Source: the human T2T-CHM13v2.0 reference genome, Homo sapiens
Strand: one strand, 5' to 3'
NCBI RefSeq assembly: GCF_009914755.1
Contig: NC_060934.1
Length of the DNA stretch: 64,000 bases
This document shows positions 1 to 64,000 of the stretch, piece after piece. The notes beneath the pieces were generated by a model. The model was not told where the DNA came from and did no database searches. It saw only the letters and a list, made by a program, of their open reading frames with translations. Within the stretch, counting starts at the first letter, position 1. Each line of letters begins with the position of its first letter. The translations under genes and the position numbers were made by a program.

Positions 1-429
1 TAAATTTACTTATATTAAATAACTTTGATAACAAGTATAAGAGTTATAAATAGATATGAGGAAAATGAAGACAGACCCCTGACAAGCATCCAGCTCACAT
101 TAGGTGGGGAGGTACAGCCAGAGTGGCCCAGGAAGCAGGAGCTTTGCCTGCCTTCTGCATGTGCACAGCAGAGTGGACTATGTCCAGGAGTCCAGAGAAT
201 CAGCTGAGGGGCTGCTTGAGAAAGCCTCAGAGTACATGGTGACCATTTTCTTAGAATGCACTCCCCAGTTCACCTGACCATCTTCTTCTAATTATTTATT
301 TGTGCTTTAGCTGTCTCCTCTGCTAAACCTTTCCTGTCTTTATTCCAAGACTACCTTTCCTAGATACTTCAATTGCACCTAGAACTTTCCATTAATACCA
401 AACTTAAAACATCACATTGCAATTGTGTT

Positions 430-560
430 TCCATTTTTAATCTTTGCTACTAAATTATAATTTCCTTCAATCAGGTCCTATACCTTATTTACCATTATTT
501 TCCCAGAGCCCAGCATAATGTCTCTCTCATTGCAAATATAAGTGTTTATGAAAGAACAGA
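430..560 (+). mobile_element. L2 (LINE-2) 3' end fragment
   Basis: Degenerate 'ttcccagagcccagcataatgtctc...aaatataagtgtttatgaaagaa' resembles the L2 3' terminus. Confidence 0.45.
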
Positions 561-721
561 CAAATCTAAAATGGCCCAGTCCTACTGGACCAACAAACAA
601 ACAAACCCACAAAACCTAGACTAAGCTTTCAAAGCTTGTTCTTCTTAACTGATACCTTTCAGTCAACCTTACCTGCCCAAATACTGTATATTCTACGATC
701 AACACGTGCAATGCTGCTTTA

Positions 722-1174
<453 letters not shown>

Positions 1175-3289
1175 TTAGAGAGAATATGCTGTCTGGTGCT
1201 GATCCTGGTGATTCAACCCTCCCTGTCTGTGCCTGCTCTTACCAGTGTTGGCCTTGAGGGAGAACGGTTGTAGGTGGGCTGGAGAGTTCTTTGGTGATGC
1301 CATACCTGATGATCTCATACAAGTGTCCCCAAAGTAAGTGCATCCCTTATGACAACTTCCTAGCTGGGGTTCTTTAATTTTCCAGGGTAGCCCCTATTAA
1401 GTCTTAAATTCAAAGCCAAAGTCTGGACCAAAGTCTTAGAGGACCAAACAGAAGTTTTAAAATTCCCTGTACTATGTTTACCAGAAGGTTGAGAAACTTC
1501 TTTGCTGGAAAGATTACTTGTCTCCTGACCTGTGATTCTAGAGTCCTCACAGTGGAATTTCAGGTCTTCTCCATGATAGGTGGACACAGTAGGCAATGTT
1601 CACAGTGAACAGACTGGTCAGGTAACCATGAGGAAAAAGTGACCCAAGTTATGCAGAAATACTCACTTGTAGCAAATATCAAGGCCTAGAAAATCAGAAT
1701 TCTGTATCAACCCAGGTGTTTAAATTGGATCAACCAAGACTGCAACCTAATGCCCCTCAACAGGCCATATCCCCCCTAAGAACCCTTGGTTTGTGTATGT
1801 TACGAACTTCTCCATGTCATCACATAGCATGGGATTCCAGTATGTGTTACTTTTTGCTTCTTAGATTGGTTGCTTTTGCTTAGACTGATGGCCTTAGGGC
1901 AGTTTTAAATGGCTGTCTTGTAATATGATCAGGTAAGAATATCTGGGAAACCTTGTATGTTTTAATTGGTAATGGTTATGCCAATAATTCTTGATGAATA
2001 CACTGAAGCCAGGAGTCTCCTTTTTGCATCGTGTTTACACTTCACATCAACCAGGAACCCAATCTGAGAAGTTTTCCCTGGACCAAGGGAGAAAGAATGT
2101 AGCTCCGGGAAGGAATCAAGCCTGGCTAACTCTCAGTGAAAGGAAATGGTGTCTGATCTTGCTAATTCCTGCTTCAAGTATTAAAATCTCAAACAAAACA
2201 TAATGTATGTGTGCACACGGGTGCATACACACACACACACACACACCCCACCACTGACAACAATAACAACCTCCACAAGGGGAAGCCATGCTTCCGTAAG
2301 CACAATTGAAAGATTTCTGAACCTCAGACCAGAGAGCCACATGATTTTTCAGTCAATTATTGTCTCTCTTGCACTCCCAAGACTGAGCTGTAAGAAAAGC
2401 TAAGGCATCACATGGCATCCATGGGCCCAGCCGATTGCCACTGCAAGTCATGGCTCTGCACATGAGAGAAACTATAGGGAGAGCTGGGACCTGGGAAGGA
2501 ATGGGCAGTCTTGAGTGGCAGAGAACTTAGAGCAAGAGAGGGACTGGAGTAGAGCTGGCAGCACCATGAAGGCCTCTCCTGCAGGAGCTGCTAAGTTAGC
2601 TCTGGTCAGCACCTCCCAAACACACCTGACCCTGGGATTAAAATTATGATGTTCTGATAAAACACTAATTAAGGGTTAAGAAGATGGAGTACATACTTGC
2701 CTCAAAATAGGAAAAATCAAAATTTTAATATTTTGGAATCTGTAATAGAAAAAAACACATCAATTAAAAAACACTTTTTCACAACATACATTTTGGTTGC
2801 TTATAGTAAGTATAGCATTCCCTCATTCCCACTTTGAATCTTCCTTTCTCCACCCTGAGAGGCAGTGAATGTTGAGATCCGAGCCTCTCTTTATCAGAGG
2901 GTTTAGAGAACTGGCCACCAGCTGGACTGAAGGAGATTGTGCTGTCCACCTCTTCTGCCCCCATGGGACTGGAGCCAGGTCTCTGCCCAGCTGAGAGACA
3001 GCTCCCACATGGGTACCCCTGGGCCTCCAGAGGGCTCCTCCTGCAGACTCACTCCCAGCCCTGACTCACTCCTAGGTTCTCCTTGAAGACCAGCATTAGC
3101 AAGTCCCAGCCCAGCCCTCTCCCCGGGGCTCCCCCTGTTGAAATGCTCCTCCTGGCACTCACCTGCAGCCACAGGTGCCAGGAGGGGACAGCAGCAAAGA
3201 CGGAGGAGCCCCTCCTGGGCTTCAGCTGCCTATTTACTAAAGTAGCTTAAATTAAATGCACTTTGGAGTGTGAGAATTAATTTTTTTCA

Positions 3290-3580
3290 ATTAAAAAATA
3301 TTTTTAGAGAGTTGTAGGTTCACATGCAGTGGTAAGAAATATTACAGAGATTCTCCAGTTTCCCCTAGTGGTAACATCTTACATAAGAATAGCTGTCATA
3401 ACCAGAAATTCACATTGATCCAAGGATCGACTTTATTCAAATTTCATCAGGCTCACATGCACTCATTTGTGTGTGTGTGTTTGGTTCCATGCAATTTTAT
3501 CATGTGTCCAATCATGTGACTGCCACAGTCGAGATACAGAGCAGTTCCATCACCAGGAGGGCCCCTGGTGTTACCTTTCT
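3290..3580 (-). mobile_element. Old L1 (L1MC-like) 3'UTR fragment
   Basis: 'gttgtaggttcacatgcagtggtaagaaatattacagaga...cagtttcccctagtggtaacatc' is typical of the antisense L1MC 3' end. Confidence 0.55.
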
Positions 3581-3666
3581 AATTGTTTTCTCCTCAGCCA
3601 GGTGTATGCAGATGATACTTGGGAGGTACTGAGTGTGACTGCATCATGGCAAATGGTGTCAGCATG

Positions 3667-4032
3667 TGGTATGTACCCAATGTTTGTATCCCTCAAATTC
3701 ATATGTTAAAATCCTAATGCCCAAGGTATTAATGCCATGGTATTTGAAGGTGGGGCCATTGGGAAATGATTAGGTCGTGAGGGAAGAATCCTCATGAATG
3801 GGATTAGTGCCCTTAATAAAGGGACCCCAGGGGACTTGGTCATCTCTTCCACCATGTGGAGACACAGCCAGAAGGCGCCATCTGTGAACCAGGGAGCAGG
3901 TCTTCACCAGACACCAAACTGCTGGTGCCTTTGTCTTGTACTTTCCAACCTCCAGAACAGTGAAAAATAAATGTTTGTTGTTTAAGCCTCCCAGTCTATG
4001 ATAGTTTTGTAATAGCAGCCTGCACTGAGACA
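3667..4032 (+). mobile_element. MaLR solo LTR (MLT1A/MLT1A0-like)
   Basis: TG...CA ends, 'ctcatgaatgggattagtgccctt', aataaa, near-TSD gcatg/gcata. Confidence 0.85.
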
Positions 4033-4894
4033 GCATATGCTGTTTCCTCTCCTCTTCCTGCAGGGGATCTTTGGAATGGGGGAAGGGGACCAAAGAGTCA
4101 CCCTGCCCCTCGACATCAACCAACAAAGAGAGCACAGATGAGAGGAAAAACAGGTTTGTCAACAGATCCCCCGCTCATGGGGATGAAAAGTCACATAACT
4201 TCCCAGACTGTTTCCACACCTTTGAAATGAGTACTAGGTTGTGCCTGCCAGAGAGCACAGGGCTCCTGGGGCCCAGGGGGAGGTCCTCTCTGTAGATGGC
4301 CTTTGAACCTTGGCCCATTTCTTTCACAGGATGGCTCCGGGATTGAGGGAGCATGTGACGCCAGATTCACAGATCACCTGGTATCAGCCATGTGTAGGAG
4401 AGGACTAGTCCAGCAGCTACTCACTCCTTGGGGCAGATGGCTTCCTGGGTGTGCATTTTCATGTTGACCCACGGCTTCCTCAGCTGGCTGAGACCAGAGT
4501 ACTCACAGACCTGGGAGATTGACACATGGTGCCAGGTGGCCATGGAACCTCCTTCCTGGATTCAGGACTCCCTCAGCGTAAATCTGGGAAAGCTGTTCCT
4601 GGAGCTCCCGGCCCATGAGGGTGATGCACAGCCTTCTCCCTAAGCCTCATGGACTTGGACTTGCTGTGATTCCCACAGTGACCTCATCAGCCCCTGTCAC
4701 AGGAACAAAATATGCCAGCACCGCCCTTGACTTTATAGGTCCTGGCAAGGTGGGAGACACTTGGTTTTCACAATGTCTTGGTCTCCTTAAATTCTAGGGG
4801 AGTTGTGCCAAAAGGTGGCATCACTGTCCACAGTCCAGGACTCGGAGGAGGTTACTTCACACACTTGCCAACTCAGGTGTGTGTAGAACAATTG

Positions 4895-5045
4895 AGGTAG
4901 TGTTCTAAGCTGTTTCTGTGTATTCTCTCAATCCTCACAGCATCCCAATTAGGTAGGCGCTGTTATCTCCACATTTTGCTGATGAGGAAACTGAGGAACA
5001 GAGAGGTTGAGTAAATTATCCCAAATTACACAGCTAATTGAGAGA
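4895..5045 (-). mobile_element. MIR SINE
   Basis: Core 'gatgaggaaactgaggaacagagaggttgagtaaattatccc'. Confidence 0.8.
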
Positions 5046-7332
5046 GCTTAAGGCTGTCCCAAATGACAGTGATGGCTCCCAATTGCTTCAACTTGTTATT
5101 CAAAATTATGTCTACCATACATTTTCTCTTTCTCTCACTGACAACTTACTAGCCATCAAGTTAGAAATTTGAGAGAAAAATAAATAAGATAGAGGATTTT
5201 ATCATCCTTTCACTGCACATCCTTTTAAATCTCCAAATCAGAGTGGAGGTGTTGGGGGCAACCTCGGGTCAGGGGGAGCAGAGGTGTGACATCCGGAGGG
5301 AATTCAGGGGGAATTCCCAGCGAGCAGGCCCATTCCTCCCCAGATGTGCCTATTTGGCCCAGAAGCAGCAGAGCGTGTCCTTGTGGGAGTTTCTCACCTC
5401 CTGCTGGAAAGCCCTGGCCTATACTCTCCTGCCTGCGCCCCGCAGACCCAGCCTGAGCCCTGAGATGGGGATGGGCTGAGCTCCTCTGTAGGCAGCCGCA
5501 GCCCATTCCCATAGATACAGAGGAGACCCAGTGGGGAGGGCTCTCACCCTGCCGCCACCACCAAGCCTGTGCAGCTGGGTGCTGAGGGCAGGCCGACTCG
5601 GGAACCCACACATCCAAACAGCCCCGGGGCGCACTTGGATGGGTTCCACACCAAGAGCTGCTGAGTGCAGGGCGGACTGGATGGAGCAGAGATGCCTCAA
5701 CAGCATGGGCTAGAAGTGGGCCTGACAAGGCAGAAAGAGGCTCATGGGGTGGGATTAGGGACTCCCCAGCCAGGCCCAGGGCGTCTGTGTACAGTGAGAG
5801 GAATGGCTCCCACTGTGAGATACAGGCTGGCCTCAGAAAATCAAACGCAGATGGGAAGGAAAGTGGGGAGCAGAGGGTGGCTCAGAGCCAGGACTTGGGT
5901 CTCTCCCAGGACTTGGGTCTCTCCCAGGGCTTCTATGGGAGCCTCTCCCGGTGCGTGGGCTAAGCCCTGTTCCATAGCAGTGATGAGGGAGGGACCAACC
6001 AAGGTGTGTGTGCCTTGGGGCCCCCATCTTGGCACCAAACCTTGAGGACATGGTCTCCCCTGCATCCCTCCCACACCCACGTGTGCCCTGGGTTCAGGTG
6101 AACAATGAGTGCAGAAGCCTAGTGAGCTAGAGAACCCTGCTCTTGGAGTTGTCCCTGCAGTCCCATCAGGCGCTGCGTATCAGAGCTGCACACCTGCACC
6201 AGCAGAAGGAACAGGACCCCAGGCTGCAGTGAGCAGGCGACCTCAGCGCCCTCTTCACTGAAGCACTGGAGCCTGGGCGGGTTTCCATCAGCGGAGTCAA
6301 GTAATTGAGCTCAGATTAGATTAAACCCAGACGCATCCCGTGTTTAGTGCCAATTACTCACGGCCAGCAGAGGCGGGCAAGGGGTCTGGACTGTGTCACG
6401 TCGTGCCTTCTTGGAGGCTGACTGCTCCCTCCAGCTCAAGGTGAGTTGACCCGAAATACCAACAGTCGTGTCGCTGGCTGTGTTTCACCTCCACCTGGCA
6501 CTTTGCATGGATCTGATGCTGCTCAGGTGGGCGGCTCCTCTGCCCCCTGTTTACAATGGGGGTCAGAGCTTTGAACCCTCTGTCCTTGCCATCATTGGCT
6601 GGGCTGGCAGCAGAACAGAGGCCCACCTTGCACACCTCACTCACCCAGGCACAGGGCACAAGTGGGCATCTGGCCCCTGCATGCCCTCGGGAATCCCCAT
6701 CACTATCTGGAGATTGCCACGTGAGTGAGGCGTGGGAGGCCAGGCAGGCAGGATGTGGGGGTGCTGCGATTTGTCATCTAGTGCTGAGTTTACAGCTTGA
6801 GAAGAAAACAACCCAGATTTAAGTGCTTTACTTCCTACTGGGAAATGGCTTGACTGTAGCCATGGCCTTAAGCCCAGGGCCGAGAAGCCCCAGCTGCACC
6901 CCCTTGGAGGCTGAGAGTGGCCTTCAAGCCAGCCCCAGCTCACAGCCCAGCTTGAAGGCACAAGCAGGGACAAGGCCACTGCAAGAAAAGCAATGAGTCC
7001 AGAGAAGGGCATTCAGGCTGGAGAGCTTGGCACTTGGAGTAGAATGAGTTATGAGTCTGAACCAGGGAAAACACTGGGGAGAAACTTGGGATGAAGCAGC
7101 AGGGCACTGGGTTGAGACTGGAGGTTTGGGAGGATGGCTCAGCGCCCTTACAGAGGTGGAAGGGATCCAGTGGTGACCACAGCATAACTGGGGGTGTGAC
7201 AAGGCCCAGAGTTGAGCTCTGCCTGTGAAGATAGAGAGGGGAAGAAGGCACCTTTGCTGGGATTTCTCTTCTCATGTTTCGATGCACCTTTTTCCCATGG
7301 TTATTAATTACTCTTTTAGTGAATAAAGGCTG

Positions 7333-8404
7333 TGTATTAGTTATTTATTGTTGTGCAACCAGTTGCCTTAGAAAATAGCATCTCCAAACAGAAAAAATTG
7401 ATTATCTCACACAGGCTTTGAGGATCAGGAATCTGGGAGCAGCTCACTTGGGTGGTTGTGGCTCTGGTTTCTCAAGAGGTTGCAGTGAGGACGTCGGCTG
7501 GGGCTGGATCATCTGCAGGCTCAACTGGGGCTGGAGGACCTGCTCTCAGGATGGCTTCCCTCATGGCTGTTGGCTGGAGGCCTTGGGTTCTGGATGACTG
7601 CTAATAGGAGACCTCCTTCCATCCATGTAGACTTCTCCACAGGGCTGCTTGAGTGTCCTCACTTTATGGCAGCTGGCTTTCTCCAGAGCAGGAGATCCTG
7701 ATGACTTCTGAGATGGTTCCCTACATTCCATCCCCTGGCGTACACACCCTGTGCAATCCCCTTCCCTTGAGTGTGAGCTGGACTTACACAAATGGTGCGA
7801 TCTCACTCCCATGATTATGTTACATTATACAGCAGAAGGAATATTACAATCAAGATCCGTGATCAGTAGACATTGGGTTAATCAGAAGTATTATCCTAGG
7901 TGGGCCTGATCTAATCAGGGGATCCTTTAAAATGGATCAGAAGGATTTGAAGCCAAGGAAGTTCCTGCTGACCTTGAAGAAGCGAAGGGTCATATTATGG
8001 AGGGTTCCAGGTGCCAAGACCCCAAGAGCAGCCTCTAGGAGCTGAGAGTGTTCCTAGCCCCTGTTAAGCTTGGCAGAGGGCCCCAGACCTCAGCTGAGAT
8101 CTCAGTCCTGGCCAGCACTTTGATTTCAGCCTTGTAGGACCCTGAGCAGAAGACCACCCATACGGCACCTGTGATCTAGAGAACTGTGATATAATACATT
8201 TGCGAAGTTTAGAATAAGTTCCTGGTAATTCATCATGCAGCAACAGAAAATGAATACACTCATTCCCTGAAGTTGCACCCCATCACTTCTGCCTTTTCTC
8301 TGTTTGTCAGAAGTTAGTCACTAAGGCCACCCACATGTCAGGGAAGGGGTCTGCCTATTGAAGAGCGTGTTCAAGAACTTGTGGACTTCCTTTAAACCAA
8401 CACA
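7333..8404 (-). mobile_element. MaLR LTR (MLT1F-like), split by a nested MLT1E-like LTR
   Basis: 'tgtattagttatttattg...caggaatctgggagcagc' runs to ~7700 and resumes ~8259 with 'ccatcacttctgcc...ttaaaccaacaca'. Confidence 0.7.
7705..8258 (+). mobile_element. MaLR LTR (MLT1E-like), nested in opposite orientation
   Basis: 'aatccccttcccttgagtgtgagctggac...attatcctaggtgggcctgatctaatcagg...gcagcaacagaaaatgaataca'. Confidence 0.7.
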
Positions 8405-9559
8405 GTCTGGACAGTGCGTGTAGTGGGACCGTGTTAATACACCCAATGTGGAGATGAACAATGGCTAATCATTCTAACATCTAGAGTGAATTTGCACAGG
8501 GTGATAATGGACTTACGTAAGGCAAATGAGCATTTTATTTTAGGAAGTGACAATCCCAACTACAATGTCGTAGGTTGGTGCTTTTTTTTCCCCTTTTGAT
8601 GTCCCCTTGCAAGCAATCTACAGAGTAATTGTGTAGATACAGGAGGAAGATGGAGCATTTCTGCCTTTAATTTGAAAGTTATGATGCATTAATCAGCCCC
8701 AGTCTGAGCCTTGCAGGAGTGCTAAATTTGGGATGCATTAGTAAGCATCTTCCAGATGGGGTGGGGGAGGAGGACATGGGTGGAGTTCAGATGACAACCC
8801 ACAGGCAAATCTTTTGGGACACTTTTAACAGGAAAAGCTCACTGTCACCAAAGCTACATTCCACTTCTGAGCCATAAAACAGTTCTTGGCTCTTGGATTA
8901 ACCAGTCTTCGATATTTGCCATCATGTCAGCGTTTGAAGCAACTGGGAGTTTTCTGGCTCTGCTTGGTCCATGAGAGATCATCCGATACAAGCACAAATG
9001 CTGGCTCAGGATTTCTTTAATTCCCACAAAATTTTCTCCTACATGGCTACACAGATGAAATGAAGACACCTTTAACTCCCCCTATTCAAGCTCTGCCTTT
9101 TGTGTTCCTAAGAGCTGTGGTCTGGGTGGGTGACGGTGGCTCAGAGAGCCATCACTGTTATAAACAGAGGAGGGCCACATGCCTGTGACTTTATCTTCCC
9201 AAGAAGGAGAGAAGAAGAGAAAAAACAAACTGGATAATTTAAGAACGTGTCAGCAATTTGGCAAAAGACAGAGAAGTGAAAGAGCCATATGAGTTCATAA
9301 ATAAGTCACAGATCCCAGCTGGATTTAGTAAAAATCCCCAAAGGTTTTGTGTACTGACACCAGTCAGGTTGGTTTCATTTCATCTTAGCTTTGGCTGGAG
9401 GCCTGCGTGAAGCAGGATGGATGGGGACATGAGCAAACGCAGGTTGTGGTAGAAAGGAAGAGTCCCCTCCCAGAAGGCCTCTGAGCCAGAGGTGCGAGTC
9501 AAAAGGAGCTGGGCTACCTCTTAGGCTGCCTAGACTGCATTTCCCATGGAGTCTATTAA

Positions 9560-9947
<388 letters not shown>

Positions 9948-10399
9948 CACCCAGGATCTTGAACACCTGTGATCCCTCAATCTGAGTCCAAAGGGAGCTG
10001 CTCCTGCTCAGTGCACTGACCCTTAGATCTGGGTGCAGATGGAGAGCTGATGTCTCTGCAACACCCTGCTCTGGCCTCTTCTTCTGTAGGTCATGGTGTC
10101 TGTGTACTAGGGACACAAGAAACACAGGAAAGACATCATCTTGCATCATGGGCCATCTGTCTTCTGTTGGAGGCAAGTTTCTCACCTTCGGCACAGAGAC
10201 TCCCAATTTTTGCCACTTTCTCAGATTGGGTAGAAGAAGATAGGAGGTGCCCACTGAATCCCTGGAACTTCCTGAACTGAGCTTGGAAACTGAGTGGGAG
10301 CTGAGACTTGACCCAGACTGCTCCATGGACAGCAGGTGTCAGGAGGAGGCAACCAGTCTGCAGCCCTCCTCTCCTGGGCCATGCCATGAATCCTCACCT

Positions 10400-10600
10400 G
10401 AAGGCGTTGTGCTGAGTTAAGGTAGAATGTGCATGCATTTTATCACTTAATCCTCACAACAATCCTAAAAGGTAGTGATTATTCTTGTCTTCTTTACAGA
10501 TTAAAAAGTCAAGCAGCAAGTTGTCTTGTCCAAGGACAGAGGCCTACCTAGTAAGTGGTTGAACCAGAACTCAAGCCCAGGCCTTTCACTCTCACACTCT
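10400..10600 (-). mobile_element. MIR SINE
   Basis: 'ttaatcctcacaacaatcctaaaaggtag...ttacagatt...gaaccagaactcaagcccagg'. Confidence 0.7.
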
Positions 10601-10899
10601 GGCACCCTCATATCTACACACTCCTTGAAACAGTACTGTGGGTCTTTGGCCTGAGGAATCTCTGGGGACAAACCCAGCAAACAGATCTTGAATTGGCCCA
10701 ACAGGCACACACATGGGTCAGAGCTGCATGGAGTAATTCAGTCCAGGTGACTTAGCACCTGGCAAAGAGAAACAAAACTTACCTGGGATCTACTCACTGC
10801 TGCACTTGTGTGTTTCAAGGCAATTGTTTGTGTGGGTTGTGTTTCTGACACTCCTCTAATATCCAATATCTGACGTCTGTCCTCAGTTACATCAAGGGG

Positions 10900-11339
10900 T
10901 GTAGTGGGTTGAATAGTAACCCCCCAAAGTTATATTCTCATCTAAACCCCAAGACCTGAGAATATTACCTTATATAGCAAAAGATGTAATTAAGGACCTT
11001 GAGAGGAGGAACGTATCCTAGGTCATCCAGGGCCCTAAATGCCATGTATCCTATAAGAGGGAAGCCAAGGGAGTTTTGATCCAGACCTGCACAGGGGACA
11101 AGGCCCTGTGAAGACAGAGAAGGCCTTGGAGAGACATGGCCACAGCCCAGGAGCACCACAGAAGTTGCCAGAAGCTGGAAGAGGCCAGGAAGTCCTTTCC
11201 CTAGAGCCTCAGGCAAGAGCACAGCCAGGCCAACACCTTGACTTCAGACTTCTAAATTCCAGGCCTGTAAGATAATAAAGTCCTGATAAAGCTGCTGGGT
11301 TTGTGGCCATCTATTACAGCACCTGCAGGAACTAATACA
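10900..11339 (+). mobile_element. MaLR solo LTR (MLT1C/D-like)
   Basis: Starts tgtagtgggttgaat, ends ggaactaataca, internal 'gatgtaattaagg' and 'gccagaagctggaagaggccagg'. Confidence 0.8.
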
Positions 11340-11769
11340 GTGAGTAAAGCCCCTTCCCACCATGGCCTGTTCCACCTGCACTTAACGTGGCCTGGGAAGG
11401 GCATGGGCTGACGACTGTCTGATTGCACCTGTGTGAACCAGTAAATGAGAAAATCAAGAAGCAGTCACCCAGGCCAGCTCTGAAGACCAACCCCAGCCCA
11501 GCATCACACAAGCTGCCCAGACAACCACAGGGCCTTCCTGGAGATGCTACCCCAGGACCCAACACCCAGGGCCTAGAAACCAAGACACCAGAGTTGCACT
11601 CCCAGGAGGAGACGGAGGACATAGGATCCTTGGAAGCATACTGTTGTGCAACTCTGTTTTTAAATTAACATTCCATCTGCTACTATGGGAAAAGTATTTC
11701 ATTCCTTTTACTGGCTACATAGTATCTCATTGCAGGATGCCTTTAGAAAGAGGAAAGAGAAAGGTTGTG

Positions 11770-11975
11770 CCTGGACAACACAGTGAGACCCCATCTCTAC
11801 CAGACAAATTTAAAAATAGCTGAGTGTGGTGATGCACATCTCTGGTCCTAACTATTCGGAAGGCTGAAAAGGGAGGATTGCTTGAGCCCAGAAGGTTGAG
11901 GCTGCAGTGAGTTCTGTTCCTGCCACTGCATTCCAGCCTGGGTGACAACAGGATCCTGTCTCTAAAAAATAAATA
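11770..11975 (+). mobile_element. AluJ, 5'-truncated, with its tail interrupted by the L1 stack
   Basis: AluJ diagnostics 'ggattgcttgagcccagaaggttgaggctgcagtgag'. Probable TSD aaaggttgtg (11760-11769) / aaagtttgtg (23224-23233). Confidence 0.85.
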
Positions 11976-13424
11976 GGAAAGGGCAGCTGTGCATGCAGCT
12001 TCAGCAGACTTAAATGTTCCTGCCAGCTCTGAAGACAGCAGCAGATCTCCCAGCACAGCACTCAAACTCTGCTAAGGGACAGGCTGCCTCCTCAAGTGTG
12101 TCCCTGAACCCTGTGCCTCCTAACTGGAAGACATCTCCCAGCAGGGGTCGACAGATACCTCACACAGGAGAGCTCCAGCTGGCATCTAGCAGGTGCCCCT
12201 CTGGGACAAAGCTTCCAGAGAAAGGAACAGGCAGTAATCTTTGCCGTTCTGCAGCCTCTGCTGGTGATACCCAGGAAAACAGGGTCTGGAGGGGACCTCT
12301 GGCAAACTCCAGTAGACCTGCAGCAGAGGGACCGGACTGTGAGAAGGAAAACTGACAAACAAAAAGGAATAGCATCAACATCAACAAAAAGGACGTCCAC
12401 ACAAAAACCCCATCCGAAGGTCACCAGCATCAAAGAACAAAGGTAGATAAATCCACAAAGATGAGGAAAAACCAGCACAAAAAGGCAGAAAATTCCAAAA
12501 ATCAGAATGCCTCTTCTGCTCCAAAGGATAACAACTCACCAACAAGGGAAGAAAACTTGACAGAGAATGAGTTTGATGAATTGACAAAAGTAGGCTTCAG
12601 AAGGTGGGTAATAACAAACTCCTCCAAGCTAAAGGAGCATATTCTAACCCAAAGCAAGGAAGCTAAGAAACTTGATAAAAGGTTAGAGGAATTGCTAACT
12701 GGAATAACCAGCTTAGAGAAGAATATAAATGACTTGATGGAGCTGAAAAACACAGCACGAGAACTTTGTGAAGCACACACAAGTATCAATAGCCAAATCA
12801 ATCAACTCAAAGAAAGGATATCAGACATTGAAGATCAACTTAATGAAATAAAGCATGAAGACAAGATTAGAGAAAAAAGAATGAAAAGGAACAAACAAAG
12901 CCTCCAAGAAATATGGCACTATGTGAAAAGACCACTACGTTTGATTGGTGTACCTGAAAGTGATGGGGAGAATGGAACTAAGCTGGAGAACACTCTTCAG
13001 GATATTATCCAGGAGAACTTCCCCAACCTAGCAAGACAGGCCACCATTCAAATTCAGGAAATACAGAGAAAACCACAAAGGTACTCCTCGAGAAGAGCAA
13101 CCCCAAGACACATAATTGTCAGATTCACCAAGGTTGAAATGAAAGAAAAAATGTGAATCGGGAGCCAAAATGGCCAAATAGGAACAGCTCCGGTCTACAG
13201 CTCCCAGCATGAGCAACGCAGAAGACGGGTGATTTCTGCATTTCCATCTGAGGTTCCGGGTTCATCTCACTAGGGAGTGCCAGACAGTGGGCGCAGGACA
13301 GTGGGTGCAGTGCACCATGCGTGAGCCGAAGCAGGGCGAGGCATTGCCTCACTCGGGAAGCGCAAGGGGTCAGGGAGTTCCCTTTCCTAGTCAAAGAAAG
13401 GGGTGACAGACGGCACCTGGAAAA

Positions 13425-13607
13425 TCAGGTCACTCCCACCCTAATACTGTGCTTTTCCGGCAGGCTTAAAAAACGGTGCACCAGGAGATTATATCCCGCA
13501 CCTGACTCGGAGAGTCCTAGGCCAACAGAGTCTCTCTGATTGCTAGCACAGCAGTCTGAGATCAAACTGCAAGGCTGCAGCGACGCTGGGGGAGGGGCGC
13601 CTGCCAT
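13425..13607 (-). pseudogene. L1 ORF0 (antisense 5'UTR ORF), truncated at 60 aa
   Basis: MAGAPPPASLQPCSLISDCCASNQRDSVG...IRVGVT* matches primate L1 ORF0. A CGA>TGA change removes the C-terminus. Confidence 0.85.
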
Positions 13608-14190
13608 TGCCCAGGTTTGCTTAGGTAAACAAAGCAGCTGGGAAGCTCGAACTGGGTGGAGCCCACCACAGCTCAAGGAGGCCTGCCTGCCTCTGTAGGC
13701 TCCACCTCTGCGGGCAGGGCACAGACAAACAAAAAGATAGCAGTAACCTCTGCAGACTTAAATGTCCCTGTCTGACAGCTTTGAAGAGAACAGTGGTTCT
13801 CTCAGCATGCAGCTGGAGATCTGAGAACAGGCAGACTGCCTCCTCAAGTGGGTCCCTGACCCCTGACCCCTTAGCAGGCTAACTGGGAGGCAACCCCCAG
13901 TAGGAGCAGACTGACACCTCACATGGCTGGGTACTCCTCTGAGACAAGACTTCCAGAGGAATGATCAGACAGCAGCATTCGCGGTTCACAAAAATCCACT
14001 GTTCTACAACCACCACTGCTGATACCCAGGCAAACAGTGTCTGAAGTGGACCTCTAGCAAACTCCAACAGACCTGCAGCTGAGGGTCCTGTCTGTTAGAA
14101 GGAAAACTAACAAACAGAAAGGACATCCACACCAAAAACCCATCTGTACATCACCATCATCAAAGACCAAAAGTAGATAAAACCACAAAG

Positions 14191-15207
14191 ATGGGGAAAA
14201 AACAGAGCAGAAAAACTGGAAACTCTAAAAAGCAGAGTGCCTCTCCTCCTCCAAAGGAACGCAGCTCCTCACCAGCAACTGAACAAAGCTGGATGGAGAA
14301 TGACTTTGACAAGTTGAGAGAAGAAGGCTTCAGATAATCAAACTACTCCGAGCTGCAGGAGGAAATTCAAACCAAAGGCAAAGAAGTTGAAAACTTTGAA
14401 AAAAATTTAGACGAATGTATAACTAGAATAACCAATACAGACAAGTGCTTAAAGGAGCTGATAGAGCTGAAAGCCAAGGCTTGAGAACCACCTGAAGAAT
14501 GCAGAAGCCTCAGGAGCCGATGCGATCAACTGGAAGAAAGGGTATCAGTGATGGAAGATGAAATGAATGAAATGAAGTGAGAAGGGAAGTTTAGAGAAAA
14601 AAGAATAAAAAGAAATGAACAAAGCCTCCAAGAAATATGGGACTATGTGAAAAGACCAAATATATGTCTGATTGGTGTACCCGAAAGTGACGGGGAGAAT
14701 GGAACCAAGTTGGAAAACACTCTGCAGGATATTATCCAGGAGAACTTCCCCAATCTAGCAAGACAGGCCAACATTCAAATTCAGGAAATACAGAGAATGC
14801 CACAAAGATACTCCTCGAGAAGAGCAACTCCAAGACACATAATTCTCAGATTCACCAAAATTGAAATAAAGGAAAAAATGTTAAGGGCAGCCAGAGAGAA
14901 AGGTCGGGTTACCCACAAAGGGAAGCCCATCAGACTAACAGCAGATCTCTCGGCAGAAACTCTACAAGCCAGAAGAGAGTGGGGGCCAATATTCAACATT
15001 CTTAAAGAAAAGAATTTTCAACCCAGAATTTCATATACAGCCAAACTAAGCTTCATAAGTGAAGGAGAAATAAAATACTTTATAGAGAAGCAAATGCTGA
15101 GAGATTTTGTCACCATCAGGCCTGCCCTAAAAGAGCTCCTGAAGGAAACACTAAACATGGAAAGGAACAACTGGTACCAGCCACTGCAAAATCATGCCAA
15201 ATTGTAA
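14191..15207 (+). pseudogene. L1 ORF1p, disrupted
   Basis: MGKKQSRKTGNSKKQS start, with in-frame stops at 14335, 14482 and 14578. Confidence 0.93.
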
Positions 15208-15255
15208 AGACCATCGAGGCCAGGAAGAAACTGCATCAACTAACGAGCAAAATAA

Positions 15256-19096
<3,841 letters not shown>

Positions 19097-19316
19097 ACAA
19101 TGAGAACACATGGACAGAGGAAGGGGAACATCACACTCTGGGGACTGTTGTGGGGTGGGGGGAGTGGGGAGGGATAGCTTTAGGAGATATACCTAATGCT
19201 AAATGACGAGTTAATGGGTGCAGCACACCAGCATGGCACAGGTATACATATGTAACTAACCTGCACATTGTGCACATGTACCCTAAAACTTAAAGTATAA
19301 TAATAATAAAAAAAAA

Positions 19317-19676
19317 TTCTCTTATTAAGAGTGCAGTTGAGATATTAGGAGCCATTTTCATCTATTTTTTGTGTCAACTGTCTGTTCATATCTCTAACAT
19401 TTAAAAATAAAACAGTGCTATCGGCTTTTTTTAACCTCAAATTTTAAATGCTGTGTATAAAACAGGGCTATTTTAACGTTTTGTATCCTACATTGCATTT
19501 TTTTTCTAGTTTGTCATTTATCTTTTAATTTTGCTTATGGTGATATTTTGAAATGCAATATTTTTAAATTTTTCTTAATCAAATTTATCAATATTTTCCT
19601 TTGTTGCTTTTGGATTTTGAATTGTAACAAGAAAAGTTTTTCCCACATCCAGGGTATAAAGTAATTTACCTATGTT

Positions 19677-19709
<33 letters not shown>
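19317..19709 (+). other. L1-mediated 3' transduction (~364 bp) plus second poly(A) tail
   Basis: Non-L1PA sequence between the L1 A-tail (to 19316) and an A29 run (19681-19709), inside the TSD pair. TATAAA at 19655-19660 lies 20 nt before the tail. Confidence 0.88.
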
Positions 19710-19711
<2 letters not shown>

Positions 19712-19836
19712 AAAAATGTTAAGGGCAGCCAGAGAGAAAGGTCAGGTGACCCACAAAGGGAAGCCCATGAGGCTAACAGCGAAGCTCTCTGCAGAAACCC
19801 AACAAGCCAGAGTGGGGGCCAATATTCAACATTCTT

Positions 19837-19880
19837 TTAAATTTTATTATTATTATACTTTAAGTTTTAATGTACATGTG
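19837..19880 (-). mobile_element. Ultra-short (~44 bp) antisense L1PA 3'-end stub
   Basis: Reverse complement reads cacatgtacattaaaacttaaagtataataataataaaa. Flanked by cattctt (19830-19836) and cattctc (19881-19887) at a TCTT/AA endonuclease site. Confidence 0.8.
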
Positions 19881-22562
19881 CATTCTCAAAGAAAAGAATT
19901 TTCAACCTAGAATTTCATATCCAGCCAAACTAAGATTCAGAAGTAAAGGAGAAATAAAACCTGTTACAGACAAGAAAATGCTGAGAAATTTTGTCACCAC
20001 TAGGCCTGCCCTACAAGAGCTCCTGAAGGAAGCTCTAAATATGGAAAGGAAAAACAGGTACTAGCCACAGCAAAAACATACCAAATTGTAAAGACCATCG
20101 ACACTATGAAGAAGCTGCATCAACTAACGGGCAAAATAACCAGCTAACATCATAATGACATGATCAAATTCACACATAACAATTTTAACCTTAAATGTAA
20201 ATAGGTCAAATGCCCCCACCTAAAAGATACAGACTGGCAAATTGGATAAAGAGTCAAGACCCATCAGCATGCTGTATTCAGGAGACCCATCTCACGTGCA
20301 AAGACACATACAGGCTCAAAATAAAGGGATGAAGGAATATTTAACAAGCAAATGGAAAGCGAAAAAAAGCAGGAGTTGCAATCCTGGTCTCTGATAAAGG
20401 AGACTTTAAACCAATAAAGATCAAAAGAGACAAATAAGGGCATTATATAATGGTAAAGGGATCAAGGCAACAAGAAGAGCTAACTATCCTAAATATATAT
20501 GCACCCAATACAAGAGCACCCAGATTCATAAAGCAAGTTCTTAGAGATCTGCAAACAGATTTAGGCTTCCACACAATAATAGTGGGAGACATACACAAGT
20601 CAATAAACATAATCCATCACATAAACAGAACCAATGACAAAAACCACATGATTATCTCAATAGATGAAGAAAAGGCCTTTGATAAAATTCAACATCCCTT
20701 CATGCTAAAAACTCTCAATAAATTAGGTATTGATGGGACGTATCTCAAAATATAAGAGCTATTGATGACAAACCCACAGCCAATATCATACTGAATGGGC
20801 AAAAGCTGGAAACATTCCCCTTGAAAACCAGTGCAAGACAAGGATGCCCTCTCTCACCACTCCTATTCAACATAGTATTAGAAGTTCTGGCCAGGCCAAT
20901 CAGGCAAGAGAAAGAAATAAAGTCATTCAAATAGGAAGAGAGGAAGTCAAATTGTCTCTATTTGCAGATGGCATGATTGTATATTTAGAAAACCCCAGTG
21001 TCTCAGCCCAAAGTCTCCTTAAACTACTAAGCAACTTCAGCAAAGTCTCAAGATATAAAATCGAAGTGCAAAAATCAGAAGCATTCCTATACACCAATAA
21101 TAGACAAACAGAAAGCCAAATCATGAGTGAACTCTCATTCACAATTGCTACAAAGAGAATAAAATACCTAGGAATCCAACTTACAAGGGATGTGAAGGAC
21201 CTCTTCAACGAGAACTACAAACCACTGCCAAAGGAAATAAGAGAGGACACAAACAAATGCAAAAAACTTCCATGCTCATGGATAGGAAGAATCAATATCT
21301 TGAAAATGGCCATACATCCCAAAGTAATTTATAGATTCAATGCTCTCCCAATCAAGCTACCATTGACTTTCTCCACAGAATTAGAAGAGACTACATTAAA
21401 TTTCACATGGAACCAAAAAGGAGCCTGCATTGCCAAGGCATTCCTAAGCAAAAAGAACAAAGCTGGAGGCATCATGCCACCTGACTTCAAACTATACTAC
21501 AAGGCTACAGTAACCAAAACAGCATGGTACTGGTACCAAAACAGAGATATAGACAAATGGAAGAGAACAGAGGCCTCAGAAATAACTCCACATATCTACA
21601 ACCATCTGATCTTTGACAAACCTGACAAAAACAAGCAATGGGGAAATGATTCCCTATTTAATAAATGGTGTTGGGAAAACTGGCTAGCCATATGCAGAAA
21701 ACTGAAGCAGGACCCCTTCCATACACCTTATACAAAAATTAACTCAAGATGGATTAAAGACTTAAACGTAAGACCTAAAACTATAAAAACCCCAGAAGAA
21801 AACCTAGACAATATCATTCAGGACATAGGCATGGGCAGAGACTTCGTGATGAAAACACTAAAAGCAAAGGCAAGAAAAGCCAAAATTGACATGGGATCTA
21901 ATTAAACTAAAGAGCTTCTACACAGCAAAAGAAACTCTAATCAGAGTGAACAGGCAACCTACAGAATGGGAGAAAAATTTTGCAATCTATCCATCTGACA
22001 AAGGGCTAATATCCAAAATCTACAAGGAACTTAAACATATTTACAAGAAAAAATAACCCCATCAAAAAGTGGGCAAAGGATATGAACAGACACTTCTCAA
22101 AAGAAGATATTTATGCAGTCAACAAACATATGAAAAAAAGCTCATCATCACTGGTCATTAGAGGAATGCAGATCAAAACCACAATGAGATACTATCTCAC
22201 ACCAGTTAGAATGGCGATCATTAAAAAGTCAGGAAACAACAGGTGCTGGGGAGAATGTGGAGAAATAGTAACACTTTTACACTGTTTGTGGGAGTGTAAA
22301 TTAGCTCGACCATTGTGGAAGACAGTGTGGCAATTCCTCAAGGATCTAGAACCAGAAATACCATTTGACCCAGCAATCCCATTACTGGGTATATACCCAA
22401 AGCATTATAAATCAGTCTACTATAAAGATACATGCACTTGTATGTTTATTGCAGCACTATTTAGAATAGCAAAGACTTGAAGCCAACACAAATGCCCATC
22501 AATGATTGATTAGATAAGTAAAATGTGGCACATATACACCATGGAATACTATGCAGCCATAA

Positions 22563-22884
<322 letters not shown>

Positions 22885-24619
22885 GAGTTCATGTCCTTTG
22901 CAGGGACATGGATGAAGCTGGAAGCCATCATTCTCAGCAAACTATCACAAGCACAGAAAACCAAACACCGCATGTTCTCAGTCATAAGTGGGAGTTGAAC
23001 AATGAGGACACATGGACACAGGGAGGGAAACGTCACACACTGGAGCCTGTCAGGGGGTAGGTGGGTATTTTTATTCAATTTGCATTAGGAGAAATACCTA
23101 ATGTAGATGACAGGTTGATGGGTGCAGCAAACCACTGTGGCATGTGTATACCTATGTAACAAACTTGCATGTTCTGCACATGTATCACAGAACTTAAAGT
23201 ATACTAAAAAATAAATAAATATTAAAGTTTGTGTTAAGGCTGGAATTCAAGCTAGTGTTGAAATGCAAAAATTGGCCTAAAATCTCTTACTGTTGGCTTT
23301 TTGTCTAAGCAGAGGGCCTATCTCATGAAAATTGTAGAGAATACATTTCACCTGGAGAAATGCTGATTTAATCAATGTGACGTTTAACCGAAAACACGGG
23401 CATGTAAGGATCCAAAGCCTCAGCCTACACATAAACTGCAGTTACCCTGGAGGATATCCAGTGATGTGCCTAAGTAAGACTGTCAGGAAAGGGCCATGGA
23501 GGAATTCACAGGGAAATGAAATGATTAGGAAGAGAGTGTGAAATAACCCTCACCCCTCAGGTGTGTGTGTACCCGCAAGTGGAGCCAAAAGGGAGTGGGA
23601 GGTCTGGGTCCTAGTGCAAGGATTGAATGTGAGCTCAGGTTTCCCTGAAGTTTGGTGGGGAGGCATCTGCAGCAGAAGCCTGCAATGCAGGCTGGGCTGA
23701 GAGCTGGAGCCTGTGTGTTGCTGGGGAAGATAGAAGGGTAAAGATTTTACAGGAAGTAGGGGCCTGGAGACCATATATCTCCACTGGCTGGGCTCTCCAT
23801 GCTCTGCCGCACACCCCTAACCCACCCGCCCACCACAGTGGCCTGCACCTGGGCCTGCCAGGAGGTCGTAGGCTCCCCCATGGAGGAGGGAGGGCTCTGC
23901 TGCTCCCAGGCTCTGGGGATGCTCAGGGCTGCCACTGTGACAGGGCTTCCGCCAGCTCCTGTTCCCCTCTGTGAAAAAGCTCTGCTCGTGGCTCCTGTCC
24001 CTGCATCCATGCTCCCTGAGGCTGGCCATGACTCACCTCCATGTCTGTGGTGTCTCAAAAGGGCATACTCAATGCCATCTGCAGCTAAATTACAATGGAG
24101 TGGTTTCATAGACCCTTGGCCTCCAAGGACCAAGATTTCAGACAGCTGTGCCCTGGTAATCACTCATATGATTAATAAAGCAGGCAGCTTTTATGCCTGT
24201 CTTTTTTTTTTATTAATTTTTTGCATTGCTTAATCTTTGTGGTAATAAGTCTTACAAAAATAATCAAAATATTATAAAGACAAATGTGAATCATTCACCC
24301 AAGTGGCTTATCTTCTCTCGTTAACCCATTACCTCCCCCTCAGTTTTGCTCTCTCCCCATTGAAGCATATTTATTTACTTCGTCAGGAAAGGGACGTGAT
24401 GAGGCAGGTGAAGACTATAGAATGGTCCTTCTGGGCTTGATCACAGGCCTGATGGAAACAGCTGAGCAGTGCTGAACAGCAATGCCTGTATGAATCATAT
24501 GAGTAGCAGCAGAAGTGAGACACATGCCATTACAGCACCTGGGGAGGTGAACGTCCTCTCTGATCCTGCCATGCCCTTTCCCAGCTCCCAAAACCACCAT
24601 CTGCATTTAAGATGCACTT

Positions 24620-25050
24620 TTTCCAATTGCATAACTATGCATGTACTATGTTTTATGCAGATCATGTTCACTATATATGCTGCATGGAAATTTAGTTTTT
24701 CACTTAAGATCCAACTGGCATCTTTCCATTGTAATTTGTATAATTGATCCATCTTAGTCTTTTCAATGGCAGCGTATTATTGCATAGATTATGCCATATG
24801 ATGCCAGTGCTCTGTTGTGGCATAATTTGTTGAATGAGTTCCCTGTCAATGAAAAGCTGGGTTTTTGCAAACAAGACTGTGACATATTTCGTGTATATTC
24901 ATCTTTATATACCCCAAACATATTTCTGTATTATTATTCATAAACCGTGGTGAAAGATTGAGTATATTTTATTTTAACAGATTTGATGACATCTTCCACC
25001 ATAAAGTTTGTGCCAGTTTATAGCCCCACTCACAGTATGTAAGAGGATTT
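24620..25050 (-). mobile_element. Old L1 (L1ME-like) fragment
   Basis: T-rich, with degenerate antisense L1M motifs such as 'gtgccagtttatagccccactcacagtatgtaagag'. Confidence 0.5.
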
Positions 25051-27084
25051 CACACTGGCCTTTTCAGAAGTTCAGGAATCCAATGTCAAGACTCAGGAAC
25101 TTGTCCAGATGAGGCCATCAAGATACAGGGACTCTCATATAATGGAGGATTTTCCTTAGAGAATTTCAGGATTTCAGGACTGAACAGAGACTGAGAAGGG
25201 TAAAGGGTGGTAGGATTGAGCGAGTCAGGCCAGAAACCTCTAGTTAGCTACCATGACAGAAGGGAAACATGCATTCAACTTATTTAATTAAACCAAGCTG
25301 TGTCATTTTCTTGGCATCCTTTGCTTCCTTTTTATAAGGAAACTTTGGGGAAGGTAGCATTCATGCTGTCCCTTCAGGGAAGCTGATATCTCACCCAGGA
25401 ACTGGGAGTGGATTTTCCTTTGGCCCCTTGATAGTGGATTTACCCACCAAATGCTTGTATTTTTGTAACCGTTTTTTAATTTCATTGTACGCACGCTAAA
25501 GAGGTGTTTGACTTTTTTCACATGTCTTTTATTAAAATGATTTCTGGAAAACATACTGAGCTGTGGATTTTGGAACCAATAGGAGTGGAATGCTGCCTGC
25601 CTCATAAAAACATAACCAAAAGCATGTTGAGCAAAATGGCAGGGCTTCCAAGGGCTGGCAAAGTACATCCTTGGAGAAGGTCCTGGGATCGTTCTATTGG
25701 ACAACACAGCATTGGTTAAGCAACAGCAAAACTGTGTATTTTCTCAAGCCCAAATGCCAGCAGACTCCTTGAAAATTCTTTTTTGTGTGCTTGCTGCCCC
25801 TCCCAAGAACCTAGCAGCAGAAACCCTAAAGCTTTGCAGTTTGTGCTTTGTACCTGCTACCTGGACTTGGAGAGCATTTGTTTCTCTATTTCCTTCCACG
25901 AGCATCTGTCCATGATCAATAGGTACAGCTAAATGCAACCGAGGAGCCGAGGTCAGGAGGACAGTGAAACCCCAGGGCTCTCCCACACTGCTGGCAGACA
26001 CAGCACCTCAGCTGAGGCCCAGGCATACTGCCGGGATCCCTGCTTGGCTGGGGTATGAGGTTCCTTGACTGGTTCTCTGGATCTAAGTCAAGTAATCTAA
26101 AACATGGCACCTCTTCTCACAGTGTGTGCCAGGGCCACGTCTGCCACGCAAGCTGACGGCAAGGTGACCACGTGGCATCTGTGTGAGACAGGGGAAACTT
26201 TGGAGTAGCAGGGCTAAACATCTGGAAAGGAGGGAAAGCCAGGTGGAATGGGGAGGGAGGTGGGAGGAGAACGGGACAGGAAGGAAAGATGGAAGCGGTC
26301 AACAGCGCGGCATGCTGCCAACAGGAGACAGGAAGAGAGAAAAGCGCCTCACTGGGCTTAGCAATTAGGAGGTTACTCAGATTTTGCCAGTAGTGGCCTC
26401 AGCCTCATGGTCAAAGCAGGAGTCAGAGCTGTCCCTGCTGCAGCTCACTCCTCTATGGTTCTAATGGCCCTTCTTCCTCTCCACCCGGCAGAGACCTCTC
26501 AGAAACGACACTTGTCTCCAGAACAGCCTGGTTTGTCAGACACGAGGAGCCCCTGAGGACAAGGGTGCTGGGGACCCAGGCTTGCCTTTCTAGGCGGCTG
26601 GGGTGGGTAGAGGGTGGGGAGGTGCTCTGGGTCCTCTGCCCACAGCAGGACTGTGGATGGAATGGTCAGTGAAGAGGTGAGGCTGGAATTTCAGGCAGGG
26701 CCCAGCAACGCACAGCCCACGCCATTTGGCAGCCTCCTGCCTTGGGATGTGGGGACCACCTATGCTCTGTTCCCTTCTCTCTCACATCCTTCTTCCACCA
26801 CCCTCTGGTCTTTCTGCCAGAGAGGAGCCCACCCTCCCCTGTCAATTTTGAAACTCAGTCCAGAAACTCAGGTAGAGAGCAGCACCCAGCCTGCGTGCTG
26901 CCCAAACACAGAGCCCTGCCCTGAGGACACATGAGGACACAGCCCAGCCAGAAGGAGGTGGAGCCGAGGCCTGCCAGCACCTGCAGGCCCCAACCATCCT
27001 GAGGCTCCAAGGGTCCTGGAAGACAAGCTGGAAGCTGAGGACATTTGAGTTCATCTTCTGAGGGCCTCAGAGAGGAAAATACTA

Positions 27085-27280
27085 ACAATCACTAAATTAA
27101 TAGTCTGACTACGCACCTGGCCATAAACTCTTGGTATGCATTACAAAGTTACACCTCACAATAGATAACTATCCTATTTTGCCAACTTGACAGATGAGGA
27201 AACTGAGAAACAAGAACAAAAGTGAGGTCTTCCAGCCAGTAAGTGGCTGGGTCTGTATTCTTAAGAATTTCACTCTATTG
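27085..27280 (-). mobile_element. MIR SINE
   Basis: 'acagatgaggaaactgag' core. Confidence 0.7.
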
Positions 27281-28139
27281 AAAACCATGGAGATAGGGGA
27301 GTCTTTGGAGTCAAACAGAAATGAATCTTTGCCTGGATTCCACAATTTACTGTATGTATTGTGACATATAGATATATATACACATACACATGCTATGCAT
27401 GCTCTATATAACATGAAATGTAAAGATATAGATGTATTCTAAAATGCATATAATTTCCACATGTAAATCACACATCTTAAATCTTTCCCACCTCTTCTTC
27501 ACCTGTACTTGTAGTGTGAGTCCTTGCAGGTGTAGTATGTGTATGTTGAAAACAGGGGAGAGCTCAAAGCCCTGCCTCCCCATCTATGCCACACTGCAAT
27601 GTGGGGAATGCATCTGCCACCCAAAGGACAGCTGGCAGGAGAAATGTCTGCAGGCCTCACATGCTGCTCAAATGCAGGTGACACAGACTGGCTTTGCTCC
27701 CAGCTTTCCCCCATCTCTCAGACAAAGGAGAAGCAGACAAGAGACATTAGACATGTTGATATAATCAAGTCACTTTTCAAGCAAGCCCAGCTTTCTTTTA
27801 CTTTGCCAGCACCAGCTTGTGTCTTAGAGGAGCTGACACCCAACAGCAAACTAAAATAAACTCCCTAAGTCAGCCATGTCGCTTCTCAGGACTATAGGCA
27901 GGTGGGAAGTCTGCCATGTCATCCCACTGGGCCATATCTGTTATCAGTGCCACACCTCCCGCCGTCCTGTGGGGAGCCCTGGCCTTGTGTGGCCACCTTC
28001 AAGCCTTCTTTCTTTACACATGGCCCTCCCCATGCTGCTGGCCCTCCCAGGTTCCTGTGGAGGTCTGTCTTCCTGGCGGCTTTGATGGTAGAGCTCTCTG
28101 CAAAGCTGCCTTGACAGTGATAACGCAGTGTCTCTAAAA

Positions 28140-29080
28140 ATGAAGAAAAAAATAAGATCGCTTAGATTAAAGGAGTCCACTGAATGCTCAGCTTTAAAGA
28201 AATATTTGATCAGTCTCATGACATCAAAATTGTAAAGTCTTATATGACAAAAGCAATAAAAAAGCAAATAATTGCAAACTGGACAAGAGATAAGAGTAGA
28301 GCATTCACAGAAAAGGGAATCCAGATTGACAACAAACATGAAAAGACACAATCTCCCTGCAAACCAAGGAAATGCAAATTATAACAGCAAGGCCAGACTG
28401 CTGTTCTGCCCATGAGACTTATAGAAATTAAAAAGAAATTGGCAGTGGCAAGGATACAATTGGTGAGAGTATCAATTGGCAAGACCTTTTGAAGACAAAT
28501 TTGGCATTATCAGTTAAATTTAGGTGCACATTTCTTAATTCTGACATTTTAAATTCTAGGTGGCCATTTTAGAGAAACACTACATACCTGCTCAAAGAGA
28601 CATGCATGAAATATCATTTAAGGTAGAATAAAAAGGAAGTGCTCCGAATGTTCACCAACATTTGCAACATTTGGCAGTTCACCAACAGAGATGGCTGCAG
28701 ATGGAATTGGGGTGTATTTGCACTGCAGTGCAGCCATTTAAGATGATTGGGTACCTCTCTATGTTCTGATCTGGAAATATCTCTATGGCATAGGTGAAAA
28801 AAGGAATTTGATGACAATGTGTGATACAATGCTAAATATGTTAAGATGTTTAACATAATATGTTATGTTAATATGTTAAATATGTTAACTACTAATTTTT
28901 ACGTGTAAAAATGTATATAAAAGGTCAGACATCAAACTGATAACCTTTGAAGATACAGCTACAATTAGAACGGGGGACAGTAGTAGCCAAGGGAACTTTT
29001 ACTTTATGTGTAATTTAGAATAGTTCAAAATTAATATGTCCCAAAATGGTATATTCATGTATTTATATTCAGTATTGCTT
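28140..29080 (+). mobile_element. Old L1 (L1ME-like) ORF2 3'/3'UTR fragment
   Basis: A-rich, 'gcattcacagaaaagggaatccagattgacaacaaacatgaaaag', 'ggaaatgcaaatt'. Confidence 0.55.
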
Positions 29081-29821
29081 TTTTAAATGATGGAAATCAG
29101 GAGAGGAAAAGTCAGAGACAGCAGGACAGGTCTGGGAGAGCTGCTCTGTTTGTTTCCAGGAGCAGGGCTAAGCCCGGCCCTCTGAAGGTGCTCCACGAGG
29201 TGGGGCTGCACACTCCAGCTCCCAGTCCATCTCAGGCATGCCGCAGTGTGTCCACGCTGCAGCTCCCCTGCTGCACCAGCAACAGAGGTGCAGGCCACCA
29301 GCATCATCTTCTGTGCCCCTTGAAAGAATGTAGCACCCCTGGAGCCAATCCTGGAGGGCATCCAGGGGCCTCCTTCCCTTTTACTGTGTCCCTAAAATGG
29401 ACATGCTGGTCTGTCTCCAGTGCCCCTCAACCTGCTAAGACCAGATTCCTGAAGGCTTGAAGTTCTTGAGAGGGAAGCACAGCATAGAACAAACAAGCCA
29501 AACAACACTGAAGACTGAGTGTCTGCAAGGAATTCCTTTCACCTGAGCCTCAGCTGGGGCACGCCTGTGGACTCCTGGTCACTTTCTGCCCTCCTATCAC
29601 CCAGGGAGAAGGTGAGTCCTTGGACACCTCCCTCCTGCACTGCATCTCCACCCCCACACAATCATTCCCTAGTCCTGTCCCCTGAGGCCACCCTTTGTGT
29701 CTTGCATCTGCCATCTTGGCAACAATTGACAGGAAGAAATTCCACTATCATTAGGAAATAAATGAGTGTATCCTGAACTGACAAGATCTGGTTGTAGGAC
29801 TGTGACATTGTGAAAAATATA

Positions 29822-30189
29822 CAGCCATGTACTGCCTGGGATGTTTCAGTCAATTATGGACTGCGTATAAAACAGTGGTCCCATAGGATTATTGCCCTAT
29901 ACAGGTATACATTTTCAATCTTTTATACAGTGTTTTTACTGTACCTTTTCTATGTTTAGATACACAAATATCACTGTGTTACAATTGCTGACAGTATTCA
30001 GTACAGTAGGATGCTGCACTGGTTTGTAGCCTAGGAGCAATAGGCCGTCACACATAGTGTAGGTGTGTAGTAGTCTATATCATCTAGGTTTGTGTAAGTA
30101 TACTCTGATATTCAAACAACAATGAAATTACCTGCACCAAAGAACATATTTGTCAGAAAGTAACCAATAGTTCAGCAACCATTTTATTG
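29822..30189 (+). mobile_element. Tigger3a-like TcMar DNA transposon inserted at TA in MER21
   Basis: 'ta|cagccatg...tttttactgtaccttttctatgtttagatacacaaata...ggtttgtagcctaggagcaatagg'. Confidence 0.85.
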
Positions 30190-30536
30190 TTTTCCCCTTT
30201 TCCTGGCTTACAACTTCTTAAGTCCTCGGAATCTTCCAAAACGTTGAGTGTCTTTTTATGCTAATGAGTAGGCTGATGTCTGGCAGCCCCCAGGTAGCTT
30301 CAGGATGGGATGCTGGTCAGCAGAAATACCCAGGCATGATTTGAGGGTTGGGAATTTCCCCTCCATCCCCCAACCTCCAGGGATGGGAGAAGGGCTGAAG
30401 TTAAGTTGATCACCAATGGCCAATGACCTAATCAAGCATGCCTACATAATGAAGATTCCATAAAAACCCAAAGGGCTGGATCTGCAGAGCTTCCAAACAT
30501 CCAAACCTGCGGAGTTTCCTGAAAGATGGTGTGCTC

Positions 30537-30929
30537 TAAGAAAAGAAAAGTAGCTCAGGGCAGTCTGAGGTACGTGAGGGATGCAAAATCCATCAGGCCC
30601 AGAGAGTCCGAGTGTGGGACTTCAGTCAAGCCCCACTTATGCTGGAGGACAATGGTTTAAAGTCATTTTGTGATACAAATAAACAGTGTATAGCTAATCA
30701 AATCTTACATTATTTTAATGTAAATTATTGGTAAAAAAACCTCAGGAACTTCTTTTTTTCCTTTAGAAATTCACTTGCAAGTACTGTTAATCAGAGTGTA
30801 CATTCAGGGCAACCTGAATTTATGATCCTAATTTCAATTCTGAAGCTTAGCCCCCCCACACCCCCCACCAATCCCCCAAATTCTCTGCTTATATTAATTT
30901 GGCCTCAGCTTCTTCCTTCTAGGTCGACA
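30537..30929 (+). mobile_element. ERV1 (MER4-group) 5' LTR, 'type A'
   Basis: Begins t(a)agaaaagaaaagtagctcagggcagtctgagg, ends ttctaggtcgaca, followed within 5 nt by a PBS. Confidence 0.8.
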
Positions 30930-30933
30930 TATG

Positions 30934-30951
30934 TGGTGTAGTTGGCAGGAT
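30934..30951 (+). promoter_or_regulatory. Retroviral primer-binding site, tRNA-Ser
   Basis: tggtgtagttggcaggat versus TGGCGTAGTCGGCAGGAT (complement of the tRNA-Ser 3' end). Both mismatches are CpG>TpG. Confidence 0.85.
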
Positions 30952-33847
30952 CCAGAGCTACTCCCCCCAGCCCTCCAGGGTTTCTCTCTGAAAGCCCTGC
31001 TTGGCACCAGCAGGAACCCATCGCATTCTCTCTGCCTTCAGAAGTTCCAACGGGTATTTCAGGTAAGTTCTATTGAACTTGTGAGTTCTCTTGAATTTGA
31101 AGCTTCTACTCTTTTGTTGAAAGTCTAGATGTTATTTGGATCAGTTTTCAAAACCTCTTTTTCCTTTAAGACTGAGGGCTTCAGTCTGTCTTTGGATAGG
31201 AGGTTCCAATAAAGAACTCTGCAGAGAACTGGCTTTTTTCCACCTCTACCTTAGGACAGAAGGTTTGGGTTTTTCTACCTTTGTCTCAGGATTGGGAATT
31301 CAGGTCATGGGAATGGCAATGTGGACCAGTGATCTCAGTTGACATAGTATGCTTTTTAAGATTGCAGAGGTTTTCTATTGTTTAAGATTTGGGCTTGGTT
31401 TTTCATTTGTGATCAAATCCTGTTAAAACACTAGCTGAATTTGTATATAACATTTATGGCACTTCATCTTATAAATACCTAGGAAAGTCGACCCACCCAA
31501 CCCAGGATGTTTTTAAGCAGCAGTAGCCAATATGGGGATCCTTTGAAATGTTTAAAATAATTCATTTGCATGCACAGTTGGAGAAAAAAGCTGGCTTTCA
31601 TACCAGACAAACTGAATGAGAGACCTACTTTATGTTCATTGTGGCTGAACTCTAATGATAAGAGATTTGATAACATTTCATGTAGAATTCTACGGTCAGA
31701 AGTTGGCTTAAATAAAAGCTGATATTTAAGGTATAATGTTTTTGAGTAAAAATAACAAAAAGGTTTTTTATCTTTTCCTTTTTTGGATCTTGTTTGTGGG
31801 AATTTTTTCAGTTAACTAAAACTCCTGTTTAAGAATGTTTGGCCTGTCTGTTTCTATCTTGCTGGCATAATTCTTGCTGAGAAAAATGTAAAAACTTAGT
31901 CTTTTAAAAAAAAAGACTCCTCAGTTTGGCTCCTCTAAGACTTATTGTTCTATTTCCTTCCACTTCTGGTTCTCTGTCTTTTTGCCGTTTTTGATACCAC
32001 ATGAAGAAACTAAGGGAGACTTCAAATGACTGTGAGGCCACTTGAAAACTACAGAAAAAGGCAGTCCCCCTTTGGAAAGTTTTCTGTTTTTCTCGTGGAG
32101 TACAAAGAATTGTGGGCAGGTTCCTATCAGGTCTAAAACTCTTCTGTCTTTTGCAATAAGTTACCTGATCTCTTTGGCTTTGGGGGGGGTCCCAGGAATT
32201 ACTTTGTACTGTAAGAGAGAACTTGACTTTTTGTGTGTGCAATGGCTGACAAGTCACTGGACAAAGCTGCAGTTTTGGAAGCAGCTGACAGTGGTTGTAG
32301 TGAATATTTGCTGCTCCAGGGGGCAACTTGTTTCTTCGTGTGTTCAGATGAAAAGGCAGATTTGAACACTTGGAGGCTGTGGGAACACTCCCCATCAAAC
32401 AGTAAGATTCCTGTGGAGAACAGGCTGCTCTAGAGAGGCCTGCTTGGCACTAGGTCACCCACCAGGCTCAGGGGAATGTCTGTACCAAGGAGTACTGCGG
32501 AAACATTGCACAGCCTGGTCCTGTGGTGCTTCCCTTTTTTGAGGGTCCTACAGCTCCATATAGAAGTGGGGTCCTTGATTTTTAAAGATCTAGATGCACT
32601 GCCTTCCAGTTGTGCTGCTTTTTACATTTCAAATATTAGGCCAGGGAAACTGCAAATACTTTCTTTGCCCTATTCATTAAAGGGATCCACTCTGAGTCAG
32701 TAACCTAATCAAGAAATAAACTAAGTTGAAAGACCCCCATCTAACTAGATTGCTGGCATTTAGCTGGCTAGTTTGACACTCTTTATAGAAGAAATGTATA
32801 TCTTTAAGGAAATCTCCATTTATAAGGGCACCTCCCTGCACAGGAGCCGTTAGAAACTTTTACAATAAGAAAGACATTGGCTTAACGTTTATACACCAAA
32901 TCGTACCTTTGTTTAGGATACTTTTCCTGACAATCTTGTTTTGAGTGGGCCTTTATCCATGTCCTTTTTGTTTCAGCAAATAATGGTGTTTAGATCTAAG
33001 TTCTGTGCCTTGGAGATGTAAACTTTCACCTGAGTCATCCCTTTGAAGGTGTAAATTTAGGGTTGCTTAAGTAACAACTGTCTAGAGCAATGGAACAGGT
33101 AATCAAGAGATTAATAGTTTAAAGAGGGAAGAAAATTATTTAAAAACTGGCAAATAAAAAACTGTATAAAGCTATACAGCCTGTTTTTATCCATGTGTCT
33201 GAATGTCTGTATGTTTATATGTGTCATGTTTATGTGATATTTCACTATCAAAATATATAAAATATCTATTTCATTGGCTTAAGGAAAAAGGAACTGCTTA
33301 AATAAAATATTTTAGCAGAAAAATAGAAATTAACTCAAATGCCTTTAGTTCACATGACTTGGAAAACATTAGTAAATAACTCGTTTAACATTATTGGTTT
33401 AATGAAAACAGCTGTGTCTTCTGATCAGCAAAATAAACATGTGTTTAACTTTAGAGCTCTTTTTCACATGATAACTGCCTAACATTATGAGTTACAGAAG
33501 TGATTAACAAAGAAATAACTCGAGATGATGCCTGACTTTGTTTAACGAACTAGTCAAGCATAATTGTTAAGAATGAATACATTAAATAAATATAAACGGA
33601 ATAAAAGTTTATAAACAAAATTTTCATAATTTCAAAAATCTTTTTCAGAAACTTAATCTTAAAGTCATATTATGTTAAATTAATAGGTAATTATAAAATA
33701 CTTGAGTCATTTATATGATATAGAAAAACTAAATATATTTAGATCTGTTAATAAGGAAAAGTTATGAAATAGTTTTCATCTACAAGTACTGGTATAAGAG
33801 TTCAAAATTTACTTTTTAGGTTTTTCACTGGAAATTAGGGTTACTAA

Positions 33848-34535
33848 TGTTACCGGTGGAAGGTATCCAAGTTACCAGTGGTGAATCCATACAGATCTGC
33901 AGCAATCTCAGTTTTTGCCTCCTCAGAAGAAATAATTCAACTAAGGGGCATATAGCAGAAAGAGACTGAGGCAAGTTTCAGAGCAGGAGTGGAAGATTAT
34001 TTAGACAGGCGTTAGAACAGGAGAGAAAAGAAGGTTCACTTGGAAGAGACCCAAGTGGGCACCAAAGGTCAAGAGTGGTGTTTAACCTTGACTCTAAGAC
34101 TTTATAGGCTGGCCTCTTTGCCATGATCCTTCCCTTAGGGGGAGCTGCCCACATACGCAGTGCCCTCCTTACCCTTGGGAAGTGAGCATGCGCAGTGTGT
34201 TCAGGAAGTTGTATGCATTCCCATCTGAGACTTTCCTCCCTTTTCCAGTGGTGTGGCCCCAGAAGGTCATACTTCACCATTTTGTCTCTTAACGTAGATG
34301 TCCAGGAATTTGCTTCTCCCTGGCGCCTGCATTCAGTTAAATAACATTTTAGTGAAACAGACTTGACCATCAGGAAATGGCCTCTCTCTGGTGCTTTTTT
34401 ATCACTTTTGTTTTATTTATTTTATTTATCACTTTTAGAGAGACAATGTGATAATTGCCAAACCAGCACCTAATGTTCCTAGTGGGTGGGGAGCCCTTTC
34501 CTGCCCCACTCATGCCTGTCTAACTACCTGCAGCA
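33848..34535 (-). mobile_element. MER50-like solo LTR
   Basis: tgttaccggtggaagg...tgtctaactacctgcagca with perfect 4-bp TSD ctaa (33844-33847, 34536-34539). Confidence 0.85.
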
Positions 34536-36374
34536 CTAAGAGTCAATGTTATAGCTAATATGTATAATTAAAACTACTTGCTATAGGAAAAACCTCTATT
34601 ATAGAGCATATAAAGGAAGTAAGATGCAAAGAAAGTTGAAAAGAGAAAGTGATTTTTTTCTTTTACATGACTGAGGACTTTGTGGTCAAAACAATAAAGA
34701 AGAGAGAAAATCACATTTTTATAGAATCCCAATGCAAAAAGAGAAAGTATAAGACAAAACTGGAGGTTTAAGTAAGTTGTAGGTTTGTGAAAGATGAATC
34801 TTGCGAAAAGAATTTTGTGTGTGAGCAAGTTGGCTAAAATTATACGAGAATTATTTCAAGTTTTTCTAAAGATTGAGCATTAATATGAAAAGCACACTAA
34901 TGCAAGGCCAGAGTCCTGGCTCCTATGTTTGAACAATAGGGTTTTCCCTATAATTTTAACAGAAAATTATAAAAGATTATAAGAGGTTTATGGAAAGCTT
35001 ATCTTGCATGGTCAAAACTGATTCAGACTGGATGGATTTATTTATAAGTCTTTATTAAACTTAGCTTTAGCATTAATAATATACTGACACAAATGTAGAA
35101 TATGCTTTCCTCTTTTGAACAAGATTTTAATGTAGTATTAATAAGGATAGTAAAAGGCTTTTGTTCAACTTTTGAGTAAACTGCAAAAAAAGATCTTTAT
35201 TAGGTCTTTTGATTATTTAGATAACTGAGTCTTCTCTCTCAAAGAGTAAAGGTTGTTTGAAATTTTTGAATTATTGCTTTGGTTAAATGAATGACTATTA
35301 TTTACAGTGAACTGTGATCCTAATTTGATCAAGTGTTTTAAACCTTTAATATTTGATATACTACCCAAAGTCAAATTTCAGTTTCTAAAATTAAATCTTT
35401 TCCAAAAGTAACCTCTAGAAATCTAAGAAAGATATATTTAGCTTATTTGGTATGTTAAAATCATATGGGAAGCATTGTCAAATCTCAAATAAATAATGGA
35501 GTTTAATTTTTTAGTCATATTTTTCTGAATATGTTATTATTTTGATATATCATGATATATGTTGTCAAGCATAATTATGATTTATCCTTGGTAAAAATGG
35601 GGAAACGGGAGAGAAAAATTGCATTTCAGAAGACAAGTACAGTATGCCTGTTATCAGATTCTAGTCTTGCCCATTGTTTTTGAGTTTTTATTATTTTCCT
35701 ACAATTTGGACTAAATCCTGAATTCTTTCTTGGCTGCAAGTCTTCAAACTAATGCTTTTGAACTTTTCTCTCATTTTTCTCACTTGGAATCACTAGAATT
35801 TAAAACTGCTTTTCTTGAAGCCCTGCAAACTAAAGTTAGACAACTTGATATAAACTTCAGGAGGAGTCAGCACAGCAACTCACATGTACACAGCCTTTGT
35901 GCCTGCTGATGTATGGGCTACTCAGGAAGTTCACATGAACACGTAATTCAAACTATAATCCAGGAAAATCTGTAAGATTACCACTACAATCTGAAGATAC
36001 TTCTGAGACTCTAGAAAAACTAGTTTATTATGGACTATTCCAGACATTAAGAAAAACCTTTGTTTTTCTTTGTTTCCATAGAAATGCCTCTTATTAAAGA
36101 CCAGCTTGCCTGCATCAGCTGTAGAAGCCCAGCCCCTCTGTAGTGCCACCTCCTAGAATGGACACAGCTGTTTGACCAAATGCTTCTACTCTTAGGACTA
36201 AGAGACTGATTCAAGAAGATATGGGACAACATATTTATTTATTTTTCTTTTCTGCTTATCCCAATTTGTTTTTTCCCCTTCTTTGCCTTCTTTTCCTCTA
36301 ACCCAAATCTCTCCATAATCACTGATTCAGCTGTTGATAATGTGAAATTCTAGGGAAGTTCCAAACAGGAGGAT

Positions 36375-36860
36375 TGAAGGAGCGCAGGGAACTTGGCCCC
36401 AAAATATGGCTCCCTGGTATGAGTATTTTCAATTAAAGTCCCTCAAGATCAACAGAAGCTGGAAGAGTCCTCTCCCTTATCTACATGAAGACCCTGCAGA
36501 CCCACCAAAGAGAACAATTACTTTTCCTTCTCCTCCCTCTTATCTCATTATCTATTGCAGAAAAGAAAACCAACACGTGACCACACCTGAACAGACGCTT
36601 TCAAAAAAATAATCCATTTCTCCAGCTTATTAAATTTTCAAAGAGAACCATTTACGAATAACTCTCTGTTTCTTGACCCATTCATTCTCCTTAATAATAA
36701 TTTATTGCCCCTCAACAGAATCACCTACATTCCGCCTTCCACCCTCCTCTCTGAAAAAACGCTGTATAAGTATCTGGACCTCATGGGATATTGGGTAATC
36801 ACCTTATTTTTCCCGTGTACACGTTAATAAATTTGTATGCATTTCTCTTATTAATCTGCA
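36375..36860 (+). mobile_element. ERV1 LTR 'type B' (MER34-like), truncated in U5
   Basis: Polypurine tract then tgaagg...ccccaaaatatggc, TATA-like gtataag, ttaataaatttgtatgc...ttaatctgc. No visible similarity to LTR type A. Confidence 0.75.
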
Positions 36861-36938
36861 TTGTACACTTAAAAAGTATTAAAAGAGTGAAATTTATGTT
36901 ATGAATATTTTATCACAATAAAACAATATTTTAAAAAA
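36861..36938 (+). mobile_element. L1MB-like 3' terminal fragment
   Basis: 'ttgtacacttaaaaag...aaatttatgttatgaatattttatcacaataaaa'. Confidence 0.65.
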
Positions 36939-37044
36939 CTGACAAAAATTCTTTTTAATTTCTTTCAAGTGAGGAATTACCAACTACTTAACAGGGTGCT
37001 TAGAATGGGGGATTTTACCAGATAAATGGCATGCTTTTTACAAT

Positions 37045-37130
37045 TAACAATTGCTGTTATTTACTGAGTATCCACTTTCTCTGCCAGCTCCTGCGTTAAG
37101 CACTTTACATATACTAATTCAAATCCTTAA
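37045..37130 (-). mobile_element. MIR fragment
   Basis: 'tatttactgagtatccact...tgccagctcctgcgttaagcactttacatatactaattcaaatcct'. Confidence 0.65.
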
Positions 37131-37289
37131 AAAAGAAAATAAAGAAGAGAAAAGGAAAGAAAAATAAGAACATGTAAGGCTATAAGGTGCCTCATCTTTG
37201 CCAAATTCTACAGACTGGCCAGGAGACTGCAGGCCACTGCAGCTTCCTAAGGCCACTCAGGACAAGGCCAGTCCGCAATTTGTTTCACT

Positions 37290-38560
37290 GTGAGACGGCT
37301 GCGCGGTCAGAGCCCAGACACGGTCATCAGACTCCCGGACTTGGATTCAGCTCCACATGGTGTCACCCTGGGTAAAGGATGTACATCTCTGCGTGCCTGG
37401 GTTTGTATGGATGGCAGCATGGATGCTCAGGCAACTGACCCGTCAGGACTGCAGCAAATGAACAGAAGCTGGGGGAGAGCGCGGGCTGGTGCTGTACGGA
37501 GCTCTGGCGCAGAAGGCGCTCACCAGGGGTGCCCAGAGCCGGGGTCTGTGCGCCGCGGGTTGGATCCGGGTCACAGGCTCTGGGTGGACAGAGTGAGAAG
37601 ACAAAATGAGGATGTACTCCTCAGATGCTCACGAAAGGCCTCCTTCCCCTTCTTTGGGAACGACCCCCCCCCACCCCCTCCCCCCAACAGGCAGTCCCAG
37701 GCCGCGCCAGGACTCGGCCGCAGGCAACTCGGAGGAGCGGGAGCCCAGGGGCCTCAGGAGGGCCTCGGGAGTGGGGAGGTGAAGGGGGCGTCGGGAGGGC
37801 CGCGGGTGGGAGGCGGGATAGGGAGGCGGGGAGACTCGGAGCGGGGTTGGGGAGGCGAAGAATGGAGGTGGGGAGGTGGGGAGGGGGCTTCGGGAGGGCC
37901 GCGGGTGGGAGGGGGATGGGGAAGCGAGAAGGGGGGGCGGGGAGGGGGGCCTCGGGAGGACCGCGGGTGGGAGGTGGGTGGGGAGGGGGGCCTGGGGAAG
38001 GATGGAGCCCGCTGAAGGCAGGCGATGACGCAGGCCCAGTGTACTTCTCCTGGGGGCTCCTTTCTAGGCCCACGGAAGCTCCGTGTTGGTTTCTTTGTAC
38101 CCATATCACACTCACTGTATTTCTTCTTTCCTTTCCTCTCCCAGCAGCTGTAAGCGCCCTACAGTTTGCATGGGAAGGCAACAGGGACTTCCCTTTTGCA
38201 CTGTCTGCGGGTACCGCTGTTCCAGCCCTGAGAGGACGAGGGGACGCTGCGCTGTGGGGAAAGTCCGGGTGGCAGGAGGTGGCGGGGCTCCTGGAGGAGG
38301 TGCTGGGATGCGCTGCTGTGGCTGCAGAGAAAGGTCCCGAGGACGCAACCCGTCCCTTCCCCCGAACTGCGAAGGAGCCCCGCGGGGAGGACGGGCAGGG
38401 TCTCCCGGAGGGAGGAACAGGGGAGCCTGGAGTCTCAGGGTTGCGGGGAGCAGAGGCGTTCTGGGTGGTGAACGTCCCCAGCCTGCCCTCCCTGCTCACT
38501 GCGAGGTCGCGCACCGGCTCTGCTCCAGGCCTTCCCTCAGCCCTGGCCTCCAGGCAGTTT
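37290..38560. promoter_or_regulatory. CpG island
   Basis: High GC and dense CpG compared with the CpG-depleted flanks. Confidence 0.8.
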
Positions 38561-38787
38561 CCATTTTTGCCAGGTGGATTCTGTACGGCTTCATTTATTC
38601 AGAATCTGGATCAACAAATGAACACTCAGAGAGGAAAAGGGTGTTTGGAGGGGTGGAGAGGTTTCCAAGCAGGTGCCCACCTGAGGGCCCCCTGAAAGGG
38701 GACTTAAAGCCGAGTTTCCAGCTGGGCCACCCTTTTTTTTTCTTTCTTTCTTTCAGAAATATAAACAAAGAGCTTGAATTATTTTGA
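37606..38787 (+). CDS. Candidate spliced orphan ORF (exons 37606-37778, 38145-38333, 38757-38787; 130 aa); may instead be a lncRNA
   Basis: aaaATGa start. Donor AG/GTGAAG. Strong acceptors at 38144 (ctcac branch point plus pyrimidine tract) and 38756. Both junctions are phase-2 compatible. No recognisable domain. Confidence 0.35.
37748..38000 (+). repeat. G-rich degenerate minisatellite (core ggggcytcgggagggccgcgggtgggagg, 3-4 copies)
   Basis: Core recurs near 37785, 37884 and 37946. Many GGG runs give G-quadruplex potential. Confidence 0.85.
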
Positions 38788-39924
38788 AATAACTGTTGGT
38801 AGCTGGACTGTGTTCTCTTGACCGCAACATTGCTCTGGGACTGAATCGCGTGGGTCTCTGCTCTTCCTAAGTGTTACATAAGAATAGCGAACCCATGAGG
38901 TCAGCTTCTAAACCAGTTTCTTCCCATAACCTCCTGGACCAAGTCCCAAGCAAGGCCCAGAGGAGCTCAAGGACCCACTCTCCCCGGGACACTCCTCACT
39001 CTCTAGTTGGAAGGAGGAAATGAATGTCCCCCAGTAATTGAAGGCTGCTCATGTTTGTGTAGAAAAGCCAAGCACAGGCCCATATTCTAGAGGGTTGCTT
39101 GCGGCAGGCGGAAGGCCATCGAAGGCAAAACGAAACAAATGAAAAGGCATCTTTTGAAGCTAATGGAACAGATCAGGTGGTCAAAAATGGATAAACAATG
39201 GCATTTGGAGCAAAACTTTCAGCTTCTTCGTTTTAGTTCGACAGCCCCAGGAGGGCATGGAAGCTTCTCGCCCTCCTCATATGTCTTGCCCCAGGCATCT
39301 CTGTGTCTCTCTCCTCTGTAACATCCTTTATAGTAAATGTAAGTAGGCCTTTCCCTGAGCTCTGTGAGCTGCTCTAGCGAATTAATCAAGTGTTAGGAGG
39401 CGTCCTGGGAACATTGATTCGTGGGAACGCCAGTGGGTCAGAAGCACAGGTAAGACCACCTTGCCATTGGCATTGGAAGTGGAGGGCAGGCTTGGGACAT
39501 GAGGCTTGGGCTTGTGGGGTGTGAGGCCACCTCCAGGTAGAAGGTGTCGATGTTGGAATTGTCCGATGTAGAACTGCCTTCTTGCTTGTGGTGGGGAGAA
39601 AACCCACACATTTGGTCACAGAAGTCTTCTGTGTTGATTGTTGTTGAGTGAGAGAAAAAAAGTACTTTGGTTTGTTCTGATATTTTCAGAAAGGCTGTAA
39701 TCAGTTCCTGGGCAATGCGTCATAATACCTCCGCCTCAGTACACTCCCCATCCTGAGGGGCGGCGCTTGCCATTTCTGAAAGGATGCCTCTGTGGGGCCT
39801 GGGAGCAAGGCAAGGCTGTGTCATTTCAGTCCTCTCAGCCCAGTCCCCACCAGGACCTGCCAGCCTGGAGTGAAAATGCATCTTATTGTCCTTCTGTCGC
39901 CTTCCAGAGACAGACTCCTAACCA

Positions 39925-40690
39925 GAACGCACATGGCACACATGCATACACACACATTACACACACATGCCCCACATACATACACACAGGCCCCACATGC
40001 ATACACACGCACCACACATTCATATGCACACAGCACACATGTAGTCACACATGCCACACATGCATACACACACACCACCCATCCCACCCACATCACATAT
40101 GATATACACAAGACACACCACACCGCACCGCACCATAGTCACACATGCTAAACATACCACATCATCCACAAATGCACCTACACATGCCACACATCATGCC
40201 ACACCATGTATGCTACTGCATGTTACACCACCCACACACACCAGACACACTACACACATCACACACACACACCAGACATATTACAACATCCACACAAATA
40301 TCCCACACATACGACACAATACACACACGCTTGCCACACACACCACAACACACATGCACACGATACCATGTATGCTATACACAAGTGCATGATATACCAC
40401 CTAGACACACACTTGCCACTCATACCACACTGGGCACACCATGCACACATCACAGGCACACACACTGCCTACACGAATTCCACATTATACTTCCAGATAC
40501 CACAGAAAACAGCATCCAAATCACACAAACACACAAACTGTGCACATAGACACATATACCACAAACATACCACACATCCACACACACTGCATACACACAC
40601 CACATACAGAGACACAAGCCACAGGCACACCACAAAGTACACATTCCTACACCCAGCTCCTACCATCAACACCACAAACACGTTTTCAAA
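39925..40690 (+). repeat. CA-rich low-complexity/degenerate (CA)n tract
   Basis: ~750 bp of cacac/catac/cacat variants. Confidence 0.92.
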
Positions 40691-41229
40691 TGCTCATTCC
40701 ACATACTTATGAAAACAAAAGCTGTCATAAACAGCACAGTTCAAACCTGGGTCAATTAAAAGAAGAACAAAACAGTTGTAAAAGAAACACAGTATTCCAA
40801 CGTGTTCACCTCCTCTCCTCCCACATAATAGTCGTTTCTATTGTCATGTGCTTCACTCATCATTTTCTGTCCCTGAATAGGATCTCTGTGACATAGACAA
40901 AGCCACACTGAACTCATTTCCTCCAGAAAAGGCTGAATCCAAACTTCTCCCTGGCCACCTCTCCAGCTCTGGGGTATCCCCATCTGATATGAGAAGATAG
41001 GAGGAGGGAGGGAAGTAAAGATCTTTCTCTTCCAAAACTGTTTCATGGGAACCATTTTATTTTTTATAATTATAGCAAAATGTAAGTTTAAGATTTTTTG
41101 TGTGTTGTATTTGGGTTTGTAAAACTGAAAAGTAATCACTGGAAAATATATCCTTTATCCAATATCCAAATATTTCCAAATATATCCAACATCCAATATC
41201 CAATATATTTGGAAATATACCCAAATATA

Positions 41230-44200
41230 TTCAATAGAAATTGGATAAATAACTTGCCAAATGCTGAACAAACGAAAGAGGAAAATATTACTGATCAACC
41301 CACTGAAAGAAAGGAAGATAAAATCAGAAATACTGGAAATGTGATAAATGTAAAAGATAAAATAAGACTATTACTGAATGTATTGGTTATCAGAATACAT
41401 CCAAAAATAAGTGGACTAAACTTCCCTATCCAAAGGCTAAGTACCTAGAGTGCTTCAAACAGCAAAACCTGATCCATCTAAAGTAAAATGAAGCATAGAG
41501 GTTGATACTTTGACACTTAGGAGTTAGGCGAGGATCTAGCAGATAAATTCAGATATAGACAAAGCAAGGGAGGGAATATTTATGTCAAATAGAGAAAGAA
41601 AGCCTAAAAATAGTCAATGAGGCAAAAATGATCATATTATTAATAAAATATACAATCCACAATGAAGACATTGAAGTCATGAACATTTGCATTTCAAATA
41701 CTAGTAGAGGAAATAATGTGAAAATATAAAACATAAAAATTTGATAAAATTGTTTGGTACTGAGAAGCTCTAACACATTGTACAGAATTTTGTGGATTAA
41801 CAAGATAAAAAAGGACATACAAAGCGTGAATAATGTAATTAACAAACTTGGCATAGTACCTACATAGAAAACATTGTAAGCCACAAAGAGACAAAGTAAT
41901 GTATTAACTCAGTATTTATAAATATTGATAATGAATTAGGCCTAACAAAGTCTATTCTAAATAAGGTAGAAATTCTACAAGCCTTTTTCTCTTAGTACAA
42001 GTAGTAAATAATGACAAAATGATTATGAATTTTAACCACACAGAACTGTAAAACTACTTTTTTTGATCAAAGGACTCCAATCCCAAGGAGGGAAAGCTTT
42101 TTTCAAATGCAAATTACTTCCTTCCCACCTTCCTTTGGATCCCTTATAAGTAATCCAGGTCATAGATGATTTTTATCAGACTTTGAGGGAAATAATTCAG
42201 TATGATGCTATTTTAAAGTTCCCAAAGCATAGAAAGTTTAGAAATTGTTTGAAACTGATTATATAAGACTAGCATCACATTTAAGCCCAAACTCAACAAA
42301 GATAACAATGAAAAGCATCTATAGAACAATTGCACTTAAGAGTATAGATATAACACTTCCCTATAAAATATTTTTACGTTAAATCCAGGAATAAATTCAA
42401 AGAATAATATACCACAAACTACCCAGCTTTATTCCTAGGAATATGGAAATAATTTATTAGCATGACATATATTAATATAATTTATAACAATAATTTGTTA
42501 AAGGAGAAAATCCAAGTAATTATCACACTAATTACTTCAGTGGCAGATCATACAATTCAACAACTGCACCTACGTGTGTTTTCCTCACATCTTGGAAGGT
42601 ATTTGTCAGAAGAGCTCAGCCAGCATTATACTGAGTGGTGAAGCACAGGAGAGATCCACGGTAAGGGTAGGAATAAAATGAGGATGTCCACTCTTGCTCA
42701 GCGTGATGTCTCAGCATTGCCGTACAGCCATATTCTAGCAACTCCAAGGAGGAAAGAGAGATATGTTAATTATGCAAATACTGGAAAGGAAGAAATAAAA
42801 TGTTTGCTGTATTTAGATAACAAGACTATTCTAATTCTCTGCAAAGTAATCCATAAATATAGCAAAGTGTCAATTAACATCGCAACAGCATGCATTCTAA
42901 AAGTCATCTGGAAAAATGACTGAACTAGCAATACAAATGCTGATAACAGAAGAGAGGCACCGAGGGGCTTCCCCGGCAGGTTTTGCACTCTCACAATGCC
43001 AGGATGCCTTCCGCTGTGCGGGGCCAACAAGAGCACATACACATGTAAAGGTGTCTCTTTAAATCTCCAGGAAAAGGACAGATTAGTGGGGAATGCGTTG
43101 TGACAACCTACTAACCATCTTAGGGGAAAATAGTGTTACAGTCCTACCTCATACCTCACACCAAAATGAATTCCAGATGGGCTAAATATTTTTAATATTT
43201 AAAAAAAATCATAAGGGCAGTAAAAGAAAACATTTAGTGAAAATTGTATGAATATCTGGGTGTGAAAGTGCTTTCTAAGCAGGCAACCAAAATCTGAAGT
43301 AATATAAGGAAAAGACTAATAGATGTTAATACATAAAAACTTAAAATGTGCTCTGAAATAAAATAAAAACCTGCCATGTACAAAATTAAGAGATAAGGAA
43401 AACTGGGGGGAATAGCGAGCAGGAAGGGAATTGCCAAATACATATAAAAGAATTAAAATTGCTATTACCTAAAAAGATCTTATAAAACTGTTAGGAAAAG
43501 GCAAACACACCAACTTTTAGAAGCAGAAAGAGAATACAAACAGGCAATTCAAATAAAACGAAATGCAAATGACCAATAAATTTGTAAAAGCCCCAGTGAG
43601 GTATAATTTATAGCCCCAAACCAGCCTAGATTGAGAATGTTAAATGTGCAAAAAGATTATGGACACCCTTGCCCATAAACTGCTGTTGGGGATAGAGTCG
43701 CAGCCAACCTCCAGGACAACAGGCAGGAATTGGAAGCAAACACTCCCTCAACTCCACCGTAGGCACTGCAGCCTCAGAACTGGTTCTAAAGAAAGAGTTC
43801 CAGGGTGCATAGCTATGCGATCAGGCAGTCCTCACAGTGCTTTCATTTTTAACAAAAAAAAAAAAAGAAATGAAAAATTTTAAATGACCATCAATATAGG
43901 TTTAAAGAAAACTCATAACCCTGTTCTATAAAATATTATCCAAAAATTTACATATGACACAAATCCATGTTTATGAACATAGAAATCTATCCATATTGAC
44001 TACTAAATAAGGAAATCTGGAAAAAGAACAGTATGGATAATATAATTAAAAAGTAGGGTGTGTGGGTCTGTCTGTCTAGAATAAAGCATGACCCCCAATA
44101 TTACCAATGATTAAATTATGGCCCGACCCTATTGACATAAGGCGGTACTCATTCATGCAATGTCAATTCAGAAGGCAAGTTGGATACAGAATGTAATCTC

Positions 44201-44350
44201 TAACTACCACCACTGTCAATTTGTCTCTCTATATAATATGGATTTTTAAACTGTAAGAAAAATGACTGAAATAGTAACTGAAATTTTCTCTGGGTAGAGA
44301 GATTTAGAAAAATAGTCATTATTTTCACAATCTAAATTTGTGTATATCTC
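41230..44350 (+). mobile_element. Highly decayed old L1 (L1M/L1ME) ORF2 and 3' remnants
   Basis: A-rich, with scattered ORF2 motifs ('cacaccaaaatgaattccagatgggctaaata', 'aaatgcaaatgaccaataaa'). Confidence 0.6.
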
Positions 44351-44369
44351 CTCAATTTTCTGTGGAAGG

Positions 44370-44742
44370 TGTATTAGTTTGCTAGGGCTACCATAACAAA
44401 ATACCACAGACTGGGGGCTGAAACAATGAAAATTTATTCTCTCACAGTTGTGGAGGCTGGAAGGCTGAGCTCAAGGTGCTGGCAGAGTCCTGAGGCCTCT
44501 CTCTCTCCTTGGCTTGCAGATGCCCTGTGTCTTCACGTGGTCTTCCCCCTGTGTGTGTCTGTGTCCCCATCTTCTTAGAAGGACATCAGTCAAATTTGAT
44601 GAGAGCCCACCCTAATGATCTCATTTAACTTATTTACTTCTTTAAAGATCCTATCTCCAAATACAGTCACATTCTGAGGTGCTAGGGGTTAGGGCTTTAA
44701 CACATGGATTTGTGGGTGGGAAGGCCCAATTCAGCTCATAAT
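44370..44742 (-). mobile_element. MaLR solo LTR (MLT1B-like)
   Basis: tgtattagtttgctagggctaccataacaaaataccacagactggg...tctccaaatacagtcacattctgagg. Confidence 0.85.
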
Positions 44743-45719
44743 AGTTGGCATGTGGTAATTCTATAATCTGAGGAAAATGTTAAAACAAAAGGAGAACAAG
44801 AGAGGGAGCAGAGGGTCAGGGCGTGTCCTTGTTGCCACCAGCAAACAACCATGCCCCACTGCAGAACCAAGGCTGGGGGTGGTCATAAAGGACAGTCCAG
44901 GACAGCACTGTCCCAGAATGAAGAGCACAGGCTGGCTGCCTGGGCCTGCACCGTGGCATGCACCAGGACTTGCTAACACCCTTAGCTACTACTGGCACAA
45001 TTCTGGTGGTCTGCACCAGGAATGCATGTGCCCAGAGGACTGGCCCACCACCCTTTGAACCTTTTCCCAGAGGAGCCTTGGCACCTGGGAGAGACTTCCT
45101 AAAGCATTCTTCATAACAATCTAATGATAGGGACCACACCATCTCTTAGAGATGTGTGCGTTCAGGGTAAAATCTCTCAGGGGATGGCAAAATGTGTTGT
45201 TAATCCATCCTCAAAGATGTTTTTCTGTGCCATGCTACACACCTGGGCATTAAAATTACTCACTGAAATGTTCTGGCCACAGGCTTTGCTAATATTGCTG
45301 GGTTTTGTTAAAGTCGTTTATCTCTCCTGGAGACATGAATGAGGTCCACCAACTCTGGAGTGGCCACGGGCAGCATCTCTCCTGCAGAGAGGCTGGGATG
45401 TTGAGAGGCTATTTTGCAGCCCGGTCTGCATCCCTGCACCCCACTTCCTCCCCGGCAGCTGATGTGCATGTGCCTGACCTGACCCCTAGCTACAAGAAAG
45501 GAGTCCAGGGTCCTGCAACTTTCTGGGGTTCCTTGGAGATTCCTGGTGTTGGGTAAAATGAGGGCATTCAGCCCTGCCAGAAGTGAAGAGAGTAAGTGAG
45601 GTGGAGACAAGGATGGGCCTGAATGAACACGTCCAGAAGCAGAGTTCTCCAGCCTTCCCACGGTGTTTCCATGGTGCCTGGTATAACAGAAAGCATGGCA
45701 TTTTAACTGGATGCTGTGA

Positions 45720-45845
45720 GTCTTGTGTTTGTATCATTCCCCAAGAGACCCTGAGTTTCTTGATGGCAAGGGCCATTAAGGCCCAGCACAGTAGTTTCCT
45801 CATCTTTTGAGCTCAAAAAGATGTCCATTGAATGAATGAATACAT
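45720..45845 (+). mobile_element. L2 3' end fragment
   Basis: Ends 'ttgaatgaatgaa'. Confidence 0.5.
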
Positions 45846-47214
45846 GCACAACAACATAAAGAAATAAATGGAGGTACTTTTAGATGTAGGCATCACAATG
45901 CAAATCAATTATGATTGTTCATATTATTACTACAGCTTACCTCACCAGATAGTCATCTGGCTACTTTTTGCTTGAGCAGAAGATGCCTAATTGCTGGAAA
46001 CTAAATGACTCAGCATCTCACCAGCCTTAGTGACAGACATGCCCTCAGGCTGCAGCCTTGGCTCTGCTCCCTGGAATTAGATGTGGTCAATGGTTCTGAT
46101 TCACAGAAGCTGGTTTACCGACTTGTCTGTCTTTCTTGATTTGAGATGTAGCTGACCTCACTGCCCGTCATCACTGGAGTTAAAATCCCTGTGGCCATGG
46201 TCTGATCAGTCATGATGGTCATGATGATGCTGGGAATTTGAGTGTGTGGGATCATTTGCATTCTATCATAGAGAAAGCACAGCTGATCGCCACATGACTC
46301 ACAGCACCTGCTTCTCGCTTCCCTGGACCTAATTAATCTCCTTGTGTCAGAAATTTGTTGGCCCTGAGCCGACTCCAGGGGATGATGGTGCCAGCTCAGC
46401 ACACCAGGCAGGGCCAGGAGCCAGGAGCCAGCACAGGGTATGCAAGGCCTAGACAGCAAAAGGAGAGAAAGGAGCAGAAAGCCGGGAATGTTCCTAGGCT
46501 CTAGGACAGACTAGCAAGTGTCAAAGGATGATTCTTGAGAAAAGAACCATCCCAAGATTTTTTGACAGCTCCAATAAGGAAATAATAAGGTCTGTGCTGA
46601 AGGAGGCCATGACAATGGCCTCCTTGATATCTAAGGCAGGATTTCAGGAAAACCTTTGGGGACAGTGAGAAGTAGGGGACACGTTGCTACAGAGGTGCCC
46701 AGGGCTCTTGTCTGAAGGCACCATGGACTCTTCTGGATCAGAGCACTCAATGTGTCCATAATGTAGTCATTCAAAAAGTCCTTTTAATACAGCACACAGC
46801 AGGACAAGTTATTCGTTGTATGACACATGGCTGCTTGGCATTATTCCAGCTTTCTGTATTACTGTCACCAAATAAATTAAAAATTAAGAAATAGAGATAT
46901 TTTAGATAATCAAGTGTTATTTTCCCTGCCCCCATCCCCATCTCTTCATTTCTGGAAAAGCCACAGCCCAGGTGCCTCTGTGCTGGGAGGTGAGAGTATT
47001 TCTGAAGAGGTGGTAGAAGAGAACTAATGGGATTATCCGCCAGAGTGATCATTTGCAAAGAGTAGCTCATGGTTGCTGGAAAGGTTTCCACTGCCATCAC
47101 CATTGACCACAGTTATTTGCTCTACTGTGGTGAAATGATTTTAATAAGTTATCTGAAATCAAGTATTATTAAGTTATGCCAGTCGAGGGGCTCTGCCCGG
47201 GTGGGCCTTAAAAT

Positions 47215-47450
47215 GGCCCACTTACAGGAGATAGGAAGCTGCATCCCACCAGAATTATGATGTGACCTTAGGCACATTGTTAACCTCAAGTTGTTGAATC
47301 TCCTGAGTCTCGTTTCATCATGTGTGAAATGAGAAAACAAGGCAGTTGTCAGGGTTCGAGGAGCTAAGAGATGTAAATCCCTTAGCATGGTGTCTTGTCA
47401 CATGTGGGGGTGCTCAGTCAGGTCAGCTGCTGTTGTCATCATTACTACCG
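47215..47450 (+). mobile_element. MIR SINE
   Basis: 'tgtgaccttaggc...ctgagtctcgtttcatcatgtgtgaaatgag'. Confidence 0.7.
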
Positions 47451-47532
47451 CTGACATTAAACTGTTAGGCTTTGAACAAAGTAGCAATAGAAAGCATCAT
47501 GTTCCTAGGTTAAAATTTCCCCTGTTAGGAAG

Positions 47533-50500
47533 ATTAGAGCCAAAAAGAGAGATATCCCATCAAAGAAAAGCCCCAGGAACAGATTGAATCACTGCCGAAT
47601 TCTACCAGACATTAAAGAATAAATACCGATCTTACTCAAACTCTTCAAAACAAATGGTGAGGAGGGAGTACTTCCAAGCTCATTCTAAGAGGCCAGCATT
47701 ACTCTGATAACAACACTAGACACGGACACAACAACAACAACAACAAACTTCAGGCCTATATTACTAATGAATATAGATGCAAAAATCCTCAACAAAATCT
47801 TAGCTAGCCAAATTCAACAACACATTAAAAAGATCATTCATCATGACCAAATGGGACTCATCCCAGTGATGCAAAGACGGGGCAATGCAAATAAACATAC
47901 ACATGCAACATATGCAAACAAACAAACATAATACATCACATTCACAGAATCAAGAACAAAAACCATATGATTATTCCAACAGATGCTGAAAAAGCATTTG
48001 ATAAAATTCAATGTCCCTTTATGATAAAAACCCTTATAAAAATGGGTAATCAAGGAACATACCTCAAACTAATAAAGGCCATATATGACAAAGCCACAGC
48101 TAACATAATACTGAAGGGGGAAAATTTGAAGGCCTTTCCTGTAAGAACTGAAATAAGACAAGGATGGCTATTTTCACCACTATTATTCAACATAATACTG
48201 CAGGTCTTGGTCAGAGCAATTAGGCAAGAGAAAGAAATAAAAGGCATCAAAATTGGAAAAGATGGAGTCAAATTAGTCTTGTTCACAGAAGGCATAATCT
48301 TGTACTTAGAAAAACCTAAAAATTCAACCAAAAAACTGTTAAAACTGATAAATGAATTCAACAACATTGCAAGATACAAAATCAATATATTAATACAAAC
48401 TTGGTAACATTTATATATGCCAGCAGTGAACAATCTGAAAAAGAAATCAAGAAAGGAATCCTGTTTACAATAGCTACAAAAAATATAAAATACCTAAGAA
48501 TCAATCTAACCAAGGAGGAATCAATCTAACAAAGGAAGTGAAAAATCTCTACAAGGAAAACCATAAAACTCTGATGAAGGAAATAGAAGAGGACACACAT
48601 GCACGATAGAAAGATATTTAATGCTCATGGATTGGAAGAAATAACATTATTTAAATGACCATACTACCCAAACCAATTTACAGATTCAGTGTAATCCCTG
48701 TCAAAACATCAATGATATTCTTCACAGAAACAAAAAAAAATCCTAAAATGTATATAGAACCCCAAAGACCCTGAATAGCTAAAGCAATTGATATGGTTTC
48801 GCTCTGTGTCCCCATCCAAATCTCATCTCATATTGTAATCCCCATAATCCCCACGTGTGGGAGGGTGGGACCTCATAGGAGGTGACTGGATCATGGGGGC
48901 CATTTCCCCCATGCTGTTCTCATGATAGTGAGCGAGTTCTCATAGGATCTGATGGTTTTGTGTTTGACAGTTCCTCCCTCTCTCTCTCTCCTCTCTCTCT
49001 CTCTTTTGCCTGCCACCATGTAAGACATGCCTGCTTCTCCTTTTGCCATGATTGTAAGTTTCCTGAGGCCTCCCCACCCATGCGGATCTGTGAATCAATT
49101 AAACCTCTTTCATTTGTAGATTACCCAGTCTCAGGGAAGCTCTTTACAGCAGCATAAGAACAGACTAACACAGCAATCCTAAGCCAGAACAAGGCTGAGG
49201 CATCACATTAGCTGACTTCAAAATCTAGTACAAAGCTCTAGTAACCAAAACAGCATGGTACTGGCATAAAAATAGATACACAGACCAATAGAACCCAGAA
49301 ATAAATCTACACATTTACAACAAACTCATCTTTGACAAAGACACTAAGATTATACAATGAAGAAAGAACAGTCTTTTCAATAAATGGTGCTGAGAAAACT
49401 GGATAACTATGTGCAGAAGAATGAAACGCAATCAAATCAAATCAAATCAATATGAATTAAAGACTTAAATCTAAGACCAGAGACTATGAAACTACTTAAA
49501 GATGACAGGGAAAATGCTCTAGAACATTGATCTAGGGCAAAGATTTTTTGTATAAGACCTCCAAAGCACAGGCACAAAAGCAAAAATAAACAAATGGGAT
49601 TACATCAAGCTAAAAAGTTTCTACACAGTAAAGGAAACAATAAAAAAAGTGAAGGGACAACCCACAGAATAGGAGAATATAATTGCAAGCCATCCATTTG
49701 GCAAGGGATTAATAACCAGAATATATAAGGAGCTCAAACAACTCAATAGCAAACTCTTCTCAGGAGAGTAGAGAAAGTCAAACAAAACAAAACAAAAACA
49801 AAAACAATCTGATCAAAAATCAGATCAGACATTTCTCAAAACACGCAAATCATCGACAGATATATAAAAAATACTAATGTCACTAATGATTGGAGAAATT
49901 CAAGTCAGAACCACAATCAGATATTATCTCACCCCAGTTAAAATGGCTCATGTCAAAAAGGTAAGCAATAACAGATGCTGGAGAGAATATGGAGAAAGGG
50001 GAACCCTCATGTGCTGCTGGTGGAAATGTAAATTAGTACAGCCAGAAAGAAGAACAGTATGGAAATTCCTCAAAAAAACTAAAAATAGAACTACCATATA
50101 ATCCAGCAATTCCACTGCTGGGTATATACTCAAAAGAAAGGGAATCTATCAAAGAGATATCTTCACTTGTAAGTTTATTGCAGCACTATTCACAATCACC
50201 AAGATTTGGAACAAACCTAAGTGCCCAAGGATGAATGAATTCTTAAAATATGGTCTACGTACCCAATGGAATATTATTTAGCCATAAAAATAAATGAAAT
50301 TCTGTCATTTGGGGTGATATGGATGGAACTAGAGGCCATTTAAGTGATATAAACCAAGCACAGAAAGACAAATATCACATGTTCCCACTCATATGTGGGA
50401 GCTAAAAAGTAAATCTCATGAAGGTAGGGTACCTTAGTGGTTACCAGAGGCAGGAAGGGGAAGAGGGAAGGAGACATGAAAGAAAATAAAAAGAATATAA

Positions 50501-50620
50501 ATGCATTTATTACCATTGAATGTACACTTAAAATGGTAAAGATGGTAAATTATATATGTAAAAATTAATTTAATTTTTAAAAATAACAAAAAATAAATAC
50601 AAAAAAAAAGAGATAGCAAT
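47533..50620 (+). mobile_element. 5'-truncated L1MA-type LINE-1 (ORF2 RT to 3'UTR)
   Basis: ORF 47967-48407 ([10 protein letters not shown]...FSPLLFNI) and 49877-50101. 3'UTR 'atgtgggagctaaaaag...gtggttaccagagg' and A-rich tail. Confidence 0.88.
48789..49172 (+). mobile_element. THE1 (THE1D-like) solo LTR in L1
   Basis: tgatatggttt...gactaacaca with perfect 5-bp TSD gcaat. Confidence 0.9.
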
Positions 50621-51544
50621 TCCCACAAGAAAAAAAAGTTAGAAAAGTATTCTATATAGGAAGAGATCCAGGCCAAGCATGATCTTTTCTAGGGTTTATC
50701 AGTATAAATCGAGGCATGTATAAAAAAAATTTCTAGGGTAGTCAAGATTTTACTGTAAAGCCAGTAAAGGGACTGAAATGCAACCACCAAGAATATTAAG
50801 GAAAAGAAAGGATTAAATTTGATTATTAGTAAATTAGAACAATTTACTCCAGGGAGGCTGAAAATGGATGAAATCGCTCCCTTTGCCCCTTTAAATATCA
50901 CAAAATATAATTAACTTGGATTCAAATGCACACATCAAAAAGCAGGAGCATTTATGAGAGTTGTGTGATGGGATTTGATGTGAAAGGAATCCATATAAAA
51001 TGTTCCTTCCCCAACCACTGGGCCTGGAGGACATCAATCAGTCCCATAGTGATGGTGCCATCCAATGCCAGGGATAAGAGATCACACTCAAGGACTCACC
51101 ATGCTTCTCAGAGGACAGGTCAGAAAGTTCCCCTGCCTTCCGTGTGGATAGCAGTGTGGAACTTACAAGTTGCATTACTTTACAGCCGCTCTTTTGTTCC
51201 CACTCATTTTAAAGCTATGAAGGAAGTTGAATGAGGCAGCCATGGTTTCAAGGAATTGGGTGACTTGCCCAAGAGAGCAGAGAAAGTCACTAGTGAAATT
51301 GACCTTAGTTCCCTTATGAAGATCTTCTAGCCTGGCAATAGCACACACTGATGCTGGACTTGAAACTTGAGCAGCAGGGTATGAGCTGAGTCACAATGTT
51401 TGGCACTAGTAAAAGGCCAGCCCACAGAAGTTGGGATGCTGAGAAGAATTGGAGAGTGGGGCAAGGGAGAAGAAAAGTAGAAGACAATGCTAAGAAACTA
51501 ATAACCTCTTTTACAAAGTGGAGTGTTGAGAGTCTGTCAAAAGT

Positions 51545-51959
51545 TGTCTTAGTCAGTTTGTGTTGCTATGAAGGAATACCTAAGGCTGGGTAATTTATGA
51601 AGAAATGAGGCTTATTTGGCTCATCGTTCTACAGGCTGTACAGGAAGTGTGGTGCTAGCACCTGCTTCTGATGAGGGCCTCAGGAAGCTTACAATCATGG
51701 CAGAAAGTGAAGGTGGAGCAGGTGTATCACATGGCGAGAAAGGAAGCAAGGGAGGGGAGGAGGTGCTAAGCCATTTTTAACAATCAGGTCTCATAGTAAC
51801 TAACTGAGTGAGAACTAGAAGAGTGCCCACAGGAGGGCACCAAACCATTCATGAGGGATCCATCTCATGACCCAAACACCTACCAGAGGCCCACCTCCAA
51901 CACTGGGGGTTCACATCTCAACATGAGATTTGGAGGGGACCAACATCCAAGCTAACTCA
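51545..51959 (-). mobile_element. MST (MSTB-like) solo LTR
   Basis: tgtcttagtcagtttg...ctaactca with perfect 5-bp TSD aaagt. Confidence 0.9.
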
Positions 51960-52474
51960 AAAGTAAATGGAAATAGAAAGAAAAGGATGAGTGTATTATT
52001 TGAAGTTACAATATTATCAAGAGAGATGCTAGAAATAATCTAATTCTCAAACATTTCAAAGAACAGAGGCGGGAAAGGTTTGGTTGTCAGGGAAGCAAAT
52101 CTTCTATATGCTTGACGCGATGTGGATAAATAGGTCAACAGAGATAAAGCATTTTATTTAGAACTGTGGGATAGGCCTCAGGACAATTACTAAGAGGAAT
52201 ACTAAAAAATCTCTGTATTGTGGTTCTGGGCTGGGGTGGCATCTGGTGAGAGGCTGCTCTTTCGTATTATAAACCCTTTGTAATATTGTATTTGATTTGT
52301 TGCTATGAATGTCTATTACTTTAATTTAAAAAATGACACAAGATCAATTTTCTGTATTTCCAGCATAGAGACAGTTGCTGTCTTTTCATAAAGAACGTTT
52401 TAAAGAGAAATCCCTACAGAAATAATAAATAACATGCTTGTCATTCCTGACTCCCAGGGTACATGGTTGCTTTA

Positions 52475-52984
52475 AAACATAGGTTTTATTCATTTAGGTG
52501 TGGCAAGGCCAACAGATAAGGAGGGGACTGCTGTTGAACAGATAGTCTGTCATGCACAGATCTGGAGAGGAGGTACATGCCTTGCCATGGGGGCCACGCT
52601 GTGCCATGGGGGACCACATGGGGAAACTCCAGTGTTGGTTAGAAGTGTGGGGGGAACTCTAGCAAGAGCCTTTAATGTGGTTTTTGTGAGAAGGAACCAG
52701 CAAGGCAGTACAAGTAGACTTAGAATGGACTACTTTGAATAATTTTAGTGGGCTCTGGACACAGGGGTGTCATGAGTTGCCTGGTGCCTGGCCCTGGGGT
52801 GATTAGGGCAGGTGGCCGTGGCCCAGAGGGTGAGAGCCCAACGGAGGAGGTGGTTGGGAGGGCTCTGGAGTGGTTGGTTTGCATTGGAAAGCTGTGCTTG
52901 CTGAAGTCATTTACCATCTCTAGGGACTGGCCAGCCTGGGAGGGGCAGTCCCTCCAGGCCCAGCAAGGCACCGAGATTTCTACA
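52475..52984 (-). mobile_element. ERVL LTR (MER54/MER74 group)
   Basis: 'gcaaggccaacagat...ctgggaggggcagtccctccagg...cagcaaggc'. Confidence 0.65.
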
Positions 52985-54334
52985 CCTTTTGAAATAGTTT
53001 AGTCAAAAAGCACCCAGTGTCTATTTCTTGCAACTGCAAAAACAATATTAAAAAGAAAGCACTGATTGCTAGATATTGCCACCCTAGGTAGTGGTCACAA
53101 AGACCATTAGCCCCTGAACCCTCATGGATGGTTGTTAACAGAATCTTCTGTTTCTATCTCTGCTGTCCTTTCAGCCTTTCCCATTGTCCCCTTATCTGCC
53201 TCTGAACCAGAACAACATGCATAGTTCATCCAGTGGGCAGTGCGTCCTCAAGGTGAGTAGCTCTCCTGGACCTAAGTCCTTGCACGGCGAGCAACCTTCT
53301 GGCTTGCACTTGGCCACTGCACAAAAAGGGAATATGCCAATCCTTTCCATGGGAGCATGGGACATCTCAGAGCTCATTAACAATTGATGCTTTGGTTACA
53401 TATCAACTTTGTGTTTTTCATTATCACAAGCTAATTCCCACGCCAACATTTTGGATCTCTAAGCAACTGGCAGGGTTAAGCTTAGCATCCTGGCTGATAT
53501 TTGGTTGCTATCACTTCAATGTTAATAATAGTTTCAGTCAACCAGCTGGCAATATGGTAATTAGATAAAGCCTAGAAACAGGAAAAGACAGTAAAGGTGT
53601 CAACCTGGGACAGGGAAGCAGAGTGGCAGCCTTCTCTGTGAACCTACCTAGCTTGGCTAAATTTTCATAACACAAACACATACAAGAACACTCTGCTATT
53701 AAAAAAAAAATCTGGGGCCCATCAGCTTTCTTCTCATTTTTCCAGTGAATGGTTGGCAGAAATCTTCCAAACTGTCTACTTGACAATTTGTTTAAAAGTA
53801 TAGTTTTGCAGCTGGGTGATTTGTTTGCTCTTTTTCCCTCCAAGAATCAAGTGTTACAATCAGGGATAGCTTGTTATGATGGAAGCCGTGCGGGCAGTTT
53901 GGATTTTCATGGGTGTCCCCACCCTGCTGGCAGGCAGCTGGCTTTGGAGGCCTGTCCTGGATCCCTCTCACTGACTGCATCTCCCCTCCCCTGGTCCAGG
54001 CTCCAGTTTACATGGCTCTGCCATTGGGAAGTGGAATGGCAAAGCATATGCGGCCGTGCTGCTCAGCCAGGTACAAATGAGTTGTGTTGCTGCTCATCTG
54101 GGGCTGCTGGCTGCCTAGAAAAATGAAATAAAGTGAGTTTGTAACAAGCAAAGTCCTGTGAATTGTGGCCTCTTTCAATCATAAACAGACAGTTTATCCA
54201 CTGAAAAGATCATATGGCCCAAATAATCAGAGTGACTTTGGAAGAGTAATCCACGTGGTTTTATATTAAAGAGGGGGAGGGAGGGAAGGAGGTGGTGGGG
54301 GGAGGGAGAGAGAGAGAGAGGGAGAGAGAGCAAG

Positions 54335-54824
54335 CCAGATTTCTCCACAGAAACAGAAACGATAGGATATACAGATATAGTTGGATGAGGAGAGCTGTTG
54401 TGAGAATTGGCTCACTCAATTATGGATGCTGAGAAATTCCAGGCCACGCCATCTACAAGCTGGAAGCAGGTCCAGGCCAGTCCAAAGGCCTAAAATCCAG
54501 GGAGGAAGGGGACTGGTGTAAGTCCCAGAATCCAAAGGCCTCAGAACCAGGAGCTCTGATGTCTGAGGGCAGGAGAAGGTGGATGTCCTAGCTCCAGAAG
54601 AGAGAGACAATTCACCTTTCCTCTGCCCCATTGTTCTCTCTGGGCCCCCAACAGGTTGACCAGTGCCACCTACATTGGTGAGGGTGGACCTTCTTACTCA
54701 GTCCACTGATTCAAATGCTCATCTCTTCCAGAAACGCCCTTACAGACACACTCACAAATAATGTTTTACCAGCCATCTGGGCATCCTCACCGCAGTCACG
54801 TTGACACCTAAAATTAACCATCTC
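54335..54824 (-). mobile_element. MLT2B-like ERVL LTR
   Basis: 'ttctccacagaaacagaa...ttactcagtccactgattcaaatgctcatctcttccagaaac...gttgacacctaaaattaaccatc'. Confidence 0.85.
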
Positions 54825-54829
54825 AGAAA

Positions 54830-56180
54830 GCCAAAAGGTGGCTGGGGACGCGGGGGCAGCATCAGCCGGCTCCCCGCCCCCTGACCAGGAGAAGGTGCGC
54901 ACCGTAAGCACTCCACCCTCCCATTCGGCCTCTGGCCCCAGGTGCAGCCACTGTGGACTCACCCTGCCTGGTGCGGAACACTCCCTCCCTGTGATGTGCA
55001 GTCCGCAGATGGAAGCCTGGAGGGCCCACACGCTTCCGAAGCAGGGTGGCCCTAGGCTGGCTTGTCAGCGGAAGCTGTCTAGCGGGGATATGGCGGTGGC
55101 AGAAGTGAGGGGGCTGAGGGGCGGGGCGGACTTTAGCAGGAGGATAGAGGGGAATGTCCTTGTTTCATAAAGCTGAAGTGTGCCCAAGCAATGTCCCGGT
55201 ATCTCTGTGAAAGGTTGGCTGCCTGGTGTGACTGAGAGACCGGAGATTTGGCCCTGGAAGGTCAAGTGTGGTGGTCTTTTTCTTTTTTCCACTTTTTAAC
55301 CTTTTTCTACTGTGGGGAGATCGCCCAAGATTACTGAATTTGCTAACCCCAGGGGAAGTAGGCATTTGAGTCTAACAGCGCCATCCCTCCCTCCACAAAA
55401 CCCTGTAGAGCAGTGTTCGCTCTATGACGTGTGAAGGTGAAAAGCCACGCAGGAAACCAGAGAGATTTGGCACTAAAATATATGTTTTTCGTAACCAGGG
55501 CAGGTTGGGCTTCCCTTCATCACACACCAACAGATGCACACGGAGCCCCGCGCGGCCCATTCCTGAGGGCGGATTCCCCAGGGCAGGGCGAGAAAGGCCC
55601 TCGGGCCCCTGCCTGTGTGCCCATCTCTCCATCCTAGGTCGAGGATGAGCGGGTGTGCGCAGGCCCAGCGTGGGAGAGGCAGGCAGGCCAGGAGCGGCCC
55701 GCCAGAAAGGTGCAAGGGAAAGCCCCAGAGGCGGAGGGGAAGGTGAGAACCCGGGGCGGTGATGCTGCACGCTCCTGGGGGTCTGCATGGAGAAGGGGAG
55801 GGTGCGCGGGGCCGGCTGGTCCAGTGCACTCCGGCGCGGCCCCGGCACCCGTGGGCACCGCCATGTCCTTCGCTCAGCTCCGCCGCGGCTACCTGCGGGG
55901 TCTGCGCGGCTGCGGTGGCCAGGTGAGGACGTCTCTGCCCTTGCGCGGCCTGCGCTGTATGCTTCCTGCCTGGCCCGCGCTTCCCCTGCCTGCATCACCC
56001 GCTGCCCGCGCGGCTCGGAGCGCGCCCTCTGCTGGACCGGCCACGGCCGGCGGGCGGCTGCCTCCAGGCTCCACCACAGGAGGGGGAGCACGCGCCCTGC
56101 TGACCGCACGCCCACGTGATATCGCCTTCTGCCATCGCAGAAAGCAGCGGTTCAGCCTCTCTGCCTGCACACTTGCGTGA
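54830..56180. promoter_or_regulatory. CpG-rich promoter region (CpG island core ~55540-56180), candidate bidirectional promoter
   Basis: Tandem GC boxes (55117-55128), two inverted CGGAAG ETS sites (55033, 55069), ATGGCG YY1-like core, E-box, and outward-facing splice donors at 54963 (-) and 55922 (+). Confidence 0.7.
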
Positions 56181-57060
56181 TGGGGAGCTCACAAGCAGTC
56201 CACTGCATTGCTGTCAACGCTGACCATTAGAAACAGCTTCCTTATGTTGAGCCCTTTGTCGCTCACTCCATTTGTCCTACCTCTGCCCTCCAGGTCTCGC
56301 CTGCAAAGGGCTTAGCTTCTCATGACAGCACTTAAAGCATTTCAACACAGCATTAGCACCACCTAACCCCAGTTCTTCTGCCCAAACCTCCCCGGGCCCT
56401 CCAATCATTGTGGTATGATGTAGCGTCACCATTCAGATGACTCACGTTAGGACACAAACCATCTACAGAGTCCCTTCTCCACTGTGGTGCCCAGGAGTAC
56501 ACCTGAGCCTGCAGGTAGGGTCTGCCCACTGCACAGGACGGGACGTCGCCTGCGGGACTCTAACCGCTGGCCTTCAGACACACAGGCAGAGGTCACAGCA
56601 GTCGATGTGCCAGAATCTTCACACTTCTCATGTGCTCTGAGTTTAGGTTCAATTTTTATTCATTTTCATATGTTCTACTAAGTAATCCCATCCCTGAATC
56701 CATCCAGCGAACATTTAATTCCTAACGAGTGCCAGACAGCTGCTATTATTGCTGTTCAGTCTAAGGGTATATCTTCAGTTTCTGCACTAAAGTTCATCCT
56801 GGCTTACCACGTCCATAATTCTCATTTATGTTAATCATTTGGGATGGTGATGTTTTTAAATATCCAATATATCTGTAATGGCTTCCAGATCCATCTAATT
56901 AGTGAGTTTGACAGGCAGCCTTCGTATGTCCTAGTGCTGTTAAAATACCGAAATCCAGCTTCATATTCCGGTAAAGAGGCTGCACAGCCCCTTTCCCCTT
57001 TGTGAAAGATTGCTTGACAAACTACCAAGGCTTTTATGAGGAGCCCATGAAGATCTTAAC
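56180..57060 (-). mobile_element. L3/CR1 LINE fragments
   Basis: 'ggggagctcac...attagaaacagcttccttatgttgagcc' and further degenerate CR1-like segments. Confidence 0.5.
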
Positions 57061-58269
57061 CTATTGTCTTTAAATTGATCAAAAAGCTTCCTCGTGTCAC
57101 CTTGTCACATGCCTTACAGAAATCCAGAGACACTAAGTCCACCACATTTCCCTGATGTGCAGCCCAGTAATTGCACTAGCGTCTTGCTGCCCTGCTGGGC
57201 GGTTTTGACAGAACACCTGTCATTGCCTCTCCTGGTCTCTAAGCCTGTTGTTCTGCTGGGCAGGCTGGACACTGAGGTCCCACGACTGCACACAGAGGCA
57301 CACTCAGTTCTCAAACAACCACTCTATGCACTCCTGACTCAGAAAGGAGCCTGGGACTCAAGCTTTGTCTCTGATGGTCCCCTGAGGCGGCGGGTGCTTT
57401 GTTCCTCTCTTGTGCTTAGCCATGCCTTGTCCCAGCAGAAGTGTCTCAAGTCATGGGGTTTCCCCATGTCCCTGCAGAGGGTATTTTAGTCTAAGAATAC
57501 ATGGCATTCTTAACAAGGGCTTCCTGATATTAATCATAAATAGTCCTGCACTGATTTCACACTATTATTCTTTCTTACAACTTTTGTTTTTAATACAGCT
57601 GAACACCCACCTCCTCAGGCTGTGCCTGAATATGTGTGTGATGTGTATGGTATGTAGGACAAGGATCCTATAGGAGATAATGAGTATTTTAAATATATAA
57701 GAAATATTATTTACTACTATATATTTTTAAGGAGAGAGAAGATGTAGCATTTTCATTGCACTGGAAACTATACTGCAGTGATGGCTGAGGCCTAGATGTG
57801 TCCTTGAGGTGGAGGAGTGCTGGGGAGCAGGAGGTTGGGTATGGGGAGTCTGCTCTGTCCTGCTTTCTGGCCTCAGCTTCCTAGTTTAGTGAATGGCTGG
57901 GATGGGATGATCCCAAACATCACTCCCAACTCTTCTACAACATCCGCAAGTCATCACTTACAATATAGACCTATGGTCTCTGAGATTTGTAACTGACTTT
58001 TGTAAGAGTACTACTGCTACTAATGAGAATAGTAATTGACACTCACTCATTATGCATCTGTGACTTGGGCTTCAGCAATTTGCTGAGTTCTTATAACATA
58101 TCTCTGAGATAGATGTACTACTCTATTTACAGATGAGAAAGACCCAGGTCTGGCATGCTCAAGCCACTCGTTCAAATGAACATGCTGTTATGCAGCAGCC
58201 AGAAAGCCAGGTCTGTCTGGATCTTTTACATCCTCTGGCCAGAGGCTGCAGTGTGGAGATTCTACCTGA

Positions 58270-58540
<271 letters not shown>

Positions 58541-59227
58541 CTGAGCCACCTCCCCCAGTCTGGGAGCCAAGTCCTTGGCCTCCATGGTTGACCCACTTCT
58601 TGACCCTCTCCTTCACTAGGCAGCCAGTGGCTGCTTCATTACAGCTCCACACTTCAACAACTCCCAAAGAACCCAAATATCATTAAGCAATTTTATAGCA
58701 GTCTGGGGCTGACTGACAGTTCAGAAGTGGCTGCCGAGTTACTTGCCATCCAACAATTAGAAAACAGTCAAGGCCTTGGTGGGGGGTGAGGGTGCTTAGC
58801 ACAGGGCTGAGGGCACAAGTATAATGTCTAAGACCCTGCACAGAGTCCTGCCAAAGCCTTGGCAACAATCCCAGTGCTGTGTCTGGAGAAAATGACAAAT
58901 GTTCCAGAAGTGGGAGGGCACATGTCTCTCCTGGAGAGACTCTGCTTGAGGCTGCATTTACACTAGGGCACCCTTTGGGTTACTGTGGAAAACTAGATGA
59001 CTAGAGCCCCAGTAAAAGCTGCCTACTGTGTGGAAACTGCATGCAGATAGTTCTGGCATGGGAGGGTGGCTTCCTGATTGAAACAATAATAATGCTGGTG
59101 TGTGTGTCACTACAAGGAAAGAAAGGTGATTTGTGGAAATAACTACTCATACAGAAAGACAACTCAGCTTGATTAGGGAGAAGTAAGGAAGACAGGGTAA
59201 AGAATGAATTTCCTCACCTACCAATGC

Positions 59228-59385
59228 CAGGAGCAGCTCCAGGACCAAGAAAGGGATGTCACTTAAGGAAGTGCTCCTGCTTAGGGTAGTAGGGGTGCAA
59301 GGTCAGCTCCTGAGAATGTGTGCCTCTTAAATGCTGGGCCCTGGGAGGGTGGTGTCTGCCTGGCTGTACCCTAGTTGCAGCCCTA
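59228..59385. mobile_element. MER91-like hAT MITE
   Basis: Quasi-palindromic, 'ctgagaatgtgtgcctcttaaat...accctagttgcagccct'. Confidence 0.5.
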
Positions 59386-59399
59386 AGCAGGGATTTAAG

Positions 59400-59800
59400 G
59401 ATCTACTTACTTTAGCTTATTTATTCCATATAAAAGCTTCATGGTGCAGAATTACTATCCCCATTTTATAGATAGAAGAAACGGAGGCTCAGGTTCAAAG
59501 TCACCCAGTGAATAAACTCAGACAAATAGCCTCACGATCTCATAGTCTGCTTAAAACCATTTCAGATTTTTTCCCAACATTAAAACAACTCTGGAGGAAA
59601 GATAGATTAATCTGGTCAGAGTCATGTCCCAGCCACTTGCTGTTTGACTTGAGGCCAATCACTTAATTTCTCTAGGACTCAAGTTTCTTGGTTTTAAGTG
59701 GGGAGTAATACTAGGACATGTATAGATTTGTTATGAGGCTGAAATGAGAACATGCACATAAAGTACTCAGCAAAGTGCCTGGCACAGGATACAGGCAACG
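59400..59800. mobile_element. Two MIR fragments in opposite orientation
   Basis: 'ccattttatagatagaagaaacggaggctcag' and 'tgacttgaggccaatcacttaatttctctaggactcaagtttc...aaagtactcagcaaagtgcctggcac'. Confidence 0.7.
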
Positions 59801-60272
59801 CTAACAGCCAATGAACAGCAAGAACCAAGAGTCACTCATTCAACAAAATGTTTCCATGCCCAGATGCCTCCAGCCAGTGACTACCCTCAAAGAGCTCATA
59901 GTCTGGAGGCAGAACAGAAAAAAAAATAAAGCAGGAGGAGTGAATAGCATGAAATAAGGCTTGTGGGAGCCAGAAGAGGAAATTTCCAAAAGTTGGGAGG
60001 AGACCCAGAAGCTACACAGAGGAGGCGACTTTGGAGACGAGTCTCGAAGGGCCACTCTGAGGCTTGCAGGCAGGAAGGGCACCCCAGGGAGCTGCGTTTC
60101 AGCTTGTGACCCCTTAGGAAACCCGAGCCAGCCTCAGGATGCCTGGAGTGGAAGGAGGGAAGAAGAGATAGGAGAGTTGGGTTCTAGAAAGTGTAGGGGT
60201 TCCAAACACAAATGGGTTTTGCCATGAGGACTTGCCCAGCCCAGACATGTGGTCCTTTTGCACTCTGATTTA

Positions 60273-60455
<183 letters not shown>

Positions 60456-61304
60456 CTACATTCTAGTGCAAGGATGGTTTTGCTCAATCCTGGCACCCTA
60501 AAATCAGGGAATGGTGAGAGTCCAGGTTATAACCCAGAACCACCTTTCACTCTTTTCAGGACATAATCTTTCTTCTCTGTTCTTTTTCTTACAAGCATGG
60601 GGCTCCTGTATCTACTCCACCATCAGCTTCCTATGTTTCCAAACATGTTGCCCTCCGTTGGTGCTGTAGTCCAGCACGGATGCCTTCTGGACATCCTGGT
60701 CTGCACGTACCTAGCCGAGAAGGGGCTCTTTGGCAGCTGTGGGCTGACAGAGGCACTGGTGGCCTTTGGGGAGGGCAGCAGTTTAGGAAGAAAGAACTGC
60801 AGAGACCCCTGGGGCTCCCTCAGGCAGGAGCCTCACTGGTCAGACCCTCGGATCTCTTCATGTCTAGTGGCCATGCTGAAGCAGGAAGGCAACTTCTTCC
60901 TCTTAGGAGTGAAAGAGTGGTGTGATTACCAGCAAGATCATTATTCTTATCTCCATTTCTCAGGTAAAGAGATAGCACCTAGCTCACAGGTGGCAGAGTA
61001 GGGTTCGCATTCAATTTTTGCTGCCTTGGAAGTTACAGCAATATCAAACACTGCCAGGAGTCCTTCAGCTACGAACAACCAGCACTACTAATTTTCCCAG
61101 CTTCCCACTCTTACTTTGAATCACTTTTTTCCTCTTCATTGCTATAATGACACCAAGGAATGGAAGACACTTGTGTAGGTCTTCCCCGTCCCATCCACTT
61201 CCTCCCCATCACTTTCCTCCAGTGTTGAAACATGACTGGTCTAAACTACTCTTTAGGAAAAACAAACAAAAGCAACCACTCTTGGCCAGTCCCTAGACAC
61301 TGGG

Positions 61305-61650
61305 TCTTTCCCACCACCCCTGACTCCTCCCACAAGCCTTGGTCCCTCCCACTAGCCCTGAATCCTCCCACCATCCTCGGCCCTTCCCACCACCCCTGGC
61401 CCCTCCCACCATCCTCGGCCCTTCCTACCAGCCCCGTCTCCTCCACCAGCCTCAGCCCCTCCCACCACCCGTGGCTCTGCCCACCATCCTTGTCCCCTCC
61501 CACCAGCCCCAGACCCTCCCACCAACCCTAGCTCCTCCCACTACCCCTGGCTCCTCCCAGGATCCTCTGCCCCTCTCACCAGCCCTGGGCCCTCCCACCA
61601 CCCTCAGCCCCTCCCACCACCCTCAGCCCCTCCCACCAGCCCTGGTCCCT
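61305..61650 (+). repeat. C-rich degenerate minisatellite, ~19-bp unit (cccaccaccctcagcccct)
   Basis: Repeated diverged cccacca... units over ~345 bp. Confidence 0.85.
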
Positions 61651-63689
61651 GTGTGCCAGCACAACTCACTTTGCTGCTGGTGAGCACGGTCCCCTTCAGG
61701 ACCTCTAACCTGGTCTTTGGACCCTGCTTCTCGGAACCATGGCCCTTACAAGGTGGAGGTAGAGACCTCCCCTTCCTCGACAGTCCCCCACCTTTTGATC
61801 GCCACCTCGAAAGGAAGTAGAGGTCTAGCTGCTCAAAGGTTTGGGAGGCTGGGAGGCGGTGAAATGCCTGCAGCATGCAGTCAGGAAGTAAACTTGAATC
61901 TCTACGGGCTACCGTTTCAAAGGAGTCAGCTACGCTATGCCTCTGGGAATTTCAAACTGAACACATTTCTAAGTGGGCCGAGTAGCTCTCCCCTCCTCCC
62001 CTGCTCTCAAACACCTCTATGCTCATCTTTGGCCTCCCCAAACCCACGTTTCTTTTTATTTCTCAATGTGTTTTAGTTATAGCTTCGCTTTTCTCTTTCC
62101 AAACATCACCTCAGAAGCCTCATGTTTAACATTTCAAGGTATTTTGCTAAACAACGACATCTACTCTATAGCGAGATTGCTCCACCAAGTCAGTTGCAGA
62201 GGTCAACAGAATACATTTGGGGAGCTGCTCCGCTGCACACTCACAGACACACAGCAGTGTTTTCCTTCGGGCTGTATTTGACTAGGCCCAGGGTGAGAAT
62301 ATCATCCAAGACCCATCATACATCCCACCGGTGCCCTCATCCCTAATTCTGACACAAGGCACACTGCTGGCCCAGTCCTGGTGCAGCCTGGTGTGGCTGC
62401 AAGGAAAAGCGAGCTGTTTCTCTATTTTCTGAAGCTTTTGGCTGTTTTGTGCCAAGACCTATGGTTACTTTACTTTTGGTTATCATCTTTGGAAGCCCTC
62501 GGGCTCCATTTTTTTTTTTAAACGAGGCAGCTGTGAGCATCGTAATTGCAGTGATGTGCCCCAGCAACTTCCAGATTTTCTCTTTAAAATAGTTTTCTAG
62601 TTATAACTCGAGTTTATCATGTCATCATCAAATCACTGAGTAGAAAATGTTACATTTGGGTGTCATCATGGATAATCACTCTGAAGAAAGAGTTTTATTC
62701 TAGTAAAGACTGTGTTTAATAAAGCCTCTGGTGAACTTCAGCCTTGCCAGGCTGAGCAGCAACGGGTGACCCTGGCTGGGAGGGACTAGCTGTTGACTTT
62801 CCCCACCTCTTTCTTTATGCCCTGAGCCAGGCACCCTGTGTTGCTCTGTGGCAAAGAAAAAGTGTTTCCATTTTCAATATGTGGCTTAACTGCATGCAGC
62901 AGTGGAAGTTGCTGTGCCTAGCCCTGCTCGCGGGGCCACAGGCTTCTTGAGGCTGTGAGGAATATTGCTTTTCTCCTTGCACTTGAGAAGGGATGTAGAC
63001 CTGTGGGTCCCTCTCCTCCATCTTCTCCTGCTATTGTATTATTGTCTTATATTGTATTATACAATCTTCTGTCCCAGAGCACATTGCCCATTCTAGGCAT
63101 CCATTTTCCTGCCCAAAGTCCTGTTTCAGTTCATGGAGAAATTGATCACATTCACTTTTTTTGCACCCAGAATGTGAAAGTCAGAGATCTGGAGTACAAC
63201 TGCGCCCATTTGGCTGCAGAAAGCAAAATGGATCTCTGTATTTTCTACCCGATGCATCTTCATCAACATGATCCATTCTCTGATATGCACAGCACTCTAC
63301 GAGTTGCCAATTTTCACATCCATTTTTCTTATTTGATATTCACCTATTTAGTTAGAAAGTAAAAGTAGATGTAATTTCCCCCCATGTTATAGAGGGGGAA
63401 ATTAAAGAGAAGGCAGGCAAAATGCTTTTGTCAAACAAAGAAAGTGGTAGGTTTTCTGATATCTAGCCTAAACTATTTCAGATATACCAGGATGTAACAA
63501 AGAGAACATACTTGTCTGTTAGTCTATTACATGCTAAGATATCACTATTTAGGTTTAAATATATTATACAGAGATCATGGGGAGAAATTGGCCTCTGCAA
63601 CTTTGAAGATGCCAATATAGCTTCAAACAGCTCTTGAGGTATGTGAGAGCTGGCAAATGAAACTGACTGGTAGTGAGAATCACATAAAA

Positions 63690-64000
63690 AGTCAATCATG
63701 CAACTTGATAAATGTCACTTACAGAAAACCCATGGTACCATCTTACTGGTGAAATAATGGATGCTTTCCCTCTAAGATCAGGAACAATACCAGGATGTCT
63801 GTACTTGTCACTTCTATTTGACATTGTACGGGAGATTCTAGCAGGGTGGCAATTAGACAAGAAAAAGAAACAAAAGGGAGCCAAATCGGAAGGGAGAATT
63901 CGAACTACAATTGCAGATGCCATGATCTTGTATTTAAAAACTCCAAAGGAGTCCAGTAAGAAAGCATTAAAACTATTACAAATGAGTTCAGAAATGTTTC
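63690..64000 (+). mobile_element. Old L1M ORF2 (RT) fragment, runs off window
   Basis: 'gctttccctctaagatcaggaacaataccaggatgtc...gcagatgccatgatcttgtattta'. Confidence 0.75.

What the first reader, a model, noticed from the sequence alone, without database searches (positions are those of the whole stretch)
30537..39243. Provirus footprint enclosing foreign, apparently older genomic DNA (captured segment with a CpG island)
Seen: the MER21 LTR breaks at 30536 and resumes collinearly at 39244, with a 4-bp near-TSD (gctc/gccc). The block starts with LTR-A plus PBS-Ser and ends with 25 bp (39219-39243) matching the end of LTR-A (30905-30929) at 22/25. Both ends therefore look like one integration. 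Between them lie a polypurine tract, an unrelated MER34-like LTR-B, an L1MB-like tail, MIR fragments, a CpG island and unique sequence, while the rest of the 3' LTR-A is missing. Known: MIRs are generally much older than MER4-group ERV1s, so they should not have inserted into this provirus. Inference: at least 2.8 kb was imported from another locus. One route is recombination/gene conversion started between two related ERV internal regions and resolved non-homologously in the 3' LTR; read-through capture is an alternative. Either way a promoter would have been moved into a retroelement.
Basis: partly seen in the sequence, partly recalled or inferred. Interest (0 to 1): 0.8.

Follow-up and report, generated by a model that had tools for sequence, protein, structure and literature searches.

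The report
Host DNA copied into old provirus
An ancient retrovirus insertion on human chromosome 10 has lost almost all of its right-hand end and carries instead a 2.4-kb copy of ordinary host DNA from 465 kb away, and that copy now supplies the promoter and most exons of the non-coding RNA gene LINC02881.

Summary
A MER21-like LTR is split at 30536/39244 with a 4-bp target-site duplication (GCTC/GCCC). The insert starts with a complete 393-bp LTR ("LTR-A") and a tRNA-Ser primer site. It ends with 25 bp of the LTR-A terminus (22/25 identical; 0 of 100 shuffles match).

The interior is a mosaic:
- A-type provirus interior up to about 35743, carrying a later solo LTR at 33848-34535.
- The 3' interior of a different ERV type plus its LTR ("LTR-B", 36371-36859). 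LTR-B is cut 25-31 nt after its AATAAA and lacks the ~78-bp U5 present in 8 of 8 relatives.
- Host DNA at 36860-39223.

The host block has exactly one paralogue in the genome, at chr10:44705696-44708354, inverted and 465 kb away. That locus keeps 172 more bases of the same truncated L1, so it is the source. The junctions show microhomology: about 3 bp (CTG) on the left and 4 bp (TCAG) on the right.

Mechanism is unresolved. I favour microhomology-mediated repair or template switching after integration (~0.55) over aberrant reverse transcription before integration (~0.27). It is a new example of known kinds of event and moderately interesting.

The parts
30195..30536 (+). Left half of the MER21-like LTR that was the integration target
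   Evidence: 39 non-self genome matches at 75-81% identity; BLAST to five uninterrupted copies
30533..30536 (.). Left copy of the 4-bp target-site duplication (GCTC)
   Evidence: The same four bases of uninterrupted copies align to both halves
30537..30929 (+). Complete 5' LTR-A (TAAG...GACA; the family starts TGAG)
   Evidence: 58 non-self matches; 10 of 13 copies start TGA at base 1
30934..30951 (+). Primer binding site complementary to tRNA-Ser(AGA) 3' end plus CCA, with two CpG-decay mismatches
30930..33847 (+). A-type proviral interior, 5' part (non-coding, AT-rich, degraded)
   Evidence: Collinear with other LTR-A proviruses
33848..34535 (+). Secondary solo LTR ('LTR-C') with 4-bp TSD CTAA (33844-33847 and 34536-34539)
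   Evidence: About 30 genome copies at 76-82% identity with sharp ends. Other A-type proviruses run straight across the site with a 4-5 base overlap. TSD read
34536..35743 (+). A-type proviral interior, 3' part
35576..35743 (+). Block shared by A-type and B-type interiors; zone of the A-to-B switch
   Evidence: 7 of 7 A-type copies match the window only here within their last 560-650 internal bases. B-type locus L022 matches from 35630 onward
35744..36370 (+). B-type interior 3' end, with a purine-rich tract (...aaacaggagga) next to LTR-B
   Evidence: Continuous with LTR-B in 4 other loci (C12:70.44 Mb, C4:62.17 Mb, C6:111.71 Mb, C23:61.48 Mb; L022)
36371..36859 (+). LTR-B, U3 and R only. AATAAA at 36826-36831. 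The family's last ~78 bp (U5) is missing
   Evidence: 8 of 8 other copies continue
36856..36862 (.). Left junction between LTR-B and the L1 tail, with about 3 bp of microhomology (CTG)
   Evidence: Alignments
36860..37213 (+). Imported host block, part 1: 3' tail of a truncated L1 (to ~36945) and its flank. 62/300 mismatches to the donor
37214..39223 (+). Imported host block, part 2: CpG-rich region, LINC02881 promoter, exons 1 and 2, and the start of exon 3. 199/1849 mismatches to the donor. 465 bp of unique donor sequence is missing at 37213/37214
   Evidence: exon coordinates from the hub annotation
37748..37978 (+). G-rich 99-bp tandem repeat, 2.3 copies; 159 bp (37780-37938) is present only in the window copy
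39220..39223 (.). Right junction: TCAG shared by the donor and LTR-A (4-bp microhomology)
   Evidence: alignment; LTR-A end printed
39219..39243 (+). Terminal 25 bp (21 beyond the microhomology) of the 3' LTR-A, ending ...GACA
39244..39247 (.). Right copy of the TSD (GCCC)
39244..39657 (+). Right half of the MER21-like LTR; also holds the 3' end of LINC02881 exon 3 (to 39493)
   Evidence: hub annotation

Best explanation
Shown:
- An ERV1-type provirus (LTR-A, tRNA-Ser primer site) integrated into a MER21-like LTR and made a 4-bp duplication.
- Its present interior is a three-part mosaic:
  - A-type sequence to about 35743.
  - The 3' interior plus U3-R of an unrelated B-type ERV, to 36859.
  - A 2.36-kb duplicate of host DNA whose parent still lies at chr10:44705696-44708400, 465 kb away and in the opposite orientation.
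- Only the last 21-25 bp of the 3' LTR-A survive.

Inferred, favoured mechanism:
- After integration, the 3' part of the provirus suffered a break, gap or stalled fork. By then it already carried B-type sequence, for example from a nested B-type provirus that had collapsed by recombination across the shared 165-bp block.
- LTR-B U5, everything behind it and all but 21 bp of the 3' LTR-A were lost.
- The gap was bridged by copying the donor locus as DNA or as a nuclear transcript. Joins were made at short microhomologies (CTG on the left, TCAG on the right), and 465 bp of donor sequence was skipped.

Consequence: the copy brought a CpG-rich promoter region. Its transcript, LINC02881, now runs across the junction and ends in the MER21-like LTR.
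For: Structure:
- define the parts.

Import and its direction:
- The block has a single paralogue in the genome.
- There is no other homology between window 26-44 kb and the 40 kb around the donor.
- Both copies share the same junction between the L1 poly(A) end and its flank. The donor keeps 172 further bases of that L1 upstream (39 non-self L1 matches end there; alignment). The window copy starts mid-L1 against a truncated LTR-B.
- Paralogy stops within the 4 bases where the LTR-A terminus begins.

End-joining character of the junctions:
- 4-bp and about 3-bp microhomology, no poly(A), and no duplication around the insert.

DNA or nuclear-transcript template rather than mature RNA:
- Both LINC02881 introns and 735 bp upstream of its annotated start are inside the copy (hub annotation).
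- The missing 465 bp has no GT-AG ends and is single-copy.

Precedent:
- Class 2 templated sequence insertions are donor-retaining patches at double-strand breaks with microhomology and microdeletion (PMC5110952, passages read).
Against: - LTR-B stops 25-31 nt after its AATAAA, where an RNA 3' end is expected. For a random DNA break in a ~570-bp LTR this is roughly a 2% coincidence (my estimate, made after seeing the data).
- An A-to-B switch inside a shared block is what recombination between co-packaged retroviral RNAs produces.
- The favoured history needs several separate events: arrival of the B-type element, its collapse, then deletion plus patch.
- No orthologous locus could be examined, so nothing shows that the provirus ever had a full 3' LTR-A.
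- Divergence from the donor is uneven: 62/300 left of the 465-bp gap against 199/1849 right of it. This is unexplained, so the event cannot be dated relative to integration.
Confidence: 0.55

Rival explanations
1. The whole mosaic was made in one aberrant round of reverse transcription before integration (LTR-mediated capture).
- tRNA-Ser-primed DNA left U5 of an A-type RNA after about 21 nt.
- It jumped by TCAG microhomology onto a co-packaged host transcript and copied about 2.4 kb, skipping 465 nt.
- It jumped by CTG microhomology onto the 3' end (R) of a co-packaged B-type RNA.
- It crossed back into the A-type RNA in the shared block and finished through the 5' end.
- A normal R-mediated transfer then supplied U3 for the complete 5' LTR-A.
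- Integrase used the intact U3 end and the 21-nt U5 end.
For: - LTR-B consists of U3-R only and ends where its poly(A) site is predicted.
- The A/B crossover lies in the only block the two types share.
- Both host junctions have microhomology.
- An exact TG..CA-type terminus and a 4-bp TSD survive with a minimal U5 end.
- The host insert has the same sense as the provirus and as LINC02881.
- Tan et al. 2016 (PMC5131818, sections 5 and 6 read) describe retrocopies flanked by discontinuous LTR-element parts. They report microsimilarity at 25 of 29 junctions, multiple switches, and a requirement for 15-20 bp at each terminus. They list three human cases.
Against: - The insert is unspliced and includes the promoter and 735 bp upstream of the annotated start, unlike the intronless retrocopies that define the class.
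- An unspliced intergenic nuclear transcript is an unlikely virion passenger.
- Three RNAs and four or five switches are required, two or three of them non-homologous.
- The complete 5' LTR-A cannot come from the usual plus-strand transfer, because the right end lacks U3 of type A. It needs an unprecedented extra step. That pathway is my construction and is not documented.
Confidence: 0.27
2. Gene conversion or ectopic recombination started in the ERV interior against a B-type provirus at a third locus, since lost. That provirus lay next to a paralogue of the host block. The event resolved non-homologously in the 3' LTR-A.
For: - The A-to-B switch lies in a shared block.
- The right end is a non-homologous join.
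Against: - LTR-B lacks U5 and abuts the middle of an L1 tail, so it is not an integration boundary.
- The only paralogue of the host block has no ERV within 20 kb either side.
- No B-type copy is closer than 74% over its full length or 81% over part of it.
- No third copy of the host block exists.
Confidence: 0.08
3. The direction is reversed. The window holds the original DNA, and the 44.7-Mb copy was derived from it.
For: Paralogy alone does not give a direction. The window copy retains about 35-42 bp of L1 tail that the other copy has lost.
Against: - The other copy has 172 more bp of the same L1 upstream of the window's breakpoint.
- It also has 465 bp of unique sequence that the window lacks.
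- The end of paralogy coincides to within 4 bp with the start of the LTR-A terminus.
- In the window the block sits inside a single TSD-bounded integration.
Confidence: 0.04

Closest known systems
LTR-mediated retroposition / retroviral transduction of host sequence (Tan et al. 2016, PMC5131818; human example FAM8A1_r, cited there)
   Same: - Host-derived sequence replaces part of an LTR element.
- It lies between parts of that element inside one integration footprint.
- Microhomology at the switch points; no poly(A); no L1-type duplication.
- Both element termini are present.
- More than one foreign template can be involved.
   Different: - The insert here keeps its introns, its promoter and upstream repeats.
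- The 3' LTR is reduced to 21-25 bp.
- The two ends belong to different LTR families except for that stub.
Class 2 templated sequence insertions: patch repair of double-strand breaks (Onozawa and Aplan 2016, PMC5110952)
   Same: - A copy of a distant locus is inserted while the donor stays in place.
- No TSD and no poly(A) around the patch.
- Microhomology at the junctions, with loss of recipient sequence.
   Different: - At 2.36 kb, the patch here is probably much longer than those described. Sizes were not in the passages I read, so this rests on recall.
- The recipient is a provirus and the deletion removed most of an LTR.
- The copy founded an annotated lncRNA gene.
Replication-based template switching with microhomology (FoSTeS/MMBIR; recalled, no paper read)
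   Same: - An intrachromosomal template a few hundred kb away.
- Inverted orientation.
- Microhomology at both joins.
- An internal skip of 465 bp.
- Loss of recipient sequence.
   Different: Such events are known mainly from recent pathogenic or polymorphic rearrangements. An ancient fixed example inside a provirus cannot be told apart from patch repair by sequence alone.
Mosaic (recombinant) endogenous retroviruses and nested ERV insertions collapsed by recombination (general knowledge, recalled)
   Same: The interior switches from one ERV type to another inside a block of shared sequence.
   Different: Ordinary retroviral recombinants have two identical LTRs. Here the 5' LTR is type A and the only 3' U3-R is type B.

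Membership tests
ERV1-type (class I) provirus integration | LTR with TG...CA ends, 4-bp target-site duplication, tRNA primer binding site 2-5 bases after the 5' LTR | tested here: met
   - The family starts TGAG (10 of 13 copies); the window has TAAG.
- The LTR ends GACA.
- 4-bp TSD.
- tRNA-Ser primer site 4 bases after the LTR.
- That 4 bp is typical of class I ERVs is recalled.
ERV1-type (class I) provirus integration | Two matching LTRs | tested here: not met
   Only 25 bp of the 3' LTR-A remain. The only other 3' LTR sequence is an unrelated, truncated LTR-B.
LTR-mediated retroposition (Tan et al. 2016) | Host sequence flanked on both sides by discontinuous parts of an LTR element, replacing element sequence | tested here: met
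   LTR-B U3-R lies on the left and the LTR-A terminus on the right, all inside one TSD.
LTR-mediated retroposition (Tan et al. 2016) | Microsimilarity at the switch points; no poly(A) tail; no L1-type TSD | tested here: met
   TCAG (4 bp) and CTG (about 3 bp) at the junctions; no A-run at either junction.
LTR-mediated retroposition (Tan et al. 2016) | Insert is a retrocopy, that is, an intronless copy of a processed transcript | tested here: not met
   - Continuous homology to the donor runs across both LINC02881 introns and 735 bp upstream of exon 1 (hub annotation).
- The 465-bp gap lacks GT-AG ends.
LTR-mediated retroposition (Tan et al. 2016) | Both element termini (15-20 bp integrase sites) present | tested here: met
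   Complete 5' LTR-A, and 21-25 bp of the 3' terminus ending CA next to the TSD.
Class 2 templated sequence insertion (Onozawa and Aplan 2016) | Insert templated from a distant region, with the donor retained | tested here: met
   The donor is present at chr10:44705696-44708400.
Class 2 templated sequence insertion (Onozawa and Aplan 2016) | No TSD, poly(A) signal or poly(A) tail at the insert; microhomology or microdeletion at the junctions | tested here: met
   Recipient loss (LTR-B U5 and most of the 3' LTR-A) is inferred.
Class 2 templated sequence insertion (Onozawa and Aplan 2016) | Occurred at a break in pre-existing DNA, so the recipient was intact beforehand | not testable with these tools
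   This needs orthologous loci from other species, and none are held here.
Segmental duplication (usual database criterion of at least 1 kb and at least 90% identity; recalled) | Identity of at least 90% over at least 1 kb | tested here: not met
   86-88% identity by BLAST for 37213-39223 and 73% for 36890-37214. The mismatch rate without gaps is 10.8% and 20.7% respectively.
CpG island (recalled criteria: at least 200 bp, GC above 0.5, observed/expected above 0.6) | CpG observed/expected above 0.6 | tested here: inconclusive
   - 37250-38550 has GC 0.66 and o/e 0.54.
- The 200-bp bins at 37800 (0.97) and 38200 (0.70) pass; the others score 0.40-0.59.
Named repeat families (MER21, MER4 group, MER34, L1MB, MIR) | Match to the family's reference model | not testable with these tools
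   - No repeat library is held, so I use neutral labels.
- L1 identity is supported by alignment to four other L1 3' ends.
- MIR is not supported by the one search possible.

The most novel reading that the evidence does not exclude
The locus is the fossil of a single aberrant reverse-transcription product. It would have been built from a virion holding an A-type and a B-type ERV RNA plus an unspliced host transcript, and integrated using a full U3 end and only about 21 nt of U5. This would be a fourth-class human example of ERV-mediated transduction. It would be the first to carry an unspliced, promoter-containing host segment that then became a lncRNA gene. It would also show that a provirus can integrate with a 3' LTR reduced to the bare integrase site.
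Probability: 0.27. Interest if true: 0.7.

Novelty: new member of a known kind. Interest (0 to 1): 0.45.

Why it matters
- It gives a base-resolved origin for a RefSeq lncRNA gene. LINC02881's promoter, exons 1 and 2 and the first 466 bp of exon 3 are a duplicate of a locus 465 kb away. The rest of exon 3 is 21 bp of retroviral LTR plus a MER21-like LTR.
- It shows that a TSD-bounded provirus footprint can enclose older host DNA without the virus having carried it. This matters for dating elements by nesting order.
- If the reverse-transcription reading is right, it would be a rare case of retroviral transduction in the human germ line, with an unusual substrate.
- The two inverted copies 465 kb apart are also potential partners for gene conversion or inversion near CXCL12. 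That last point is speculation.

Tried and rejected
- **MIR check.** A genome search with 36960-37215 returned only the window itself, the paralogue and one 33-bp match. The tool is not sensitive to old short repeats, so this neither confirms nor excludes MIR.
- **First primer-site pattern.** It wrongly included a base of the untemplated CCA. It therefore found only decayed ERV primer sites (9 hits, 2 in the control). The shortened pattern found the tRNA genes.
- **Is the 465 bp missing from the window copy a spliced-out intron or a transposon inserted in the donor?** It has no GT-AG or CT-AC ends and is single-copy in the genome. Both ideas are rejected.
- **Is the 25-mer the end of LTR-B?** Rejected. 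The LTR-B family ends ...CCCCTACA.
- **Are LTR-A and LTR-B related?** No significant similarity.
- **Inversion with staggered breaks, which leaves inverted duplicates at its ends.** Rejected by logic. Both the provirus 5' part and the MER21-like right half still flank the copy, so nothing was inverted.
- **A surviving B-type donor provirus of the same age as the host copy.** None found. The best full-length identity is 74% and the best partial identity is 81%. Each search scored only 40 candidates.
- **Dating the import against integration.** Inconclusive. The two parts of the block differ two-fold in divergence, and the 3/25 mismatches in the LTR stub are too few to use.
- **Literature on LINC02881 / C10orf142.** 17 papers hold the names. 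In the listing of 15 (titles and abstract starts only), none concerns the gene's origin.
Full report
**Setting**

The window is human T2T chr10:45136001-45200000, and the tools hold the whole assembly. No repeat library is available. I therefore use neutral labels (LTR-A, LTR-B, LTR-C, A-type and B-type interior) and test each element by its copies elsewhere in the genome.

**The integration footprint is real**

- *Target LTR.* The sequence left of 30536 belongs to a repeated LTR with 39 non-self matches at 75-81% identity.
- *Continuity across the insert.* I fetched five uninterrupted copies. In four of them the sequence right of 39243 continues exactly where the left part stops, and four bases are represented in both halves. 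L042 reads GGTGT-GCCC-AGGGAGGGC, where the window has ...GGTGTGCTC on the left and GCCCCAGGAGGGC... on the right. The fifth copy has a deletion there. This is a 4-bp target-site duplication.
- *5' LTR.* The insert begins with a 393-bp LTR. It has 58 non-self genome matches at 66-85% identity, and the family starts TGA at the base corresponding to 30537 in 10 of 13 other copies.
- *Primer site.* Four bases after the LTR lies TGGTGTAGTTGGCAGGAT. Its complement, with the two CpG transitions undone, occurs 11 times in the genome, 9 of them in the chr6 26-27 Mb region. I fetched two of these, and ARAGORN calls both tRNA-Ser(AGA).
- *3' stub.* The insert ends with a 25-mer that matches the LTR-A terminus at 22/25. 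These are the only two matches in the window at up to 3 mismatches, and 0 of 100 shuffles gave any.
- *Nothing else of LTR-A.* No other part of LTR-A recurs in the window.

**The provirus interior**

- Windows 30930-33847 and 34536-35550 are collinear with other LTR-A-flanked proviruses.
- Between them sits a 688-bp solo LTR (33848-34535) with about 30 genomic copies at 76-82% identity and a CTAA duplication. Other A-type copies run straight across its site. It is a later nested insertion.
- The last 560-650 internal bases before the 3' LTR are shared among 7 of 7 A-type proviruses compared. The window follows them only for the first 140-170 bases (35576-35743).
- From there the window follows a different element type, represented by locus L022. 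The interior 3' end of that type is contiguous with LTR-B.
- That arrangement recurs at four other loci.
- LTR-A and LTR-B are unrelated.
- The element is therefore an A/B mosaic, with the crossover in the only block the two types share.

**LTR-B is truncated at a telling place**

- In 8 of 8 other copies the LTR continues for about 78 bases beyond window 36859 and ends ...CCCCTACA.
- In the window it stops 25-31 nt after its AATAAA (36826-36831), just before the T/G-rich stretch that follows in the relatives.
- That is where the poly(A) site, and so the R/U5 border, is expected. The window therefore has U3-R without U5.

**The host block and its source**

- A genome search with 36300-39243 found one paralogue, at chr10:44705696-44708354 on the opposite strand, 465 kb proximal.
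- BLAST of window 26001-44000 against 40 kb centred on it gave five segments, all within 36890-39223. The donor neighbourhood therefore holds no LTR-A, no LTR-B, no ERV interior and no MER21-like LTR related to the window.
- *Right end.* Homology stops at 39223. The four bases TCAG are common to the donor (...CTTTCAG|CATAGTG...) and to LTR-A (...GGCCTCAG|CTTCTTCC...).
- *Left end.* The block begins inside the 3' tail of an L1. Alignment with four other L1 3' ends shows that the window starts at ...TTGTACACTTAAAAA... directly after LTR-B's ...AATCTGC, with about 3 bases (CTG) shared.
- *L1 continuity.* The donor carries the same L1 with the same poly(A)/flank junction and 172 more bases upstream, although it has since lost about 42 bases internally.
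- *Missing segment.* The donor has 465 bp of single-copy sequence that the window lacks at 37213/37214.
- *Direction.* These facts fix the direction. The 44.7-Mb locus, or its ancestor, is the source and the window holds the copy.

**What the copy contains**

By the hub's annotation, the copy holds the LINC02881 start (37595), exons 1 and 2, both introns, and the first 466 bp of exon 3. The exon then crosses the LTR-A stub and ends in the MER21-like LTR.

- The region 37250-38550 is GC-rich (0.66) with CpG observed/expected 0.54. Only two 200-bp bins exceed 0.6.
- A 99-bp G-rich tandem repeat is expanded by 159 bp in the window copy.
- The exon-2 splice sites are conserved in the donor. The exon-3 acceptor AG is not.

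**An unexplained feature**

- Mismatches to the donor are 62/300 (20.7%) left of the 465-bp gap and 199/1849 (10.8%) right of it. These sums are mine, from the bins.
- Non-CpG K2P distance is 0.225 on the left against 0.076-0.102 on the right.
- Later gene conversion between the inverted copies, confined to the long uninterrupted right part, would explain this. So would constraint on the right part. I could test neither.
- The step prevents dating the import against integration.

**Mechanism**

*What does not fit.*
- Read-through capture predicts a complete LTR-B followed by its own flank.
- Conversion from a B-type provirus adjacent to the host DNA predicts an ERV at the donor locus.
- Neither is seen.

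*First family of explanations: events after integration.*
- A break, gap or stalled fork in the 3' part of an already integrated and already mosaic provirus removed LTR-B U5 and nearly all of the 3' LTR-A.
- It was bridged by a copy of the donor joined at microhomologies.
- This matches class 2 templated sequence insertions (PMC5110952, passages read) and replication-based template switching (recalled).
- It fits the unspliced, promoter-containing nature of the insert.
- It treats the LTR-B break at the poly(A) site as chance, and it needs the A/B mosaic to have arisen separately.

*Second family: one aberrant reverse transcription before integration.*
- The model for this is LTR-mediated retroposition (PMC5131818, sections 5 and 6 read).
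- It accounts at once for U3-R of LTR-B ending at an RNA 3' end, the homologous A/B crossover, the two microhomology joins, the 465-nt skip and the minimal U5 stub next to an intact TSD.
- It requires an unspliced intergenic transcript in the particle.
- It also requires an undocumented way of building a complete 5' LTR-A.

I put the first family at about 0.55 and the second at about 0.27.

**Novelty and verdict**

- Searches for LINC02881 / C10orf142 found 17 papers. In the 15 listed by title and abstract start, none concerns the gene's origin.
- The event types are known, and this is a new, cleanly resolved example.
- The proposed routes are only partly right. The size of the import and the status of LTR-B need correction.
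- Orthologous loci in other primates would decide between the two mechanisms. None are available here.

Noticed in passing
window 33848-34535: A solo LTR of a third family is nested in the provirus interior, with a 4-bp CTAA duplication. It has about 30 genomic copies at 76-82% identity.
   Followed up: partly
window 36896-37213 versus 37214-39223: There is a two-fold step in divergence from the donor (62/300 against 199/1849 mismatches), located exactly at the 465-bp gap. Within the right part some 60-bp bins have only 1-3 mismatches (for example 38784-38903). This may be patchy gene conversion between the inverted copies, or constraint.
   Followed up: partly
window 37748-37978: A G-rich 99-bp tandem repeat lies just after LINC02881 exon 1. 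159 bp (37780-37938) is present only in the window copy, so the array expanded here or contracted in the donor. The exon-1 splice donor lies at its edge.
   Followed up: partly
window 38755-38757 and the donor counterpart (L025): The acceptor AG of LINC02881 exon 3 is absent from the donor copy, which has an A-run there. The exon-2 splice sites are conserved in both copies.
   Followed up: no
window 39930-40700: A long, strongly strand-skewed C/A-rich stretch (GC skew about -0.6, AT skew +0.44) made of degenerate CACA/CATA-type repeats lies just downstream of the MER21-like LTR.
   Followed up: no
G000 chr10:44705696-44708354 and window 36860-39223: The two inverted copies lie 465 kb apart on the same chromosome arm near CXCL12. 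In principle they could mediate an inversion or exchange sequence. Nothing here tests that.
   Followed up: no
G000, 15 loci listed (for example C1:244151705, C3:114391190, C18:43675845): The same decayed tRNA-Ser primer-site 15-mer (both CpGs mutated) recurs at 15 loci including the window, against 2 hits in the reversed-pattern control. These are presumably other members of this ERV group.
   Followed up: no
L025 around 44705650 (donor right flank): An Alu begins about 46 bp beyond the end of paralogy in the donor. The window copy contains no Alu.
   Followed up: no
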